Source: Pseudomonadota bacterium (GTDB taxonomy: Bacteria; Pseudomonadota; Alphaproteobacteria; Rhodobacterales; Rhodobacteraceae). Taken from it: 64,000 nt of DNA. The notes beneath the pieces were generated by a model. That model did not search any database, was not told the DNA's origin, and worked only from the letters and a program-made list of their open reading frames with translations. How positions within the stretch are numbered: the stretch's first letter is position 1; each line of letters begins with the position of its first letter. Both the position numbers and the translations under genes were made by a program. Shown piece by piece: positions 1 through 64,000 of this stretch. The stretch is from contig JBCCHJ010000013.1 of assembly GCA_039028795.1 (NCBI GenBank), positions 35,587-99,586 of the forward strand, written 5' to 3'.

Positions 1-551
1 GCGGACGGTGCCAACCCCCAGATCAACCGATCCTCTTGCAGTCCGATAACCCTCTCATGCCAGCCATCTTCCGCACACAGGAACTGCCTGACCGGCAGGG
101 CATCGAAGAACTCGTTGGCAAGGTAAACAGCGGGACCATCAGGCACCTGATCCAGGCTTTTGACCCACTCAGCGCCGGATACACGACGGGCTTGTTCTTC
201 TTGCAAGTGCTGCGACACCTCGACGAACCAAACTTCGGGCGAACCCCCTGCCCTTCGTAGAACTCGCAACACGTCCGCCATTAGTGTTCCGCGCCCTGCA
301 CCAAGTTCGACCAGCTTGAAGGCCGGGCGCCCCATCTCGATCCACGCCGCAGCAGTCCATGCGCCGACGATCTCTCCAAACATCTGGCTGACTTCTGGGG
401 CCGTGATGAAATCTCCGGCCATGCCGAAAGGATCACGCGTCACGTAATAGCCATGCTGAGGATGTGTCAGACAAAGCTCCATGTACCGGGCCACGGTCAT
501 CGGCCCGGTCGCGGTGATTTCCTGCCGGATCAACGCCTCCAGCGGGGTCAT
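1..551 (-). CDS. SAM-dependent methyltransferase, NDUFAF7/MidA family (partial, runs off window start)
   Basis: Manual translation MTPLEALIRQEITATGPMTVARYMELCLTHPQHGYYVTRDPFGMAGDFITAPEVSQMFGE; ATGA overlap with lgt stop. Confidence 0.9.
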   Translation of the reverse strand, partial: MTPLEALIRQEITATGPMTVARYMELCLTHPQHGYYVTRDPFGMAGDFITAPEVSQMFGEIVGAWTAAAWIEMGRPAFKLVELGAGRGTLMADVLRVLRRAGGSPEVWFVEVSQHLQEEQARRVSGAEWVKSLDQVPDGPAVYLANEFFDALPVRQFLCAEDGWHERVIGLQEDRLIWGLAPS

Positions 552-1429
552 CCCGCAGCCTTGGGCGCCCGCCGGTTGGCATAGAGAATGAACCCAAGTC
601 CGATCAAGACCATCGGCGCCGACAGGACCTGCCCCATGGATATTCCCCAGTCACGCACCATATCGGCCAACTGCGGATCGGGCTCGCGGAAAAATTCGAC
701 GAAAAACCGCGCTGCGCCATAGCCAATGAAGAATACGCCAATCAACGACCCCGGACGTTTCAGCCAACCCCCGAAGAGCGCCAATCCCCACATCACCAGG
801 AACAGCAAAAGTCCTTCCAATGCGGCTTCGTACAACTGCGACGGATGGCGAGGCTCGGTAAGGTTCGTCCAATCGCGCCCGCCGGTTACTGGGTTCGGTA
901 GCGGAAACTGCATCGCCCAGGACACATCGGTCACACGGCCGTAAAGCTCGCCATTGATGAAGTTTGCCAACCTTCCCAAAAGCAATCCGATCGGCGCGGC
1001 CAGGGCTACCGCATCGCCAACCTGCAACAGAGGGTTCTTCTTGACGCTCGTGTAAATGATCGTCGCCAGCACGACGCCAATGAAACCGCCATGAAAGGAC
1101 ATGCCGCCCTCCCAGACCTGCACTATCTCGGCCGGATTGGCGATAAACCGTGCGGGATCATAGAAAATCACAAAACCCAAACGACCGCCCAAAATGACGC
1201 CCAGGACCATCCAGGTTAGCAACTCTTCCGGCGCTTCTGGCTTCATTGGGGCCTTGTCCCCAGGCCACAGTTTTGGCCGCTTCATCAAGTAAACCATCAG
1301 CCGCCAGCCGATAATCAACCCGAAAATATAGGCCAACGCATACCAGCGAAGCGAAAATTCAAAGCTGCCCAGGGCGATCGTGAACAGGGCCGGATCGATA
1401 TCCGGGAAGGGTAGAACGGACGGTATCAT
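548..1429 (-). CDS. lgt: Prolipoprotein diacylglyceryl transferase
   Basis: Motifs LRWYALAY, GGRLG, WEGGMSFHGG, GRLANFINGELYGR, HPSQLYEA. Confidence 0.97.
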   Translation of the reverse strand: MIPSVLPFPDIDPALFTIALGSFEFSLRWYALAYIFGLIIGWRLMVYLMKRPKLWPGDKAPMKPEAPEELLTWMVLGVILGGRLGFVIFYDPARFIANPAEIVQVWEGGMSFHGGFIGVVLATIIYTSVKKNPLLQVGDAVALAAPIGLLLGRLANFINGELYGRVTDVSWAMQFPLPNPVTGGRDWTNLTEPRHPSQLYEAALEGLLLFLVMWGLALFGGWLKRPGSLIGVFFIGYGAARFFVEFFREPDPQLADMVRDWGISMGQVLSAPMVLIGLGFILYANRRAPKAAG

Positions 1430-1481
1430 GACCTCTCCTGATCAGGGTCTTGGGCGGATGTGACGGCGTTGCGCTTGTCTG

Positions 1482-2639
1482 TCAAGCAGCGCCGCGGGCG
1501 GCCGCGTCGCGGTCACGAGATCGTGCGGCCAGATCCTTCATTCCCAAATCCCACTCCGCGCGAACGTCCGGATCAGGATCGTCACGTCGCGCTTTTACAA
1601 AGGTAGGCAGATCCACCAGTCTGGAATATGCCCAAACTGCTGCACCTCGAACCAAAGGTTCGGGATCAAGAGTTAAGCCACGAACCAACTCCGCAGCACC
1701 AAAGTCCCCAGAATTTCCCAACGCCACCAGAACGTTGCGAACAAATCTGGCACGGCCAATCCGCTTGATCGGCGATCCCGAGAAAGCCGCGCGAAACGCA
1801 GTGTCGTCGAGACGGGCGAATGCCTTCAGGTCCGGATCCTTCAAGACCGGCCGGGCCTCGTATGCTTCTTGCGCTGCTTCCGCAAATTTGTTCCACGGGC
1901 ACACCGTCAGGCAATCGTCACAGCCATAAATCCTGTTGCCCATCAGGGGTCGCATTTTTCGGGGTATCGGACCTTTCAGTTCGATATTCAGATACGAAAT
2001 GCATCTGCGGGCATCCAACTGATACGGCGCGGGGAAGGCTGCCGTGGGACAAACGTCCAGACAGCGCCGACAACCACCGCAATGATCCTCAGACGCTTCA
2101 TCGACCCGAAGATCCGCCGTTGTGAATATTGCGCCCAGAAAGAACCAAGACCCAAGGTTCCGCGATACCAGATTGGTATGCTTGCCCTGCCAACCCAATC
2201 CAGCGGCCTGGGCCAGCGGTTTTTCCATGACAGGGGCCGTGTCGACAAAGACTTTGATTTCTCCGCCGGTCTGATCGATCAGCCAACGGCCCAGGCGCTT
2301 CAGTCGTTTTTTGACAACATCATGATAATCCCGGCCTTGTGCATAGACAGACACCGATGCCTGATCCGGTTCCTGCAATAACGCCAACGGGTCCGCCTCA
2401 GGCGCATAGCTGTCAGCCAGCATGATGATCGAACGCGCCTCTGGCCAAAGGGCAGATGGGTCGCCACGCCAGGCGGCTCTATCAGCCATCCACGCCATTT
2501 CGCCATGACGGCCCGCGTCCAACCACGTACGCAAACGGTCAGCGATATTTGGCACCGCAGTTGGTGAAGTAATGCCAACAGCAGCAAACCCAGTGGCCCG
2601 GGCTTCAGTTTTCACCAATTCTGTCAGATCTGCAGACAT
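1482..2639 (-). CDS. queG: tRNA epoxyqueuosine(34) reductase
   Basis: [18 protein letters not shown], two 4Fe-4S motifs ([29 protein letters not shown]); start chosen at ATG 2639 (ORF open to 2702). Confidence 0.95.
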
Positions 2640-2953
2640 CGTCGCATCATATGCTGAGCCGGGCGTGGCTCCAAGTACCAGTTGAAGTTGCTCCAAGGTC
2701 ACCTTTTCATTTGTTCAAAATGCTGAATCAAGTTGAGACTTATTTTACAATTAGACGACACATTCACACGCATCGGCAGGGACTGATTCCGTGGAACCAC
2801 GGACTGTTTCTGTCGGAAGGGGAGTTCCTCGAGAAAGCGCTGTGGTCGTCCCGTTCGGGGGGCGGGACGGCCATTCTTGAAGCTCAGGTGACGGAACTCT
2901 GCAGAAATTGCGTTGGATCGCTGAAACGGATTGGCTTGATTGGAGTTTTAAAG

Positions 2954-3160
2954 ATGGCGGCCAGTGAAACCCTCACAATCAATTTTGCAGATGGCTATGT
3001 GCATCGATTCACTGTGACCGATGGGAACGGTGCAATTTATGCCGCGAATATTGAAACTGGCGGATATGGCGTGCGCAAGGCTCCTTGTGACCATATGACT
3101 TGGTATGGTCCGGCAGACGTCACACATGTCGCCGTTCTTGATGATATTAAGTGCGTTTGA
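2954..3160 (+). CDS. Small hypothetical protein (68 aa)
   Basis: GGAG RBS 8 nt before ATG 2954; MAASETLTINFADGYVHRFTVTDGNGAIYAANIETGGYGVRKAPCDHMTWYGPADVTHVAVLDDIKCV. Confidence 0.55.
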   Translation: MAASETLTINFADGYVHRFTVTDGNGAIYAANIETGGYGVRKAPCDHMTWYGPADVTHVAVLDDIKCV

Positions 3161-3181
3161 CGACCGTTTGAAACGCGGTCT

Positions 3182-3853
3182 CTAAAAGTCCAAATCTGTG
3201 TAATGCGGCGGAGGCGGTGGAAACCCGGGCAGATGGTCTGCCAGCAGTCCGCGAAATCCCGGGCGCGATTTCATCACTGCATACCATTCGCGAACAGCTG
3301 GGTAATCTTCCCAGTGAATATCCCCCAAATAGTCCAGGCAAGAGATATGCGCGGCGGCCGCGATATCCGCCATGCTGATGCGATTGCCGGCCAGCCAGTT
3401 ATGGCCTTCCAGAAGGTAGGTGACGTAATCCAGATGCACGCGGACGTTCTTTGAACCGGCCTTCAATGCCTGTCCGTCCGGATAACCGGTGCGCGCCAGA
3501 CGCTTTGTGACCCGTTCATACAGCAGGTTTTCCGTAACCTCGCGGTGGAACTTATCGTCGAACCAGGCAACCAGCCGGCGGACTTCTGCACGCGCAATGG
3601 GCCGTTCGGGCATCAAAGGCGGGTCGGGATGCAGCTCTTCCAGATACGCCGTTATCGCACGGCTTTCGGAAAGAACTTTTCCCTCATCGGTCACCAGAAC
3701 TGGAACCACGCCTGCGGGATTCATCCGCAGGAAATCCAATCGTCGTTCCCAAGGGCGCTCCTCTATCAGGTCCACATCCAGCTTCTTTTCCGCCAGCACA
3801 AGGCGCACCTTGCGGCAAAATGGCGACAGCGGAAGGTGGTAGAGTCGAAACAT
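3182..3853 (-). CDS. fzlA: Glutathione S-transferase family FtsZ-binding protein
   Basis: MFRLYHLPLSPFCRKVRLVLAEK...NPAGVVPVL; C-terminal PPPHYTDLDF; upstream of queG. Confidence 0.85.
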   Translation of the reverse strand: MFRLYHLPLSPFCRKVRLVLAEKKLDVDLIEERPWERRLDFLRMNPAGVVPVLVTDEGKVLSESRAITAYLEELHPDPPLMPERPIARAEVRRLVAWFDDKFHREVTENLLYERVTKRLARTGYPDGQALKAGSKNVRVHLDYVTYLLEGHNWLAGNRISMADIAAAAHISCLDYLGDIHWEDYPAVREWYAVMKSRPGFRGLLADHLPGFPPPPPHYTDLDF

Positions 3854-4066
3854 TGGCAATTTCTGGTTGTCAGGAGTCCAAGAGCATCTCTGCCGAATGC
3901 TGGCCTTGCTTGCAAGACCCCAAGCACCAAACGGACACTTGACCACAGCACCGTCAGGTTGCAGCAATCTCTACTTACACGTGTCAGAGGTGCACATTGA
4001 TCCTGCCATTTAGGATGGATACATGCCCGAGATGCAAAGAGGTCCAAGCGACGGGTGGATTCGCGG

Positions 4067-4771
4067 ATGACTAAGACCTTCGTGCTAATGCATGGGGCCT
4101 GGCATGGCGGTTGGTGTTGGCGCCCAGTCGCGGAAATCTTGCGCAGCCGCGGTCACAAGGTCACGACACCCACGCAAACTGGATTAGGAGAGCGCCGTCA
4201 TTTGATCAGCGGAGATCTGACTCTGCAAACCTTCATCGATGATCTGGTCAATCACATTCTCGCCGAAGATCTGGTGGATATAACATTGGTCGGCCATTCC
4301 TTTGGCGGCAATGCAATCTCAGGCGCGGCAGAAGAGATACCGGAGCACATTGATAATCTTGTCTACCTCGATTGCACGATGTTGATGGGCGGAGAAATCC
4401 TATTGGACAAACTACCGCCCGGTAAGATCGGCGAGCGGATCGCCGCGATGTCTGAAACTGGCAACGACATCGCTTTGCCACCGCCGGATCCCTCGGCCTT
4501 TGGGATCCTGGAACCGGGTCAGGCTGCTTGGGTTCAATCCAGGCTGACCCCGCACCCGATTTCAACAATGACCAGCCCGCTGCCGATCAAACGCCTGCCG
4601 GGCAACGGGTTGCCCGCCCGGTACATCGCCTGCACTGATCCGATTTATCACCAGCCGGGACGGATTCGCGAATGGTTGACTCCTATGGGGTGGCCCGTTC
4701 AAGAGCTGCCGACCGGCCATGATGCGATGATTACGGCTCCAACGGACTTGGCAGAGGTGCTGGACCGATGA
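4067..4771 (+). CDS. Alpha/beta hydrolase (esterase, MES/SABP2-like)
   Basis: FVLMHGAWHGGWCW, GHSFGG nucleophile motif, C-terminal GHDAM. Confidence 0.9.
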   Translation: MTKTFVLMHGAWHGGWCWRPVAEILRSRGHKVTTPTQTGLGERRHLISGDLTLQTFIDDLVNHILAEDLVDITLVGHSFGGNAISGAAEEIPEHIDNLVYLDCTMLMGGEILLDKLPPGKIGERIAAMSETGNDIALPPPDPSAFGILEPGQAAWVQSRLTPHPISTMTSPLPIKRLPGNGLPARYIACTDPIYHQPGRIREWLTPMGWPVQELPTGHDAMITAPTDLAEVLDR

Positions 4772-5574
4772 GCTTCGCCTTCGCTGATCACGCTGCTGGC
4801 CTTCTGGCGGACCTAAGGGTTCGGGTCCCAGGCGCCGAAGTGATGGACGATCTGCCCGATGTGTGCCGCCCGAAGACACTGATGGATGCTTATCGTATTC
4901 AAGCCCGGTTGCGCGAATTGCTCAGCTTCCGGGCCCCTGGCCCGCAGGTTGGCTGGAAAATTGGCTGCACGACGCCGGTGATGCAGAGCTATCTGAAAAT
5001 ACCGCACCCCTGTGCCGGAACACTCTATCGAAAGAGCGTCTGTAAGCGGTCCATCGAGCTGCGCGCTGCCGACTTTTTCACGCTGGGACTGGAATGCGAG
5101 ATCGCCGTGCGGTTGGCCCAGGATCTGCCGCGCCTAAGCCAGCCAAGGAACAGCGACTCGATGCTCGGTACAATCGCCGAGGTCATGGCCTCGATCGAAA
5201 TTGTCGAACATCGCTTCACTGATTTCACCAAAGTTAGGGCGCCCACCCTGGTGGCAGACGACTTCTTTTCCGCTGGCTGTGTGATCGGCTCGCCGATGAA
5301 GCCCAGCGAGTTGAGCGATCTCCGGCGGCTGAGGGGTGGGTTTTCCATTGACGATTCCCGTCCCGAAGCAACGGGATCTGGTGAAGAAATCCTCGGGCAT
5401 CCGTTGACGGCACTGGCTTGGCTTGCCGACCACGCTGCAGGCCTGAACACGCCATTGCTTAAGGGTCAGATCGTTACGTTGGGCAGCATTGTAAAGACGA
5501 TCTACCCGGAACCCGGCCAGGTGATCGAAGCCCGAATTGACCGACTGCCAGCGGCAGCGGTCACGGTGATCTAG
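4768..5574 (+). CDS. 2-keto-4-pentenoate hydratase / FAH-family protein
   Basis: AYRIQ, VGWKIGCT, ECEIA, LGHPLTALAWLA, GQIVTLGS; ATGA coupling to upstream hydrolase. Confidence 0.88.
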   Translation: MSFAFADHAAGLLADLRVRVPGAEVMDDLPDVCRPKTLMDAYRIQARLRELLSFRAPGPQVGWKIGCTTPVMQSYLKIPHPCAGTLYRKSVCKRSIELRAADFFTLGLECEIAVRLAQDLPRLSQPRNSDSMLGTIAEVMASIEIVEHRFTDFTKVRAPTLVADDFFSAGCVIGSPMKPSELSDLRRLRGGFSIDDSRPEATGSGEEILGHPLTALAWLADHAAGLNTPLLKGQIVTLGSIVKTIYPEPGQVIEARIDRLPAAAVTVI

Positions 5575-5673
5575 TTATTTTCACGTCCCGGTGCCCGGTA
5601 ACTATGATTTTCCACAGTGGCTTAAGAGCGCCTTGAGATGATGAGCCAAACCGACTCAACGAAAGGCTCACCT

Positions 5674-6069
5674 ATGTTAAAAAATCTGTTCGCCTGCGCT
5701 GCTGTTTCATTTCTGCTGATCGGACATCCGGTCACGGCAAAAGACGTCGATGTCGAGTTCGTGACGCACATCGCAGCTTCTGAAATGTTCGATGATGGTG
5801 CTCAATTCATCGACGTCCGTGGGTATGACGTTGCTGATCTCGGCCAGGTTCAAAACGCAGACAACCTGCCATTCGCAACCGATTACACGGAAGAATCGCT
5901 GGCGATGCTGGTCGACATGGACCAAGCATTGGTGTTCTACAGCGATCACAGTTCTCTGGATGATTGCATCCAAGCCGCCAAACTTGCACGCCAATGGGGC
6001 TATCAAAAGGTCTATGTGATGCAAGACGGTTTTGGCAGCTGGGTGAAAGCGAGCCTGCCCGTCCAATAA
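5674..6069 (+). CDS. Exported rhodanese-like domain protein
   Basis: Signal-peptide-like N-terminus; FIDVR, GYQKVYVMQDGFGSWVKASLPV rhodanese signature. Confidence 0.8.
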   Translation: MLKNLFACAAVSFLLIGHPVTAKDVDVEFVTHIAASEMFDDGAQFIDVRGYDVADLGQVQNADNLPFATDYTEESLAMLVDMDQALVFYSDHSSLDDCIQAAKLARQWGYQKVYVMQDGFGSWVKASLPVQ

Positions 6070-6149
6070 AACCGGCGGCCTCGCGCGACGGCTTAACGGC
6101 AGGTCTGCCGCCCGCTGGCCAGCCGCAATGGCGACTCGCTCAGCAGGAT

Positions 6150-6190
6150 TGCGACCAACGGTGCGCCGTCGGGTCGCAGCCTTGTTTTTT
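6150..6190 (+). terminator. Putative Rho-independent terminator
   Basis: TGCGACC..ACGG-TGCG-CCGT..GGTCGCA stem followed by CCTTGTTTTTT. Confidence 0.5.
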
Positions 6191-6237
6191 ATATATTTTC
6201 CAGATGCTTATAACTGCGAAGATGAGTTGGCAGTTCC

Positions 6238-6266
6238 TTGACACCCCCCTGACCCGATCATAGTGT
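6238..6266 (+). promoter_or_regulatory. Sigma70-type promoter of the atp F0 operon
   Basis: TTGACA-17 nt-TAGTGT about 50 nt upstream of atpI. Confidence 0.7.
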
Positions 6267-6316
6267 GCGCGCGACCTTGGCCAGGGGCTCTCCTGGACCG
6301 TGCAACAGAGGGTGCC

Positions 6317-6664
6317 GTGATCCAAAATCCGGGCAAAAGCCGCGGCGCGAACACGGACAGACTGGCAGAGCTGGACCGACGGATTTCCGACGCCCGCGAT
6401 GCCAAAAACCCGAAGCCACGCACGGATAAGGACAAATACGCTGCCATGTCTATGGGCTGGCGGTTGGTGATCGAGCTGGTCCTCTCTGTGATGATCGGCG
6501 CACTGATGGGATGGGGGCTGGACTGGCTCTTTGGCTCGTTGCCACTCTTTCTCATCGTGTTCGTATTGCTGGGTTTCGCGGCTGGGGTGCGCACTATGTT
6601 GCGTTCAGCCGAAGAGATGCAGCGAAAACAAGCGGCGAATGCCGCAGAAGAAGACGAGGGATAA
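6317..6664 (+). CDS. atpI: ATP synthase protein I (AtpZ/AtpI)
   Basis: Two TM helices, [10 protein letters not shown]...[11 protein letters not shown]; first gene of F0 operon; GTG start. Confidence 0.9.
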
Positions 6665-6669
6665 CTGCC

Positions 6670-7437
6670 ATGGCGACAGGCGCTGACGGAGCACCGGTCA
6701 TCGATCCGATGAAGCAGTTCAAGATCTCGCCGCTGTTTGGTGACGGCTCGGTGACCAGCTTCATCACTCCGACGAATTCCACCTTATGGATGGCCTTGGC
6801 GATCATCGGGATCACGTTACTGCTGGTCATGGGGATGAAAGGCCGCGCCCTTGTGCCGACCCGCATCCAATCGGTGGCAGAGCTGCTGTATTCCTTCATC
6901 CGATCCATGGTGATGGATATCCTCGGAGAGGACGGCAAAAAGTTCTTTCCCTATATCTTCACGCTCTTCGTCTTCATTCTTTTCGCCAACCTTCTGGGTA
7001 TGATCCCAGGCTCGTTCACGACGACGTCGCATATCGCTGTAACCGGGATTATGGCTCTCGCGGTCTTCCTGACGGTGATTGTGCTGGGCTTCATGAAGAA
7101 CGGCGCCGGATTCCTGAAACTCTTCTGGGTCGACAGCGCCCCAGCCGCCCTGCGCGTGCCGCTGGCGGTGATCGAGATCATCTCATTCTTCGTGCGGCCG
7201 CTCAGCCACTCGATCCGGCTTGCCGGCAACATGATGGCCGGTCACGCCGTGATGAAAGTGTTCGCAGGTCTCTTGGCCATGCTGATCCACTCGGGCCTGG
7301 GCATTCTGGCGGTGCTGCCGCTGGGGATGATGGTCGCCATCACCGGCCTCGAGTTCCTGGTCGCCGTGGTGCAGGCCTACATCTTCACCATCCTGACCTG
7401 CATTTATCTGAACGACGCGTTGCACCCCGGACACTAA
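6670..7437 (+). CDS. atpB: F0F1 ATP synthase subunit a
   Basis: [51 protein letters not shown]. Confidence 0.98.
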
Positions 7438-7482
7438 GCAACGCCCCGAAACACACAGAATACCTCAAGAGGAGAGAGAACA

Positions 7483-7722
7483 ATGGAAGCTGAAGCCGCA
7501 ACCCTGCTGGGCAAATACATCGGCGCTGGTCTGGCTTGTACCGCTATGGGCGGCGCAGGCGTTGGTGTGGGCCACGTTGTCGGCAACTACCTGGCCGGTG
7601 CTCTGCGCAACCCGGCCGCTGCTGCTGGCCAAACCGCAACGATGTTCCTCGGCATCGCATTCGCAGAAGCTCTGGGTATCTTCGGGTTCCTGATCGCTCT
7701 GCTGCTGATGTTCGCGGTTTAA
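7483..7722 (+). CDS. atpE: F0F1 ATP synthase subunit c
   Basis: GAGLAC..GVG..ALRNP...[11 protein letters not shown]. Confidence 0.98.
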
Positions 7723-7808
7723 TCCACTGAACGCAAGTTTGTGGCCCCGCATGGGGCCACGCCCTGGCGGTCCATACGGGCCGCGCCTGATTTCAATGGA
7801 GAGGGTCC

Positions 7809-8363
7809 ATGGTGATCTCCTCTTTACTCGCCGCAGCAGCCGCTGCCGCAGCTGAAGGCGAAGCCAAAAAGGGCGGCCTGCCCCAGATGGACTTCGGCAC
7901 CTTCCCCAGCCAGATCTTCTGGTTGGTGGTCGGGCTGGTCGTTTTGTTCCTGTTGATGTCCAAGGTCGCGCTGCCGCGCATCGCCTCGGTCCTGGAAGAA
8001 CGCGCCGATGCTGTCGCAGACGATCTTGACAAGGCAGAAGAGTTCAAGCGCAAGGCTGAAGACGCCGAAGCTGCCTATGAGCAGGCCCTGATCGACGCCC
8101 GCGCCAAGGCACAGGAAATCGCAGCGGAAACCCGCGCCGAAATCCAAAAGGATGTCGATGCCGCCACGGCCAAAGCAGATGCAGAAATCGCAGCGCGTGC
8201 CGCCGAAGGCGAAAAGCGCATTGCCGAGATACGCGACAGCGCGATGGCTTCGGTGAACGAAGTCGCAAGCGACACCGCCCAGGCCGTTGTCGATGCGGTA
8301 TTGCCCGGCGTCGCTGATGCAGATGCCGTGAAAGCCGCCGTGCAGTCGCGGTTGGGGAGCTAA
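7809..8363 (+). CDS. atpG: F0F1 ATP synthase subunit b'
   Basis: GLPQMDFGTFPSQIFWL, LPRIASVLEER, Ala/Glu coiled coil; operon position. Confidence 0.93.
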   Translation: MVISSLLAAAAAAAAEGEAKKGGLPQMDFGTFPSQIFWLVVGLVVLFLLMSKVALPRIASVLEERADAVADDLDKAEEFKRKAEDAEAAYEQALIDARAKAQEIAAETRAEIQKDVDAATAKADAEIAARAAEGEKRIAEIRDSAMASVNEVASDTAQAVVDAVLPGVADADAVKAAVQSRLGS

Positions 8364-8366
8364 GCC

Positions 8367-8858
8367 ATGGAAATCTTCTACGACTCCAATGTCGTCGTTG
8401 CGCTCAGCTTCTTCCTGTTCTTCGGTTTGCTGGCCTATCTGGGCGTGCACAAGTTTGTGCTGGGCGCCCTGGACAAACGTGCCGATGGCATCCGGAACGA
8501 GTTGGACGAAGCCCGCCGGTTGCGCGAAGAAGCGCAGGAACTGTTCGCGGAATTCGAGCGGAAACAGCGGGAAGTTGAAGGTCAGGCGGAAGACATCATC
8601 GCCAATGCCAAGGCCGAAGCCGAAGCCGCCGCCGAGCGCGCGAAGGCCGATCTCGCGACGTCCATCGAACGCCGCCTAAAGGCCGCTGACGAGCAGATCG
8701 CCCTGGCGGAATCGAACGCGGTGAAAGAGGTCAAGGACACCGCCGTGTCGGTCGCCATCGCTGCAGCCTCGGAAGTTCTGACCGCCAAGCTGGGCGCCGA
8801 TCAGGCCGAGGGCCTGGTGGATGCGGCCATCAAGGACGTGGGTGCAAAACTGCACTAA
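8367..8858 (+). CDS. atpF: F0F1 ATP synthase subunit b
   Basis: N-terminal TM helix, LDKRADGIRNELDEARRLREEAQ. Confidence 0.95.
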   Translation: MEIFYDSNVVVALSFFLFFGLLAYLGVHKFVLGALDKRADGIRNELDEARRLREEAQELFAEFERKQREVEGQAEDIIANAKAEAEAAAERAKADLATSIERRLKAADEQIALAESNAVKEVKDTAVSVAIAAASEVLTAKLGADQAEGLVDAAIKDVGAKLH

Positions 8859-8881
8859 GCCCGGATCTACCAAACGAATTC

Positions 8882-8909
8882 AAGCCGCCCCCATCCGGGC
8901 GGCTTTTTT
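8882..8909. terminator. Rho-independent terminator of the atp operon (probably bidirectional)
   Basis: AAGCCGCCC-CCATCC-GGGCGGCTT followed by T-run; between convergent genes. Confidence 0.85.
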
Positions 8910-10258
8910 CATGGCTCGTCTCCCCGATCAGGCATGTCCAGCTCTGGCGCACCAACTGACCGTCTGTATGTGTTAACGTAACTTAAGGACTGACCAACCC
9001 TTCTCTCGTTCAATTCGGCATGCCGACGTATCAAATCAATTATCTCGCCAGACTTCTCAGATCCATCGTCCTTTTCGAGATAGGTCTTCAGTCGGCTCTG
9101 AGCCGCTTCTGCATCTGCCAAGGCCCCATGATACGAGTTTATCGCGTGACGCAGCTGACCGAGGCCAAAGTCCTCATCAATCGAACTGAAGTCAAACTCG
9201 CTCACGGGCTTCGGATAGACCAACAGAGCGTTTTTCAATGATTGATCAAGGTTCCCATCTACCGGCATGTTATAGTGACCCTCGCCCTGTAGACGAGACT
9301 TCAACTTTCTCACAAATTCGGGATCTTCATCATCGCGAAGACGATGCCAGCCCCGTGTTCCCTTCATTAGTGATCGCAGCAACAGGTCCACGGCTTGGTC
9401 GAAATCCGCCTCGACGGCATAAAGTCCGCGATAGGCTGCGGCCAGTTCCACCATTGCATGCTTGCCGCCTTTGTCCGCAAGCGCATGCAGTATACGAAGC
9501 CCCTCGGCTCCCTTTCCCTCTTGACGGATCAGAACGCGTCCCAGATTGCGGCCACTCCACCCGCCCGCGACGGCAAGTCGAAAAAACTGTTCCGCCTTCT
9601 CCAGATCTTTCGCCAGGCAGTACCCATAGAAATAGGCCTTTCCAACAGCATCTGCGGCTTCGGCGCTTCCGCCAGTCGCCGTGTCAAAAACCCTTTTTGT
9701 GAATTTCGCCCGAACGGGCGCACGGCAATGATCGCTTTCCGGACCCTTAGGTCGACTTGACCCTGCCAGACCGGACAATCTGACCATCGCGGCGACAATC
9801 CCACCCTCGGCCGCGCGGCGCATCCACTGTTCAGACTTCTCCGAGTTCGCCTTAAGCGGGAATTTCACATCACTGGCGCCTGCAGCTTTCCGGCGAACCG
9901 CGCGCATCCATTCATCAATGTCTAAGCCGGGTCTCTGATAGACCTGGGCCAGAATATACGCGATACGCGGCGGGCCATTCCGCGCCGCATCTTCCAACAT
10001 CGCCAATCCGCGTGACTGATCCTTGGGAACGCCATGGCCGCGCAGATACAACAGGCCAACATTAGCGTGGGCCGGCAATCCGCCCAAATCCTCAGCAGCC
10101 CGCCAGTGACGCAATGCGCTTTCATAGTCTCGGACTTTGTATGCCATACGCCCCAGATCTGTGATCTCCTCGATCAGGGCCTCCGGGACCGGTACTATCT
10201 CTGCCTGGGCGGCATGAGTGACAGCTCCAATCAATAGCGCAATTGAAATGAAACGCAT
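8909..10258 (-). CDS. Secreted Sel1-like repeat protein with peptidoglycan-binding-like domain
   Basis: Signal peptide (AAQA), SEL1 motifs (ANVGLLYLRGHGVPKD, GKAYFYGYCLAKDLEKA), LQGEGHYNMPVDG PG-binding-like motif. Confidence 0.8.
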   Translation of the reverse strand: MRFISIALLIGAVTHAAQAEIVPVPEALIEEITDLGRMAYKVRDYESALRHWRAAEDLGGLPAHANVGLLYLRGHGVPKDQSRGLAMLEDAARNGPPRIAYILAQVYQRPGLDIDEWMRAVRRKAAGASDVKFPLKANSEKSEQWMRRAAEGGIVAAMVRLSGLAGSSRPKGPESDHCRAPVRAKFTKRVFDTATGGSAEAADAVGKAYFYGYCLAKDLEKAEQFFRLAVAGGWSGRNLGRVLIRQEGKGAEGLRILHALADKGGKHAMVELAAAYRGLYAVEADFDQAVDLLLRSLMKGTRGWHRLRDDEDPEFVRKLKSRLQGEGHYNMPVDGNLDQSLKNALLVYPKPVSEFDFSSIDEDFGLGQLRHAINSYHGALADAEAAQSRLKTYLEKDDGSEKSGEIIDLIRRHAELNERRVGQSLSYVNTYRRSVGAPELDMPDRGDEP

Positions 10259-10395
10259 GGGACGCCTCCCCCGTGAAATATCGCCCTCGATCCTATCAGA
10301 CCTGATGTCCGATCAAAGCCCCTCTCATTTCAGCTTGCCGGAAATACTCCGGGGTCTGGGGCAGCGCCCCAGAACACACCTGCCACTGGTTTGGA

Positions 10396-11349
10396 TTACT
10401 TCCACAGTCGCTGCAGATACGCCGCTACGTCCTGATGCGCTTGCTCTGCCATATCTGTCTGACCCAGATAGCCGAAGAAGCCATGGATCATGCCGGGATA
10501 GTCGATGTACTCGGCAGCGACGCCGTCGGCTTTAAGACGTTCGTAATAGGCCACACCCTCGTCTTTCAGCACATCGCACTCGGCGGTGATCACCAGGGCC
10601 GGGGGCAGACCCGCCAGCGAGCTTGCAAGCAGCGGAGAGCATCTCCAATCCTCGACATCCTCCGCACGGGCCAGATAGTGATCCCGGAACCAAGACACCG
10701 TTTCGTCCTCTAAAATGCCATAGCCGACGCCATAGCGTTCATGCGAGGAACGCCCTCCCCGATAGTCCGTGACTGGGTATACCAGAACCTGGGCAGAGAA
10801 GAACTCCTGCCCTGCATCGCGGGCCATCAAGGCCACCACCGTCGCCAGGTTTCCGCCAGCGCTGTCCCCCGTCAGCGCGATGCGCATGGGGTCGATCTGC
10901 AGCGTCTCTGCCTCGCTCGCCACCCAGACCGCCGCCTGATAGGCATCCTCGACAGCTGCCGGAAACGGATCTTCCGGACCCATCCGATAGTCGATCGAGA
11001 CCACGGTGCACCCGGTCGTCCGGCACATGAACCGGGCCATCGTGTCGTGACCGTTCAGACTGCTGATCACATGACCGCCACCATGGAAAAAGACGAGGCC
11101 AGGTTGGACGCCATCCGCGGATGCCCGATAGATACGGATCGGAATGTCACCAGCGTCCGGCCCGGTGGTCGTATCCACGACGTCTGCAACTTCAGGGGAT
11201 GGATAGGATTCGCGCCGTTTGTCAGCCATTGCCTCAACCAACATCCGGGCGGCCTCTGGTTCCAGATCCTGAATCTTCGGAATGTTCAGGTCCGCCATCA
11301 ATTTGAGCATTTCCTGAATTTGCGGATCCAGATCGTTTGGAATGGTCAT
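10396..11349 (-). CDS. Alpha/beta hydrolase, HSL (family IV) esterase/lipase
   Basis: HGGG oxyanion motif, GDSAGG, ECDVLKDEG, HGF. Confidence 0.93.
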   Translation of the reverse strand: MTIPNDLDPQIQEMLKLMADLNIPKIQDLEPEAARMLVEAMADKRRESYPSPEVADVVDTTTGPDAGDIPIRIYRASADGVQPGLVFFHGGGHVISSLNGHDTMARFMCRTTGCTVVSIDYRMGPEDPFPAAVEDAYQAAVWVASEAETLQIDPMRIALTGDSAGGNLATVVALMARDAGQEFFSAQVLVYPVTDYRGGRSSHERYGVGYGILEDETVSWFRDHYLARAEDVEDWRCSPLLASSLAGLPPALVITAECDVLKDEGVAYYERLKADGVAAEYIDYPGMIHGFFGYLGQTDMAEQAHQDVAAYLQRLWK

Positions 11350-11568
11350 CCTAGCCCTCTCTCCGCGGCGCACAGTTCGCCCGGTCTAAAGACCTCTCAG
11401 TCGGCAGCGCATTGCGGATGCAATGCACGAAAGACCGATCTCCGCGCAAACGATAGGGCGGCCATCGCGGCGGACCAAGTGCTTTGTCCCTGGTCACGCA
11501 ATTCATCACGATGCCGGATTGATCCCCCCGAAAGGCTAGCATACGAGAGATCAAAGCAAAGGCGGAGG

Positions 11569-12348
11569 ATGACGATGTTCGACCTGGGACTCACTGGAAA
11601 ACGCGTATTGATCACCGGCGGCAGCGATGGCTTAGGCCGCGCCACAGCCCATCGGTTTGCATCAGAAGGCGCCGAGGTCGTCATCTGTGGACGGCGCGCG
11701 GACTACCTGGCCGGCTCTGCGAAGGCCCTGACGGACGAAACCGGCAAAGAGGTTCGCGCAATTCAGGCAGATGTCTCTATCGCCGCAGACTGCGCCCGGT
11801 TGATGGACGAAAGCTTGGACCAATTGGGCGGCCTGGATATCCTGATCAACAACGCAGGCGCGTCAGCCGCAGCCTCGATATTGGATGTCGACGACGACGC
11901 CTGGCAGGCGGATTTCGACCTGAAGGTGATGGCCGCCGTCAGATTGTGCCGTGCGGCCGTTCCCGCCATGAAGGCCGCAGGCGGCGGATCAATCATCAAC
12001 GCCGCGATCTCAGGCGGCAAGGCGCCCCCGGCCCGGCAATTGCCAACCTCGCTGACACGCGCCGCAGGATTGAACCTGACAAAATCGCTGTCCCAAGAGT
12101 TTGCCCCGGACAACATCCGGGTGAATGCCATCTGCATCGGTTTGTTGAAATCGGCGCAATGGGACCGCCGGGCGGGCACAACGCCGATGGAAGATTTTTA
12201 TGCTGATCTCTCCGGCAAAGTGCCTTTGGGCAGGATCGGTGAGGCTGAAGATTACGCCGACCTCGCCGCATTCCTCTGCTCTGCCCGCGGCAGCTACATC
12301 ACCGGCACGGCGGTCAACCTGGACGGCGGTATGTGCGCGGTGCTCTGA
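11569..12348 (+). CDS. Short-chain dehydrogenase/reductase
   Basis: TGGSDGLG, NNAG, DNIRVNAI, ITGTAVNLDGG; GGAGG RBS. Confidence 0.93.
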   Translation: MTMFDLGLTGKRVLITGGSDGLGRATAHRFASEGAEVVICGRRADYLAGSAKALTDETGKEVRAIQADVSIAADCARLMDESLDQLGGLDILINNAGASAAASILDVDDDAWQADFDLKVMAAVRLCRAAVPAMKAAGGGSIINAAISGGKAPPARQLPTSLTRAAGLNLTKSLSQEFAPDNIRVNAICIGLLKSAQWDRRAGTTPMEDFYADLSGKVPLGRIGEAEDYADLAAFLCSARGSYITGTAVNLDGGMCAVL

Positions 12349-12423
12349 AACCGCGCGCTATAACACCGCCAACGCGATCAGATCCCATGGGTCGAAAATT
12401 TCGGAAAGAGCGGTTTCCATGCT

Positions 12424-13398
12424 CTAACGCACCACCAGTTCGACCCGTCGATTGACGGCCCGTCCCTCGGTGGTGGTGTTCGCCCGCAGCGGGGACAGGT
12501 ACACGATGCCCATCGCCTCAAGCCTGCCCGCCGCAATCCCACGGTTGATCAAGGCCCGCATGACGGCTTCCGCCCGGCGCTGCGAAAGGGCGATGTTTGC
12601 ATTCAGACCGCCTTGGTTGTCGGAATGCCCAACAATCGCGACACGAAGATCCGGGTGATCCTCCAGCATCTTGGCAACCTGATCCAGGGCAGGTTTAGAC
12701 GCGCCAGCAATCTGGGCCCCGCCCGTTGCGAAGGAAACGCCGGTAATCGCAAGATGACCATCTACAACGAGCCGATCATAGGGCGTGTCAGTTACGGCTG
12801 GAGCATCAGCGGCCGCGGGCGGATCGGCACTTTCTGGCGGCGGTTCATTGGATACGATCGGCAATTCTGCCTGCGGCGCACGCCGTGTTAGCGACACATC
12901 GCCATCGGTCGGCACAATTGTCACCGTTTGGATAAATACAACACCGCGGACGTCACTGGCCAAGACCGAAATCACGCCCGGAGGATCGGCGCGTTTCAAG
13001 CTGAGCTGGGCAAAATCGGCGACATCCAGTTGCATCGCTGGTGGCGGTATAAGATCAGTGCCGAAGCGAAAATCAAATCCGCCGCAGTCGCGCCCTGCGC
13101 AGTCCAGCACGACCTCGAAGCCTTGCTCGGCCAGACGCGCCCGATAACCGTTGATCACGTCTTCCGTCCGCACGCCGCCCACTTTCATCGCAGTCCAACG
13201 GCTCAACCCTTTCAGGGCAACCAATGGCACCGCCTCCCCGCCAAAGGGGCTCACCGGAACTCTGTAGGTGTCGGCTTCTCGTTCAACCTCGGCGGTGATC
13301 TCAGCGCCCTCGGGCGCACCGGCGTCGATCCCGTCTGCCCAGGCGCTTTGTCCAAAGCAGCAGATCAGTCCGATCAAAAATGCTGCCCGGCACAACAT
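12424..13398 (-). CDS. OmpA/MotB-family C-terminal domain protein
   Basis: Signal peptide; C-terminal IVGHSD..NIALSQRRAEAV..NRRVELV. Confidence 0.9.
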   Translation of the reverse strand: MLCRAAFLIGLICCFGQSAWADGIDAGAPEGAEITAEVEREADTYRVPVSPFGGEAVPLVALKGLSRWTAMKVGGVRTEDVINGYRARLAEQGFEVVLDCAGRDCGGFDFRFGTDLIPPPAMQLDVADFAQLSLKRADPPGVISVLASDVRGVVFIQTVTIVPTDGDVSLTRRAPQAELPIVSNEPPPESADPPAAADAPAVTDTPYDRLVVDGHLAITGVSFATGGAQIAGASKPALDQVAKMLEDHPDLRVAIVGHSDNQGGLNANIALSQRRAEAVMRALINRGIAAGRLEAMGIVYLSPLRANTTTEGRAVNRRVELVVR

Positions 13399-13403
13399 GC
13401 CGC

Positions 13404-13967
13404 CTAACCCCTTGCCATCGCGTGATAATCTGGGTTCGGCTCCATCCCGACGGCGCTGGCCATCCGGTTCGACATGTTGAAGAAGCCGGCGACAGAGGCC
13501 AGATCCCATATGTCCTCATCATTCAGACCATGATCGCGCAGCACCTGGCGATCAGCCTCGCTGATGTCGGCGCTGGCCTCGGTCATCTTCATGGCAAATT
13601 CCAGCAGGGCGCGCTGACGGGCATCCACCTTGGCAGCACGCCAGTTCATCACCAAGGCCTCGCCCAAAGCCGGGTCACCGGACAGACTGCGCACCTGTGC
13701 CCCATGCGCGACCTGGCAATACCAGCACCGGTTATGGGCAGACACCGCTACCGCGATCATCTCGCGTTCCAGCTTTGAAAGCCCCGATGGACCCAGCATC
13801 AGGTCGTTATACATCTGGCTGAAGGCGCGAAGCTTTTCCGGTCGATGCGCGTAGGCGGCAAGAACATTCGGCACTAGGCCCAGCTTAACCTGGCACTTCT
13901 CGAACAACTCGATCACATCTTCGGGCAAGGGATCAGGCAGCGGCAGGTCCAAGGCCATCAGGGACAT
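13404..13967 (-). CDS. Peroxidase-related enzyme (AhpD/CMD family)
   Basis: LEREMIAVAVSAHNRCWYCQVAHG, FNMSNR. Confidence 0.92.
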   Translation of the reverse strand: MSLMALDLPLPDPLPEDVIELFEKCQVKLGLVPNVLAAYAHRPEKLRAFSQMYNDLMLGPSGLSKLEREMIAVAVSAHNRCWYCQVAHGAQVRSLSGDPALGEALVMNWRAAKVDARQRALLEFAMKMTEASADISEADRQVLRDHGLNDEDIWDLASVAGFFNMSNRMASAVGMEPNPDYHAMARG

Positions 13968-14686
13968 CACCAAGCCTCCTTCAATATACGGTAATGGTAA
14001 CGACCCTGGGCGGTCATGCCCAGTTTCTCGTACAATGTCCGCGCTGGCGCATTGTAGTCGACAACTGCCAGGGTCAGCCAGACCGCCCCTGCCTCCAGGG
14101 CGAACCGGGCAGCCGAATCCATCATCAAGGCCGCAACGCCCTTCCGGCGCATGTCTTGGCGGACTTCGATGGCATGGATCATAGCGACATCCCCATCGAC
14201 GGCGACAAAAGCGGCCCCGCAAGGACGGTCTTCCATGCGCCCTAAAAGGAAGCAAAACGGGATCTGGACACGGTCCATGATCGCCCGGCGCGCAGGTCCG
14301 ATACCCCCGGCGTCCCAGACCTCCTCCATAATCGCAGGGCGCAGGCTGGCCCTGTAGGCCGCTCCAGTGTGATCGGCCTCTCCCGCCATGGCTTCGGCAC
14401 GGCCTGCATAGAACACGACTGGCTCGTGCATAGCATAGCCGCGCGCTGCCAAATCGGCGTCTAAAGCCTCTTCCTCTGGGGTCAACTGGAACAACGGCGC
14501 CTGCCCCCAGTCCCGCATCGCGGCTTCGGCCTCGTCTATGCGTCCGCCGCCCAAGGCCGAGGCCGCAGAAACCCGATTGCCGCCGCCTTCGCCCCGGCGC
14601 AGCCGCCAACCATCCCGATCAGCGATTTCCGCAGCGGGCCAGGTCGCCTCTAAAGCGGCCATGAAGCTGTGCTGAGAGACATCCAT
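13967..14686 (-). CDS. GNAT family N-acetyltransferase
   Basis: IEVRQDMRRKGVA acetyl-CoA motif, NAPARTLYEKLG. Confidence 0.88.
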   Translation of the reverse strand: MDVSQHSFMAALEATWPAAEIADRDGWRLRRGEGGGNRVSAASALGGGRIDEAEAAMRDWGQAPLFQLTPEEEALDADLAARGYAMHEPVVFYAGRAEAMAGEADHTGAAYRASLRPAIMEEVWDAGGIGPARRAIMDRVQIPFCFLLGRMEDRPCGAAFVAVDGDVAMIHAIEVRQDMRRKGVAALMMDSAARFALEAGAVWLTLAVVDYNAPARTLYEKLGMTAQGRYHYRILKEAW

Positions 14687-14769
14687 GCGTGCGTTCCCGT
14701 AGATTCTGCTGTCAGACTCAGCCTCAAATGCCTATGCTGTTCAGTGCCGGGCCGCAAGTTGGTCCCGGC

Positions 14770-14935
14770 CTGTTCTCAGGGCGGGGTGAAAGTCCCCACC
14801 GGCGGTGACGGGTGCAAAACCCGAAGCCCGCGAGCGCTTTCGTGTAGACCGGGTTGTCAGACCCGGCTGGATGAAAGGTCAGCAGATCTGGTGCGATTCC
14901 AGAGCCGACGGTGATAGTCCGGATGAAAGAGAACG
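14770..14935 (+). promoter_or_regulatory. FMN riboswitch (RFN element)
   Basis: TCAGGGCGGGGTGAAAGTCCCCACCGGCGGT...AGCCCGCGAGCG...GCAGATCTGGTGCGATTCCAGAGCCGACGGTGATAGTCCGGATGAAAGAGAA; upstream of ribH. Confidence 0.97.
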
Positions 14936-15019
14936 GCGAAGCGACGGCCGAGGTGCATCCCGCACCCGTCTGCCCTTTCGTCAGCCCTGAGGTCTTGGGA
15001 CGGATGAAAGGAGACAACG

Positions 15020-15481
15020 ATGTCAAACACCCAAGCCCTCACCGATCAAAAGATCGCGCTGATTCAAGCCCGCTGGCACGCCGATATTGTCGATCAGGCA
15101 CGTCTTGGCCTGTTAGAGGCCCTGCCCCCCGGCATGACCGTTGATGTGGTCGATGTGCCCGGTGCGTTGGAAATCCCCCTGACCGCAAAGCGGCTGGCCC
15201 AGACCGGCCAGTATGGCGCGGTGATCGGGGCTGCCTTTGTGGTCGATGGTGGAATATACCGACACGACTTCGTCGCGGGCACCGTGGTCGATGCGCTGGT
15301 CCGCGTTGGGTTGGAAACCGATGTGCCGGTGCTCTCGGTGGTGCTGACCCCGCATCAGTATCAAGAGACAGAGCAGCACAATTCGTTCTTCCACGACCAC
15401 TTCAGGGTCAAAGGGATCGAGGCTGCACACGCCGCGCTATCGATGTTGTCACCAGCTACGGCCACAACGCTGGCGGCGTGA
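15020..15481 (+). CDS. ribH: 6,7-dimethyl-8-ribityllumazine synthase (type II/RibH2-like)
   Basis: [31 protein letters not shown]; downstream of FMN riboswitch. Confidence 0.93.
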
Positions 15482-15489
15482 GAAAATCT

Positions 15490-15515
15490 GCGGGGTGCGA
15501 TTTACCGCACCCCGC
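15490..15515. terminator. Terminator-like hairpin after ribH
   Basis: Perfect 10-bp stem GCGGGGTGCG-ATTTAC-CGCACCCCGC. Confidence 0.65.
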
Positions 15516-15573
15516 CCAGACGGATAGGTTTACAAGGCACGTTAGAGGCTGAAGCTTAATCTCGGAGCGCATT

Positions 15574-16368
15574 ATGAAACGATCCTTCACCCTTACCTCT
15601 ATTGCCCTCACAGCCGTGTTTGCCATCGCGTGCCAGCCAAGCGCCCAGCACGGATCCGGCACGGCGACCGCGAAAGAGCCGTCAGTCACACAAACCGGTG
15701 GTCAGACCTGCATCCGCTCGGACGGTCTGCCGAACCACACGACGGGACAATTTCCCAATCGCGGGAACCCGAACCGCATCCGGCCGCAAAGGATCAACGT
15801 CTGCGTCTCCAGCACACCACGGAAAGGCTCGACCCCCATCGAGGTGCGCGGCTCGATGGGCATCGCGGTGAACGGCGTCATGATCCGGCCCGGCACAGCG
15901 GATTGGTATGATCCGCGCTCGCCTCGGGGCTTCAGCCGCGATCGGTCTTCGGGATGGAACCTGGAAGGCATGGGTGCCGGGGTTCAACTCGGCCTTGATC
16001 AGAACAACGCCCATGTCGACCCGCGCGGGCTCTACCACTATCACGGCATTCCGACCGGACTGGTCTCGAAACTGCAGGACGGCATGATCGGTTGGGCAGC
16101 AGATGGGTTTCCGCTGTATCTTGCTGGCCCGGCGGAAACCTCAAGCTGGCGTCTGAAATCCGGCGAGCGGCCGACGCCGCCCTATGGCGCTTATGACGGC
16201 ACCTATGTTCAGGACTGGGAGCATCTTTCAGGATCAGGGACCCTGGACCAGTGCAATGGCGGCCTAAAGAACGGTCAGTTCGTCTACTTTGTGACAGACA
16301 CCTATCCGTTCTATCCACGCTGCCTCTGGGGCCAGCCCAGCCAGGATTTCCGACCACCCCGCCGTTAA
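15574..16368 (+). CDS. YHYH-domain exported protein
   Basis: Lipoprotein-like signal (FAIAC), GIAVNGV, LDQNNAHV, YHYHG, GWAADGFP, LDQCNG, YPFYPRC. Confidence 0.9.
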   Translation: MKRSFTLTSIALTAVFAIACQPSAQHGSGTATAKEPSVTQTGGQTCIRSDGLPNHTTGQFPNRGNPNRIRPQRINVCVSSTPRKGSTPIEVRGSMGIAVNGVMIRPGTADWYDPRSPRGFSRDRSSGWNLEGMGAGVQLGLDQNNAHVDPRGLYHYHGIPTGLVSKLQDGMIGWAADGFPLYLAGPAETSSWRLKSGERPTPPYGAYDGTYVQDWEHLSGSGTLDQCNGGLKNGQFVYFVTDTYPFYPRCLWGQPSQDFRPPRR

Positions 16369-16390
16369 CGTTAACCGGTCGACTTTCTGT

Positions 16391-16456
16391 ACATACAGAT
16401 GACATACGCATGGCATACCGATGGCATACACATGCTGTACGCATGGCATACCGGTG
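16391..16456. repeat. Six imperfect tandem 11-bp repeats (consensus RCATACNNATG)
   Basis: ACATACAGATG/ACATACGCATG/GCATACCGATG/GCATACACATG/CTGTACGCATG/GCATACCGGTG. Confidence 0.85.
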
Positions 16457-16565
16457 GATTCCCAGCGTAAGCGGAGTTAACCAGCCCGACAGCCCGTTGC
16501 TTTGCAAACGGCGAGAGGGGCCTGCGTGCCATGTAGGACAGGTGGAAACCCATCCGAAATCGGTC

Positions 16566-17048
16566 TCACCCACGCTCGCGCATCAACCGGGCCTTGTCGC
16601 GTTGCCAGTCGCGTTTCGCCTCGGTCTGACGCTTGTCCGGGGCTCTCTTACCCTTGGCCAAACCCAACAGCAGCTTCGCGCGGCCTTTCTCGTTGAAATA
16701 GAGTTTCAATGGAACAAGCGTCATGCCCTGACGCCCGGTCGCCTGCCACATCTTCGCGATTTCTCGCTTCTTGGCCAATAACTTACGCCGGCGGCGTTCC
16801 TCGTGGCTGTTCGCCTCGGACTTGGCGTGGCTGAAGGGTGGGATATAGGCGTTGACCAGCCAAAGCTCGCCATTTTCCACGGCCGCATAGCTTTCGGTGA
16901 TATTGGCCGAGCCTTCACGCAAGGCCTTTACCTCGGACCCTTGAAGAGCAATCCCGGTCTCGATGGTGTCTTCAATGAAATAGTCATAGCGCGCCCGCCG
17001 GTTCTCGGCGGTCGGGGAATTAACCGGCTTTTTAGCTTTATTTGACAT
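16566..17048 (-). CDS. smpB: SsrA-binding protein
   Basis: [42 protein letters not shown]. Confidence 0.98.
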
Positions 17049-17093
17049 AAGGCGCGCGGATATGGAGCACCCGGTCCGCGCTGTCAACGTCTG

Positions 17094-17399
17094 TCAGGGC
17101 AAATCGAAGGCGCAACGGTCCTTTGCGTGGCGTTTGAAGACCTGAATTGCATCGTAGAACGCTTCGGCGCCGGAATGCCCTTTGATCGCGGCGATCTCGG
17201 CAACCGAAACTTGTTGGCCCAGATAATCGGCGATAACCGAATGAATCGAGACGCGCACATGGTCGTCGGCAACCTGTTGCAAACAGGCGCATTCGACGTC
17301 AATGCCGATGTCTCGGGCCAGGCAGGATTTGTGGATCAACCCATCTTCCGCGGCCAGGGCCGGCGCGGCCAACAAGGACAGTGCAATTACGGCCCTCAA
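17094..17399 (-). CDS. Small secreted hypothetical protein with four Cys
   Basis: TTG start overlapping the dapA stop; signal peptide ending ALA; 101 aa. Confidence 0.65.
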
Positions 17400-18292
17400 T
17401 TCAGCAGGCCTGCATGCACCATGGCGTCACGTATTTCGCCTTGGACGCCCTCGCTGACCGGGACGTGCGGCAACCTGACATCGTTTTCGCAGCGGCCCAG
17501 CAGCGAAAGACCATATTTCGCGCCAACCAGCCCAGGCTCCAGAAAAATCGCACGATGCAACGGCATCAGGCGATCCTGCAGTTCCAGGGCCTTTGCCTGG
17601 TCACCGTTGAGCGAGGCTTCCTGGAACTCGGCACAAAGCCGCGGGGCGACATTTGCCGTGACCGAAATACAGCCGACCCCGCCATGGGCATTGAACCCCA
17701 GGGCTGACGGATCTTCTGCAGAAAGTTGAATGAAGTCATGGCCACAGAGCGCCCGGTGCATTGTTACACGCATCATGTCCGCAGTGGCATCTTTAGTGCC
17801 GACGATGTTCTTCAACTTCGACATCCGGCCCATCGTTTCCGGTGTGATGTCGATGACGGAGCGGCCCGGGATATTGTAGACAAAGATGGGCAGATCGCAG
17901 CAATCGTTCAGCGCTTTGTAATGCTGATAAAGCCCTTCCTGCGTCGGCTTGTTGTAGTAGGGCGTCACCACCAGCGCCGCATCCGCGCCGACCTTATCAG
18001 CATGCTGCATCAGGCCAATCGCTTCTGCGGTGTTGTTCGACCCCGCGCCCGCGATAACCGGCACCCTGCCAGCAGCATGCTCGACGACGATTTCAACCAC
18101 CCGTTCGTGCTCGGCGTGGCTCAGCGTCGGACTTTCCCCGGTCGTGCCGACGGGGACCAGGCCATGGCTGCCCTCTGCAATGTGCCAATCCACAAGGTCC
18201 CGCATACCGGCTTCGTCAATCTCGCCATCTTTGAAAGGGGTCACCAAGGCTGGCATAGATCCCCGAAATGCAGCGCCGTTGGCACGTCCCAT
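17396..18292 (-). CDS. dapA: 4-hydroxy-tetrahydrodipicolinate synthase
   Basis: [39 protein letters not shown]. Confidence 0.97.
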
Positions 18293-18485
18293 CACACATC
18301 TCCTGATACTTTCCGGCCTCCTATAACCACACCGCTCCAAGCGCTGCAAGCAAGCAAGGGTGATCAAAGGCATCAATCCGATCGATTGTTTTGCATTTCA
18401 CTAAATCGAGGGGTGAACCCTGACACAAGACTTGGTAGGTTATCGTCCGAGTCATACGCCATACGGTCCTATTGAGGAGATATTC

Positions 18486-20114
18486 GTGCGGACTATCCTC
18501 CAGCTTCAGACCTTCGCAGCGGCACTTTTGCTTGGCTTTATCGTCGCTTGGACGCCGATTCCAACGCAGGCGCTCAACTTAAACCAAGCCCAACAAGATG
18601 GCTTTTTGATTTCCGAAGCTCTCTCGATCGCATCCTCTGAAGGATGGGAGGCAGCGCAAGCTCATGTGGCCGGCGCCGACCCCCTGATCCAGGACATTGT
18701 GCTATGGCGCAAACTTCGTGCCGGGCGCGGCACGGTTGATGAATACAATGGCTATATCCGCCGCAGGCCCGACTGGCCGGGAGGCGAGATCCTGGGTGAC
18801 GTCGTTCTCGGACGAGACCGCGGAAGCTCGGCGAATTCGTTGTTTGGCGTGGCCGCGGAAAACTGGGGTGCGTTTGCGCGCCAGATGCGGCGGAACAATT
18901 TTGAAGAAGCCGAGGCGATCCTGCTGCCCATCACGTCAAATCCCGGTAATTTGGGCAATCCGGAAGTTTGGGCGAAACGGCGTTTGGTCCTTGCCCGCTG
19001 GGGTGCGCGGAACGGGCGGCACGCGTCGGCCTATCAGATTGCAAGCCAACACCATCTGACGCCTGCTGTAGGCTATTCCTACTCCGACAGCGAATGGGTC
19101 GCGGGCTGGATCGCGTTGCGGAAGTTGAATGATCCTCAGCGCGCCATTGGTCACTTCAAACGGTTTCGGGACTCCGTCGAAACGCCGATCAGCCTGGGCC
19201 GCGGGGGCTATTGGCTGGGCCGGGCCTATGAAGCAGCAGGTGATCGGACGACTGCCAACGGCTGGTATAAGGATGCCGCGCAGTACCAGACCTCTTTCTA
19301 CGGCCAACTGGCCGCTGCAAAGATCGGGGCGACGGGCAACCCTCAACTCACCATCAACGCGCTTCCGGATTGGAAGTCTAATCCGGCGATGAAGTCGGAT
19401 AATGTTCGGCTGGCGGCAACTCTGTTCTATGCGGGCCAGGACAGCCTGGCGATGGCGATGTTTTCCCGGCTGGGCGAAAACCTGCCAATCGGGGCGCTGG
19501 CGTCGCTGACTGATCTGGTGCTGGATATGAACCAGCCCCATTATGCCGTACGCATCGCTAAAAAAGCCGCACGCCGCGGCGTCCTGATTTACCCCGCCTA
19601 CTATCCGGTTCATGAAATAGGGAAGTACACGACCAAGGTCGAACCTGCGTTCGCGCTGGCAATTGCCCGACAGGAAACCGAATTGAACCCCCGGGCCATC
19701 AGTCGGGCGGGGGCCCGGGGACTGATGCAATTGATGCCGGCAACCGCCCGGCGCGTTGCCGGCTGGATCGGCGAGGATTATTCCCGCAGCCGCTTGCTGG
19801 ATGATTGGCGTTATAATGTTCGGCTCGGCGAAGCATATCTAGCAACGCGCACGAGCCAGTTTTCAGGATCCTACGTTATGGCTGCCGCGGCATATAACGC
19901 AGGTGCAGGCCGGGTCGATCAGTGGAATGGGGAGTATGGCGACCCGCGGTTGGGCCAGATCGATATCCTGGACTGGATGGAACAGATTCCGTTTTCCGAA
20001 ACCCGCAACTATGTGCAACGGGTCATGGAGGGGCTTTATGTCTACCGGTCGCGGCTTTCCGGCGTGGCGGGTCCCATGACCCTGCAACAGGACATTACGC
20101 GCGGGATCAGATAG
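18486..20114 (+). CDS. Soluble lytic murein transglycosylase (Slt70-like)
   Basis: ARQETE, GARGLMQLMP, AAYNAGAGRV, IPFSETRNYVQRV; divergent from dapA; GTG start after GGAG. Confidence 0.93.
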   Translation: MRTILQLQTFAAALLLGFIVAWTPIPTQALNLNQAQQDGFLISEALSIASSEGWEAAQAHVAGADPLIQDIVLWRKLRAGRGTVDEYNGYIRRRPDWPGGEILGDVVLGRDRGSSANSLFGVAAENWGAFARQMRRNNFEEAEAILLPITSNPGNLGNPEVWAKRRLVLARWGARNGRHASAYQIASQHHLTPAVGYSYSDSEWVAGWIALRKLNDPQRAIGHFKRFRDSVETPISLGRGGYWLGRAYEAAGDRTTANGWYKDAAQYQTSFYGQLAAAKIGATGNPQLTINALPDWKSNPAMKSDNVRLAATLFYAGQDSLAMAMFSRLGENLPIGALASLTDLVLDMNQPHYAVRIAKKAARRGVLIYPAYYPVHEIGKYTTKVEPAFALAIARQETELNPRAISRAGARGLMQLMPATARRVAGWIGEDYSRSRLLDDWRYNVRLGEAYLATRTSQFSGSYVMAAAAYNAGAGRVDQWNGEYGDPRLGQIDILDWMEQIPFSETRNYVQRVMEGLYVYRSRLSGVAGPMTLQQDITRGIR

Positions 20115-20208
20115 TCGATCCTGCCGTCAGGACCAATACAGGCGGCGCACCCAGGAAGGATGCAAGGCGTGATAGACTCTTCCCCTGATTGATTCTTCAG
20201 GGGCGGAA

Positions 20209-21345
20209 ATGAGTTTCTTGAAAGATGTTAGGGGCCATCTGAAACGCGGTGCAAAGAACGTAGAAAAGACCGCAAAGAAGGCCAAATCAAAGATCGACAA
20301 AGCGACGGCGCCGATTGATGACTTGGTAGAGGACGCGTTCGAGAAGGCAGTAGATGGCACCAAGACCACTCTACGAGAAACCGGCGATTTCGCTAAAGAT
20401 CGCGCCGAAGGTGTCGGCGATTTCGTTGAAAAGGTTGCCGATAGCAAACCCGTTGAACGCATAAAAGATGCCGGAGAGTTCATCGGCGATGGCCTAAAAG
20501 AAATCGGCGGCAATATCGGAGAGGCCATCGAGCCGATCGCGCGTCCTGTGGGCGATGGCTTCAAAGAACTGGGCATAGAAATTAAACGCTTTGCAGATGA
20601 GGCCGCTGAAAAAGGCATGGCCTTCGTCAAGGACAAGATCGACAACAACCAGGATTTTCAACGCTCGATCGCCGCCATCAAGAATCACGGTAGGATCATC
20701 AATGCGTTGGGGAACACCCACGAATTGATGAAAGACAAAGAGGTCCGCAAAGAAATATTTGGGGATGTCGTCAATCCAATCCGCCGAAACGAAGTTCGCG
20801 GCGTCGATGCGCAACAAAAAATCGACGGCCTGGCAACACATCCTGCGATGGCAGAGTTGATGGAAGCCGGTGAAGACTCGGACTACGACGGTTGGTGCAT
20901 CTCCTTAGGAGGGGTTCTAGATGTGCCGGGCCTAGGTGTCGGCGGCCAAGCTGCAGGCGGTGTGCTTTTAGCCCCGGCTCGGGTCTACGGTGCGCTGAGT
21001 TGGAGCCTGGGGATGGCAGTGGGCATAAACGCAGATGTCCAAATCGGCTTTTGGTTTCGAAAAGTTTAGGCAATGTCCGGCAAGTTCTACTCGATCGAAG
21101 TCGATCTGCATGTGCCGCAAATCGTACTAGGGGGCTTGCCTACTGGCGCCAGCCTTGCTGTCAGCTTCGACACCAAAGATATCTGGGAAATGGGCTTTGC
21201 CAATGTGCCGGGATCCAGTTTCACTGACCCGATCGACACTACGCATGATCACGGTCTCCAGGGGTTTGTGATCAGTGGCGGCGTCGGTGTTGGGGGTGAG
21301 CTGTTCAACCGCGCATCGGGGCACACCTGGGTTACCGGAACTTGA
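20209..21345 (+). CDS. Hypothetical protein interrupted by one in-frame TAG (ORFs 20209-21069 and 21073-21345 share a frame)
   Basis: ...AAA GTT TAG GCA ATG...; amphipathic repeat N-terminus, Gly-rich beta-type C-terminus spanning the stop. Confidence 0.65.
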
Positions 21346-21402
21346 TTTACTTGGACCAGGTCGCCGGGCCTGTACGCGAAAGCCAACCTTGCCTTCGTAT
21401 AT

Positions 21403-21432
21403 ATTTGACCGATCGTTCCAAACTAGTATAGT
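21403..21432 (+). promoter_or_regulatory. Promoter and probable operator of the TetR gene
   Basis: TTGACC-16 nt-TATAGT overlapping the imperfect palindrome TTGACCGATCGTTCCAA; ATG 6 nt after the -10. Confidence 0.7.
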
Positions 21433-21438
21433 CACAGC

Positions 21439-22014
21439 ATGCCCTGGGAAAAAAAATACAATGAACCAGACGTTTTGGACCGCGCTATGCGTGCCTTTTG
21501 GTCACGAGGCTACGAAGCGACATCTATGTCCGACTTGGTCGCTGCGACGGGGATTAATCGTGGCAGCATCTATTCAGCATTTAATGACAAACGCGGGCTA
21601 TTTCTGAAAGCGCTAAAGCATTACGATCGCGCACATAGGGCGGACTTTTTGGACCGTCTGGCGCAAACGCACTCACCACGCGATGCTATCTTGCAAGCTT
21701 TTGCAGCCGCTGCGCAACGCGAATCCGATCATCCGCCTGGGTGTCTCTTGGTCAATACAGCTCTCGAGCTTTCTCCCCACGATCCGGAAGTTGCAGCAAT
21801 GGTTCAAAGTAGCCTTGATCAAGTGAAGCTCTTCTTCTGCGCCATGCTGCGCGCAGCCCGAAGGGCTGGCACGATTCCAGCGGATGTTTCTGTCGAAGAG
21901 AAAGGCGCCGCCTTGCTTAGCCTCTTCTTAGGCCTGCGCGTGATGGCGCGCGCCGGAATGAATGACGAAGGCACCCAGGCTGTCCTTGATCAGGCGGAGG
22001 CGATGTTGGGCTGA
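21439..22014 (+). CDS. TetR/AcrR family regulator (NemR-like)
   Basis: HTH GYEATSMSDLVAATGINRGSIYSAFNDKRGLF; PGCLLVN Cys motif. Confidence 0.93.
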   Translation: MPWEKKYNEPDVLDRAMRAFWSRGYEATSMSDLVAATGINRGSIYSAFNDKRGLFLKALKHYDRAHRADFLDRLAQTHSPRDAILQAFAAAAQRESDHPPGCLLVNTALELSPHDPEVAAMVQSSLDQVKLFFCAMLRAARRAGTIPADVSVEEKGAALLSLFLGLRVMARAGMNDEGTQAVLDQAEAMLG

Positions 22015-22030
22015 AGCCAAAAATTTTTCG

Positions 22031-22054
22031 CTAGTTTGGAACGATCGATCAAAT
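22031..22054. promoter_or_regulatory. Second, inverted copy of the putative TetR operator
   Basis: CTAGTTTGGAACGATCGATCAAAT is the reverse complement of 21403-21426 at 23/24 positions. Confidence 0.75.
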
Positions 22055-22072
22055 AGAAGGGAGAACGAGAAA

Positions 22073-22642
22073 ATGAGCGTATCTTATGTGGAACGGGAAC
22101 AAGCCTCGCCAGAAACCCACGCCTTCTATGACAGGGCAGAGGAGCGGTTTCAGGCACTGTTGAACATCTTCAAGGTTTTCGGGCACCACCCTGAGTATGG
22201 CAACGCCTTCACCGATCTGATCATGGCGATCCTTAAAGATGGCGAAATCGACTGGTTGACGAAAGAGCTGCTTATCCTGAAGGCAACTCAGGGCAACGAT
22301 TGTCAGTACTGCGTAATCCAGCATGAACGCCTTTGCGATATGCTGGGTTTGCCCGCTGAAAAAGTTGCCGACATCGACGGTGTGAAATACCGCACCAGCC
22401 CGCATTTCACACCAGGCGAAGTCGCGCTGTTGGACTTCTGTATCCAAATTGCCGAGGACGCGAACCGGGTGCCTAAAGAGCTCTGGGACCGCCTGCATGA
22501 ACACTGGACGGAACCGCAGATCGTGGACGCGGCGTTCGTGATCACCACCTACATCATGGTCTCGAAATTCGGCGACTGCCTAGGCGTCGAGCTAGAACCG
22601 ATGTTTGACGGCGTGAAACCACAACTGACCATCAACCACTGA
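22073..22642 (+). CDS. Carboxymuconolactone decarboxylase/AhpD-like protein
   Basis: KELLILKATQGNDCQYCVIQH (CxxC-H); GGGAG RBS. Confidence 0.85.
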   Translation: MSVSYVEREQASPETHAFYDRAEERFQALLNIFKVFGHHPEYGNAFTDLIMAILKDGEIDWLTKELLILKATQGNDCQYCVIQHERLCDMLGLPAEKVADIDGVKYRTSPHFTPGEVALLDFCIQIAEDANRVPKELWDRLHEHWTEPQIVDAAFVITTYIMVSKFGDCLGVELEPMFDGVKPQLTINH

Positions 22643-22690
22643 AACGGGAAGTGGCGGCGCGGTGTTCGCTCTCCGCACCGCCGACACGTC

Positions 22691-22945
22691 ATGCCAGAGA
22701 TCGAAATCTTCACCGGCCCGAACTGTGTCTATTGCGCGAAAGCAAAAGCTTTGCTGATCCGGCAGTCATTGGCTTTCAAGGAACGCGATATCAGCGAGGC
22801 CGCGGTGTTTCTGGAAATCCGCACGCGCCTGCCCCGGATCAGATCCATCCCGCAGGTCTTCGTGAACGGAGAACATATCGGCGGCTTTGAAGACCTGGAT
22901 ATCCTGATCAATCGTGGTGACGAACGGCTCCGGGCGGAACCGTGA
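22691..22945 (+). CDS. Glutaredoxin (GrxC-like)
   Basis: CVYC active site, SIPQVFVNGEHIGGFEDL. Confidence 0.9.
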   Translation: MPEIEIFTGPNCVYCAKAKALLIRQSLAFKERDISEAAVFLEIRTRLPRIRSIPQVFVNGEHIGGFEDLDILINRGDERLRAEP

Positions 22946-23013
22946 TTGCGTGAGTTGATTGGCAGGCGTCGCTCGTCCATTCTCCCGCGACCGAATCCTG
23001 GCGGGAGAATCTG

Positions 23014-23709
23014 ATGCCCATTACAACTTGCGTCTTTGATGCGTATGGCACCCTGTTCGACGTGGCTGCCGCTGCGCGCGAGGCCGCGGCCGAACCCGGG
23101 CGCGAGGCCTTCGCCGAACATTGGCCCGCCATCGCCAAGACCTGGCGGCTGAAGCAGCTGCAATACACCTGGCTGCGGGCGACGGCGGGTGTGCATCAGG
23201 ACTTCTGGACCGTCACGCAGAACGGCCTGGACTACGCCATGGAGGAGATCGGCCTGAACGACCCAGACCTGCGCGCCCGATTACTGCAATTGTATTGGGA
23301 GCTTTCGGCATACCCTGAAGTCCCCCAAATGCTCTCAGATCTAAAGGCTCAGGGCATGAACACGGCAATCCTGTCCAACGGTACGCCGGATATGTTGGAG
23401 GGCGCAGTCAGCGCAGCTGGGATTGGCGACGTCTTGGATGCGTGCTTGTCCGTACAATCTCTGGGCGTCTTCAAACCCAATCGCGCAGTTTATGGCCTGG
23501 TGAATGAGTACTTTGGCTGCGCATCGAACGAGGTATTGTTCATGTCGTCCAATTGTTGGGATGCCTGTGCCGCCGCAGGATACGGGTTCACCGCCGTCTG
23601 GGCTAACCGGGCCGGTGAGCCGATGGATCGCCTGCCTTGGACGCCAGACCACGTGGTCAGCGACCTGACCGGCATCACCGCCTTGGCCCAAGGGTCCTCA
23701 GCAGGATGA
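23014..23709 (+). CDS. Haloacid dehalogenase type II
   Basis: FDAYGTLFDV, WRLKQLQYTW, ILSNG, FKP, SSNCWD. Confidence 0.93.
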   Translation: MPITTCVFDAYGTLFDVAAAAREAAAEPGREAFAEHWPAIAKTWRLKQLQYTWLRATAGVHQDFWTVTQNGLDYAMEEIGLNDPDLRARLLQLYWELSAYPEVPQMLSDLKAQGMNTAILSNGTPDMLEGAVSAAGIGDVLDACLSVQSLGVFKPNRAVYGLVNEYFGCASNEVLFMSSNCWDACAAAGYGFTAVWANRAGEPMDRLPWTPDHVVSDLTGITALAQGSSAG

Positions 23710-24698
23710 GTGAGGCTATCTCGATCGCCGACATCCTGGCTGCCCAGGCGCGGCTGGAGGGCGTTGCTCGCGTCACGCCGATGCTGGAAAGCCCGTTCCT
23801 GAACGAACTGGCGGGACGCAGGGTGTTGATAAAAGCTGAATGCCTACAACGCACGGGCTCTTTCAAATTTCGGGGTGGCTGGTCCGCCGTTTCGGCCTTG
23901 ACCGATGATGCCCGCAAGGCGGGTGTGATCGCATATTCATCCGGCAACCATGCCCAGGGTGTGGCCCATGCCGCGGAGCTGCACGGTGTCCCCGCTGTGA
24001 TCGTGATGCCGAACGATGCGCCTGCACTAAAGCTCGCCAACACACGGGATCATGGCGCCGAAGTTGTACTCTATGACCGGCCCGGCGGCGAAAGCCGCGA
24101 AGATGTGGGACAAGCCTTGGCGGCCCAACGTGGTCTGACGCTGATCAAGCCTTATGATGAGCCCATGGTGATTGCAGGCCAAGGCACTTGCGGATTGGAG
24201 ATCGCCGATCAAGCCCGCGAAATGGGCGTGGAAGAGGCAGACGTGTTGGTCTGCTGCGGTGGGGGTGGCCTGACCTCAGGCATTGCGCTGGCGTTGGAAT
24301 CCGAGGCCCCGGGCCTTCGGGTGCGCCCGGTCGAACCAGCAAAATCAGACGATGTGAAACGGTCTTTGGAAGCTGGGTCCAGACAATCCAATGAAGGGCC
24401 CATTACCTCGATTTGCGATGCCATCGTCACACCGTCTCCAGGAGAGTTGACGTTCCCGATCCTCCACCGGCTGTGTGGCCCCGGGCTGGCTGTCGCCGAT
24501 GAAGAAGCGCTGATGGCCGTGGCGCAGATTTTCCTGCGCCTGAAGGTCGTGGCCGAACCCGGCGGTGCAGTTGCTGTGGCCGCGGCGCTGTTCCACAAAG
24601 ACAACGTCGAGGGTGATACTGTGATCTGCACGATCTCTGGTGGCAACACCGACCCTGCCATGTTCGCACGCGCATTGGCCACTTTGGAGAGCAACTGA
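23706..24698 (+). CDS. PLP-dependent threonine/serine dehydratase family protein
   Basis: LQRTGSFKFRG, SSGNHAQG, CCGGGGL, EPGGAVA, SGGN. Confidence 0.92.
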   Translation: MSEAISIADILAAQARLEGVARVTPMLESPFLNELAGRRVLIKAECLQRTGSFKFRGGWSAVSALTDDARKAGVIAYSSGNHAQGVAHAAELHGVPAVIVMPNDAPALKLANTRDHGAEVVLYDRPGGESREDVGQALAAQRGLTLIKPYDEPMVIAGQGTCGLEIADQAREMGVEEADVLVCCGGGGLTSGIALALESEAPGLRVRPVEPAKSDDVKRSLEAGSRQSNEGPITSICDAIVTPSPGELTFPILHRLCGPGLAVADEEALMAVAQIFLRLKVVAEPGGAVAVAAALFHKDNVEGDTVICTISGGNTDPAMFARALATLESN

Positions 24699-25894
24699 TG
24701 GGTTTCACCATCGCCACCTTCAACGTCAAAAACCTAATCGGGCCAGATAAGGTCTACTATCCATTCGAGTATTTGACCCCTGAAGCCTATGCCTGGAAAA
24801 CGGATTGGCTGTCAGATCAACTCTTGCAGATGGACGCCGATGTTGTCGGATTTCAAGAGATCTTCGAAGAACACGCTTTGGTCGATGTGATCCAGGACTG
24901 CGATGAAAAGGGTCGCGAGATCAACGAGATGTCGCAGCCTGGCCCGAAGAAGAAATACCGAAAGCGGGCGATCTACCGGAACTTGAAATACACCGAGTAC
25001 GGGCCCGAGTTGTCCCTGGCTTATGCGCCAAACATGCATAGCCAGGAAGAGGATGGGAAAAGGAGGCCTGGAGTGGCGATCCTGTCCCGCCATCCGATCC
25101 TTGAAAGTCAGGTGGTGCAGGATCTGACCGACGACCCGATCCGCACAGAGTTCGCGCAACTCGGCGGCGGCAAGGCGGGCGATTGGCAACTCAACGCGTT
25201 GTCCCGTCCGATCCTGCGGGCGGTTGTGAAAGTTCGGGACCACGAGATTGCAGTTCTGAACACCCATCTGAAGTCTAAGCTGGGCGAATTACACGCCGAC
25301 GACGATGGAACGCGCCCAGGTGAAGATCTGCTGGATTACAACCCGATGGCCAGGGCCATGGGTTCGATGCGGTCGACTCTGCGCCGAATGGGCGAGGCCC
25401 TGGTGTTGCGCCGGTTGATCCTGGCGGATCTGGACGCGGGACGCCCGGTTATCGTGCTGGGCGATATGAACGACTCGGTGAACTCCGTGTCCTCTGAAAT
25501 CATCAGCGGGGAACGTCCCTTCAAAAATTATTCCTGGATGCGCCGCCATGATGCTCGGCATGAAAATGACAGGTACTCGGATGAAGAGAACGAGACCATT
25601 CAGGCCAGTGTCAGCAGCAACATGCTGGAAAGCGCCGAGCGTCTGTTCGTGCAGCGTGCCCAACGTGATATGGTCTACACGGCAGCTTTCAACGGGGTCT
25701 ACGAGAGCATCGACCTGATCTTGCTGTCCCGCCATTTCCAGGAAGGGCATCCCGATCAGATCGGACGGCTGGAGTACCTGCAATGCCTCAACGATCACCT
25801 GACTGACGGATCGTTCGAAGAGGCCCCCTATAACAAGCTTGCCTCGGACCATGGGCAGTTGGTCGCGACAATCAGTTGGGTAAAACCTGGCTAA
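24698..25894 (+). CDS. Endonuclease/exonuclease/phosphatase family protein
   Basis: IATFNVKNL, GFQE, NTHLKSK, LGDMND, IDLIL, SDHG. Confidence 0.88.
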   Translation: MGFTIATFNVKNLIGPDKVYYPFEYLTPEAYAWKTDWLSDQLLQMDADVVGFQEIFEEHALVDVIQDCDEKGREINEMSQPGPKKKYRKRAIYRNLKYTEYGPELSLAYAPNMHSQEEDGKRRPGVAILSRHPILESQVVQDLTDDPIRTEFAQLGGGKAGDWQLNALSRPILRAVVKVRDHEIAVLNTHLKSKLGELHADDDGTRPGEDLLDYNPMARAMGSMRSTLRRMGEALVLRRLILADLDAGRPVIVLGDMNDSVNSVSSEIISGERPFKNYSWMRRHDARHENDRYSDEENETIQASVSSNMLESAERLFVQRAQRDMVYTAAFNGVYESIDLILLSRHFQEGHPDQIGRLEYLQCLNDHLTDGSFEEAPYNKLASDHGQLVATISWVKPG

Positions 25895-26328
25895 CTCGTC
25901 GCTTCGTCCTTTACCGGCCCGTGGAAGATCATCTTCCAGGCACCGTCTTCTTGATGAAAGACGTTGATCATTGGGATTGTGCCCGGGTTCAATTGTTCCA
26001 GACATCGCACCAGGGCCTTGCCATCGGCGAATTCGACACTTTGGACATCGCAATGGATGTTCGGCGGGTACTGCATGAGGTTCCACCATGTGTTCATCAC
26101 ATGAATTCGACCCTCGGCCGCCCAGCCCGAAGGATGCACGACCGATATTGGTTCTTGGTGACCCCACACAATCTCCATTCCAGGTCGGTCGGCTTCTCGA
26201 AATGCGCGGTAGAATTCCGTGTTGACCGCGAGCACGGCCTCTCGATCACCCAGGCTTTGCGCAGGCGCGACCGCCGGTAGAAGCAGTGTCAACGCAAGGA
26301 AGATTCTTACAAAGACTTGAGCCAGCAT
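25891..26328 (-). CDS. Exported NTF2/SnoaL-like protein
   Basis: Signal peptide; VLAVNTEFYRAF, C-terminal GAWKMIFH. Confidence 0.75.
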   Translation of the reverse strand: MLAQVFVRIFLALTLLLPAVAPAQSLGDREAVLAVNTEFYRAFREADRPGMEIVWGHQEPISVVHPSGWAAEGRIHVMNTWWNLMQYPPNIHCDVQSVEFADGKALVRCLEQLNPGTIPMINVFHQEDGAWKMIFHGPVKDEATS

Positions 26329-26506
26329 CCCGGACCTCCATCACATCAAAGCGTCTCAATGACTGAACGGTTACGCAACACTGGGCTCTGCACGATTTCG
26401 CGATCCGGATTGGCGGAAAGGTAACAAGCCGCCAGTCGAAACGATTTGCTATGGCTCCCTTGCTGCGCCAAGCTCTGCAGGAAGCTAGCCAAATGTAAGC
26501 CAGATC

Positions 26507-28540
26507 ATGTCGAACGACCCCTTGCTGCAACCCTATCAGCTGAAACATCTGACGCTGAAGAACCGCATCATGTCCACAGCGCACGAGCCTTCATACTCTG
26601 AAGATGGAATGCCAAAAGACCGCTACCGGCTCTACCACCTGGAGAAAGCCAAAGGGGGCATCGCCATGACCATGACGGCGGGTTCGGCCATCGTGGCCGA
26701 GGACAGCCCCGCCGCGTTCGGCAACCTTCAGGCCTATAAAGACGAAATTGTGCCATGGCTAAAGCGGCTGACCGATGACTGCCACGAAGAAGGCTGCGCA
26801 GTCATGATCCAGCTGACCCATTTGGGCCGACGAACGAACTGGAACAAAGCGGATTGGCTGCCGGTTGTGTCGGCCTCGCGGGTCCGCGAACCTGCACATA
26901 GGGCCTTCCCGAAAGAAGCTGAAGACTGGGACATCGCCCGCGTCGTATCCCGTTATGCTGATGCGGCGGAGCGCATGGCTGCGGCCGGGTTGGATGGTAT
27001 CGAGCTGGAATGCTATGGCCATATAATCGACGGCTTTTGGTCGCCGATCACTAATACCCGTAATGATGAGTATGGCGGATCATTGGACAACCGGTTGCGG
27101 TTTTCGCGTGAGATCCTAACGGCAATCCGCGACCGCGTGGGGCCCGACTTCATCGTTGGTCTACGTATGGTGGCCAATGAAAATCAGCCTGGTGGGATCG
27201 ATGCCGCCGAGGGCTTAGAGATAGCCCGGCACATGGTTGCGACAGGCCACATAGACTTTCTGAACATCATCAAGGGCATGGTCGACAGTGACAATCACCT
27301 GATCGACGTGATCCCGGTGCAGGGCATGCGGTCATCGCCCATGCTGGACTTCGCCGGCAACGTCCGCGCCCAAACCAAGTTTCCGGTCTTCAACGCCGCT
27401 AAGATCTCTGATGTTGCCACCGCCCGCCATGCCATCGAAAGCGGTAAGCTGGACATGGTGGGGATGACGCGGGCCCATATCGCCGACCCGCATATCGTCC
27501 GTAAGATCATTGAACATCGCGAGGACACGATCCGCCCCTGCGTTGGCGCCACCTATTGCCTAGGCCGGATCTACGAGGGCGGCGCAGCTTTGTGCATCCA
27601 CAACGCCGCGACAGGGCGCGAGGCATTCATGCCTCATGCGGTTGCCAAGGCCCAGGATCGTAAGAAGATCGTCGTGGTCGGTGCGGGGCCTGGGGGTTTG
27701 GAAGCGGCCCGCGTCGCCGCCGAACGCGGCCACGAAGTGGTGATATTCGAAGCCCAGGATCAGCCCGGCGGCCAAGTCCGGCTGATCACCCGCACCAGAC
27801 GGCGATCCGACATGATCGGCATCATCGACTGGCGGATCGCGGAACTCGAGCGGCTCGGCGTGGACATCCGGTACAACAGCTACGCTGATAAAGAGGACGT
27901 GCTGGCCGAAGACCCCGATATTGTGGTCATCGCCACGGGCGGCATTCCGGACACCGAGATTTGCGAGGGCGCGGACTTGGCGGTCTCGACCTGGGAAATT
28001 CTGTCCGGCGACGTCAAACCTGGTGGCGACGTGCTGGTCTTTGACGATCACGGCATGGCCCAGGGTTTGCAAGCGGTCGAGGTTTTGTCCACAGCGGGCG
28101 CAAGGGTTGAGGCCGTGACGCCTGAGCGGTCCCTGGGTGTGGATGTTGACGGCATGAATCACGCAGCTTTCCAACGGATCTTCGCCGAAAATGACGTGCG
28201 CATCACCGTCAGCACAAAACTCCAATCCGTGGCGCGGCAGGGCAACCGGCTGCTGGCGACTCTTGGTACTGATTTCGCTGACCGCACCTGGTCCCGCGAA
28301 GTCGATCAAGTTGTCATCGAACACGCCACCCTGCCCGCGGAGGAACTTTACTTTGATCTTAAGCCACTTTCCCAAAACTTCGGAGAAGTGGACCAGCGTG
28401 CGCTGATCGATGGCACGCCGCAAACTATAGCCAGCAACCCTGATGGAACGTTCCAACTGTTCCGCATTGGCGACGCCGTGGCCAGCCGCAACATCCACGC
28501 AGCGATCTATGACGGGCTGCGTTATGCGAAGGACTTCTGA
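26507..28540 (+). CDS. stcD: NADH:flavin oxidoreductase, N-methylproline demethylase (StcD/HpbA)-like
   Basis: MSNDPLLQPYQLKHLTLKNR, QLTHLGRR, RPCVGATYC..CIHN Fe-S motif, GAGPGG, RIGDAVASRNIHAAIYD; family recognised from recall. Confidence 0.75.
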   Translation: MSNDPLLQPYQLKHLTLKNRIMSTAHEPSYSEDGMPKDRYRLYHLEKAKGGIAMTMTAGSAIVAEDSPAAFGNLQAYKDEIVPWLKRLTDDCHEEGCAVMIQLTHLGRRTNWNKADWLPVVSASRVREPAHRAFPKEAEDWDIARVVSRYADAAERMAAAGLDGIELECYGHIIDGFWSPITNTRNDEYGGSLDNRLRFSREILTAIRDRVGPDFIVGLRMVANENQPGGIDAAEGLEIARHMVATGHIDFLNIIKGMVDSDNHLIDVIPVQGMRSSPMLDFAGNVRAQTKFPVFNAAKISDVATARHAIESGKLDMVGMTRAHIADPHIVRKIIEHREDTIRPCVGATYCLGRIYEGGAALCIHNAATGREAFMPHAVAKAQDRKKIVVVGAGPGGLEAARVAAERGHEVVIFEAQDQPGGQVRLITRTRRRSDMIGIIDWRIAELERLGVDIRYNSYADKEDVLAEDPDIVVIATGGIPDTEICEGADLAVSTWEILSGDVKPGGDVLVFDDHGMAQGLQAVEVLSTAGARVEAVTPERSLGVDVDGMNHAAFQRIFAENDVRITVSTKLQSVARQGNRLLATLGTDFADRTWSREVDQVVIEHATLPAEELYFDLKPLSQNFGEVDQRALIDGTPQTIASNPDGTFQLFRIGDAVASRNIHAAIYDGLRYAKDF

Positions 28541-29562
28541 TGGCTGACGACCGTGTCATCGTGATGGGCAGTCCGCCCTCGCCTTATACCCGAAAGATGC
28601 TGGCGGTGCTGCGGTATCGGCATATCCCATACAGCTTCATCTCCCGGAAAGATGCGCAAGATCGAGGACTGCCAGCGGCCCGGGTGCCGCTGTTGCCGAC
28701 ACTGTATTTCCCAGAGAACCCAGAGAGCCCTGTCACTGACACCAGCCCGATCATCCGGCAGTTGGAGGGTGACCTTCCCGGTCGCTCGATTATCCCGGAC
28801 GATCCAGTTCTGGCTCTGATCGATATGCTGTTGGAAGACTATGGCGATGAATGGCTGACAAAAGCGATGTTCCATTACCGCTGGGTGCGTCAGGCGGACA
28901 TCGACCGGTCGACGACGATGCTGCCACTCTGGTTCGACCGGATCCGGCCGGACACCGAAATCCACAAAGCCGGCGAAGCTTTCGCCAAGCGGCAGATCAG
29001 CCGCCTGGATGTCGTTGGCTCTAATGCCCAGACCGGTCCGCTGATCGAACAAAGCTATGAGCGCTTACTCGGCCTATTGGATACGCATCTCACGGATCAC
29101 CCGTTCCTGTTGGGCAGCCGCCCTGGCGCTGGCGATTTCGCGATCTTCGGGCAATTGACCCAGCTGGCGGGGTTTGACCCGACGCCAATGGAACTGACTT
29201 TCGCCACAGCACCGCGTGTCCATGCATGGATGACGGCGGTAGAGGACCTCACCGGCGTGGAACCCAAGGCCTATGATTGGGTCGATGCTGAAGCCCTGCC
29301 CGACACATTGATCGCCATCCTTGCCGAAATCGGACGGACCTACGTGCCTGTGATGCTGGCCAATGCCCAGGCCGTGGCCGATGACGATCAGACCGTTGAC
29401 GCAACCGTCAATGGCACGCCCTGGCGGCAACGAACCTTTCCCTATCAGGCGAAATGCGTTCGCTGGCTGCGCGAGGCATTTGCTCTACTATCCGCAGAAG
29501 ACCAAGACCGGTTGCAGCCCATATTAACTGGAACCGGTTGTGCTCAGTTGTTCCAACCATAG
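28540..29562 (+). CDS. Glutathione S-transferase N-terminal domain protein
   Basis: GSPPSPYTRKM, DTSPII, EDYGDEWLTKAMFHYRW, GDFAIFGQL. Confidence 0.8.
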   Translation: MADDRVIVMGSPPSPYTRKMLAVLRYRHIPYSFISRKDAQDRGLPAARVPLLPTLYFPENPESPVTDTSPIIRQLEGDLPGRSIIPDDPVLALIDMLLEDYGDEWLTKAMFHYRWVRQADIDRSTTMLPLWFDRIRPDTEIHKAGEAFAKRQISRLDVVGSNAQTGPLIEQSYERLLGLLDTHLTDHPFLLGSRPGAGDFAIFGQLTQLAGFDPTPMELTFATAPRVHAWMTAVEDLTGVEPKAYDWVDAEALPDTLIAILAEIGRTYVPVMLANAQAVADDDQTVDATVNGTPWRQRTFPYQAKCVRWLREAFALLSAEDQDRLQPILTGTGCAQLFQP

Positions 29563-29564
29563 GT

Positions 29565-30359
29565 TCAAACCTGCGCCAGAAACCTGTCGATTGCGGCGGC
29601 AACCTCGGCACATTTTTCAAGGTCCAAAGCGTCCCTATGCGGCGGGCCAAAGGCGCCGATATCGTTATCCCAGTACTGGCCCGTGGCGCCCGAGAACTTA
29701 TCCGATGTCGCCGCATCCACCAGGATCCGCGCGCCAACACCGGCATCCGAGCCTGCCATGCCGAAACCTTCCTTCACCATCTTGGTCGCCAGAAGCGACC
29801 CCGGATTGACGGCTAGGATCGAAGGCCCGTCGGGATGCTTGGCAGCCAGATCACGGGACCACATTGTGATGGCCAGCTTACTCTGCGAATAGGCCGACAT
29901 GGCCTCCAAAGCGCCCTGCCCGGTCATTGCCGATAAGTTCACCGGGGCCTGCGCTGCTGAGGAGATATTGACCACCCGGCTGTCTTTGCCAAGCAATGAC
30001 CAAAGACGCTGTGTCAGCAGATAAGGCGCAATGGTGTTGACCACGAAGCGCAGATCCAACCCAGCACCTGTCACCTCGACGGGTGCACGCAACACACCGG
30101 CATTGTTGATCAATGCATCCAGGTGATCATGCTTTTCGGCCACGGCTTCAGCCAGAGCCGCAACCTGTGATAAATCAGACAGATCAGCCAGGTAAGTTTC
30201 CACGCTGCCACCCTGGGCGGCGACGGCCTTCTGGGCCGCCACCAGTTTCTCAGCATTGCGTCCATGCAGCAGAATGGTGTGGCCGTTTGCGGACAAAAGC
30301 TCTGCCGCGCCCAAGCCAATGCCATCAGTGGCACCGGTGATCAGAATGGTCTTGGTCAT
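29565..30359 (-). CDS. Short-chain dehydrogenase/reductase
   Basis: TGATDGIG, NNAG, YSQSK. Confidence 0.92.
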   Translation of the reverse strand: MTKTILITGATDGIGLGAAELLSANGHTILLHGRNAEKLVAAQKAVAAQGGSVETYLADLSDLSQVAALAEAVAEKHDHLDALINNAGVLRAPVEVTGAGLDLRFVVNTIAPYLLTQRLWSLLGKDSRVVNISSAAQAPVNLSAMTGQGALEAMSAYSQSKLAITMWSRDLAAKHPDGPSILAVNPGSLLATKMVKEGFGMAGSDAGVGARILVDAATSDKFSGATGQYWDNDIGAFGPPHRDALDLEKCAEVAAAIDRFLAQV

Positions 30360-30382
30360 ATCGTTCTCCTGCCAGGCCCGCT

Positions 30383-30682
30383 TCAGGCCAAGTCGTCCTT
30401 GCCTTCAATCAGATAGTGATGGCTTTCCGACCCTTCCGTGCGGGCTTTCAGATGCTCAGCGTAGTCAGGGTCATTCATGAAAGCTACGGCGGCCTCTTTC
30501 GAAGGCCATTCCAGGATTATCCTCAACGCTGCGTCGCCCTCACCTTCCATCCGTTCGTGGTTTGCGGTGCGCGCCAAATATCGGCCACCATGCTTGGCAA
30601 CCAAGGCGTTAGCGGCGGGCAGATACGCGGGGATCCAATCTTCGTTGGATGGGGTCACGGCAAGAACAGAATAATAAGTCAT
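30383..30682 (-). CDS. DUF1330 family protein
   Basis: KHGGRYLAR, ILEWPSKEAAVAFMNDPDY. Confidence 0.85.
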   Translation of the reverse strand: MTYYSVLAVTPSNEDWIPAYLPAANALVAKHGGRYLARTANHERMEGEGDAALRIILEWPSKEAAVAFMNDPDYAEHLKARTEGSESHHYLIEGKDDLA

Positions 30683-30693
30683 GTGCGTTCCTT

Positions 30694-30981
30694 TCAGGCG
30701 ATCTTGGACATTTCATTCAGGGTGAAGTCGGCGACAGCGCCCTCGGTCGCCGCCATATACGCCGCCAGATGCGGGGCGTTCATGTGGGTCTGCCACAGCT
30801 CGCGGCTTTCCCAATTTTCGTAGAAGATGAAGAAGCCTGCATTTTCGATGTCCAAGTGCAGGTCGTATTGCAGGCAGCCTTCCTCTGCACGCGTGATCGG
30901 GATCAGCTTTTCCAGCTCAGCGCGTACCAAGGCCTCTTTACCCGGGACCGCGGTGATCTGAGCCAAGATGGTCAACGCCAT
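30694..30981 (-). CDS. Antibiotic biosynthesis monooxygenase (putative quinol monooxygenase)
   Basis: TRAEEGCLQYDLH, FYENWES, HMNAPH. Confidence 0.9.
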   Translation of the reverse strand: MALTILAQITAVPGKEALVRAELEKLIPITRAEEGCLQYDLHLDIENAGFFIFYENWESRELWQTHMNAPHLAAYMAATEGAVADFTLNEMSKIA

Positions 30982-31075
30982 TGCGGGTCTCCTCTTTGAC
31001 AATGCAGTCGAGCCCGCGTATGGCTGTGTACCGCAAAGTGCGCAAGTACGCACAATTTTGGCTTATAGGTACAAT

Positions 31076-31438
31076 ATGGATACTGTGACTGAATCTAAGT
31101 CGACACCCCGCTTCCCGACCTATGACTGTTCAGCGGGCTGCCCGGTCGAGGCTGCACTGGAGCAAATCGCAGGCAAGTGGAAGGGGTTGATCATCTATCA
31201 CCTGATGAACGGTACTCTGCGGTTTAACGAACTGGCGCGCCGTGTCGGCGGCGTGACCCAGCGCAGCCTGACCAAGCAGCTTCGCGAACTGGAAGAGGAC
31301 GGGATTGTCCATCGTGAGGTCTATGCCGTCGTGCCGCCCCGGGTGGAATACAGCCTGACCGCGAAAGGCCAACATCTATACGACGCAATCGAAGCCTTAC
31401 GGATCTGGGGACTGGCACACCCGAAAACTCCGGGATGA
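31076..31438 (+). CDS. HxlR-family winged-helix regulator
   Basis: CPVEAALEQIAGKWK, LRFNEL, LTKQLRELEEDG, PPRVEYSLT; divergent from the ABM-DUF1330-SDR cluster. Confidence 0.93.
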   Translation: MDTVTESKSTPRFPTYDCSAGCPVEAALEQIAGKWKGLIIYHLMNGTLRFNELARRVGGVTQRSLTKQLRELEEDGIVHREVYAVVPPRVEYSLTAKGQHLYDAIEALRIWGLAHPKTPG

Positions 31439-31843
31439 ATACTGGGCATAGGCCCAACGTCGTCCTGATCTATTTGGACGATTTGAGCTTTGCGGAACTC
31501 GACCGCACCGGGTCGGAAATCCTCACACCCAAAATGATGCCTTGGCCAACGGCGGCGCGTTTCTGACCTCGATGTACAATTGTGCCCGTTGTTGCCCGAC
31601 CCATGCGTCGCTGTTGACCGGGCTTTACCCACACAATGCGATTGGCCATATGCGCACCAACCTTGGCACGCCGGCCTATCAGGGATTTCTGCGCAACGTT
31701 GCGGCCACCATCGCCGAAGTCCTGCGCGCCGGGTCGGAGATGTCGGCCAACCCAGCCCCCGCCAGCGCGGCTTCGACCGCTTCGACGGCATCCAGGACGG
31801 CGCCACCCATTCTACAGCCGGGATGAACAGCGTCGAAGGTTAA
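31435..31843 (+). pseudogene. Degraded arylsulfatase N-terminal remnant
   Basis: RPNVVLIYLDDL..GSEILTP, frameshift, ARCCPTHASLLTGLYPHNAIGHM, frameshift, PRQRGFDRF; truncated. Confidence 0.85.
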
Positions 31844-31923
31844 ACCTGTCCGTTTCTTCATCTGGCCACAAATATCCCGAGAGCGCGAGAGCAGCGCTCT
31901 CGCATTGGCCCGACGGGCCAAAT

Positions 31924-32484
31924 CTAAGCCGCATCCGCTCCCTGGGCCAGAACCTCGACGCCGTCATCAACCTCGGTTTGCAGGACGTCGTTGAACCGGT
32001 TGAACGCGCCGCAAAGGGCCGTGCGCCAGGTCAGCTCGACGATCTGAGCATCGGTGAAATGCACTTTCAGCCGGTCCATTAAGGAGTCGCGAACCCGGTG
32101 GAAGTCATTGGTCACTTGGACGGCATATTCGATGACCAATCGATCTATATCATCGAACTCGGTGATGTTCTCATAGTTCAGTATATCGACCGCCGCGGCC
32201 TCGGAGACCCCCGTAGCCGCCAGCCGGGGCGCGTGGTTCGAGACGCAGAATGTGCATTCGTTCAACTTCGAAACCGTGACCAAGGCCAACTCCAGATACC
32301 GGGCGGGCAACACACCCTCCGCCTTAAGGTCCAGCAGCAAACCAATGGTATGCTCCAGAATCGGCGGCCGGTTCGCCATCACGCCCACCAGACCAGCAAA
32401 AGGCCCGTAGTCGCCAGCGGCCTCGGCCATTTCCCGGGTGTTCCCGGTCAGGTGCTCGGTTGGCACAACAGGTACGCGAGGCAT
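31924..32484 (-). CDS. Carboxymuconolactone decarboxylase/AhpD-like protein
   Basis: ELALVTVSKLNECTFCVSNH, FNRFND. Confidence 0.88.
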   Translation of the reverse strand: MPRVPVVPTEHLTGNTREMAEAAGDYGPFAGLVGVMANRPPILEHTIGLLLDLKAEGVLPARYLELALVTVSKLNECTFCVSNHAPRLAATGVSEAAAVDILNYENITEFDDIDRLVIEYAVQVTNDFHRVRDSLMDRLKVHFTDAQIVELTWRTALCGAFNRFNDVLQTEVDDGVEVLAQGADAA

Positions 32485-32623
32485 TGGCCTTCTCCTTGCC
32501 GTTCTTCAAGCTTCGAGGATGGCAAGCAATCTTGCGGACCGTCAAGGCTACTATCAATCCGACTGTCTCGGACACCGCATGCATCGAACAATACGCTTCA
32601 AACCGGTCATCTTACATCTTCAC

Positions 32624-35083
32624 TCATTCCGGCAGATACTTCTCCGACCAAAGCGTTGCGCAGATCCAAGTGTCGATCATCGCGTTAATCTGCGAACCAG
32701 AGTACCCCAGGCGCTTCAGGATCATGCGCGTATGCGCACCGTATTTGGGCGCTGGTCCGGGTATCGTGATCAGGCCCCGCTCCGGACGCACGGCGTTCGG
32801 GGCAACGAGATCGCACCAGCGGCCCATTGGGTGCTGATCATGGCGGATGGCCCGGAAGGTGTCTTTTCGCAGATCGATCGCACCCTTGCTTTCCACTTGC
32901 AGCGCCCTGTCGCGGGTCTGGTGCAGAGAGGCCAGCGGCACCACAGCGCTCCGCCCGCTGAATACCCGCTGCCAATGGGCGAATGGATGCTGCTTAAAAC
33001 GATCGGCTAGCACCGCGATTAAATCTGGTGCAGCAACGGCTTTCAGATCTGCGAGCTCTGGCACAGCGGCAAGTGCGGCGTGCTTATCTACCGGTGCAGC
33101 GAAGAACATCCATTGGTCAGTTGCTTCATAGCAGCAATAGAAGGGCCCCCATCCCAAAGCCTCGCGCCCCGCTGGTTCTGAAAAGGGCGCGCGGCCGTCA
33201 TAATCATACATGAACTGTGCTTGGATCAGATTGCCGGCAGCGGCAAGCGAGGACCGCGCCACGCCTCCGCGACCAGTCCGTACCAGCCGCAGCAAGGCGG
33301 CCCCCAGCGCCACGCAAGCGCAAAACCCCGTCAGCACATCGATTGTACCAAAGTGCGCATGCTCTTCCGGGGTCTGCATCCCGCCTCCGAAGCGCACCAT
33401 CACGCCGGTCGCAGCCTGCGCCAGATCATCATATCCCAAGTGATCGGATTTCGGCCCGCGCATCGGCCCACCAAATGCGTCGAGCTGCACGAGGATCAGG
33501 CGCTCGTTGATGGCCATAAGCCGATCCTGTGAAAGGCCCAGTTTTTCGCGCTGAGCATCCGTGCCATTCATGGTGACAACATCAGATTCGGCAATAAGCT
33601 TTTGCAGAACCTCCTGGCCTTCATCGGTTCCCAAGTTCAGCAAGATGCTCTTTTTGCCACGCTGTGCCTGCAGGCCGAACACAACCGTGTTCCAAGGATC
33701 GACCGAAGGTTCGACCGGCTGCACCAGGGTGACCTCGGCCCCAAAACGCGCCAGCGTTGATCCTACGGTTGGACCGGCGATCACGTTCGTCAGATCGAGG
33801 ATCTTCAATCCATCCAGCCACCCGCCTTGGCCAGCAGGGCCTTTCGGGCGTGGTTCTTCAGCAAGCAACGCGTCAAGATCCGCAGACACCGGGCCAACCT
33901 TATTAACCGCAGCGTGATCCCCAGCGAGCCAGGCCACATTACCCATCTGCAGCATCTCACCGCGACGCTCATCCGCAACGTGCAGCACAAGACCGGAAGC
34001 CTGTGCGTGAGGGTCGGCCAGCCACTCCTTCGTCGAACGCTGCGCCGTTGCGGGGGCCTTTGCGGCGCCAAACCGCGCTTCCCATTCATGCGCAGGGCGG
34101 GTGAGAAACGCAGCCTTCATTGCCGCTGCGATGCGTGCGCGATCTGACTCCCCAACTGGATAGTTACGCATGGACCATTCGGCGGGCCAGTCCGCGCTTT
34201 CCAGATAGGGCGAGAAATCGGGCAGTTCATCTGCCAGAGCCTTCAGCCCCAGAGCCTCAAGGACGCGGCGCGGATGGTTGGCAACCGAACCCGCTACTAC
34301 GTAGAAACCGCGCCCGTCCGCGCATGTATAGGTGCGATAGAACGGGTCCAGGAACTCTGACAGTTCCTCGAACGACAGGTTAAGCGGCAGATTTTCCCTG
34401 GCGCGGCGATCAAGCTCTATTTCTCGCGGAGACTTATAACGTTCAGGGTAATCCTCTAGGTGTTCGCAGTTGTAGACCAGCCCCTCGAACAGAGCCGAGG
34501 CCAGCGGCACTTCAATATGATCCCCGCCATTCCGGTGGCGGGCTGCCAAGGCAAACAGAACCGAAATCGCGCCGAAGCTGGCACCATAAGCCGAGGCAAG
34601 GGTCAATGGTGTGAAGGAGGGATTAATCCCCATTAGCCGGCGGTTGAGGCCCATATCGGTAAACTGCCCGGTATAGGCGGCGATTACGGCCTCCCAGGCG
34701 GGAAGGTCTGCCAACAAGGGATCGGTCGAGGCAAAGCCCGACATCGAGAGATAAATCAACTGATCGTTCAGTGACCGCAACGCATCAGGCCCAAGCCCCA
34801 GCCGCTCCATAACTCCGGGACGGAAATTCTCGAGCACCACATCTGCGCGCTTGGCAAGCTCGCGCGCCGTGTCGTGGCCTTCGGGTGTCTTGAGATCAAC
34901 CGTCAGAACCTGCTTACCGCGCGAAACCATGTCGAACGCCGGATCGTCGAAGGCCGGCCCGCCGGGTGGGTCAATGCGAATGACTTCGGCTCCCAAATCG
35001 GCAAGCATCATGCCGACCAGAGGGGCGGCAAGGTAATGTCCGAAATCGATAACACGGATGTGGGATAGGGGCCGGTCTGACAT
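32624..35083 (-). CDS. Tandem (two-domain) class III CoA-transferase, CaiB/BaiF family
   Basis: Two domains: IDFGHYLAAP..DLGAEVIRID..ENFRPGV and LDLTNVIAGP..FGAEV..GYD. Confidence 0.9.
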   Translation of the reverse strand: MSDRPLSHIRVIDFGHYLAAPLVGMMLADLGAEVIRIDPPGGPAFDDPAFDMVSRGKQVLTVDLKTPEGHDTARELAKRADVVLENFRPGVMERLGLGPDALRSLNDQLIYLSMSGFASTDPLLADLPAWEAVIAAYTGQFTDMGLNRRLMGINPSFTPLTLASAYGASFGAISVLFALAARHRNGGDHIEVPLASALFEGLVYNCEHLEDYPERYKSPREIELDRRARENLPLNLSFEELSEFLDPFYRTYTCADGRGFYVVAGSVANHPRRVLEALGLKALADELPDFSPYLESADWPAEWSMRNYPVGESDRARIAAAMKAAFLTRPAHEWEARFGAAKAPATAQRSTKEWLADPHAQASGLVLHVADERRGEMLQMGNVAWLAGDHAAVNKVGPVSADLDALLAEEPRPKGPAGQGGWLDGLKILDLTNVIAGPTVGSTLARFGAEVTLVQPVEPSVDPWNTVVFGLQAQRGKKSILLNLGTDEGQEVLQKLIAESDVVTMNGTDAQREKLGLSQDRLMAINERLILVQLDAFGGPMRGPKSDHLGYDDLAQAATGVMVRFGGGMQTPEEHAHFGTIDVLTGFCACVALGAALLRLVRTGRGGVARSSLAAAGNLIQAQFMYDYDGRAPFSEPAGREALGWGPFYCCYEATDQWMFFAAPVDKHAALAAVPELADLKAVAAPDLIAVLADRFKQHPFAHWQRVFSGRSAVVPLASLHQTRDRALQVESKGAIDLRKDTFRAIRHDQHPMGRWCDLVAPNAVRPERGLITIPGPAPKYGAHTRMILKRLGYSGSQINAMIDTWICATLWSEKYLPE

Positions 35084-35302
35084 CGCAGAAGTCTCTCAAA
35101 CTCCGACTTTAAGTTTATCTGGCGTATCCGGATGCGATGTCGGGAAAACGACGCTGGACATCCCGTCAGCGGCCCGGCGTTGCGCCGTCCTCAGACCCGA
35201 TAAGTCTTCGTTATTGTTGGCAGATCAATCAGAAGATATCGTCTGGGAAAGCAATGGCGCCGGGTGCCCGTTCAATACTCCGGTTTGCCAAGGAGGGACA
35301 TC

Positions 35303-36196
35303 ATGGACATCGATACAGGCCCATCAGCGTGGCGCCAGCTTTCCAACCAGAACCGAATGATCGAGTTTCAAGACGGCGTCAGCGGCAGCGGTCCGGTCGA
35401 AATCGCTCACTTTGGCGGATCAGCCTTTCGGATCACCTCGCCCGGCGGGATATCGATCATGATTGATCCATGGCGGAATCTGCCAACGGGCAAGTGGGAT
35501 TGGTACTTCCACGACTTTCCAATCACTGCGGTGGATATCGGTGTCTCGACCCACGCTCATTTCGATCATGATGCTCTGCACCGGCTGGATGCCTCGGTCA
35601 ATTTGGACAGGTTGATCGGGACGTATGAATTCGGCGATGTCCGCATTGAAGGCGTTGCGGACAAGCACGCGACTGACCCGACCTATGCAACTTATGACTT
35701 CCGGCAGATCAATGGCTATTTCGGCGGGCAAAAACTTGACCCACCCGACAATCAGCGCTGTTGGGACAACTGCCTGATCACCGTGGAAACAGGTGGTCTG
35801 CGCATCCTGCACTGGGGTGACAATCGGCACAATCCGCCCGAGCATGTCTGGGACCGCTTGGGTCGTACGGATATCCTGCTGATGCCAGTGGATGACAGCC
35901 GGCACGTCATGGGCAACCCGCATGTCGAAGAAGTGCTGGCACGTGTGAACCCGAAGGTCGTGATCCCGCACCACTATTTCATCTGGAACATTGTCCAACG
36001 TCAAAGCACATTATTGCCGGTCACGGGATGGTTGGACACGCAACCGGATGTGCGAAACTTGGATGGGCCGATAGAGACTTACAGCCAGGACACTCTGCCG
36101 CGAGAGCGTCGCGTTGACAGCTTCGGTGACCATGTCGCTTTTGATGTGGACGCCTGGCATGCGGCGAATGGATTGCACCTGGGCAAGGGCAGTTGA
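35303..36196 (+). CDS. MBL-fold metallo-hydrolase
   Basis: THAHFDHD, HWGDN, VIPHHY; GGAGG RBS. Confidence 0.85.
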   Translation: MDIDTGPSAWRQLSNQNRMIEFQDGVSGSGPVEIAHFGGSAFRITSPGGISIMIDPWRNLPTGKWDWYFHDFPITAVDIGVSTHAHFDHDALHRLDASVNLDRLIGTYEFGDVRIEGVADKHATDPTYATYDFRQINGYFGGQKLDPPDNQRCWDNCLITVETGGLRILHWGDNRHNPPEHVWDRLGRTDILLMPVDDSRHVMGNPHVEEVLARVNPKVVIPHHYFIWNIVQRQSTLLPVTGWLDTQPDVRNLDGPIETYSQDTLPRERRVDSFGDHVAFDVDAWHAANGLHLGKGS

Positions 36197-36283
36197 CCGA
36201 ACTGGTCACTGGATCATTTCCTCTGTAAAATATAATGAACTGCGGTAGAAAAGCGGGAAATCCGCGACGACAGAGGAACCGAA

Positions 36284-37573
36284 ATGTCCAAGACCTATGG
36301 CTTCGACACATTGCAGATCCACGCAGGCGCCCGGCCAGACCCCGCCACTGGCGCGCGGCAGACGCCGATTTACCAGACGACGGCCTATTGTTTTCGCGAT
36401 TCTGATCACGCAGCCGCCCTTTTTAATCTGCAGGAAGTCGGCTTTATCTATTCCCGACTAACGAACCCCACCGTTGCTGTGCTTCAGGAACGGATTGCAA
36501 CGTTGGAGGGCGGCGTCGGCGCCGTCTGTTGTTCATCCGGCCATGCTGCGCAGATTATGGCTTTGTTCCCGCTAATGAGTCCCGGCGATAATGTCGTGGT
36601 GTCGAACCGCTTGTACGGCGGCTCGGTCACGCAGTTCTCCCAGACGATCAAACGCTTCGGCTGGGAGGCCAAATTCGTCGACATCGACGATGCAAAAGCG
36701 ATCCGTAAGGCCTGCGATCTCAGCACCAAGGCGATCTTCTGCGAATCCATAGCTAACCCAGGAGGACACATTGCCGACCTAGGCGCAGTCGCGAAGATTG
36801 CCGATCTGGAGGGCGTGCCCCTGATCGTCGACAACACATCGGCCACCCCTTACCTCTGCCGCCCCATCGAACATGGCGCCACATTGGTCGTCCACTCACT
36901 CACCAAGTACCTAACCGGAACCGGTACGGTGACCGGCGGCTGCGTCGTGGACTCGGGCAAGTTCGACTGGTCGGCGTCGGACAAGTTCCCGTCCCTGTCT
37001 GAACCCGAAGCTGCCTATCACGGCATGGTGTTTCACGAGACTTTTGGCCCGCTGGCCTTTACGTTCCACGGCATTGCAGTGGGCCTTCGCGACCTCGGCA
37101 TGACGCTTAACCCGCAGGCAGCGCACTACACGCTGCTGGGGACGGAAACACTTTCCTTGCGCATGGATCGCCACGTCGAAAACGCGGAAAAGATCGCCAG
37201 ATGGCTGGAGGGGCACAAGAACGTCAAGGCCGTGACCTATGCTGGCCTCAAGTCTTCGCCCTATAACAAACGGGTGAAAAAGATTTGCCCTCTAGGTGCA
37301 GGAGCCCTTTTCACTGTGCAGCTAAAGGGCGGTTACGACGCATGCGTGAAGTTTGTCGATGCCTTGGAAATCGTCAGTCATGTCGCAAACCTGGGCGATG
37401 CCAGGACACTTGTGATCCATTCGGCCTCGACCACGCATCGCCAACTCACGCCAGAGCAGCGCAAAGCCGCCGGCGCCGGTGATGATGTAGTGCGCTTGTC
37501 GATCGGGATCGAGGATGCTGACGACATCATCGATGACATAGACCAGGCCTTGAAGGCGGCGCACAAAAAGTAA
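36284..37573 (+). CDS. metY: O-acetylhomoserine aminocarboxypropyltransferase
   Basis: FDTLQIHAG, PIYQTT, YSRLTNPT, HSLTKY (PLP Lys), ANLGD. Confidence 0.9.
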   Translation: MSKTYGFDTLQIHAGARPDPATGARQTPIYQTTAYCFRDSDHAAALFNLQEVGFIYSRLTNPTVAVLQERIATLEGGVGAVCCSSGHAAQIMALFPLMSPGDNVVVSNRLYGGSVTQFSQTIKRFGWEAKFVDIDDAKAIRKACDLSTKAIFCESIANPGGHIADLGAVAKIADLEGVPLIVDNTSATPYLCRPIEHGATLVVHSLTKYLTGTGTVTGGCVVDSGKFDWSASDKFPSLSEPEAAYHGMVFHETFGPLAFTFHGIAVGLRDLGMTLNPQAAHYTLLGTETLSLRMDRHVENAEKIARWLEGHKNVKAVTYAGLKSSPYNKRVKKICPLGAGALFTVQLKGGYDACVKFVDALEIVSHVANLGDARTLVIHSASTTHRQLTPEQRKAAGAGDDVVRLSIGIEDADDIIDDIDQALKAAHKK

Positions 37574-37582
37574 GACGGCGAG

Positions 37583-38632
37583 TTGAAGCTTTCCGATTTC
37601 GACTTCGAGCTGCCCGAAGAGCTGATCGCGCTGCGGCCTGTACGCCCACGGCCGGCCGCGCGTATGCTGGTGGCCCAGAATGGAGGCATTGAGGATCGGT
37701 TTTTTGCGGATCTGCCGGATCAGCTTCGCGCTGGCGACATGCTGGTCTTCAACGACACCAAAGTAATCCCGGCACGGCTTTTTGGCGAGCGCCATCGAGA
37801 CACCGCAGATGGATCCGGCGTCGCAAAGATCGAGGTTACTTTGGTCCGCCGGGACGGGGATGCCGAATGGACGGCCCTCGCCAAACCTGGGCGCCGCCTT
37901 CGCAGCGGCGATCAGGTTGCATTCGGAAATCTCAACGCAAAAGTGATAGGCAAAGATGGCGGCGAAGTCGCCCTTCACTTTAACCGGTCAGGCCGTGAAC
38001 TGGACCGGGCGATCGCTGAAACCGGGGCGATGCCCCTGCCCCCATACATTGCGCAGCGTCGCCCAGCGGACGCGGAGGATCACCAGGATTACCAAACAAT
38101 CTTCGCCGAAAAGTCCGGGGCCGTCGCCGCACCAACGGCATCACTGCATTTCGATGATGATCTGTTGGCGATGCTGTCTGCCAAAGGTATTGGAATGACC
38201 CGCCTCACCTTGCATGTTGGTGCAGGCACGTTCCTACCGGTCACGACAGAAGACGTGAAAGATCACAAGATGCACGCTGAATGGGGTGAGATACCCCCAG
38301 AGGCTGCCACTGCGATAAACGCTGCCCGGAAAGCTGGCGGGCGAATTATCCCGGCAGGCACAACCGCACTACGGCTGATCGAAAGCGCCGCCGACGACCA
38401 AGGCCAAATTCAACCCTGGATCGGGGATACCGACATCTTCATCACGCCGGGTTACCGGTTCCGGGCCGCTGACGGGCTAATCACCAATTTCCACCTGCCT
38501 AAGTCGACCCTTGTGATGCTGGTCTGTGCTTTGATGGGTGCGAAGCGCATTAAAGAAATCTACGCCCATGCAATCGCGCAGAGATACCGGTTCTTTTCCT
38601 ACGGCGACGGATCGCTGCTGCTACCGGGATGA
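37583..38632 (+). CDS. queA: S-adenosylmethionine:tRNA ribosyltransferase-isomerase
   Basis: [52 protein letters not shown]. Confidence 0.97.
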
Positions 38633-38812
38633 CGGTACGTAAAGTCTATCGCTTCCAATTTTCTGCAGAAACTCCTGAGAGCGCCCGCACGTCGGCCCAG
38701 GCCAAATGATCCCGCCGTTTAAACGCGACATGAGCATGACGCGGACGGAACAGCCGCGTCATGGAACCTCAGTAGGGTGGACCAAGAAGAATCGTCATCA
38801 AGGGCCCATGCC

Positions 38813-40093
38813 ATGCTGACAGCGATCCGAAACTCTTGGGCCCTTCTTCTGGGCATGTTCCTGCTGATGGTCGGCAATGGCCTTCAGGGTACCGTTCTGG
38901 GTGTGCGTGGCGATGCCGAGGGCTACTCCGGCACCATGCTGGGCATCGTGATGTCCTGCTATTTCATCGGCTTTCTGGGTGGCACGCAGGCGACGCCTTA
39001 CCTTTTACGAAGAGTCGGCCATGTCCGTGTATTCGCGGCCTTAGCCTCGCTGGTATCTGCTGCGTTTATCCTGTTCGCGGCCATTGTCGATCCGATCGCC
39101 TGGGCGGTTCTCCGCATCCTGGTCGGCTTTTGTTTTTCCGGTGTCTATGTCTGCGCAGAAAGCTGGCTGAACGACAGTGCGACGAACGAGACGCGTGGCC
39201 AGACCATGTCAGCCTATGTCTCAGCCCAGATGATCGGGATCATCGCGGCGCAAGGCCTGCTGAACGTGGCAGACCCTGGTCAGTACGAACCCTTCGTGAT
39301 TATGTCAGTCCTGGTTTCGATTTCCTTTGCTCCGATCCTGCTCAGCTCCAGCCCTGTGCCGATGTTCGAAAGCACCCGCCGGATGTCGCTGGGCAATCTG
39401 ATCAAAGCCTCGCCGCTAGGCTGCGTCGGTATGTTTTTGCTGGGCGTGATCTTCGCTTGCCAGTTCGGCATGGGCGCGGTCTATGCGGCGAATATCGGGC
39501 TCTCAAATCTCGAAATCTCAATATTCATCGGGATCATCTATCTCGGCGGCCTGGTCTGCCAGCCGCCTATCGGCTGGATCTCTGACCGGGTCGATCGGCG
39601 CCTGCTGATCGCAGCGGTCACCTTGGCCGGTTCAACGGCCTGTTTGATCGTCCCCATTTTAGGCACCAGCCTGATCCCATTGTCGATCGCCGCCTTCATC
39701 ATGGGGGGTGCCTCGAACCCTCTTTATTCCTTGGTGGTCGCCTATGTGAATGACTACCTGGACCATGATGATATGGCCTCCGCTGCTGCCGGACTGGTCA
39801 TGCTGAATGGTATCGGTGCGATGGGTGCGCCTTTCCTGGTGGGTTACCTAATGGACACCGTCGGCAACAACGCCTTCTTCTTTATGATGGGCATCAGCTT
39901 TGCATGCGTTACGACCTATGCTCTGTTCCGCATGACGCAGCGCGCAGCAACACCGGTCGAGGAAACCGGTCCGATGGTGCCGATGAGCATGGTTGTCGGC
40001 CAAGTCGCTGCAGATGCGGCGATAGAACTGGCAATCGAGCAAGCCCAGGAAGACACGCAAGACGAGACTGCTTCAGAGCAGAGAAGCGCATAA
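38813..40093 (+). CDS. MFS transporter (YcaD-like)
   Basis: About 12 TM segments, RRVGHVRVFA, ESWLN, SDRVDRR. Confidence 0.9.
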   Translation: MLTAIRNSWALLLGMFLLMVGNGLQGTVLGVRGDAEGYSGTMLGIVMSCYFIGFLGGTQATPYLLRRVGHVRVFAALASLVSAAFILFAAIVDPIAWAVLRILVGFCFSGVYVCAESWLNDSATNETRGQTMSAYVSAQMIGIIAAQGLLNVADPGQYEPFVIMSVLVSISFAPILLSSSPVPMFESTRRMSLGNLIKASPLGCVGMFLLGVIFACQFGMGAVYAANIGLSNLEISIFIGIIYLGGLVCQPPIGWISDRVDRRLLIAAVTLAGSTACLIVPILGTSLIPLSIAAFIMGGASNPLYSLVVAYVNDYLDHDDMASAAAGLVMLNGIGAMGAPFLVGYLMDTVGNNAFFFMMGISFACVTTYALFRMTQRAATPVEETGPMVPMSMVVGQVAADAAIELAIEQAQEDTQDETASEQRSA

Positions 40094-40224
40094 AGCGCTT
40101 GGAAGGTCGCTTTCCGGCTATTTCGTCGCAAATCTGTCGCAAAATCGCTTTTTGGGAAACGGAATTTCCCGCAGAATCGTTGTGTTAAATATGATCGTCG
40201 AGAGACCTCGAAGAGGACAAGACA

Positions 40225-40779
40225 ATGCAGGCAGATGTCGAACGAATTCTAAGTTATTGGTTGGACGAAGTCGGACCTGACGGGTGGTACCAGTCATCAG
40301 AAGCCGCGGATTTGCGGATCCGGTCAGATTTTCTGGATCTTTGGCAACAGGGTGCGGATGGTGAGTTGGACCATTGGATAACGTCAACCGATGGTGCGCT
40401 CGCGCTCTTGATTTTGCTGGACCAATTCCCGCGGAACATGTTTCGTGGTGACGCGGACGCGTTCCGGTCCGACCCGGCGGCGCTGCGGCTGGCCAAGCAG
40501 GCGATCAGCCGGGGGCACGACCGGAAGACGGCAGAGCCCCAGCGCCAGTTTTTCTACCTTCCCTTGATGCATTCCGAGAAACTCGCCGACCAAGAGCGCT
40601 GCGTGCGCATGCTGATGCTGGGCATGCCGGAATGCGGCGGCGAGAACATCGAACATGCCGTCAAACACCGAGAAGTGATCAGAAAGTTTGGCCGCTTCCC
40701 CAGCCGGAATGCGGCCCTGGGTCGAACAGACAGCGATGCCGAATTGGCTTATCGCGCCGAAGGCGGCTACATGAGTTGA
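40225..40779 (+). CDS. DUF924 family protein
   Basis: LDQFPRNMFRG, FFYLPLMHSE, KFGRFPSRN. Confidence 0.9.
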   Translation: MQADVERILSYWLDEVGPDGWYQSSEAADLRIRSDFLDLWQQGADGELDHWITSTDGALALLILLDQFPRNMFRGDADAFRSDPAALRLAKQAISRGHDRKTAEPQRQFFYLPLMHSEKLADQERCVRMLMLGMPECGGENIEHAVKHREVIRKFGRFPSRNAALGRTDSDAELAYRAEGGYMS

Positions 40780-40837
40780 CAGGGCCTTAAACGGCCCACA
40801 CATCTGCCTTCGAACGAAAGATTGATCGGAGGCAGAG

Positions 40838-41470
40838 ATGGAAGCTCAATTTTGGCATAAACGCTGGGAAAAAGACGAGCTTGGCTTTGACCAGCCCCAG
40901 CCTAATGCTTTGATGGTGTCGCATTTCCAGGCACTTGGCCTTGCAAAAGGCGCCCGCGTCTTCGTTCCCCTTTGCGGCAAAACCATCGACATCAAATGGC
41001 TTCTGGATCAGGGCATGCACGTTGCCGGGGCCGAACTCAGTGAAATCGCCGTCAGCGATCTCTTCAAACTGCTGGGGATCGAGCCCACGATCACAGACGC
41101 TGGCAGTTTGAAACACTACCATGCCGATGGGATCGACATCTGGGCTGGCGACATTTTTGATCTCGACGCGGAAACGCTCGGACCTGTTGACGCCACCTAT
41201 GACCGCGCGGCCGTCGTGGCCTTGCCGGAAGGCATGCGGGATCGCTATGTCGCCCATGTCGCCGCAATCACCGGGCAAACGCAGCAGTTGACGATCACGT
41301 TCGACTACGACCAATCCGTCATGGACGGTCCGCCGTTTTCAGTGCCATCTGCCTCGGTGCATGGCCTCTATGATGATCTTTACACTGTGACGGAACTGAC
41401 CCGCGCCAATGTCGAGGGAAAGTTGAAAGGACAGGCCGTCGCTGATGAGATCATCTGGCTGATGCGATGA
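40838..41470 (+). CDS. tpm: Thiopurine S-methyltransferase
   Basis: FWHKRW, VFVPLCGKTID, YDRAA. Confidence 0.93.
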   Translation: MEAQFWHKRWEKDELGFDQPQPNALMVSHFQALGLAKGARVFVPLCGKTIDIKWLLDQGMHVAGAELSEIAVSDLFKLLGIEPTITDAGSLKHYHADGIDIWAGDIFDLDAETLGPVDATYDRAAVVALPEGMRDRYVAHVAAITGQTQQLTITFDYDQSVMDGPPFSVPSASVHGLYDDLYTVTELTRANVEGKLKGQAVADEIIWLMR

Positions 41471-41486
41471 TTTTTTGAGGTTAACA

Positions 41487-41855
41487 ATGACACGATCCTT
41501 CAATGAAGAACGCGTGCGGGCAGCACTAGATCAAGCATGGTCTGCTGAATCCGCAATCCAGTGGTCCGAAGAAAACCCCGCCAACGGTCAGTGCAATGTA
41601 ACGGCCGCAGTGATCCACGACATCTTCGGTGCGGACGTCCTGCGCACGCGCTACCCAGGGTTTTGGCACTATTACAACCAAATCGATGGAAAACGGATGG
41701 ACCTGACCGACAGTCAGTTCACCCGGCCGAACGCGCGCTTCGACCCTCCCGAACAGTATGAAGATGTCGAAACCACGCGGGACGCTGCGATGGAGGGCAT
41801 CCCACAACGGGAATACGATGCGCTAAAGACAGCACTTTTACCACTTTTGGACTGA
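41487..41855 (+). CDS. YunG-like hypothetical protein
   Basis: AWSAES..W..ENPANGQCNVTA, HYYN..DGKRMDLTDSQF. Confidence 0.75.
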   Translation: MTRSFNEERVRAALDQAWSAESAIQWSEENPANGQCNVTAAVIHDIFGADVLRTRYPGFWHYYNQIDGKRMDLTDSQFTRPNARFDPPEQYEDVETTRDAAMEGIPQREYDALKTALLPLLD

Positions 41856-41990
41856 TCCGATCAGGGAAATGATCAGCACGATCGTGCCACTCCCGCGATG
41901 AAGTGCAGCATAATCTTGCGCCAGAGGTGTTTGCATATCCTGTGACAGGACAATAATTTCCCATCAACATTAGGCGCAGGAGGCCCGAAC

Positions 41991-43379
41991 ATGTCCACCT
42001 ATGATGTCGTTGTGATCGGAGCAGGCCCAGGCGGATATGTCGCCGCCATCAGGGCGGCGCAACTGGGCCTGAAGGCAGCCATCGTAGAGCGCGAGCATCT
42101 GGGCGGCATCTGCCTGAATTGGGGCTGTATCCCGACCAAAGCGATGCTGCGGTCCTCGGAAATCTTCCATTTGATGGAACGCGCCGAGGATTTCGGCCTG
42201 AAGACCGACGGCATCGGCTACGATCTGGACGCCGTGGTGAAGCGGTCGCGCACCGTTGCAGGGCAGTTGAATTCGGGTGTCGGTCACTTGCTGAAGAAGA
42301 ACAAGGTCGACACGATCATGGGCGAGGCCTCGATCCCCGCCAAAGGCAAGGTTTCTGTCAAAGGTGACAAACCCGCCGAACTCAGCGCAAAGAACATCAT
42401 CATCGCCACGGGCGCGCGGGCGCGCGAGTTGCCAGGGCTAGAGGCCGACGGTGATCTGGTCTGGACCTATAAGCACGCGCTGGTCCCGCCCCGGATGCCG
42501 AAAAAGCTGCTGGTCATCGGATCCGGCGCCATCGGGATCGAATTCGCGTCGTTCTACAACACGCTGGGGGCAGAGACGACGGTGGTCGAGGTCATGGACC
42601 GCATTCTGCCCGTCGAGGACGCGGAAATCAGCCTCTTCGCCAAGAAGTCCTTCGAAAAGCAGGGCATGAAGATCATGGAAAAAGCCATGGTCAAAAAGCT
42701 GGACCGCAAGGCCCCGACCGTGACCGCGCATATCGAGGTCGGCGGCAAGGTTGAAACCCACGACTTCGACACGGTCATCTCGGCCGTTGGTATCGTCGGC
42801 AATACCGAGGGGCTGGGGCTGGAGAAGCTGGGCATCAAAGTCGACCGCACCCATGTGACCACCGATCCGTTCTGCCGAACCGGCGTCGAGGGCATCTACG
42901 CCATTGGTGACATCGCAGGTGCGCCCTGGCTGGCACACAAAGCCAGCCATGAAGGGGTGATGGTGGCCGAACTGATCGCAGGCAAGAACCATGTCCACGC
43001 CGTCGATCCCGACTCGATTGCGGGCTGCACCTATTGCCAGCCGCAAGTCGCTTCGGTCGGCATCACCGAAGCACAGGCCAAGGAAAAGGGTCTGAAGGTC
43101 AAGGTCGGCCGCTTCCCCTTCATTGGCAATGGCAAGGCCATCGCCTTGGGCGAGCCCGAAGGCATGATCAAAACCATCTTCGACGACAAAACCGGCGAGC
43201 TTTTGGGCGCCCATATGGTCGGCGCCGAGGTCACCGAGCTGATCCAGGGCTATGTCGTAGGCCGCCAGCTCGAAACCACCGAGGAAGACCTGATGCACAC
43301 GGTCTTCCCGCACCCGACGCTGTCAGAGATGATGCACGAAAGCGTTCTGGATGCCTATGGTCGGGCGATTCACTTCTGA
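41991..43379 (+). CDS. lpdA: Dihydrolipoyl dehydrogenase
   Basis: GAGPGGY, GGICLNWGCIPTK, GSGAIG, HPTLSE. Confidence 0.97.
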   Translation: MSTYDVVVIGAGPGGYVAAIRAAQLGLKAAIVEREHLGGICLNWGCIPTKAMLRSSEIFHLMERAEDFGLKTDGIGYDLDAVVKRSRTVAGQLNSGVGHLLKKNKVDTIMGEASIPAKGKVSVKGDKPAELSAKNIIIATGARARELPGLEADGDLVWTYKHALVPPRMPKKLLVIGSGAIGIEFASFYNTLGAETTVVEVMDRILPVEDAEISLFAKKSFEKQGMKIMEKAMVKKLDRKAPTVTAHIEVGGKVETHDFDTVISAVGIVGNTEGLGLEKLGIKVDRTHVTTDPFCRTGVEGIYAIGDIAGAPWLAHKASHEGVMVAELIAGKNHVHAVDPDSIAGCTYCQPQVASVGITEAQAKEKGLKVKVGRFPFIGNGKAIALGEPEGMIKTIFDDKTGELLGAHMVGAEVTELIQGYVVGRQLETTEEDLMHTVFPHPTLSEMMHESVLDAYGRAIHF

Positions 43380-43392
43380 TCCGGGAAACAGG

Positions 43393-43842
43393 ATGCGGCA
43401 CTTTGCAGCCCTTGCGGTCGGGCTTTTCACTGCTGTCGGAGCGGCCAAGGCCCAATCCTGCATCGCCTTTGAAGATGCAATCCAGCAGGCCAGTGCGAAC
43501 TTCGAAGACAGCCCCCAGAACCTACCGGTCATCGAAGGTGCAAGCCCTACCACATGCGATGTTGCGACGTCTCTGGACGGAACCCGCATTTATCATTGCC
43601 GCTGGGACCACAGCTATCGCGCGCCCGAGGCGATCTTCCAGATGGCGAAGATGAATACAGAAATTGAACGTTGCCTTGGCATTGCTTCGCGCAAGATCGA
43701 GGATGGTGTGAACCACCCCGACACCTATGAACAGAGGCTTTACCGCCTCGGCGACATTAACATTTCTTTGTCGCTGAAAGATAAAGCCGCGTTCAACCAA
43801 AGCTTCGTGTCGCTGCAGATTTCGGGTGTTAACTCCAAATAA
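43393..43842 (+). CDS. Secreted hypothetical protein
   Basis: Signal peptide ending AKA; four Cys; CAGG RBS. Confidence 0.65.
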   Translation: MRHFAALAVGLFTAVGAAKAQSCIAFEDAIQQASANFEDSPQNLPVIEGASPTTCDVATSLDGTRIYHCRWDHSYRAPEAIFQMAKMNTEIERCLGIASRKIEDGVNHPDTYEQRLYRLGDINISLSLKDKAAFNQSFVSLQISGVNSK

Positions 43843-43973
43843 CTCCGCTGCTTCATCTTTCCCCAAATACGCCATTCGAAACGGATCAGGTCATCCATAA
43901 TGTTTGGATTCGTGAGACCCCGCCCAGTCTGTTAAAATCTCAGAACTCTCGGCGCTATTCAGGAAGCCTCCCC

Positions 43974-44468
43974 ATGAGTTTCTGTCGCTTCTTCGCCCTC
44001 GCCATGCTGGTCGCAACGACTACAGGTGCGAGCAATGTGAAGGCCGAGGACTGGCGGTTTTCCGAGTTTGACAATATCAACCAGGCGATCCTGGCAGCCC
44101 GGTCAACGTTGGACCTTTTCTGGCAGGTCGCCTCGCTGGAACCGTGCGGATGCTCGGGCGTCGTGCTGGCGATCAAGCTGCCCTGGGAAGGAAAAGTCGT
44201 TGACGTCGACATTGTGGATGTCCGGCGCCTTGGTCCTGGCCACGCCGAAGGCAAGGTGCGCTACGCGGATGTTATGGAAGTGCCGGAACTTGCAGATGTG
44301 GTGGTCCAATTCACCGATGATGATATCGTCGACTGGGGCTTTGGACGGGACGGCCAGTGGTACGGCCTGTTCCAGTTTCAGGCGATCCAGGCCGGGGCAA
44401 AGGTAATCCCGGCGGCGGAAATGGAAGCAGCCCAGCGCGATAAGTTCAAGGCAATAACCCTGCCCTGA
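43974..44468 (+). CDS. Secreted hypothetical protein (DUF2314/YegJ-like)
   Basis: Signal peptide; AILAARSTLDLF, IVDW motif. Confidence 0.6.
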   Translation: MSFCRFFALAMLVATTTGASNVKAEDWRFSEFDNINQAILAARSTLDLFWQVASLEPCGCSGVVLAIKLPWEGKVVDVDIVDVRRLGPGHAEGKVRYADVMEVPELADVVVQFTDDDIVDWGFGRDGQWYGLFQFQAIQAGAKVIPAAEMEAAQRDKFKAITLP

Positions 44469-44556
44469 TCCGCGCAATCACCGTACCAGCTGATCAGAAA
44501 ACCGCTTGAAGTCTCGTCCGAATTCGGTGCCTATTTCATTAAAAAAGGAGAGTGCG

Positions 44557-45333
44557 GTGCCGGACGACATTTACGACAACCAGCATATCGGATTCCTGGA
44601 AGAACTGTGGGGTAAGGGATTCCTGTCTCCAGGCGGCCCGGAAGAGGTGGGCTGCGTGCTGACCGGGATCGATGTGGCCGGAAAACATGTGCTGGACATC
44701 GGCTCGGGTTCAGGGGCATGCGCGGCCCTACTGGCATCGGATCACGGTGCAGCACGCGTGATTGGCATCGACGTTGAGGACACGGTCTGCGCAGCGGCGA
44801 CCAAGCGGGTAGCGGAAGAAGGCGTTGCTGATAAAGTCGAAATCCGGCGGGTCGAACCAGGCCCATTTCCGTTCGAAGATGCCAGCTTTGATTTGGTATT
44901 TTCAAAAGACTCGATCATCCACATTCCCGACAAGGTCGCGCTAGCAAAAGAATCCTTCCGCGTTCTGAAATCCGGCTGCTGGTTCGCTGCATCAGACTGG
45001 CTGATCAGCCATGACGGCCCCCCTTCTGATGAGATGGCGGCCTACATCGAACAAGAAGGCCTCAGTTTCGCAATGGCATCACCTGATGCATATGCTAGCG
45101 CCATGGAACAAAGCGGCTTCGTCGACATCGAATTGGTGAACCGCAACCCTTGGTACTTCGAAGTCGCCGCCAACGAATTGGAGTGGCTGCAGGGCCCGGT
45201 CCGATCCGGCCTATCAGAACGCCACGGCAAAGACTTCATCGACCACCAGATTCAAACCTGGAAGATGATGCTGGGCGTCCTGAAAAGCGGAGAGCATTGC
45301 CCCCACCATGTTAGGGGCCGCAAGCCGATGTAA
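44557..45333 (+). CDS. Class I SAM-dependent methyltransferase (phosphoethanolamine/sarcosine N-methyltransferase-like)
   Basis: LWGKGFLSPGG, VLDIGSGSG, FSKDSIIHIPDK; GGAGAG RBS before GTG. Confidence 0.85.
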   Translation: MPDDIYDNQHIGFLEELWGKGFLSPGGPEEVGCVLTGIDVAGKHVLDIGSGSGACAALLASDHGAARVIGIDVEDTVCAAATKRVAEEGVADKVEIRRVEPGPFPFEDASFDLVFSKDSIIHIPDKVALAKESFRVLKSGCWFAASDWLISHDGPPSDEMAAYIEQEGLSFAMASPDAYASAMEQSGFVDIELVNRNPWYFEVAANELEWLQGPVRSGLSERHGKDFIDHQIQTWKMMLGVLKSGEHCPHHVRGRKPM

Positions 45334-45350
45334 GCGGAACCCGGCGCTGC

Positions 45351-45578
45351 TCACCGGCCACGTTTCAGCGACTCGCACACTACCCCGCCATCGACGAATT
45401 CGATCCCGCGGGCGGTCAATGCTAGCTCCAGTTTGTCCAGTTTGCCCACTGTGATGTCGCCTTCGCCGGATTCGAACCGTGCGATGGTGCGTTCAGACAC
45501 ACCTGAGTGATCAGCTAAATCGTGCTTTGACCACGACAAAAGCCCCCTAGCGGCGGTGATTTGCTGTCTGCGGATCAT
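45351..45578 (-). CDS. XRE-family helix-turn-helix protein
   Basis: QITAARGLLSWSKHDLADHSGVSERTIARFE. Confidence 0.85.
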   Translation of the reverse strand: MIRRQQITAARGLLSWSKHDLADHSGVSERTIARFESGEGDITVGKLDKLELALTARGIEFVDGGVVCESLKRGR

Positions 45579-45692
45579 TTTTTTGACTGCTCGTCTTCAA
45601 TTTGACACAGATACTTCCTATATGTGCCGTATAAGGCAAAAACAAGCCTAATGCAGGGAATTCCTGCCAGATAATGAGGGATTTACGCGACG

Positions 45693-46430
45693 ATGATCAA
45701 CTTTTTGCTGGAAACTGGCATGGCGCCGTTCACAGGGGCCTTGATGCTGGTAGCCGGGCTTTTGATTGTCGAACTGGTAATGAGTTTGATCGGCGGGTCG
45801 CTGATGGGCGATGCCGATGGTGCCGATGGGTTGGATGGCGCCGACGCTGACGCAGCGGTGGAATTTGACGCCGATGGGTTGGACGCTGCGGAAATCGACG
45901 CAGGCGACATCGACGGCGCCGATTTGGATGCCGAGGGGGGTGACGCGATCGAAGGGCCCGCCACCGGCGGCGGGATCGCGGCCTGGCTGGGTTTCGGCCG
46001 GGTTCCCTTCATTCTTTGGCTAGCAGGCTTGCTGACCGCCTTTGGCTTGGTCGGCTACGGCATTCAGGCCGCCGCCTCAAGCGCTTTAGGGACATTAATG
46101 CCCTGGTGGGGCGCCGCAGCATTAGCGGCGCTGCCTGCCCTGCGCTTGGGCGGCTGGTTTGCCGATACCCTTGGTCGGATGATTCCCAAAACAGAGACCA
46201 CCGCCGTTCGTCTGCGCTCGCTCGGCGATCGCCGCGGTGTAATCGCCCAGGGCACGGCCAGACGCGGCATGCCCGCACAAGCGCGCGTCAAAGATGGCCA
46301 TGGCAACATGCACTATGTACGTGTCGAGCCCGCAGATGAGGGCGTTGAAATCCCCGAAGGCACCGAAGTTCTGATCCGGGGCGGGCGAGAGCCGGTCCTG
46401 AAAGCCATTCCCATCGACGACATAAACTAA
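45693..46430 (+). CDS. yqiJ: YqiJ/NfeD-like inner membrane protein with OB-fold
   Basis: PFTGAL, acidic linker, GRVPFILWL, C-terminal AQARVKDGHGNMHYVRVEP. Confidence 0.85.
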   Translation: MINFLLETGMAPFTGALMLVAGLLIVELVMSLIGGSLMGDADGADGLDGADADAAVEFDADGLDAAEIDAGDIDGADLDAEGGDAIEGPATGGGIAAWLGFGRVPFILWLAGLLTAFGLVGYGIQAAASSALGTLMPWWGAAALAALPALRLGGWFADTLGRMIPKTETTAVRLRSLGDRRGVIAQGTARRGMPAQARVKDGHGNMHYVRVEPADEGVEIPEGTEVLIRGGREPVLKAIPIDDIN

Positions 46431-46445
46431 GGAAGGAGATACAAA

Positions 46446-48137
46446 ATGGACCTGATCGGTCTGCTGATCCCAGTAATCGCAATTATCGTTCTGCTTATGC
46501 TGATCGGCTTTGTGCTGGCCCGGCTCTACCGACGTGCAACGCGGGAAATCAGCCTGGTTAAAACCGGCTCTGGCGGGAAAAAAGTCATCATGGATGGCGG
46601 AACCATCTCAATTCCGCTGCTGCATGAAATCTCTTACGTCAACATGAAGACCTTGCGTTTAGAGGTACAGCGCTATGGAGAGGGCGCGCTGATCACAAAA
46701 GACCGGATGCGTGTCGATGTCGGCGTCGAATTCTATGTCAGCGTCAATGCCACCGAAGACGGCGTCGCCCGCGCCGCCCAGACGCTGGGCGACCGGACTT
46801 TCCATGTGGATCAGTTGCGCGAGATGATCGAGGGTAAGCTGGTCGACGGTTTGCGGGCGGTGGCCGCTCAGATGACGATGGATGAGTTGCATGAGAACCG
46901 ATCGGACTTTGTTCAGGTCGTGCAGAACACGGTCTCTGAAGACCTGCTAAAGAACGGGCTGGAACTTGAATCGGTTTCGCTGACCGCACTCGACCAGACA
47001 CCGTTCGAGGCACTGGACGAAAACAACGCCTTCAACGCAGTCGGCATGCGCAAACTGGCCGAGGTGATTGCAAAATCCAAGAAAGAGCGCGCCGAAATCG
47101 AAGCAGAAGCCGGTGTCGCCGTCTCTCAGGCTGCGATGGTGGCTGAAAAGCGCAAGCTGGAAATCGCCCGCGAAGAGGAACAGGCACGCATCGCTCAGAT
47201 CCAGGAAATCGAAACACTGCGCGCCGCCCAATCTGCCGAGATTGCGGCCCGCCAGGCCGAAGGGGAACGCGCATCTGAAAAGGCCCGGATCGACAAGGAA
47301 CGCCAGATCCGCGCCGCGGATATCGAGCGGGAGCAAGCCATCCGTGCCGCCGAAATTGCCAAGGAACGCGAAATTGAGGTGGCCGATCAGGAACGGGCGA
47401 TCATCATCGCGCAGAAGTCGGAGGAAGAAAGCCGGGCACGTGCTTCTGCAGATGAGGCCCGCGCCGAGGCGACAAAAGCAGCCGAGGCCATCACCACTGC
47501 CCGCCAAGTGGCAGAGGCCGAGCGGGTCAAACAGGTTGCCCTGATCGAAGCGGAGCGCGAGGCCGAGCGGCTCGCCACCCGGGTCCGCGTCGAGGCCGAG
47601 GCGGAAAAAGAAGCCGCCTCTGACCGTGCCGAAGCCCGCCGCGAAGAGGCCCAGGCCGAGGCAGATGCGATCACCATCAAGGCCGAGGCGAAGAAGCAAG
47701 ACCTGTTGGCAGAAGCCGAAGGCCAGGCGGCGATCGTCGGGGCAGAGAACGCGCTGGATCAGGCGATCATCAATATGAAGGTCGATATCGCCCGGTTAGA
47801 GACGATGCCGAAACTGGCCGCAGAACTGGTCCGCCCGGCCGAGAAGATCGACAGCATCCGCATTCACCAGATGTCAGGTTTGGGCGGTGCCGGCGGCACG
47901 GGTGGCGAAGGCAGCGGGTCCGACAAGCCAGTGGTCAACCAGGCACTGGACTCGATCCTCGGCATGGCCGTGCAATTGCCCGCCATGAAGAAGATCGGCG
48001 AGGAACTGGGCCTATCCCTGGAGGACGGTTTGACCACTGCCAGCAAGGGCAACGGTAAAGCGGTTGCAGCGGAAGAAACCCCTGCCCTTGAAGAAGCGCC
48101 AGAGGGCGATGCGCCAAAACCAGAACCTTTGAATTGA
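46446..48137 (+). CDS. yqiK: Flotillin family protein
   Basis: SPFH domain (ITKDRMRVDV, NGLELESVSLT), Ala/Glu coiled coil, AEKIDSIRI. Confidence 0.93.
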   Translation: MDLIGLLIPVIAIIVLLMLIGFVLARLYRRATREISLVKTGSGGKKVIMDGGTISIPLLHEISYVNMKTLRLEVQRYGEGALITKDRMRVDVGVEFYVSVNATEDGVARAAQTLGDRTFHVDQLREMIEGKLVDGLRAVAAQMTMDELHENRSDFVQVVQNTVSEDLLKNGLELESVSLTALDQTPFEALDENNAFNAVGMRKLAEVIAKSKKERAEIEAEAGVAVSQAAMVAEKRKLEIAREEEQARIAQIQEIETLRAAQSAEIAARQAEGERASEKARIDKERQIRAADIEREQAIRAAEIAKEREIEVADQERAIIIAQKSEEESRARASADEARAEATKAAEAITTARQVAEAERVKQVALIEAEREAERLATRVRVEAEAEKEAASDRAEARREEAQAEADAITIKAEAKKQDLLAEAEGQAAIVGAENALDQAIINMKVDIARLETMPKLAAELVRPAEKIDSIRIHQMSGLGGAGGTGGEGSGSDKPVVNQALDSILGMAVQLPAMKKIGEELGLSLEDGLTTASKGNGKAVAAEETPALEEAPEGDAPKPEPLN

Positions 48138-48158
48138 TCACGGCCTAAGATGCAAACG

Positions 48159-48182
48159 ACGGGCCCTGCGGGGCCCGTTTTC
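48159..48182 (+). terminator. Rho-independent terminator after flotillin
   Basis: ACGGGCCC-TGCG-GGGCCCGT-TTT. Confidence 0.8.
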
Positions 48183-48260
48183 ATTCAGCTCAATCCACCC
48201 GACATAGTTGTGCCAAACTTCCCCCGCAGCATCCCGGTGATAAGCAGAGGGAGATTTCAC

Positions 48261-49466
48261 ATGTTCCGTATGACCGTTTCCATATTCCTGGCCGCAACGC
48301 TCAGCGCCCATGCCGGCAGCTTGGATGAACTGTTGGCGAACCCAGACGATCCCCCCGCGAACAGCTTGCGCAACCAGATGGCGGACCTTTTCGATGCGCG
48401 TCAACATCCAGATCTGCCGGATCGGATTGATTACGATTTGACGTTCGATGCCCAGACAGAGGATGAAGCACGGGCCGAGCATCTGACCTTTATGGGCCGG
48501 GAGGCGTTTCGGACGGACCGGCCGACGCGAGCCCGGATCCTCTTCGAAGAGGCAGCAAAGCTGGGATCTGCACCGGCTTATGCGAATCTTGGATGGATGC
48601 ATCTGAGCGGCGCTGGTCAACTGACGCATGATTACCGCAGATCAATAGAGATGCTCCGTCGCGCTGCCGAAAGCGGAAATCCCCGCATTCTGACGATGTT
48701 TGCTGCGGCGCTGCTCAACAGTCCGAACATTGCCGAAAAGCCCGAGCTTCGAGCTAAGGGCATGAGTTTGCTGGAAACCGCGTCATACCTTGGCGATCTC
48801 AGGGCCAGCTTCATGCTGGCATGGCAAAGCTTCGCGAAGGAGCCGAAGGACATGGAACGTTTCGAGGCGGCCGTCCAACGCGTTTGGGAGGGCGGAGAGA
48901 GCAAGTATCGACTGGAAATCGTGAAGCTGTTCATGAACCAATCAGGGACCCAAGACCACGCCCGGACAAGGCGGATGCTGGAGGAGATTGGCTCGGACGG
49001 TCATGCCTACATATGGAAATACTATCGCGACGGTTTAGGTGGATCGAAAGATGTCGAGAAAGCCGCTCAGGCGCTTCTCAGCAGTCGAATAGGAGACTTG
49101 GAAGGCTTTTCCCCAACGGTTTGGACCCCACCCGATCCAAAGGACTATTCACCGGAATTCAATACAGAGCTGAAGAAAGTCCTGAACAGGGCCGGTTTGT
49201 TCGATGGTCCGATTGATGGACAGAGCACCAAAGAGTTTCGACGCGCACTGGTGATGTATCCGTTTCAAGCCAAGCACTTTCATATGAATTCGATTTACGA
49301 AGACTTTGGACACCCAAGGTTGGAGGAGCTAGTTCGCGATTTGATCATCGATGAAAGGCTACTTAGAACCATCACCGAAGACAGGCATAAAGCCTGGCCC
49401 AGGGAAAGGATCGCCGCAACGACTGAGAAGATCGAAAAGCTGCGTGCCGAACTGAGTTTGGACTAG
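48261..49466 (+). CDS. Secreted Sel1-like repeat protein with peptidoglycan-binding-like domain
   Basis: Signal peptide (AHA), AYANLGWMHLSG, YYRDGLGGSKDVEKA, LNRAGLFDGPIDG. Confidence 0.8.
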   Translation: MFRMTVSIFLAATLSAHAGSLDELLANPDDPPANSLRNQMADLFDARQHPDLPDRIDYDLTFDAQTEDEARAEHLTFMGREAFRTDRPTRARILFEEAAKLGSAPAYANLGWMHLSGAGQLTHDYRRSIEMLRRAAESGNPRILTMFAAALLNSPNIAEKPELRAKGMSLLETASYLGDLRASFMLAWQSFAKEPKDMERFEAAVQRVWEGGESKYRLEIVKLFMNQSGTQDHARTRRMLEEIGSDGHAYIWKYYRDGLGGSKDVEKAAQALLSSRIGDLEGFSPTVWTPPDPKDYSPEFNTELKKVLNRAGLFDGPIDGQSTKEFRRALVMYPFQAKHFHMNSIYEDFGHPRLEELVRDLIIDERLLRTITEDRHKAWPRERIAATTEKIEKLRAELSLD

Positions 49467-49572
49467 GATCGCACCTGCCGACCCCGATCGCGACCGCGAA
49501 TTGCGCCGGAACTGGACCTTCGGCCCGTTCGCTTGTTAGGATTGCAACCTCGAGCAGAACGGGAGAGCTCTG

Positions 49573-49854
49573 ATGACACCCAAGATCATATGCCTCGCCG
49601 CCCTTACCGCCATGATGGTGACAGCCTGTACCGGAGAGTCTAGCGAACGCAGCCTGGGCCCGGCCTGCCGCGATGGATTGGCCGCCGGAAATCAAGAGCT
49701 AAAGGATGCGAAGGCGCGTGGCTTGTCCGGCGCCGTCGGCTGGACCAAAGCTGCCAGCCTGCTCGCTGCCGCCAAGCTTCAACAGCAGTTCGAGGAATAT
49801 CAGAACTGCGTGGTCAAAGTTCGCGAAGCCCGGGGCTACATTAGGGAGCTTTGA
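49573..49854 (+). CDS. Small lipoprotein
   Basis: Lipobox-like MVTAC, helical body with a further Cys pair; GGGAG RBS. Confidence 0.75.
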   Translation: MTPKIICLAALTAMMVTACTGESSERSLGPACRDGLAAGNQELKDAKARGLSGAVGWTKAASLLAAAKLQQQFEEYQNCVVKVREARGYIREL

Positions 49855-49898
49855 TCTCGTGATTTAATTTGTCAAAGGCATCTGACCACGATAGACGA

Positions 49899-49929
49899 TT
49901 GCGTCAACATTGCTGACATGTTATACAAT
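49899..49929 (+). promoter_or_regulatory. Candidate promoter for the tRNA cluster
   Basis: TTGCGT-17 nt-TATACA with a TGn extension (overlapping TACAAT) in an AT-rich stretch. Confidence 0.45.
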
Positions 49930-50036
49930 GCTTATGGAACGGACAGTCGCATACACTCATCGACTAGCCTTACTCGCCTGACGGCGGGTGAGGTCTGACG
50001 CGTTTCCATCGTCCAAAAACCTTCCCCGCCATCAAT

Positions 50037-50113
50037 GCGGGTTTAGCCCAAATGGTAGAGGCAACGGACTTAAACTCCGTCCAGTATCGGTTCGATCCCG
50101 GTAACCCGTACCA
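50037..50113 (+). tRNA. tRNA-Leu(TAA), short variable loop, CCA encoded
   Basis: Manual cloverleaf: GCGGGTT/AACCCGT acceptor, ACGGA-CTTAAAC-TCCGT anticodon arm, 5-nt variable CCAGT, TTCGATC T-loop, ACCA end. Confidence 0.92.
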
Positions 50114-50195
50114 CCCCTTTCCGCAAAGTTGCTGACTGACGTCAGCGCACTGGTTTCGCGGCAGTCGTCTCAAAGAGCCGATGAACGCAATCGAG

Positions 50196-50272
50196 GGGAG
50201 CGTAGCCCAACCGGAAGAGGCACTGCACTCAGACTGCAGGTGTTGCGGGTTCGACTCCCGCCGCTCCTACCA
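50196..50272 (+). tRNA. tRNA-Leu(CAG), short variable loop, CCA encoded
   Basis: GGGAGCG/CGCTCCT acceptor, CTGCA-CTCAGAC-TGCAG anticodon arm, variable GTGTT, GCGGG-TTCGACT-CCCGC, ACCA end. Confidence 0.92.
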
Positions 50273-50375
50273 TCTGACTTTTTCGAAGAAAAGTCGCCGA
50301 CATGAAAGCAAGCGCAACGGTATGCGCGATGGCTGTTTTGAAGAAACGGCAAAAGCTTCGCAAATGGCCAAATGC

Positions 50376-50449
50376 GCGAGGGTAGCCCAATTGGCAGAGG
50401 CAGCGTCCCGAGACGGCGTTCAGTGCGGGTTCGACCCCCGCCCCTCGCA
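50376..50449 (+). tRNA. tRNA-Leu(GAG), short variable loop, C33, CCA not encoded
   Basis: GCGAGGG/CCCTCGC acceptor, GCGTC-CCGAGAC-GGCGT anticodon arm, variable TCAGT, GCGGG-TTCGACC-CCCGC, A73. Confidence 0.82.
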
Positions 50450-50458
50450 GAGAAACAA

Positions 50459-50478
50459 AGGTGGGGCGAACCCCACCT
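50459..50478. terminator. Terminator hairpin between the tRNA cluster and the RidA gene
   Basis: AGGTGGGG-CGAA-CCCCACCT; T-rich tail on the minus strand. Confidence 0.75.
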
Positions 50479-50485
50479 CAAAGTA

Positions 50486-50833
50486 TTACGACTTCGCGGC
50501 GATCACCGTAATTTCCACCGTGAAGCCCGGTGTCGCCAGATCGGCCGATCCGCAGGCCCGCGCAGGGGCTGCGCCTTCCGGCACCCAGGCATCCCAAACG
50601 CCATTCATCTCGGCAAAGTCATCCATGCTCTTCAGCCAGATGATGGCTTGCAGGACGTTGGACTTGTCGGTCCCGGCTTCGGCCAGCAGACCATCAATCT
50701 TCCTCAGAATCTCGGAGGTCTGATCGGCGACGGATTGGTTTTCGGTGCCAACCTGTCCGGCCAGATAGACCGTGTCGCCATGGACCACAATCTGGCTCAT
50801 GCGTTGACTGGTGTGCATACGGGTGATGGACAT
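50486..50833 (-). CDS. RidA/YjgF family protein
   Basis: SQIVVHGDTVYLAGQV, FAEMNGVWDAW, APARAC, VEITVIAA. Confidence 0.93.
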   Translation of the reverse strand: MSITRMHTSQRMSQIVVHGDTVYLAGQVGTENQSVADQTSEILRKIDGLLAEAGTDKSNVLQAIIWLKSMDDFAEMNGVWDAWVPEGAAPARACGSADLATPGFTVEITVIAAKS

Positions 50834-50845
50834 GCGGGTTCTCCC

Positions 50846-51940
50846 TTATCGGAAACGTTGAGGCGAAAGCGCCTGGATGATGTCTGAAGATAGAGCCGGT
50901 TCATGCCCCATGATCTGATCCGCCGCAAGCTGAGACATGGCGGGCGCGGTTTGAATGCCATACCCGCCCTGCCCAACCAGCCAATAGAAGCCATCCGCAC
51001 CCGGCTCGAACCCGTTCACCGGTGTTCGGTCCGGAGCGAAGGTGCGCAGCCCCGCCCAGGACCGCTCAATCCGCGTGACCTCCATGGTCGTCGCTTTCGA
51101 AAACCGGTCCAGCCCTTCGGCCAGAACCATGTCATCGGGAAAGGCGTCATGGGGCTCCATCGGGTCCTCGTCCGCCGGGGACACCCAGAGCCGCCCACTC
51201 TCGGGCTTTGCATACCATGTCTCGGCCACCGCGGCGGTCAGCGCCCAGTGCGACACGTCCTGCTCGACCGGCAATACCGCCACAGTTCTGCGCATTGGTG
51301 TCAGGCCCACAGACGCAAGACCGGCGGCTTCGGCCACCTGGTCGCCCCAGGCGCCCGCCGCATTCACAACCACCGGGGCAGAGAATATCCCCGCCTTGGT
51401 CGAGGCAACCCACACCCCCTCTGTCCGGGTCAATGAGGACACTTCGGCGTTCGGGACGATCTGTCCGCCATTGGCCCGCAAACGGCGGATAAAGGCCTGC
51501 AAGAGCCCGTCAACATCGATATCCGAGGCCGACGTCTCCAAAGCGCCGCGCACGACCATGTCGGGCCGGTAGATCGGGAACAGTTCGATCACCTGCTGGG
51601 GGTTCAACATCTCAAGCCCCGCAGCACCGTTGATGTAGGTCTCAAACTCTGCGGCCTGGCCCGGTTCTTCCACCTGCATCACACCGCGCGGGGTCAGGAA
51701 ACCGTCTTCGGCCAGATCGCCACCGGACCGAAGAACGTCCTCTGACGCTGCGTTCAGCGCCCTGAGTACATCATTGCCATAGTTCAGGATAAACGTGGCC
51801 GCAGATCGTCCGGTGGTGTGATAGGCGGGTCGATCCTCCATTTCCAGCACCACGACTTTGCCGTGGGGTGCCAGACGCGCCGCTGCCCCACAACCGGCCA
51901 TTCCAGCCCCGATTACTAGGAAATCTGCGGTTTCTGTCAT
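50846..51940 (-). CDS. FAD-dependent oxidoreductase (DAO family)
   Basis: GAGMAG, HTTGRSAA, WAGLRTFAPDRTP, GQGGYGIQTAP. Confidence 0.92.
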   Translation of the reverse strand: MTETADFLVIGAGMAGCGAAARLAPHGKVVVLEMEDRPAYHTTGRSAATFILNYGNDVLRALNAASEDVLRSGGDLAEDGFLTPRGVMQVEEPGQAAEFETYINGAAGLEMLNPQQVIELFPIYRPDMVVRGALETSASDIDVDGLLQAFIRRLRANGGQIVPNAEVSSLTRTEGVWVASTKAGIFSAPVVVNAAGAWGDQVAEAAGLASVGLTPMRRTVAVLPVEQDVSHWALTAAVAETWYAKPESGRLWVSPADEDPMEPHDAFPDDMVLAEGLDRFSKATTMEVTRIERSWAGLRTFAPDRTPVNGFEPGADGFYWLVGQGGYGIQTAPAMSQLAADQIMGHEPALSSDIIQALSPQRFR

Positions 51941-52324
51941 GTTCCCTCAATAGTATTGGACTGCGGTTCGCTGGATAAACAATCTACCCAAGTTGCAGAC
52001 GATTTTAATCGAATTTTAGCGAATGCCGCGTATCACCGCCCCATCACGCGTGTGAGCAAGGTAAGATATTGGAAGCTTACCTAGCTCTGGGTCCTCTGAG
52101 AATTGGATCCATCCCTTAGCGGCTAGCCGCACCTTTATTCTGGCCTTCGTGGCAATAGGACCCTGGTCCGATACGATCAGAAAAGTCCAAAAGTTGAGCC
52201 CCGTTCCCCACCAACCCGTCGCGAGATTTGGACTGGCTTCTTGCCCTATGTGCAAACTCGATCCCGCGAGGCTTGCACGACACCCTGCAAAACCCGATCA
52301 TAGGGCAAAGCAAAGGGGGCGTTC

Positions 52325-52939
52325 ATGCGCACCAAGCCACCTAAACTAATCCGCCGCCGTAACGTCATTCTGGCCGCGCCCGCAATTTTTAGCGCGCCGT
52401 CTGTAATGGCCGCAATAGCCACACCTCCGCAGCCAGAGGGGCCCTTTTATCCGCGTGCGATTCCCGAGGATAGCGATGCGGATCTGACACGCTTTGGCGA
52501 TCGTACGCTTGACGGCGAAGTAATCGAAATCTCTGGTCAAGTCTTCGACTTAAAACGCCGCCCGATTCCGGGGACCACGGTAGAGATCTGGCATTGCGAT
52601 CAAAACGGCATCTACCCACATGTCGGCCGAAACAACGGAGGGCTGGCCAATCCGTACTTCCAGGGTTTCGGTGCGGTAACAACTGGGCCGGATGGTACCT
52701 ACCGGTTCCGAACGATCCGCCCCGGCCTTTATCCCGGCCGGGTCCGGCACGTGCACTTCAAGGTCCGGCCGAACTGGCTCGATACTCTGACCACGCAGAT
52801 GTATTTCCCGGAAGAAAAAGGCAATGCCCAGGACTTCCTGCTGAACCGCGCCGGAAATGCCCAATCAAAAACTGCGCTGATCGCCCAACGCACGGACGGC
52901 CCGCCGGACAGGTACGTGTTCGATATTTTTGTGAGCTGA
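52325..52939 (+). CDS. Intradiol ring-cleavage dioxygenase-like protein (protocatechuate 3,4-dioxygenase beta-like), probably exported
   Basis: EGPFYP, EIWHCDQNGIY, RTIRPGLYPGRVRHVHFKV, TTQMYF; RR-type N-terminus. Confidence 0.85.
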   Translation: MRTKPPKLIRRRNVILAAPAIFSAPSVMAAIATPPQPEGPFYPRAIPEDSDADLTRFGDRTLDGEVIEISGQVFDLKRRPIPGTTVEIWHCDQNGIYPHVGRNNGGLANPYFQGFGAVTTGPDGTYRFRTIRPGLYPGRVRHVHFKVRPNWLDTLTTQMYFPEEKGNAQDFLLNRAGNAQSKTALIAQRTDGPPDRYVFDIFVS

Positions 52940-53098
52940 TCCGGCACCAGTCAGAAACCGCCGCCGTCATCAGTCAAATCTCCCACGGTTGCTTGCGCAG
53001 TCTTCCAGCAATTGAATCCGCGCTTTAGCCCGGCCACAATATAACTCCGTTCAGCTTGCCAAAAATACTCACATCTCAGTGATGCCACCGGCAGGACG

Positions 53099-53803
53099 TT
53101 AGTGGATCTCCGCCGCATCTGCCATCGCGGCCTTCAGCTTGGTAAAATCGAAGCCTTCGCTTTGCGCGGCCTCGATGACTACGGCCTCGCGACGGGCGAT
53201 GGCATCGATGGTTTCGGGCAAGGCCTTCACATGTTCTTCTGGAACCACGACCGCGCCATGCACGTCTGCATGAATAATGTCGCCGTTGCGGACATGCATT
53301 CCGTGCACCTCGATCGGACTGCCGTGGGAGGTGATGTGCACCCAGGCGTGGCTGGGGCCGACCTGCCCCGCCAAGGCCTGGAAGCCCGGCGCGCTGTCCG
53401 TAAGATCTCGGATCGAACCATTGGTGATCACGCCAAGCGCACCAAGCCCCTTATGGATATTGGTGTTGACCTCGCCCCAGAAAGCGCCCCGTGCAGGTCC
53501 CGTATCCAGGTCCTGAATGACGATCACAGATGGTTTCGGACCACCTTCGTCAACATACTGATAATAGCTTTGACGCAGTTCCAGGACCTCACCCGGGGCC
53601 ATTGCCGGTTTGGCAGATGCCCGGATCGTCGCCGTCCGCGCATAGCCAACCATCGGTTTCTGATCCGGCCGCAAGCAGGTGAAGGCTGTGGTCGTATAGC
53701 CAGACAATCGCCAGGCAGGATCCAGAACCTCCAGCCCGTTGCAAATTGTCGGCGTGTCCCAATCAGAGAGTTTCTCCAGATCGGCAGCACTAAGCTCGGT
53801 CAT
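53099..53803 (-). CDS. RraA/HMG-aldolase family protein
   Basis: DTPTICNGLE, FWGEV, GSIRD, GDIIHADVHGAVVVP. Confidence 0.88.
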   Translation of the reverse strand: MTELSAADLEKLSDWDTPTICNGLEVLDPAWRLSGYTTTAFTCLRPDQKPMVGYARTATIRASAKPAMAPGEVLELRQSYYQYVDEGGPKPSVIVIQDLDTGPARGAFWGEVNTNIHKGLGALGVITNGSIRDLTDSAPGFQALAGQVGPSHAWVHITSHGSPIEVHGMHVRNGDIIHADVHGAVVVPEEHVKALPETIDAIARREAVVIEAAQSEGFDFTKLKAAMADAAEIH

Positions 53804-53882
53804 CTTGGTCTCCTCACCGTTTCAGCAGGCAGTCTATTTCATAGGGGAAGGGTCTGATACTTACCCGAGAGTTCTTAGACAG

Positions 53883-54890
53883 CTAATCGTCCCATGGGGT
53901 GTTACCCTCTGCAACTTCGATCTCTGCCGTCTTTGTCAGAGCGGCATAGTCAATGTCTTCCCGGTCAAACTGCACAGCCATTTCGCGCCCTTTAGCCATG
54001 GCGAAAACGATTTCGTTTATCGGAACATCGACATCCAGCCTCTCAGCCTCTGCCACCAAAAAACCGTTGATCGCATCGATCTCGGTTAACCGTACTTGAT
54101 CAATGTGTTGCAGCATCGATGGCTTGGTAAACTTCTGCCACGTATGACGCTTCAGGGTCGGGATCGGATCAGGGTCCGCCAGGGTTACGCCTTTCGCAGC
54201 CGCAACCTCTAGACATTCTTCGACGATCCGCCAGCGCAGATCGTTCAGCGGTTTGATGCGGCTGACATGACCCATCCTGAGCCCCGTAATCGCAGAAAGC
54301 GCATTGATCGCGCAGTTGTGGATGAATTTGGTCCAGAGCACGCCTTTTATGTTGTCGGAAATGATAGTCTGCAGGCCGCCCCTCGTCAGGGCGTCGGCAA
54401 GCCAACGGGATCGTTTGCTTTGCTTGCCATCAAGCTCTCCGACGGTCGTTGGGTCCAGCTTGGTCAGACGCGGTCGTCCTGGTGCGGGTCTGTCGGCACT
54501 GCACTTGGTCGACCCCATAAATACGCGCTGGACGCCCAATTCAGCAGTTAGGGCTTCAAGGTTACCTAAGCCGTTTTGCAAAGACACTGCGACGCCTTCC
54601 GGTTTCAGGATCTGTCGGGCCGTGAGCGCAGCGTTGGCTGTTTCGTAGGTCGGGGTCATGATCACGGCCAGATCGGCCCATCCGCACTCGGTCGACGCTG
54701 CCATTGCGGTGACCGGAACTGGTTGCGCCATACCTACGTTGTCGACCTGCAAGCCAGGGTCGGTCATCGCCGCCACATGCGTAGGATCGGCGTCGATGAT
54801 CGACAGGCGCACCCCTGCTTGAACGAGAGCGCCGGCGATGACGCCACCCATCGCACCCGCGCCGATCATCACTACGTTGGGATCTTCCAA
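53883..54890 (-). CDS. Ketopantoate reductase family protein
   Basis: GAGAMGG, SLQNGLG, LWTKFIHNCAINAL, SMLQH..TEIDAING; TTG start inferred. Confidence 0.85.
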   Translation of the reverse strand: MEDPNVVMIGAGAMGGVIAGALVQAGVRLSIIDADPTHVAAMTDPGLQVDNVGMAQPVPVTAMAASTECGWADLAVIMTPTYETANAALTARQILKPEGVAVSLQNGLGNLEALTAELGVQRVFMGSTKCSADRPAPGRPRLTKLDPTTVGELDGKQSKRSRWLADALTRGGLQTIISDNIKGVLWTKFIHNCAINALSAITGLRMGHVSRIKPLNDLRWRIVEECLEVAAAKGVTLADPDPIPTLKRHTWQKFTKPSMLQHIDQVRLTEIDAINGFLVAEAERLDVDVPINEIVFAMAKGREMAVQFDREDIDYAALTKTAEIEVAEGNTPWDD

Positions 54891-54955
54891 GGTTTCCTCA
54901 CCTTTCGGTTTCTGATTTGGTCTGATCAGATCACAGCAATGAGACCGAGGGAAGC

Positions 54956-55648
54956 ATGGCCACCAACGCACCCAAACCCATCATCACCGTGAAACGCAGT
55001 TGGGACCGGCCTGTTCCGGCCTTGGTGGACAAGTTTCGGGAGGCGCCTTCGGGCAATGTCTCGGACAGTGCCGGGCGCGGAGGATCATTGATCCCCGCAA
55101 TCAAGCCGGTCACACCGGAACGCAAGTTTTGCGGCACCGCGCTGACCATAGATGCCGGGCGTCACGATAACCTGACGTTCTGGGCGGCACTAGAGTCCAT
55201 CCAACCAGGCGATGTGATGATGGTCGCCACCTGAGGGCATGATGGATGCGCCGTCGTCGGCGACCTGATCATCGCCTTCGCCCGCAATCGCGGGGCGGTA
55301 GCTGTGGTCACTGATGGCATGATCCGCGATCAAGACGCGTTGGCCGAAGTCGGCATCCCAGTATTTTCCGCCGGTATCCGTCCTTCCGGCCCTGACAAAG
55401 CCGGGCCGGGCTCCGTGGGACTACCAATTTGGATTGGCGGACAACGATGTTGCGCGGGGGACGTGGTGGTCGGAGATTCCGATGGTGTTGTCATTGTGCC
55501 CCAGCACATGCTGTCTGACGCCGCCATGATCCTGGACCAGATCGCTGAGAAAGAGGCCGGGATGGAAGAAGATGGCAAGGTCGGAAAGCTGTCGCCACGT
55601 AACATCGACAGCTTCTTGTCCGGCGTCCAGATCAACTATATCGATTAG
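54956..55648 (+). pseudogene. RraA/HMG-aldolase family gene with one in-frame TGA at 55232-55234
   Basis: ..GDVMMVAT*GHDGCAVVGDL..VTDGMIRD..GDVVVGDSDGVVIVP all in one frame. Confidence 0.8.
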
Positions 55649-55848
55649 CAGCAAACCGGGTCTGAAGACCCGGGTGCACGCACGTGTTCGGACAGATCGC
55701 TTTGCGTTCTTCGAAATCGCTCCATGAGATACCGCGCGAGCAACGGTTTCTATTTGGAGAGTTGAGTTTCCGGGCGGGAGGGCGCAATGGGCACCTGACC
55801 GAAACCACGGTGCAAATATGCGCCGCTCAAAGAGAGATAGGAGCCCCA

Positions 55849-56691
55849 ATGCAAGAACTGCCAGAGAGCACCTTCTTCGAACTTACGCGCCATGATGCTG
55901 TGGTCGAGGTTTCGATGAACCGGCCGAAAAAAGCGAATGGGATGAGCGTCGACTTCTGGACAGAACTGCCAGCGATTATGACCGCGCTGGATAAAGACAT
56001 GTCAGTCCGGTCGGTGGTGCTCACTGGCGCTGGGAAAAACTTCACCGGCGGCATGGATCTGGCGGTGTTTCAAGGCCTGATGGGGATGCTGCAGTCAGAA
56101 CCCGGCCGCGCAGCCTACGAGATGCGTCAGAACGTGCTGAAATATCAACGCACTTTCAATGCGCTGGAAGACACGCGACTGCCGGTGATCGCAGCGATCC
56201 AGGGCGCTTGCATCGGCGGTGGGATCGACATGATCAGTGCATGCGATATCCGGCTTGCTTCGGCCGACGCGTACTTTGCAATCGAAGAGATAAACATCGG
56301 CATGACTGCGGATGTCGGGACCCTGCAGAGGTTGCCAAAGGCGATGCCATTGGGGATCGTGACGGAACTGGCATTGACCGGGCGCCGGTTCAGTGCAGAC
56401 GAAGCGCATGGTTGGCACATGATCAATGCAGTCCATTCCGATGCCGAGGCCGTCAGAACGGCCGCCTTGGAAATGGCTGCAGACATCGCCTCTAAATCTC
56501 CATTGGCGGTCGCCGGCGTTAAGAAATCGGTAACCTTTGCACGCGACCATTCTGTTGCGGATGGCCTGGAACAGATTGCCACCTGGAACGGCGGCATGCT
56601 GCGGCCGGAAGACCTTATGGCAGCCATGCAAGCCCGTATGGCAAAGACGGAAGCTGTCTTCGCCGATCTTCTAAACTCAAGCGCTGCATAA
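55849..56691 (+). CDS. Enoyl-CoA hydratase/isomerase (crotonase) family protein
   Basis: FTGGMDL, PVIAAIQGACIGGGIDMISACDIR, ADVGTLQRLPK. Confidence 0.92.
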   Translation: MQELPESTFFELTRHDAVVEVSMNRPKKANGMSVDFWTELPAIMTALDKDMSVRSVVLTGAGKNFTGGMDLAVFQGLMGMLQSEPGRAAYEMRQNVLKYQRTFNALEDTRLPVIAAIQGACIGGGIDMISACDIRLASADAYFAIEEINIGMTADVGTLQRLPKAMPLGIVTELALTGRRFSADEAHGWHMINAVHSDAEAVRTAALEMAADIASKSPLAVAGVKKSVTFARDHSVADGLEQIATWNGGMLRPEDLMAAMQARMAKTEAVFADLLNSSAA

Positions 56692-56821
56692 GAAATTCTT
56701 AGAATTCAACTATAGCGCGAATCAAAAAGTTATCGTACATCAAAATGTGTTCCAATGTTGGGACATGGGGTCGATAAGCCTTTGACGGCAAATGACCCGT
56801 GGTCTCTTGGGAGGAGACGCC

Positions 56822-56941
56822 ATGCGAACCGACAACCTCTTCAGTGCCTGGATCGCTGCCATGACATTGGCAAGCTATGCCTGGGTGCTGGCGTTGCGGT
56901 CCACACCGATAACAGGTTCGGATCCAACATCCACGACCTGA
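56822..56941 (+). CDS. Small single-TM protein (39 aa), below the ORF-track cutoff
   Basis: GGAGGAG RBS; MRTDNLFSAWIAAMTLASYAWVLALRSTPITGSDPTSTT; followed by a GC hairpin. Confidence 0.6.
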   Translation: MRTDNLFSAWIAAMTLASYAWVLALRSTPITGSDPTSTT

Positions 56942-56946
56942 AGCGC

Positions 56947-56980
56947 AGGCCCCCGGGGGATGGAGAGTCCCTGGGGGCCT
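56947..56980. terminator. GC-rich hairpin between convergent genes
   Basis: AGGCCCCC..GGGA-TGGAGAG-TCCC..GGGGGCCT. Confidence 0.6.
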
Positions 56981-57012
56981 CACCCTCTCATCTCAGACAC
57001 TTGAGCGCTGCA

Positions 57013-58383
57013 CTACGCGGCGTCGGTTATCGCATAATATGCGGCCGTTAGCACGATCAGCGACAGCGCTGTGAAGAGCCCATTCCATCGATAGGTCAGC
57101 GTGGTCCCGGCGTGCGGCGTGACCCGCGACAGAAACACGACCCCGGCTGCGAACGGCGAAAAGGTCGAGCTGACTGCTAGCCCGGCAGCAACCGCCAGCG
57201 CTGTCAGCGTGTGCGAGGCCGGAAGGCTTTCCAATACCGCCAACACGGCACCGAAGAACACCGCCATCATGATCGGGGAAAGACCAAACTGGCTGAGTAT
57301 CGTGACTGCTAAAGTCGTTCCGAAGAGAAAGATCCAAGCAGGGATGGACGCCAGGTTCATCCAGTCTGCGATCGCCTGGGCGGGCAAAAGCGCCGCGCCA
57401 GCGATGCCGACCAGGCCCGCGCAAGCAAGCGTCACTGCGGCGGGCGCAGTCGCAGGCAGACCCTGATTGGCGATGTGGTGTAGCTGGGCGGACATATCGA
57501 CGTCTTGGACCCGAAGCCAGCCCAGCATCACCAGCGGCGCGGCCCCCATAAGCGCACCGGGCACACCAAGGCCGAACAGCACCATCAGAACGCCGGTCAG
57601 GACCGCAAGGCCGATGCAAACCCCAAGGAACCGTTTCAATGCTTGAACTGGTAAGCTCGCGGCTGAAACAGGTGGCAACCCATAGGCCTCAGCCGTGTGA
57701 TTACGCCAGACGATCCGGTCCTCCAGCCAACCCAACAGCAGCATCACAAAGGCAAGACCCAGACCCAGGCCGATCCAAATCGCCCGATCCGCCTGGGGGA
57801 GCAGTCCGAACAAGGCCAAGGGTGCGATCGCAGTAGGCGACCAGACGACAGACCACGAAAATCCCCGGATCACAGCATTCAACTGACGACGTTCACGGAT
57901 CGGGCTCAGCGGGTCGTCCGGGCTCTCTGCCGCCGCGCGGGTGATCAACGGCGCCAAAAGGCTGAGCGTGCCGATATTGAAAATCACCGCCATGGACATG
58001 GTGCCGGTATAGAGCCCAACAAATCGGCGCCCACCCGGCTGCCTGGCCAGATAGCCGCCTAGTCGCGCTACGGATTGAGATGTTTGCGCAGCCTCTTGGA
58101 TCAACGAAATACAGAGCAGAAAAGCCATCAGGAAGACCGCCTGATCCAATGCCCTGATCGTGGCATCAAACGGGTCGTCATGAAGTGCCCAGAGCAATCC
58201 GCCCATGGCGCCGGAAAGGGTCAGAAGATAGTATTCGCGCAGCCCCAAGCGCGGCAGCGCCACTATGACCGTAAGCGCCATAGCGACATAGGCCGGTACG
58301 CCCGCCCAAAGAGACCCAGTGAACTGATGTGCGATCTCCAGTGCCATCAGAACCAACAGCAACGGCACCAAAGGATTCTTCAT
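57013..58383 (-). CDS. Polytopic membrane protein, probable secondary transporter
   Basis: More than 10 hydrophobic segments; WSPT motif; substrate unknown. Confidence 0.75.
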   Translation of the reverse strand: MKNPLVPLLLVLMALEIAHQFTGSLWAGVPAYVAMALTVIVALPRLGLREYYLLTLSGAMGGLLWALHDDPFDATIRALDQAVFLMAFLLCISLIQEAAQTSQSVARLGGYLARQPGGRRFVGLYTGTMSMAVIFNIGTLSLLAPLITRAAAESPDDPLSPIRERRQLNAVIRGFSWSVVWSPTAIAPLALFGLLPQADRAIWIGLGLGLAFVMLLLGWLEDRIVWRNHTAEAYGLPPVSAASLPVQALKRFLGVCIGLAVLTGVLMVLFGLGVPGALMGAAPLVMLGWLRVQDVDMSAQLHHIANQGLPATAPAAVTLACAGLVGIAGAALLPAQAIADWMNLASIPAWIFLFGTTLAVTILSQFGLSPIMMAVFFGAVLAVLESLPASHTLTALAVAAGLAVSSTFSPFAAGVVFLSRVTPHAGTTLTYRWNGLFTALSLIVLTAAYYAITDAA

Positions 58384-58549
58384 CCTGGTATCATTAAACG
58401 CGTTAGACCGCTTAGCACGTCACGCTGATCACGCATCCGATTTATCAAACGGCTCTCCACTGATGATTGCCTGCGGGGCAAGGGACCGCCTAAAGGTAAC
58501 CTGACCGCACAGGCCAGGGCTATCCGCCGGCGTGCGACAAAGAGGTTGG

Positions 58550-59530
58550 ATGACCGATGGGGGTAAAATGCGGCTGACGGTTCTGGGTGCTCACCATCCG
58601 GACGCGATGGCGATGCTGGCGACGCGCCCTGAAATAGATGTCCGGGTGGTAGAGGCAGCTCTCGCGCCACGCGCCGAAATCGAAGCTGCTGTTGCAGGTG
58701 CCCACGCCATTGCGGTTCGGACAGCTACGGTCGATGCGCCATTGCTGGAAATGTGCCCGGATTTGAAGATCATCTCACGCCATGGGGTGGGATGCGACAA
58801 TGTCGATGTAAGCTGGATGTCACAGCGCGGACTGCCAGTGGCGATCTCCGTTGGCGGCAATGACCGGTCGGTGGCAGAGCATGCCTTGGGCATGATGCTG
58901 GGACTAGCCAAAGACTTTGAACGGCAGACAGCATTTACGCGCCTTGCCGATTGGTCCGTCCGTGAAACTCATATGGCCTTCGACCTGCAGGGCAAGACAT
59001 TGCTGATCCTGGGCTATGGCCGCATTGGATCCCGAACCGCGAACCTGGCCTTGGCGTTCGGCATGGACGTTCTGGCTTACGACCCTTATGTCGACGACTA
59101 TCCTGCAGGCGTGACCCGGGTTGCCGACATGGCTGATGGATTGGCGCGCGCTGACGTCGTTACCATCCACGTGCCTAAATACCGTGAGACAACGCCCCTG
59201 ATCGGGAAAGCTGAAATCGCCGCGATGCCGCCTGGCACTATCCTGATCAATTGCGCCCGCGGCGGCATCGCGGATGAAGCCGCCGTGGCAAAGGCACTGC
59301 AGGACGGCCACTTGGCGGGATATGGCTGCGATGTCTTTGCGGAAGAGCCGGCGACGCCGGATAACCCGATCTTGTCAGCCCCAAATACGATCCTGACGCC
59401 CCATTCAGCCGCTATGACACCTCAGGGCATGCGGCGTATGGGAATGATCGGGCTGCAGAATGTGCTGGACTGTTTCGACGGCTGTCTGAAACCGGAAATG
59501 ATCTTTAATCGAAAGGAACTTGGCCTGTGA
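58550..59530 (+). CDS. D-isomer-specific 2-hydroxyacid dehydrogenase
   Basis: RHGVGCDNVD, SVAEHA, GYGRIG, INCARGG, DVFAEEP, TPHSA. Confidence 0.93.
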   Translation: MTDGGKMRLTVLGAHHPDAMAMLATRPEIDVRVVEAALAPRAEIEAAVAGAHAIAVRTATVDAPLLEMCPDLKIISRHGVGCDNVDVSWMSQRGLPVAISVGGNDRSVAEHALGMMLGLAKDFERQTAFTRLADWSVRETHMAFDLQGKTLLILGYGRIGSRTANLALAFGMDVLAYDPYVDDYPAGVTRVADMADGLARADVVTIHVPKYRETTPLIGKAEIAAMPPGTILINCARGGIADEAAVAKALQDGHLAGYGCDVFAEEPATPDNPILSAPNTILTPHSAAMTPQGMRRMGMIGLQNVLDCFDGCLKPEMIFNRKELGL

Positions 59531-59532
59531 AC

Positions 59533-60639
59533 ATGCCAATCCCCAATCATGTGTTGCTGAACCCCGACGGACTGGCAGAGGTGCTGACCCGGGTGTTCCA
59601 AGCCGCAGGCGGAACCGAGGACGAGGCCCGGATCATCGGTGTCAATCTGGTCGAGGCCAATCTGGCAGGCCATGACAGCCATGGCGTTGTGCGAACCCAG
59701 CGCTATTGCGATTGGGTGAAGGAAGGCAAGGTCTTCTTCGACCGCCAGATTACGCCGGTCGTCGACAGTCCCGCCTTTGCCTTGCTCGAGGCCAATCTCG
59801 GCTTTGGCCAATCCATTGGCATCGAGGCCGTAAAGATCGGGGTTGAGAAAGCGCGGGACCAGGGTGTCTCGGTCATCGGCTTGCGCAATTCAGGACATCT
59901 CGGCCGGATCGGCGAATGGGCGGAACGCGCCTGCGCAGAAGGCTTCGTCTCGATCCACTTCGTAAACGCCTATCATTCCCGGCTGGTGGCGCCCTACGGA
60001 GGGGCGGAACGCTGCATGGGCACAAATCCAGTCGCCGTTGGAATGCCGGTCGAGGGCGGGGACTTCGTGCTGGACTTCGCCACCTCGACCGTCGCCGAGG
60101 GTAAGGTCCTGGTCGCCGCGCGCGGTGGCAAAACGGTGCCCGAGGGGTCGCTGATCGGGCCGGATGGGGAGTATTCGACTGACCCTGGTGTTCTCTACGG
60201 CCCGTTGGCACCCGGCGAATTGCCAAACCCGCGCAATGGCCCTGGTGCCCTGACGGCCATGGGTCTTCACAAAGGTTCGGGCCTTGCCCTGGCCTGCGAA
60301 ATGCTGGCGGGTGCGCTGACCGGATCGGGCACGTGTGCACCGGGCTATGACTTCCACAACGGTATGCTGTCGATCTATGTCGATCCAGGGCGCATGGATG
60401 ACGGGCATGATTGGGCAAGGGCCGCGAAGGAATACATCGACTACGTCCACGGCTTGAAGCCGCGCGATCCGGAAGCGCCTGTCCTGATCCCCGGCGACCC
60501 GGAACGCCAGCGCCGGGCCGACCGGCGCGCAAACGGTCTGCCCTTGCCTGGTGAAGCCTGGGACAGCATTTTGGCCGCCGGCGAGCGGCTGGGCCTGAAC
60601 CGAGATGATTTGGCCGCCATGGCAGTGAAAGGAGATTGA
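59533..60639 (+). CDS. Malate/L-lactate/ureidoglycolate dehydrogenase (Ldh_2) family
   Basis: NLAGHDSHGV, HLGRIG, GTNPVAVG, LDFATS, HKGSGL, LIPGDPE. Confidence 0.92.
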   Translation: MPIPNHVLLNPDGLAEVLTRVFQAAGGTEDEARIIGVNLVEANLAGHDSHGVVRTQRYCDWVKEGKVFFDRQITPVVDSPAFALLEANLGFGQSIGIEAVKIGVEKARDQGVSVIGLRNSGHLGRIGEWAERACAEGFVSIHFVNAYHSRLVAPYGGAERCMGTNPVAVGMPVEGGDFVLDFATSTVAEGKVLVAARGGKTVPEGSLIGPDGEYSTDPGVLYGPLAPGELPNPRNGPGALTAMGLHKGSGLALACEMLAGALTGSGTCAPGYDFHNGMLSIYVDPGRMDDGHDWARAAKEYIDYVHGLKPRDPEAPVLIPGDPERQRRADRRANGLPLPGEAWDSILAAGERLGLNRDDLAAMAVKGD

Positions 60640-60640
60640 T

Positions 60641-61402
60641 ATGAACCCCAACGGCCTACGCGCCCGAATTCTGCGCCGGGATATTATGTCCGGCACCTTT
60701 GTCAAAACCCCGGCTTACGAGATTATCGAGGTTCTGGCGCAGTCCGGCATGGACTTCATCTGCATCGATTGCGAGCATGCCGCCAATGACCGGCGCGGCA
60801 TGGATGCTTCGCTGGCGATGGCAAAGGCGATTGGTCTGCCTGCCCTGGTGCGGGTGCCCGAGTTTACCCCTGGCAATGTGCTGATGGCCTTGGATTCAGG
60901 GGCAGTTGGTGTGGTGATCCCGCATGTGGATAGCGCAGCGAAAGCCGCCGCAGTCGCCAAGTCCGCACATTTTGGTCATGGCGGGCGCGGGTTCGCGGGC
61001 TCGACCCGATGGGCAGGTCAGGGATCGAAGACGATGACCGAGGTTTTGGCAATGGATGATGAAACCATTGTCCTGGCGCAGATCGAGGAACCAGAAGGGA
61101 TGGAGGAATTGGATGCCATTGCCGCCACCGATGGCATCGATGGCCTTTTCGTTGGGCCTGCCGATATGTCGGTGGCGCTGGGCGTCAACGACCCGGCCCA
61201 TCCTGATGTTCGCGCGATTATGGGCCAGGTCGGCGATGTCGCTAAATCGCATGGCAAGGGAGCGGTGACATTTGCCCCAAATACCGCCAGCGCATCGGAA
61301 TTGCAGGCCCTGGGGATCAACATGTTCTTTATCGGGTCTGAGCACTCAATCATGCTGGGCGCCGCAAAGCAGGTCGCTGCGGATATCTCAGCGCTTAAAT
61401 GA
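60641..61402 (+). CDS. HpcH/HpaI class II aldolase
   Basis: IDCEH, LDSGAVGVVIPHVDS, AQIEE, FVGPADMS. Confidence 0.92.
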   Translation: MNPNGLRARILRRDIMSGTFVKTPAYEIIEVLAQSGMDFICIDCEHAANDRRGMDASLAMAKAIGLPALVRVPEFTPGNVLMALDSGAVGVVIPHVDSAAKAAAVAKSAHFGHGGRGFAGSTRWAGQGSKTMTEVLAMDDETIVLAQIEEPEGMEELDAIAATDGIDGLFVGPADMSVALGVNDPAHPDVRAIMGQVGDVAKSHGKGAVTFAPNTASASELQALGINMFFIGSEHSIMLGAAKQVAADISALK

Positions 61403-61998
61403 TGCAGCTCTTCTTTGCGGCCGCTTTACTGATGGCGGGTTCAGCAATGGCCCAGGTGATTTATAAATACGAAATCCCCGATCCGAAGCGGCCAGTTTCC
61501 GGTGCGGATACCGGCCCGACTGGAGAACTCGTTCCCTTCACACCGGATCCATTGGACGCCACATCTGTCGTCGGCTGCAGGATCGACGAAGCTTCATCGA
61601 TCGTAGGAACATATGGCATGGGCGGCCCCGGTTTTCTGGGGTTCCGTCTGGATCAAGATTGGTTGGTGATCGCGATTTGGGGTGCCGGCGAGTGGACATT
61701 GGTGAATGGAAAACTGGTCACGGACATCTTCCACGACCAATACGATCGGCCGATCCCTTGGATAAGCGAAGACAACGACGACTTATCGCCTTTGATTGTC
61801 GGTCAGATGATCTCTGATATCTCGGTCGAACCGCGCTCTCTCCGCATTCTTTTCAGCAACAGTGCGCTGTTGGAAATCGACGAGAGTCCCGACCGGAGAC
61901 CGATCATGGAGGGGTCTAAGGAACCTCGTGCATTTAAGTTTGACGATGACCTGCGTCGTGCAGTTTTTCTGGCGCCAACCACGGAGATATGGGTTTGA
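61399..61998 (+). CDS. Secreted hypothetical protein
   Basis: Signal peptide (AMA); overlaps both neighbours; YGMGGPGFLG motif. Confidence 0.65.
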   Translation: MMQLFFAAALLMAGSAMAQVIYKYEIPDPKRPVSGADTGPTGELVPFTPDPLDATSVVGCRIDEASSIVGTYGMGGPGFLGFRLDQDWLVIAIWGAGEWTLVNGKLVTDIFHDQYDRPIPWISEDNDDLSPLIVGQMISDISVEPRSLRILFSNSALLEIDESPDRRPIMEGSKEPRAFKFDDDLRRAVFLAPTTEIWV

Positions 61999-63365
61999 CC
62001 AAAACCGTTCATATAGGCTGTGGAGCCGGATTTATGGGCGACCGGTTCGATGCGTCTTTGCCGATCCTGCGCGATATGGAAACGCGGGATGGGCCGAAAT
62101 ACCTGATGTTCGAGGTACTGGCCGAGAGGACCTTGGCCGTGGCTCAGAACCTTCGGCGGGATGACCCATCGAAAGGGTATTCGCCTTATCTGGATCAATA
62201 TATCCGACCGGCACTTGCGGAGGCCAAAGACGGCGGTGTCACCATCGTCTCGAACATGGGGGCCGCAAATCCGGTCGGCGCCGCGCAGCGTGTGCTGGCG
62301 ATAGCAGGTGAATTGGGCGTCCAAGATGTCTCGGTCGCGACGGTTACGGGTGATGACTTATTGGCGCACATCCCTGCTGCAGAGATCGCAGCTATGCCGA
62401 CCGTGGAAGGCATCGGATTCGAAGGCCGCCCGATCGTTGCTGCCAATGCCTATCTGGGCGCCCGGTCAGTTTCCGATGCGGTCGCAACTGGCGCAGATGT
62501 TGTCCTGGTCGGACGGACCACGGACTCAGCCCTGGCGCTGGGCCCTCTAATTCACGAATTCGACTGGGCCGAAGACGACTTGGACCGGCTGGCCCAGGGC
62601 ACCACTGCTGGCCACTTGCTGGAATGCGGCGGGCAGGTCACCGGTTGCTACTTCGCGGACCCGGGTTTCAAGGATGTGCCAGGGCTGTCTTCGGCGGGTT
62701 TTCCAATCGCGGAAGTTCAGGAAGACGGATCTTTCACGATCACCAAGCCCGACGGAACCGGCGGCGTCGTGAACCGGCAGACGGTGACCGAGCAACTGCT
62801 TTACGAGATGCACGACCCATCTGCCTATCTGGTCCCCGATGTCACGCTGGATTGCACCGGGATGACGGCGACGGAGTCTGGTCCTGACCGGGTGGCCGTT
62901 GCGGGGGCCAAGGGCCACCCCCCACCCACAACCTTGAAGGCAACTATCAGCGTCGACGGTGGTTTTCTGGGCGAGGCCTTCATGACCTATTCCGGGCCCA
63001 ATGCGCTGGCCCGCGCGGATCTGGCCGGAGAGATTGTCCGGGACCGCTTGGCGGCCAACGGATTGAACGAGCCCGTGCGCATCGAAACCCTGGGCACAGG
63101 AGCCACCCATGACGGTGGCGATGCGGACAAACGTGCACGGCGATCCCTGCCGACAGATGGCGAATACACGGTGCGTGTGGCTGTGCAATCTGTCGACAAG
63201 GCCCGAGCACAGATGATCTGCGACGAACTGATGATGCTTTACTGCTCTGGCCCCGCCGGGGGAGGCGGATATCGCGGATCAGTAACATCTCAGGTCGCGA
63301 CGGCCTCTGTCCTGCTTCCTCGCGAACGGGTGCAACCCTATGTGGAGATCGAGGTGCACAGATGA
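61989..63365 (+). CDS. Acyclic terpene utilization AtuA family protein
   Basis: GCGAGFMGDR, FEVLAERT, GHLLECGGQVTG, EQLLYEMHDP..PDV. Confidence 0.92.
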   Translation: MGLTKTVHIGCGAGFMGDRFDASLPILRDMETRDGPKYLMFEVLAERTLAVAQNLRRDDPSKGYSPYLDQYIRPALAEAKDGGVTIVSNMGAANPVGAAQRVLAIAGELGVQDVSVATVTGDDLLAHIPAAEIAAMPTVEGIGFEGRPIVAANAYLGARSVSDAVATGADVVLVGRTTDSALALGPLIHEFDWAEDDLDRLAQGTTAGHLLECGGQVTGCYFADPGFKDVPGLSSAGFPIAEVQEDGSFTITKPDGTGGVVNRQTVTEQLLYEMHDPSAYLVPDVTLDCTGMTATESGPDRVAVAGAKGHPPPTTLKATISVDGGFLGEAFMTYSGPNALARADLAGEIVRDRLAANGLNEPVRIETLGTGATHDGGDADKRARRSLPTDGEYTVRVAVQSVDKARAQMICDELMMLYCSGPAGGGGYRGSVTSQVATASVLLPRERVQPYVEIEVHR

Positions 63366-63727
63366 TCTTGCATCTGCCGCTGCATGCCATTGCCCATGGC
63401 CGGGCGGGGGACAAGGGGGATACATCCAATGTGTCCGTCATCGCGTACCGGCCAGAGGCATGGCCGTACCTGTTAGATCAGGTCACCGAAGATCGTGTCC
63501 TGCAAGCCTTCCAGCATTTCGGAGCGACCGTTTGCGATCGGTATGAACTACCAAATCTGCATGCTCTGAACTTTGTCATTCAGAACGCGCTTCAGGGCGG
63601 CGTCAATGCAACCCTCGGCTTGGACAGGCATGGCAAGACATTGTCTTTTCTGCTGCTTGGTGAAATCATGGTGGACGTGCCCCGGGATGTTGTGCCTGAT
63701 GGCTCGCCTTACCTGAGCCAAACCTAG
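63362..63727 (+). CDS. AtuA-associated small protein (AtuA C-terminal-like)
   Basis: HGRAGDKGDTSN, YELPNLHALNFV, LDRHGKTLS. Confidence 0.88.
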   Translation: MILHLPLHAIAHGRAGDKGDTSNVSVIAYRPEAWPYLLDQVTEDRVLQAFQHFGATVCDRYELPNLHALNFVIQNALQGGVNATLGLDRHGKTLSFLLLGEIMVDVPRDVVPDGSPYLSQT

Positions 63728-63810
63728 CTCCACCCCATCCGAGGTGCGCGCTTGACCTGCCCCTCGGAACCCGATCAACTCGGTCTAGCCAAAGTAGATA
63801 AGAGCCGATT

Positions 63811-64000
63811 ATGCCTGTGATTCCCCAAATATCCGAATATGCCGATGACCTGGTCGCCATCCGCCGGGATTTCCACGAAAATCCCGAATTAGGGATGGAA
63901 GAGGTCCGAACCTCGGGCATCGTCGCTAAATTGCTTAAGGATTGGGGTATCGAGACCCACACCGGCATCGGCAATACCGGGGTCGTCGGGATTCTGCACG
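63811..64000 (+). CDS. M20 family amidohydrolase (partial, runs off window end)
   Basis: MPVIPQISEYADDLVAIRRDFHENPELGMEEVRTSGIVA..TGVVGIL. Confidence 0.9.
   Translation, partial: MPVIPQISEYADDLVAIRRDFHENPELGMEEVRTSGIVAKLLKDWGIETHTGIGNTGVVGILH

Follow-up and report, generated by a model that had tools for sequence, protein, structure and literature searches.

The window, by which we mean the whole 64-kb stretch of DNA analysed here, contains exactly three tRNA genes according to ARAGORN, all of which lie on the plus strand and carry leucine anticodons (Table 1). The original prediction had placed three short-arm tRNALeu genes (TAA, CAG and GAG) at this locus, and both ARAGORN and the Rfam tRNA model returned them at the same coordinates, with short variable loops and Leu anticodons. 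Using the Rfam model, the UAA, CAG and GAG genes scored 54.1, 56.0 and 46.7 bits, respectively, against a gathering score of 29, and E-values were between 8e-7 and 2e-9 for the whole window. The neighbours of the trio are genes for YqiJ, flotillin, Sel1, a lipoprotein, RidA and a DAO oxidoreductase.

Table 1. Positions of the tRNALeu genes and of the associated leader and hairpin features in the window.
Feature	Position	Strand	Description
Promoter-like site	49899..49927	+	-35 TTGCGT (49899-49904), 17-nt spacer, -10 TATACA (49922-49927)
Leader mini-ORF	49934..49981	+	MERTVAYTHRLALLA-stop; alternative in-frame ATG at 49928
Hairpin H1	49967..49994	+	5' arm GCCTTACTCGCC, loop TGAC, 3' arm GGCGGGTGAGGT
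Region 3	50019..50030	+	ACCTTCCCCGCC, near copy of the H1 5' arm (constrained and unconstrained folds)
tRNALeu(UAA)	50037..50113	+	type I, 77 nt (ARAGORN, Rfam)
tRNALeu(CAG)	50196..50272	+	type I, 77 nt (ARAGORN, Rfam)
tRNALeu(GAG)	50376..50449	+	type I, 74 nt (ARAGORN, Rfam)
GC-rich hairpin	50458..50479		GGTGGGGC-GAAC-GCCCCACC; between the trio and the convergent RidA-family gene

The variable loops of the trio are each 5 nt long (CCAGT, GTGTT and TCAGT) and the three genes have in common the D arm TAGCCCAA-NN-GG-N-AGAGGCA, with a 3-bp stem and a C13/A22 mismatch. A Leu-type core consisting of A73, A14, A15:U48, the 3-bp D stem and the G18G19 spacing could be read in all three, and the variable loops, the D arm, A15:U48 and A73 are as previously described. 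Both tRNALeu(UAA) and tRNALeu(CAG) encode CCA and have a G1-U72 pair, and their anticodon loops are CUUAAAC and CUCAGAC, the latter with A37 rather than G37. tRNALeu(GAG) is without an encoded CCA and has the loop CCGAGAC, in which C33 replaces U33 and is accompanied by A37. C32, A37 and C38 are present in all three loops. The trio differs from the class II tRNALeu of the host at positions 32, 37 and 38, in addition to position 33 in the third tRNA, and it also lacks the long arm. Neither G3:U70 nor any other strong foreign identity element was found in the trio sequences. Judged by these features, we conclude that the three are genuine tRNAs with Leu-type identity features.

The trio is no new kind of tRNA, the short-armed type being known from Streptomyces, phages and tRNA arrays. 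Among the tRNAs with the D-arm motif that we collected from Actinomycetota, Planctomycetota, phage clusters and bacterial tRNA arrays, 218 of 221 have Leu anticodons (116/116 genomic tRNAs and 102/105 tRNAs in viral contigs, the latter mostly within large clusters) and on this count the motif marks a widespread type I tRNALeu lineage. A37 is the rule among its CAG members, and C33 occurs in 21 of 38 distinct short-arm Leu(GAG) tRNAs, compared with 5 of 341 that carry other anticodons. Matches in cultured phages of Pseudomonas, Vibrio, Bacillus, Mycobacterium and Synechococcus are annotated as tRNA-Leu; the phage database search returned single-tRNA matches only, and the leader plus trio had no match in the plasmid database. 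The premise of the original prediction that cellular bacterial tRNALeu belong to class II is too broad, given that a short-arm tRNALeu is a single-copy chromosomal gene in many Actinomycetota and others, and that Streptomyces coelicolor has a type I tRNALeu(CAA) (Fan et al. 2019, NAR, PMC6614811). A further case is a genus of the window's own order, in which a type I CAA tRNA was present in 5/6 genomes and class II GAG, UAG, CAG and UAA were found along with no class II CAA; the type I tRNA appears to be the sole CAA isoacceptor there.

The S. coelicolor tRNA, which we liken to the trio by description and not by sequence, likewise combines a 5-nt variable loop with a Leu anticodon and occurs alongside class II tRNALeu in a cell with one LeuRS, and short tRNALeu of actinomycetes have the D-arm motif of the window trio. 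In contrast, the Streptomyces tRNA is the sole reader of its codon and could not be deleted, whereas the trio is redundant with class II genes, comprises three tandem isoacceptors, of which CAG and GAG carry A37, was horizontally acquired and is preceded by a leader ORF. Both S. coelicolor LeuRS and human mitochondrial LeuRS charge type I tRNALeu, and E. coli LeuRS did not charge that of Streptomyces (PMC6614811), so that charging of the trio by the host LeuRS is not assured.

The host genome encodes class II tRNALeu of 85-87 nt with the anticodons GAG, CAA, UAG, CAG and UAA on other contigs (UAA, CAG and GAG on C75, C55 and C1, respectively) and it has one LeuRS gene; no second synthetase was found in it. 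The trio cluster was missing from 36 congeners and the D-arm motif from about 395 genomes of the same family, while the motif was detected in 4 of 400 other genomes of the class. The tally for the trio was one intact and one decayed copy within the genus and 0/60 around G457. With five class II tRNALeu elsewhere in the genome, the trio is not its only source of tRNALeu, and its absence from the congeners and the family leads us to conclude from these comparisons that it is supernumerary to a complete class II set and horizontally acquired, in agreement with the auxiliary status first assigned to it. Congeners are 65-80% identical and have the window's flanking genes at unlinked places, and an empty-site comparison with them gave no clean insertion boundary. 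No island signature was seen in the base composition, and two 12-nt direct repeats (at 49822 and 50519, 11/12 identical), considered as a target duplication, are within chance expectation for 1.5 kb and were discarded as such.

The UAA-CAG-GAG trio recurs at six other places, one of which is in a prophage and one of which is decayed. The gene order is common to L300, L372, L135, L333 and G779, and the window tRNAs are 82% (UAA), 85% (CAG) and 95% (GAG) identical to the tRNAs at the same positions in L300, each forming the closest pair, compared with 64-74% between the window tRNALeu(UAA) and the other two L300 tRNAs. Shared gene order and positional similarity therefore argue that the trio was inherited as a unit. 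Across the trio orthologues, compensatory double changes preserve 14 of the 21 base pairs, which argues for purifying selection on the tRNA fold. Most copies lie amid ordinary chromosomal genes, and the flanking genes differ in each of the seven genomic contexts, while promoter, ORF and hairpin are kept. In L333, an array of 11 tRNAs of many specificities begins with the leader and trio and includes eight further tRNAs. The G779 trio is located between terminase genes and adjoins a CI-type repressor, and the prophage also encodes a Tpt1/KptA RNA 2'-phosphotransferase and a SUKH-1 immunity-type protein. The lack of phage genes noted earlier holds for this window, in which none surround the trio and the trio is neither phage- nor prophage-borne, but not for its homologue in that prophage. 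The module is subject to decay: in G021 one fused pseudo-tRNA is left of it, and the window tRNALeu(GAG) has lost its encoded CCA, so that selection on the module may be weak or episodic. Spacers between the tRNA genes are 82 and 103 nt long in the window and 9-52 nt in the other copies.

Upstream of the tRNA genes, all seven module copies contain TTGNCN, followed after exactly 17 nt by a TAT-like hexamer, and the -10 is good in 5/7. A candidate promoter had been proposed for the window; the site is present with the same layout in the homologues, though it was not called by a generic sigma-70 consensus scan, and the trio is its own putative transcription unit. The site is followed by a mini-ORF, which was found in front of 7/7 trios, with a length of 15-19 codons (15 in the window), and which was missing from other short Leu pairs (L397, L349) and from a Planctomycetota trio (L024). 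The mini-ORF has no Shine-Dalgarno sequence and its ATG lies 6 nt past the -10 in the window and 6-9 nt past it among the seven copies, a geometry typical of leaderless mRNAs, which suggests that it is probably leaderless. The distance from the ATG to an invariant CGA-CUA is 27 nt (9 codons) in every copy, and 3 to 5 Leu codons fall within the last 5-9 codons. In the window, these are CUA (49964-66), UUA (49970-72) and CUC (49973-75), preceded by CGA (49961-63), and they represent the three rarest Leu codons of the host (4.4, 2.8 and 9.6%, respectively). All seven mini-ORFs end with Leu-Leu-Ala/Ser-stop, the Leu-Leu pair being written in differing synonymous codons; such rewriting is hard to explain otherwise and therefore points to a codon-level constraint on the mini-ORF. 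The N-terminal residues are poorly conserved, and frame +2 of the region is also almost stop-free (2 stops across 7 sequences). No Rfam family covered the leader in a search with E up to 10, and in IMG/VR viral contigs the pattern for leader subfamily A gave 8 chance matches, none adjoining a tRNA, and that for subfamily B no match.

The 5' arm of hairpin H1 is formed by the last four sense codons of the mini-ORF and its loop contains the stop codon. In the window, H1 has 12 bp and a folding energy of -21.1 kcal/mol (z = -4.66; 0/200 shuffles fold as well). A hairpin at the same position relative to the stop codon is the consensus in both leader subfamilies and is accompanied by compensatory pairs, the covariation counts being small because seven leaders in two subfamilies are known, and H1 is individually weak in 3 of the 5 intact leaders folded (z between -1.1 and -1.8). 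The H1 3' arm is a possible alternative partner of region 3, as are, via CCCGC, the first five bases of the first tRNA; in L300, a G:C pair of the 2:3 pairing has changed to C:G in a compensatory manner. The weak 3:4 hairpin of the window consists of 5 bp and then UUUA, and it is not conserved in L300, so that its role is uncertain. A canonical intrinsic terminator, in which a hairpin is directly followed by a U-run, is not conserved among the leaders, and the putative regulated step may be termination, Rho action or processing. We conclude that a Leu-only three-gene module, as judged from the seven copies, moves between genomes as a unit, always together with a Leu-codon mini-ORF and a hairpin, and that this module around the tRNAs, rather than the tRNAs themselves, is what is new. 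The conserved mini-ORF and hairpin suggest, if indirectly, that expression of the trio is conditional.

Other structures were considered for the leader. A classical four-region attenuator with a 3:4 terminator fits the window (CCCGC/GCGGG then UUUA) and is not conserved in L300 or in subfamily B; we keep it only as one option. A long-range pairing of CCGCCCGC with GCGGGCGG around the ORF in subfamily B is probably irrelevant, because its 5' arm overlaps the -10 box and the start region. In folds, the end of the ORF repeatedly pairs with the 5' strand of the first tRNA, in differing registers, and we do not claim this apparent pairing.

Ribosome-mediated leader-peptide attenuators, such as E. 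coli leuL for leuABCD and pheM for pheST, share several properties with the window leader. In both cases, a short ORF is located between the promoter and the (candidate) regulated genes, cognate codons, including rare ones like CUA, are concentrated near the ORF end, the stop codon lies beside or inside a hairpin, and alternative pairings are possible. However, leuL and pheM control biosynthetic or synthetase genes, whereas the window leader precedes tRNA genes, its ORF appears leaderless, it has no clear U-run terminator and it is without a sequence match to Rfam leader families. In a literature search, no report of a leader-peptide attenuator upstream of tRNA genes came up. Long tRNA gene arrays, termed L-arrays or tRNA array units (Santamaria-Gomez et al. 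2021, PMC8421152; Morgado and Vicente 2018, PMC5966550), resemble the trio in being supernumerary and in their patchy horizontal distribution, and metagenomic arrays hold a contiguous short-arm block of Leu(GAG), Leu(CAG) and Leu(UAA or CAA) that is homologous to it. In contrast to the window with three genes, all Leu, L-arrays consist of ten or more dense tRNA genes for many amino acids. In Anabaena, the array stays silent as long as translation is unimpaired, and its regulation involves direct repeats that cover the -10 box and transcription start, whereas the window has a leader ORF with a hairpin. The clusters of Felix O1-like and T5-like phages and of IMG/VR contigs contain the same short-arm tRNALeu family, but they differ from the window in their phage surroundings, which only the one prophage-borne trio shares, and the two patterns did not detect the leader ORF in IMG/VR.

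The best explanation for these observations, which we favour tentatively and with somewhat less than even confidence, is a horizontally acquired mini-operon of genuine type I tRNALeu under candidate ribosome-sensed leader control. The trio is a member of the lineage that also provides the tRNALeu of many Actinomycetota, of phage tRNA clusters and of bacterial long tRNA arrays. It keeps the core features read by bacterial LeuRS (A73, A14, A15:U48, the 3-bp D stem and the G18G19 spacing). The single LeuRS of the host most likely charges it, and the tRNAs would act in translation as a reserve set for five of the six Leu codons, all but CUA. The putative control region would comprise the promoter, an ORF of 15 codons that is probably leaderless and has rare Leu codons throughout its C-terminal half, and the stop-codon hairpin. 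Progress of the ribosome over the Leu codons may select between H1 and the pairing of the H1 3' arm with region 3, and the chosen structure would set the amount of transcript or mature tRNA, thereby tying the output of reserve tRNALeu to current leucine decoding. Charging, translation of the mini-ORF and both the existence and the direction of regulation are what we infer from sequence. A more far-reaching reading, which we regard as possible yet doubtful, is that these are the first tRNA genes under a ribosome-sensed leader peptide and constitute a mobile type I reserve that is switched on when class II tRNALeu fail, for example upon attack by a tRNA-cutting toxin or a defence nuclease. The invariant CUA, a codon for host tRNA only, would then serve as the sensor, and the codons read by the trio (UUA, UUG, CUC, CUU and CUG) would give feedback.

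It is rather unlikely that the trio is a neutral passenger, that is, a decaying leftover of a phage tRNA cluster or long tRNA array that contributes little. Its expression would then be constitutive or almost nil, and what looks like a mini-ORF would be either an RNA or DNA element conserved near the promoter or a chance product of a GC-rich leader. The patchy, short-lived distribution described above, the decayed G021 copy, the third tRNA without encoded CCA, the longer spacers of the window, the lack of a conserved terminator and the L333 array, where the same leader precedes eleven tRNAs of many specificities, are all in line with such a fate. However, the three cloverleaves are intact, and compensatory changes among the orthologues indicate that the fold is under purifying selection. 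Seven contexts with differing flanks have retained promoter, ORF and hairpin, and the synonymous rewriting of Leu-Leu is hard to reconcile with a lack of codon-level constraint.

We consider it unlikely that the trio is specifically a counter-toxin or counter-defence reserve, a reading that narrows the best explanation by naming the selective agent. Here, the trio would escape an agent that disables the class II tRNALeu of the host, such as an anticodon nuclease, a VapC-type toxin or an arm-recognising enzyme, and the leader would sense the failure of decoding. Anticodon loops unlike those of the host, the missing long arm, the enrichment of C33 in short-arm Leu(GAG), the invariant sensor-like CUA that only host tRNA can read, and the trio carried as cargo by a prophage with Tpt1/KptA and a SUKH-1 immunity-type protein are consistent with this idea. 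Anticodon-loop changes by which phage tRNAs escape host nucleases are documented (van den Berg et al. 2023, PMC10264068), and tRNA arrays have been described as putative anti-defence systems (PMC12803027). On the other hand, neither in the window nor in linkage with any trio copy did we identify a nuclease or toxin that targets tRNALeu, and the surroundings of most copies are ordinary chromosomal genes. Moreover, the loop features are lineage traits common to array tRNAs and hence need not be adaptations in this host. Very improbable is a function outside leucine decoding, in which the trio would carry another amino acid for recoding or mistranslation or feed a non-ribosomal aminoacyl-tRNA-dependent enzyme. 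In favour of such a role are the rejection of a type I tRNALeu by E. coli LeuRS and the G1-U72 and A37 features, which are unlike the canonical tRNALeu of the host, and tRNAs for deliberate mistranslation exist in Streptomyces. However, the Leu-type D arm and A73 accompany Leu anticodons across phyla in nearly all tRNAs collected, and the trio has no strong foreign identity element and the genome no second synthetase. The non-ribosomal use envisaged in the original prediction is unsupported, with no tRNA-dependent transferase adjoining the cluster in the window.

Short-armed bacterial tRNALeu are known but have been little studied, and those of Actinomycetota, phages, tRNA arrays and sporadic Proteobacteria belong to a single recognisable lineage. 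Should the mini-ORF act as a sensor, the demand for decoding could regulate the supply of tRNA at a single operon; demand-sensing leaders are known for amino-acid biosynthesis and synthetase genes, and our literature search returned none for tRNA genes. The locus also bears on the question of why phages and arrays carry leucine tRNAs of the 'wrong' shape, and on how broadly bacterial LeuRS accept type I tRNALeu.

Downstream of the trio, the previously noted hairpin is present as well (Table 1). It is terminator-like on the minus strand, where it is accompanied by a T-run, suggesting that it probably ends the RidA/DAO transcript, and it may also stop the tRNA transcript.

The three genes of the short-arm trio, with the anticodons UAA (tRNA1), CAG (tRNA2) and GAG (tRNA3), fold into regular cloverleaves on which ARAGORN and the Rfam tRNA model agree, and ARAGORN found no further tRNA gene in the 64-kb window. 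The original prediction had described their shared anatomy accurately: the variable loops comprise five bases (CCAGT, GTGTT and TCAGT), the D arms follow TAGCCCAA-NN-GG-N-AGAGGCA with a 3-bp stem, and A15 with U48 as well as A73 are present throughout. This D-arm architecture is that of the host's class II (long variable arm) tRNALeu (GGCGGAATTGGTAGACGC), and the long arm is all that is lacking. Pairwise identity among the three is only 68-73%. G1-U72 and an encoded CCA are confined to tRNA1 and tRNA2, while C32, A37 and C38 occur in all three anticodon loops. At position 33 (window 50408) tRNA3 has C33 and its closest orthologue, in locus L300, has U33; across the collected loci L021-L412, 21 of 38 distinct short-arm tRNALeu(GAG) have C33 in place of the near-universal U33, versus 5 of 341 short-arm Leu tRNAs with other anticodons. 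The trio almost certainly represents genuine type I (short variable loop) tRNALeu. Its spacers (50114-50195, 82 nt; 50273-50375, 103 nt) are far longer than those of other trios (6-52 nt) and contain a palindrome (TGACGTCA, at about 50137-50146), a hairpin (GACTTTT-TCGAAG-AAAAGTC, 50276-50295) and a short repeat of the tRNA3 5' end (ATGCGCGATGG at 50322 versus ATGCGCGAGGG at 50372).

A search for canonical class II tRNALeu elsewhere in the host assembly (160 contigs, 6.0 Mb) returned genes of 85-87 nt for GAG, CAA, UAG, CAG and UAA on other contigs, together with one LeuRS gene; the trio is therefore supernumerary and not the genome's only tRNALeu. Bacterial LeuRS relies on neither the anticodon nor the long arm but on A73 and the D/T core, so the trio is probably leucylated, and we consider it likely that it is both charged and used in translation. 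Judging by the anticodons, UAA can read UUA/UUG, CAG can read CUG and GAG can read CUC/CUU, with CUA as the only Leu codon beyond the trio's reading. Outside the window, host contig C36 (14866-15011) carries two abutting 74-nt tRNA-like genes, called as Leu(UAG) and Val(UAC). Their ordinary 4-bp D stems (GTAGCTCA...) rule them out as members of the type I Leu family; the 'Leu(UAG)' has G73 and an acceptor-stem mismatch, and the pair may be of phage origin.

Using the shared D-arm motif as a probe, we found at least 119 loci in one-genome-per-species contigs. The majority of the matches listed belong to Actinomycetota (Nocardia, Mycobacterium, Corynebacterium, Gordonia, Amycolatopsis, Arthrobacter, Acidimicrobiia), the remainder to Planctomycetota, Poribacteria, one Rokubacteria genome, a Myxococcus tRNA array and a Hyphomicrobiaceae 21-gene array, and all 116 motif-bearing tRNAs among the genomic matches listed carry a Leu anticodon and measure 74-78 nt. 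On viral contigs, 102 of the 105 motif-bearing tRNAs among the matches listed were Leu, mostly within clusters of 10-38 tRNAs, and matches in cultured phages of Pseudomonas, Vibrio, Bacillus, Mycobacterium and Synechococcus are annotated as tRNA-Leu. The window tRNAs belong to an already known tRNA type. S. coelicolor possesses a type I tRNALeu(CAA) alongside four class II tRNALeu, both types are charged by its single LeuRS, and the type I tRNA is charged by human mitochondrial LeuRS but not by E. coli LeuRS (PMC6614811). Given this case and the chromosomal short-arm Leu genes of many Actinomycetota, the earlier premise, under which every cellular tRNALeu of bacteria belongs to class II, was too broad.

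Closer to the window, the motif was absent from 36 congeners, save for one remnant in genome G021, and from about 395 genomes in 138 genera of the window's family, and it turned up in 4 of 400 further genomes in an unbiased sample of the window's class. Within the same order, five of six genomes of one genus in a second family (G037-G042; loci L002-L004, L007 and L008) hold a single short-arm tRNALeu(CAA), 77-78 nt in length and in most cases with G1-U72. In this genus, pattern searches, which fall short of full tRNA inventories, detected class II GAG, UAG, CAG and UAA genes but no class II CAA, which matches what is described for S. coelicolor. On the basis of these searches, a type I tRNA is probably a native substrate of at least some LeuRS in the window's order.

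When metagenomes were scanned for the CAG/GAG loop type, most hits were long arrays, in which the order Ser-Tyr-Leu(GAG)-Leu(CAG)-Leu(UAA or CAA)-Trp-Cys is seen repeatedly. The window order UAA-CAG-GAG recurs at loci L300, L372, L333 and L135 and in genome G779. The nearest match of each window tRNA is the same-position tRNA of L300 (82, 85 and 95% identity for tRNA1, tRNA2 and tRNA3), and compensatory double changes are seen at 14 of 21 base pairs across the trio orthologues, which indicates selection for the tRNA fold. Flanking genes differ for every copy of the module, that is, the trio with its leader. In G779, leader and trio lie as cargo between the small and large terminase genes in a prophage-like setting, and temperate phages are likely one vehicle of the module. 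Because the flanks vary from copy to copy and the motif was found in 0 of 60 relatives of the L135 genome, we regard the module as mobile and sporadic, and the trio as very probably acquired and accessory. The module can also decay, since the G021 copy is reduced to a single 90-nt fused pseudo-tRNA (5' part UAA-type, 3' end GAG-type), called by neither ARAGORN nor Rfam. The end of its mini-ORF bears a tandem duplication of 14 nt, and the copy occupies a chromosomal site different from the window's, about 2 kb from a canonical class II tRNALeu(CAG). Locus L024 (3550-3912), in a Planctomycetota metagenome-assembled genome, carries short-arm Leu(CAG), Leu(UAA) and Leu(GAG) in tight tandem plus a 100-nt tRNA-Tyr call; the three anticodons are those of the window, the order is different and the leader ORF is absent.

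Features of the window and copies of the module
Feature	Position	Strand	Predicted peptide	Details
tRNA1 (UAA)	window 50037-50113	+		ARAGORN; Rfam tRNA model 54.1 bits (gathering score 29)
tRNA2 (CAG)	window 50196-50272	+		ARAGORN; Rfam tRNA model 56.0 bits (gathering score 29)
tRNA3 (GAG)	window 50376-50449	+		ARAGORN; Rfam tRNA model 46.7 bits (gathering score 29)
Window mini-ORF	window 49934-49981	+	MERTVAYTHRLALLA	module flanks: YqiJ, flotillin, Sel1 protein, lipoprotein on one side; RidA, DAO oxidoreductase on the other
Stop-codon hairpin	window 49967-49994			
Near copy of hairpin 5' arm	window 50019-50030			
FMN riboswitch	window 14768-14938	+		Rfam
L300 copy			MKQVATYTYRLALLA	stand-alone trio; flanks MarR, nitroreductase-like protein, M24 peptidase
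L372 copy			MNTTFHISDRLSGLLILLS	stand-alone trio; flanks AspRS, BLUF protein, zinc-ribbon protein
L333 copy			MNMSHTASSRLSGRLTLLS	trio after tRNA-Tyr, before eight further tRNAs; flanks purC, GST
L135 copy			MRMTWNISSRLSGQQPLLS	trio then tRNA-Gln; short contig, genome labelled Parvularcula
G779 copy	contig C43, locus L429, 1-9500		MRNTWNISTRLSGLADLLS	from the unbiased class sample; flanks large and small terminase subunits, NusG-like protein, CI/S24 repressor, SUKH-1 (SMI1/KNR4), Tpt1/KptA RNA 2'-phosphotransferase
G021 copy	contig C145, locus L005, 1340-1600	reverse	MKTMNVNSLRLALLA	window's genus; promoter and mini-ORF intact

In the aligned modules, the conserved stretch starts some 140 nt ahead of the first tRNA gene. 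All seven copies have TTGNCN, exactly 17 nt and a -10 hexamer (TATACA, GCAAGC, TATCCA, TATCCG, ACATAC, TATTTA or TATTCC), followed 6-9 nt past the -10 by an ATG without Shine-Dalgarno sequence, the geometry of a leaderless mRNA. In each, the reading frame is 15 or 19 codons long, has exactly nine codons ahead of an invariant CGA-CUA and ends in Leu-Leu-Ala/Ser-stop. The terminal Leu-Leu varies synonymously between copies (UUA-CUC, UUG-CUC, CUG-CUU or CUG-CUC), the clearest sign of codon-level constraint. Host leucine codon usage is CUG 48%, UUG 22%, CUU 13%, CUC 9.6%, CUA 4.4% and UUA 2.8%, and the Leu codons of the window mini-ORF are exactly the three rarest. Its last sense codons and stop are enclosed by a hairpin that is the consensus structure of both leader subfamilies, with one compensatory pair in A, which includes the window, and two in B; the window hairpin has 12 bp and -21.1 kcal/mol (z = -4.66; 0 of 200 shuffles fold as well), and its counterparts are weaker (z from -1.1 to -2.5). 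Just ahead of tRNA1, a near copy of the hairpin 5' arm is able to capture the 3' arm, an alternative pairing with a compensatory change in L300; the window hairpin between this near copy and the start of tRNA1 is weak. U-rich stretches lie 3' of the hairpin in several copies (L300 UUUCUGAUU, G021 UUUCGCGCGUUUUC), and no conserved canonical terminator was found among the leader copies. No Rfam family matched the leader, the host genome has no second copy, the leader was absent from the other short-arm Leu clusters examined, and a literature text search returned no report of a leader peptide ahead of tRNA genes.

The window thus holds an intact type I trio, redundant with the class II set and inherited horizontally as a unit, with a conserved promoter-mini-ORF-hairpin arrangement. 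From this anatomy we propose that the mini-ORF would be translated and that the position of the ribosome on its rare Leu codons would determine which of two structures forms, the hairpin over the stop codon or its alternative, in likeness to leuL- and pheM-type attenuators, where ribosome position selects the leader structure. Regulation could act on termination, either intrinsic or Rho-dependent, or on the 5' processing of tRNA1, and we tentatively regard a role of the leader ORF as a decoding sensor as quite possible. The originally suggested auxiliary leucine-decoding module remains a reasonable idea. The tRNA type itself was already known; what is novel is a recurrent, mobile, leucine-only trio with a Leu-codon-rich leader ORF, and together these make demand-sensed tRNA supply a directly testable hypothesis.

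The trio might instead be a neutral passenger heading for decay, as would be suggested by the decayed G021 copy, the loss of the encoded CCA from tRNA3 and the length of the window spacers, but this is unlikely in view of the compensatory changes among the tRNA orthologues and a leader conserved across seven contexts. As a special case of the sensor reading, it could serve as a specific reserve against a toxin or defence system; the anticodon-loop differences of the trio, the C33 enrichment in Leu(GAG) tRNAs and the presence of Tpt1 beside the prophage copy point that way. A nuclease is linked to none of the module copies, and this version is unlikely as well. A non-Leu identity or a non-ribosomal use of the trio is highly improbable.

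Elsewhere in the window, an FMN riboswitch (RFN element) was called at 113 bits (gathering score 66).

What the first reader, a model, noticed from the sequence alone, without database searches (positions are those of the whole stretch)
50228..50414. CAG and GAG tRNA-Leu carry A37, not G37: predicted TrmD (m1G37)-independent decoders of CUN codons
Seen in sequence: the anticodon loops are CT-CAG-AC and CC-GAG-AC, so position 37 is A. The TAA tRNA loop is CT-TAA-AC, which lacks the A36-A37-A38 run. Established: canonical bacterial tRNA-Leu(CAG/GAG) have G36-G37, which TrmD methylates to suppress +1 frameshifting, and MiaA isopentenylation needs A36-A37-A38. Inference: this set could work with a reduced modification requirement, for example under SAM or Mg limitation or TrmD inhibition, or could differ in frame maintenance.
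Basis: partly seen in the sequence, partly recalled or inferred. Interest (0 to 1): 0.7.

Follow-up and report, generated by a model that had tools for sequence, protein, structure and literature searches.

The report
Accessory short-armed leucine tRNA cassette
The three genes are extra, horizontally acquired leucine tRNAs of the short-armed "type I" kind known from Streptomyces and common in phages. Their unusual A at position 37 is real and conserved, but it is a trait of this tRNA lineage, not a variant of the cell's normal leucine tRNAs.

Summary
The CAG tRNA (50196-50272) has loop CUCAGAC and the GAG tRNA (50376-50449) has CCGAGAC, so both carry A37 and C38. The UAA tRNA (50037-50113) has CUUAAAC, which lacks A38.

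The finding leaves out the main fact. All three are 74-77 nt type I tRNAs with a 5-nt variable loop. They sit beside a complete canonical long-armed tRNA-Leu set, which has G37 in its CUN readers.

They belong to a large family with a tRNA-Leu-like D arm, A15:U48 and A73:
- 191 of 193 phage members sampled carry Leu anticodons.
- About 74% of sampled Actinomycetes have UAA or CAA versions.
- A sister alphaproteobacterial family uses one as its only CAA tRNA.

The same UAA-CAG-GAG cassette occurs in three other marine sequences with unrelated flanks. The CAG loop is invariant in all four, A37-C38 is kept in all eight CUN readers, and the stems show abundant compensatory changes.

These tRNAs cannot be TrmD substrates. 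That follows from the known G36-G37 requirement. Any role as a stress backup is untested. TrmD and RlmN are both present in the genome. The window's GAG copy also has C33 and no encoded CCA.

This is a new member of a known kind and is moderately interesting.

The parts
49940..50036 (+). 5' leader upstream of the first tRNA, probably holding the promoter and leader of the cassette
   Evidence: 71 of 97 bases are identical to the stretch upstream of the cassette in metagenome contig L378, although the flanking genes are unrelated. The same CGACTAGCC..GCCTGAC..GGGCGGG motif precedes the degraded cassette remnant in same-genus genome G021. No consensus sigma-70 promoter passed the simple scan.
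50037..50113 (+). Type I (short variable loop) tRNA-Leu(UAA), 77 nt with encoded CCA. Loop is CUUAAAC (A37, C38); G1:U72; A73.
   Evidence: ARAGORN; Rfam tRNA 54.1 bits; model R1 84.2 bits. Orthologues occupy the same cassette position in G548, L378 and L379.
50196..50272 (+). Type I tRNA-Leu(CAG), 77 nt with encoded CCA. Loop is CUCAGAC (A37 = 50233, C38); G1:U72; A73.
   Evidence: ARAGORN; Rfam tRNA 56.0 bits. The loop and the acceptor stem GGGAGCG are identical in all four cassettes. CUCAGAC is also the commonest loop among phage type I CAG tRNAs (12 of 40).
50376..50449 (+). Type I tRNA-Leu(GAG), 74 nt with no encoded CCA. Loop is CCGAGAC (C33, A37 = 50413, C38); G1-C72; A73. It may be partly impaired.
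   Evidence: ARAGORN; Rfam tRNA 46.7 bits. The orthologues in L378, L379 and G548 have CUGAGAC and an encoded CCA. C33 before GAG occurs in 24 viral contigs and in the G021 remnant.
50458..50479 (.). G+C-rich hairpin between the last tRNA and the convergent RidA-family gene. It is terminator-like on the minus strand and could also end the tRNA transcript.
   Evidence: Terminator scan; sequence. The RidA-family assignment of ORF 50486-50833 (minus strand) comes from Pfam Ribonuc_L-PSP.

Best explanation
Positions 50037-50449 hold an accessory, horizontally acquired cassette of three type I (short variable loop) leucine tRNAs with anticodons UAA, CAG and GAG. It is preceded by its own leader of about 95 nt.

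The tRNAs belong to a family that keeps the elements bacterial LeuRS is reported to read:
- a 3-bp D stem with a 13.22 mismatch
- A14
- the tRNA-Leu D-loop length and G18G19 placement
- the A15:U48 pair
- A73

The family has lost the long variable arm, which LeuRS does not strictly need.

Inferred mechanism:
1. The cassette is transcribed as a unit.
2. RNase P and 3' trimming process it, and CCA is added to the third tRNA.
3. The genome's single LeuRS charges the tRNAs with leucine.
4. They decode UUA/UUG, CUG and CUC/CUU alongside the canonical long-armed isoacceptors.

The C32(/C33)...A37-C38 anticodon loops are a conserved design of this cassette. The same loop frame (CU-NNN-AC) is used by the host's own tRNA-Gln(CUG), tRNA-Glu and tRNA-Asp. 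Because position 37 is A, the CUN readers cannot carry TrmD's m1G37, and the UAA reader lacks the MiaA motif. If A37 is modified at all, m2A37 made by RlmN is the most likely modification.

Shown here: gene structure, family membership, conservation, covariation, horizontal placement, and the presence of LeuRS, TrmD and RlmN.

Inferred: expression, leucylation, decoding and the modification state.
For: Scaffold and host set:
- Three strong tRNA calls, each with a 5-nt variable loop.
- A complete canonical class II tRNA-Leu set lies elsewhere in the genome, with G37 in its CUN readers.

Family evidence for leucine identity:
- 193 unique phage tRNAs carry this D arm, all 74-79 nt long. 191 of them have Leu anticodons.
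- Among the phage tRNAs that could be scored, A73 is present in 188 of 191, U48 in 183 of 187, and the variable loop is 5 nt in 177 of 191.
- In the same phage loci, Leu tRNAs are 308 short and 66 long, whereas Ser tRNAs are 4 short and 102 long.

Cellular use:
- In G025 and G027 of sister family f2, the type I tRNA is the only CAA tRNA.
- 222 of 301 sampled Actinomycetes have a match. All 30 best loci are type I UAA or CAA tRNAs.

Experimental precedent:
- The S. coelicolor type I tRNA-Leu(CAA) is leucylated by the single ScoLeuRS, and attempts to delete its gene failed (PMC6614811).

The cassette as a conserved unit:
- The same gene order occurs in G548, L378 and L379, with unrelated flanks.
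- 99.2% of stem cells are paired, 14 of 20 pairs show compensatory changes, and 0 of 500 shuffles reach this.
- The CAG loop is invariant and A37-C38 is present in 8 of 8 CUN readers.

Insertion in this genome:
- Same-genus genomes with the syntenic RidA-DAO pair have no tRNA at this site.
- An independent 13-kb contig from a public run spans the locus with no differences.

Enzymes:
- One LeuRS per genome.
- TrmD and RlmN are present.
Against: - There are no expression or charging data. Only metagenomic DNA runs hold the locus.
- E. coli LeuRS did not charge the Streptomyces type I tRNA-Leu in vitro (PMC6614811), so charging by a proteobacterial LeuRS is not guaranteed.
- The window's GAG tRNA has C33 and lacks an encoded CCA, unlike its orthologues.
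- A same-genus genome (G021) retains only a fused, broken remnant of the cassette, so the cassette is dispensable and can decay.
- No consensus promoter was found.
- The cassette is rare. In the order sample of 201 genomes (about 195 of them from the window's own family f1), only G000 and G133 among the f1 genomes have members. None of 400 other genomes sampled across the phylum has one.
Confidence: 0.6

Rival explanations
1. Adaptive backup module. The cassette is kept because its tRNAs differ from the host's tRNA-Leu in the variable arm and the anticodon loop (A37, C38). They would therefore keep leucine decoding going when canonical tRNA-Leu fails. That failure could come from m1G37 or i6A37 deficiency (SAM limitation or TrmD inhibition, the first reader's idea) or from attack by tRNA-directed nucleases or toxins (a trait inherited from phage tRNAs).
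For: - The loops are under strong conservation while the stems drift.
- The cassette covers the codons that make up about 96% of leucine codons in a crude codon count.
- The family is abundant in phage tRNA arrays. Phage tRNAs have been proposed to evade anticodon nucleases through loop changes (PMC10264068).
- A37 excludes TrmD and AAC excludes MiaA, by established substrate rules.
Against: - No toxin, nuclease or stress gene is linked to any of the four cassettes.
- TrmD is present and the canonical G37 tRNAs are intact.
- Many family members carry canonical-like G37 loops.
- The cassette decays in a close relative.
- No experiment bears on this idea.
Confidence: 0.2
2. Decaying passenger. 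The cassette arrived by horizontal transfer, ultimately from a phage-type tRNA array. In this genome it is neutral or already losing function, and A37 and C33 have no present physiological meaning.
For: - The window's GAG copy has U33 changed to C33 and has lost the encoded CCA that its orthologues keep.
- G021 of the same genus has only a UAA/GAG fusion remnant behind the same leader.
- The distribution is rare and patchy.
- A complete canonical set makes the cassette redundant.
Against: - All three cloverleaves in the window are intact, with fully paired stems.
- Four cassettes keep the same order, anticodons and loops, with many compensatory changes. Neutral decay would not preserve that.
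- C33 before GAG recurs in 24 phage contigs, so it may be tolerated.
Confidence: 0.13
3. Not leucine adaptors for the ribosome. The tRNAs would be charged with another amino acid, which would recode or mistranslate Leu codons, or they would serve a tRNA-dependent non-ribosomal enzyme.
For: - E. coli LeuRS failed on the Streptomyces type I tRNA-Leu.
- Bacterial families of deliberately mistranslating tRNAs exist, for example tRNA-ProX (PMC11415595).
Against: - There is no extra aaRS or tRNA-dependent enzyme next to any cassette, and only one LeuRS per genome.
- The family's D arm is tied almost exclusively to Leu anticodons (191 of 193). A73 and A15:U48 are about 98% conserved.
- In the f2 genomes examined a family member is the only CAA tRNA, and in Actinomycetes type I UAA and CAA tRNAs are widespread.
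Confidence: 0.05

Closest known systems
Type I tRNA-Leu(CAA) of Streptomyces coelicolor (Fan et al. 2019, Nucleic Acids Res 47:6369, PMC6614811)
   Same: - A short 5-nt variable loop on a bacterial tRNA with a Leu anticodon.
[quoted passage not shown]
- In my Actinomycetes sample, the tRNAs matched by the model share the window's D arm (UAGCCCAAnnGGCAGAGGCA), A73, and loops such as CUCAAAC and CUUAAAC with C38.
   Different: - The Streptomyces tRNA reads UUG and is the cell's only CAA isoacceptor; attempts to delete its gene failed.
- The window's tRNAs are redundant extras, in an alphaproteobacterium.
- Two of them read CUN codons with A37, where canonical tRNA-Leu has m1G37.
- I did not see the S. 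coelicolor sequence itself, so identity of lineage is inferred from other Actinomycetes.
Short tRNA-Leu genes of phage tRNA arrays, e.g. Pseudomonas phage ZC03 ZC03_043 (UAA, 77 nt) and Mycobacterium phage Phabba KHO57_gt003 (GAG, 74 nt), annotated simply as tRNA-Leu
   Same: - Same D arm, 5-nt variable loop, A73 and frequent G1:U72.
- All six Leu anticodons occur in the family.
- The loop CUCAGAC, identical to the window's CAG tRNA, is the commonest CAG loop.
   Different: - The phage genes lie in phage genomes, usually within arrays of up to about 30 tRNAs.
- The window's three lie alone in a chromosomal metabolic neighbourhood with no phage genes.
- The strict cassette-specific pattern found nothing in the viral collection.
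Horizontally acquired tRNA gene clusters of mycobacteria (Behra et al. 2019, BMC Evol Biol 19:124, PMC6582537)
   Same: An accessory tRNA cluster whose tRNA-Leu(UAG) has a short variable loop, while the core isoacceptor has the normal long one.
   Different: Those clusters hold 11-32 tRNAs for many amino acids. This cassette is leucine-only with three genes, and it recurs as a fixed UAA-CAG-GAG unit.
Canonical bacterial class II tRNA-Leu(CAG/GAG) with m1G37
   Same: Same anticodons, discriminator A73, D-loop architecture and A15:U48 pair. Compare with the host's own genes.
   Different: No long variable arm. 9 and 13 are A and C rather than G and G. The loop is C32/A37/C38 rather than U32/G37/U38, so the G36-G37 TrmD substrate motif is absent.

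Membership tests
Type I (short variable loop) tRNA-Leu family of Actinomycetes and phages | Cloverleaf tRNA with a 4-5 nt variable loop instead of a long arm | tested here: met
   Length 74-77 nt. Variable loops are CCAGU, GUGUU and UCAGU. Rfam tRNA matches run end to end. Covariation across the cassettes supports all four helices.
Type I (short variable loop) tRNA-Leu family of Actinomycetes and phages | Leucine anticodon | tested here: met
   The anticodons are UAA, CAG and GAG. 191 of 193 phage members and every cellular member I examined carry Leu anticodons.
Type I (short variable loop) tRNA-Leu family of Actinomycetes and phages | tRNA-Leu-type core: U8, A14, a 3-bp D stem with C13.A22, D loop AAnnGGnAGA, A15:U48 and A73 | tested here: met
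   All three tRNAs have UAGCCCAAnnGGnAGAGGCA, U48 and A73. Model R1 scores them 84-89 bits, against 72 bits or less for other isotypes. In the family, A73 is present in 188 of 191 and U48 in 183 of 187.
Type I (short variable loop) tRNA-Leu family of Actinomycetes and phages | Aminoacylation with leucine by LeuRS | not testable with these tools
   Only precedent (S. coelicolor, PMC6614811) and indirect genomic evidence are available. One LeuRS gene is present.
Canonical bacterial class II tRNA-Leu | Long variable arm (total length about 85-87 nt) | tested here: not met
   The variable loops are 5 nt. The host's canonical genes are 85-87 nt.
TrmD (m1G37) substrates | G37 preceded by G36 in the anticodon loop | tested here: not met
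   G36-A37 in both CUN readers. The requirement itself is established enzymology and was not tested here. TrmD is encoded in the genome.
MiaA (i6A37) substrates | A36-A37-A38 | tested here: not met
   The UAA tRNA has A36-A37-C38. Cassette orthologues are split, with AAC in the window and L378 and AAA in L379 and G548.
Mobile or phage-derived tRNA gene arrays | A cluster of accessory tRNA genes, placed by horizontal transfer, that duplicates core isoacceptors with a different structure | tested here: met
   Four cassettes lie in four unrelated neighbourhoods. The cassette is absent from the syntenic site in same-genus genomes. It duplicates three canonical isoacceptors.
Mobile or phage-derived tRNA gene arrays | Linkage to a phage, plasmid, integrase or other mobility genes | tested here: not met
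   Pfam finds no such genes within about 10 kb on either side in the window or among the ORFs scanned within about 5 kb upstream and 3 kb downstream of the cassette in L379.

The most novel reading that the evidence does not exclude
A small, self-contained UAA-CAG-GAG cassette of short-armed leucine tRNAs, ultimately of phage origin, moves among marine Alphaproteobacteria. It is retained as a modification-independent and/or toxin-proof spare decoding set. Its conserved C32...A37-C38 loops would let CUG and CUY be read in frame without TrmD's m1G37. Its armless body and altered loop would escape factors that recognise host tRNA-Leu. If so, it would be a natural demonstration that m1G37 is dispensable for CUN decoding when position 37 is A.
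Probability: 0.15. Interest if true: 0.75.

Novelty: new member of a known kind. Interest (0 to 1): 0.4.

Why it matters
m1G37 on CUN-reading tRNA-Leu is regarded as a near-universal safeguard of reading frame, and TrmD is an antibiotic target. This cassette is a natural, conserved set of CUG and CUY decoders with A37 that lives beside the normal G37 set. It offers a ready-made test of whether A37 can replace m1G37 for these codons, and of how a proteobacterial LeuRS handles armless tRNA-Leu.

There are two practical consequences:
- Genome annotation labels these genes simply "tRNA-Leu", which hides a distinct phage-, actinobacterial-type lineage.
- Type I tRNA-Leu appears far more widespread than the single published Streptomyces case suggests. 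About 74% of sampled Actinomycetes have one, one alphaproteobacterial family uses it as its sole CAA tRNA, and hundreds of phage contigs carry it.

Tried and rejected
- **Wasted scan.** My first scan of genome contigs used the wrong gap, N{22,24} instead of N{25,27}. One hit did give a handle into Actinomycetes.
- **Dedicated synthetase or tRNA-dependent enzyme next to the genes.** Rejected. The neighbours are YqiJ, flotillin, a Sel1-repeat protein, a small unannotated ORF (93 aa, no Pfam match), RidA, a DAO oxidoreductase and metabolic enzymes. There is one LeuRS per genome.
- **Prophage or integrative element in the window.** No integrase, transposase or phage genes lie within about 10 kb.
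- **Assembly chimera or contamination.** Rejected. A 13-kb contig from an independent assembly of a public run spans the locus without differences and at even depth. The flanking RidA-DAO pair is syntenic in same-genus genomes.
- **Gln identity.** The UAA tRNA shares its anticodon stem with host tRNA-Gln(CUG), and the loop frame CU-NNN-AC is Gln-like. However, the acceptor end (G1, A73) and the D-arm length are Leu-like, not Gln-like (U1-A72, G73).
- **Expression data.** None exist. Only metagenomic DNA runs hold the sequence.
- **Promoter.** No consensus sigma-70 promoter was found.
- **Literature.** Searches for a published description of phage type I tRNA-Leu, or of A37 in CUN-reading tRNA-Leu, found nothing specific. 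One query was badly designed.
- **Cassette in phages.** The strict cassette pattern found nothing in viral contigs.

Full report
**1. The observation**

ARAGORN finds three tRNA genes in the whole 64-kb window, all on the plus strand: 50037-50113 (UAA), 50196-50272 (CAG) and 50376-50449 (GAG). Rfam's tRNA model matches each end to end at 54.1, 56.0 and 46.7 bits, against a cut-off of 29.

The anticodon loops, read from the sequence, are:
- CUUAAAC at 50069-50075
- CUCAGAC at 50228-50234
- CCGAGAC at 50408-50414

Position 37 is A and position 38 is C in all three.

Two features were not mentioned. Every one of the three is only 74-77 nt long with a 5-nt variable loop, so they are type I in shape. 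The GAG tRNA has C33 instead of U33 and no encoded CCA.

**2. They are extras, not the cell's leucine tRNAs**

The window lies on contig C13 of a 6.0-Mb, 160-contig assembly from a marine metagenome. A tRNA scan of the whole assembly finds a complete canonical set of long-armed tRNA-Leu genes: GAG, CAA, UAG, CAG and UAA, 85-87 nt each. Their loops are UUGAGGU, UUCAGGU and UUUAGGU (G37) for CUN codons, and A37-A38 for UUR codons.

**3. What the scaffold is**

The three share the D arm UAGCCCAAnnGGnAGAGGCA. This has the length and layout of the host's canonical tRNA-Leu D arm (UGGCGGAAUUGGUAGACGC): a 3-bp stem, a 13.22 mismatch, A14, A15, and G18G19 in the same register. They also share U48, which pairs with A15, and the discriminator A73. 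These are the elements listed as E. coli LeuRS identity determinants in the introduction of PMC6614811.

I built a covariance model from these three tRNAs and six relatives (R1). It separates the family (84-99 bits) from all other tRNAs (72 bits or less, mostly tRNA-Phe).

**4. Where the family occurs**

Over two scans I collected 193 unique tRNAs, all 74-79 nt. Of these, 191 have a leucine anticodon, covering UAG, UAA, CAG, GAG, CAA and AAG.
- A73 is present in 188 of 191, U48 in 183 of 187, and the variable loop is 5 nt in 177 of 191.
- In those phage loci, leucine tRNAs are mostly short (308 short, 66 long), while serine tRNAs stay long (4 short, 102 long). This fits the fact that SerRS needs the long arm and LeuRS does not.
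- Named examples annotated plainly as tRNA-Leu are Pseudomonas phage ZC03 ZC03_043 and Mycobacterium phage Phabba KHO57_gt003.

*Actinomycetes.* 222 of 301 sampled genomes have a match. The 30 best loci are all type I tRNA-Leu(UAA) or (CAA) with the same D arm, and many have C38 (CUUAAAC, CUCAAAC).

*Alphaproteobacteria.* All six genomes of a sister family (f2) carry a type I tRNA(CAA). A full tRNA census of two of them shows long-armed Leu tRNAs only for UAA, CAG, GAG and UAG, so the short tRNA is their only CAA species. A few small genomes carry a single type I UAA tRNA.

*Rarity elsewhere.* Of about 195 sampled genomes of the window's own family (within the 201-genome order sample), only this genome and one other (G133, a single UAA gene with the same CUUAAAC loop) have members. 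None of 400 other genomes sampled across the phylum has one.

**5. Published precedent**

Fan et al. 2019 (PMC6614811) showed that Streptomyces coelicolor has one type I tRNA-Leu(CAA) beside four type II species. Its single LeuRS leucylates both types, attempts to delete the gene failed, and E. coli LeuRS does not charge the type I tRNA in vitro.

Behra et al. 2019 (PMC6582537) noted a short-variable-loop tRNA-Leu(UAG) in horizontally acquired tRNA clusters of mycobacteria.

Short-armed bacterial leucine tRNAs and accessory tRNA clusters are therefore both known kinds. I found no paper that describes their abundance in phages or the A37 state of the CUN readers.

**6. The three genes are a conserved, relocating cassette**

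The same three genes, in the same order UAA-CAG-GAG, occur in G548 (another alphaproteobacterial family) and in two metagenome contigs, L378 and L379. The flanking genes are unrelated in all four. L379, for example, has AspRS, a luciferase-like monooxygenase and a BLUF protein.

The window and L378 also share about 73% identity over the 97 nt upstream of the first tRNA. A same-genus genome (G021) has this leader followed by a single broken gene that fuses the 5' part of the UAA tRNA to the 3' part of the GAG tRNA.

Same-genus genomes that keep the RidA-DAO gene pair have no tRNA next to it. A 13-kb contig from an independent assembly of a public run spans 48500-52000 without a single difference. 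The cassette is therefore really inserted here and is not an assembly artefact. No mobility or phage genes lie within about 10 kb.

**7. Selection on the cassette**

Across the 12 cassette tRNAs:
- 99.2% of stem positions pair.
- 14 of 20 pairs show changes on both sides.
- All five measures exceed every one of 500 shuffles, and sliding the partner columns collapses pairing to 42-52%.

Against this drift, the CAG loop CUCAGAC is identical in all four cassettes. The GAG loop is CUGAGAC in three and CCGAGAC in the window. A37-C38 is present in 8 of 8 CUN readers.

In the wider phage family the picture is looser:

| Anticodon | A37 | G37 |
|---|---|---|
| CAG | 24 | 16 |
| GAG (U33 subset) | 6 | 26 |
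| UAG | 15 | 31 |
| UAA | 33 | 7 |
| CAA | 21 | 8 |

One further GAG member has U37. Two loop designs recur: a canonical-like U32...G37-U/A/G38, and C32...A37-C38. The second uses the same loop frame as the host's tRNA-Gln(CUG) (CUCUGAC), tRNA-Glu and tRNA-Asp. The window's CAG loop differs from the host tRNA-Gln(CUG) loop only at position 35.

**8. What follows for modification**

By established substrate rules, which were not tested here, TrmD methylates G37 only after G36, and MiaA needs A36-A37-A38. The two CUN readers therefore cannot carry m1G37, and the window's UAA tRNA is not a predicted MiaA substrate.

The genome does encode TrmD and RlmN. The host is not short of TrmD. m2A37, the modification E. 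coli places on A37 of tRNA-Gln, Glu, Asp, His and Arg (my own knowledge), is a plausible fate for these tRNAs.

Whether the cassette gives any advantage under SAM or Mg limitation or TrmD inhibition is open. A rival adaptive idea is evasion of tRNA-directed nucleases, as proposed for phage tRNAs in PMC10264068. Nothing in the four neighbourhoods points to either.

**9. Caveats specific to this copy**

The window's GAG tRNA has C33 and lacks an encoded CCA, while its closest orthologue (L378) has U33 and CCA. C33 before GAG is a recurrent minority state in phages: 24 viral contigs, of which 14 have A37 and 10 have G37. It is also present in the G021 remnant. It may be tolerated, or it may mark the start of decay.

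A crude codon count gives CUG 48%, UUG 22%, CUU 13%, CUC 10%, CUA 4% and UUA 3%. The cassette duplicates decoding capacity for all leucine codons except CUA. It does not fill a gap.

**10. Verdict**

The best explanation (confidence about 0.6) is an accessory, horizontally acquired cassette of functional type I leucine tRNAs whose A37-C38 loops are a lineage design. It is a new member of a known kind, and its main value is as a natural test case for m1G37-free CUN decoding.

Earlier notes from this scan on other genomes (short-armed leucine tRNAs in phages and mobile arrays, "often A37") agree with this reading. I treated them as leads and re-derived the points here.

Noticed in passing
own genome, contig C36:14866-15011 (outside the window): Two overlapping 74-nt tRNAs. 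The first has a tRNA-Gln-like body (U1-A72, G73, and the same anticodon stem as the host tRNA-Gln(UUG)) but the anticodon UAG, which reads the Leu codon CUA. The second is a Val(UAC)-like tRNA with an odd acceptor end. This could be a mistranslating or phage-type pair. UAG is the one CUN anticodon the cassette lacks.
   Followed up: no
sister family f2: G027:C1:1061857-1061930, G025:C4:1438221-1438294 (L019-L024): All six sampled genomes of this alphaproteobacterial family carry a type I tRNA-Leu(CAA). In the two genomes censused in full it is the only CAA tRNA, and no long-armed CAA gene exists. This parallels Streptomyces in a different phylum.
   Followed up: yes
Actinomycetes sample (L334-L365): Type I tRNA-Leu(UAA/CAA) with the same D arm is present in 222 of 301 sampled Actinomycetes genomes. 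That is far broader than the single published S. coelicolor case. Many have C38, and so lack the MiaA motif.
   Followed up: partly
G021:C145:21728-21817 (L005): A same-genus genome has the cassette's leader followed by a single broken gene. The gene fuses the 5' part of the UAA tRNA to the 3' part of the GAG tRNA (loop CCGAGAC, as in the window). It looks like a collapsed cassette remnant at a non-syntenic site.
   Followed up: partly
window 49940-50036; L378:7606-7702: A leader of about 97 nt upstream of the cassette is 73% identical between the window and L378, despite unrelated flanking genes. It contains a predicted stable hairpin. This suggests the mobile unit carries its own promoter and leader.
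   Followed up: partly
phage family (L087-L291) and cassette tRNAs: A G1:U72 wobble pair closes the acceptor stem in 85 of 191 phage family members and in 6 of 12 cassette tRNAs, always with A73. This is unusual for elongator tRNAs and may be relevant to LeuRS or RNase P recognition.
   Followed up: no
G006:C48 (L011:1381-1686): A same-genus genome has a tight Pro(UGG)-Leu(UAG, 77 nt, short-armed)-His(GUG) tRNA cluster. Its D arm differs (UAGGCAAAAUGGAAAAGCC). It is another accessory array with a short tRNA-Leu.
   Followed up: no
public run X5 (organism A), 165-nt contig on window 50209-50272: A sequencing run labelled with a single organism name (coded 'organism A'), not as a metagenome, holds a fragment nearly identical to the 3' half of the CAG tRNA (2 differences), which then diverges. 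It may be a carrier of a related tRNA.
   Followed up: no
window 20209-21345 and 21403-22054: Other first-stage notes on this window describe a 378-codon ORF split by one in-frame amber codon, and a TetR gene bracketed by a 24-bp inverted repeat. I did not examine either.
   Followed up: no
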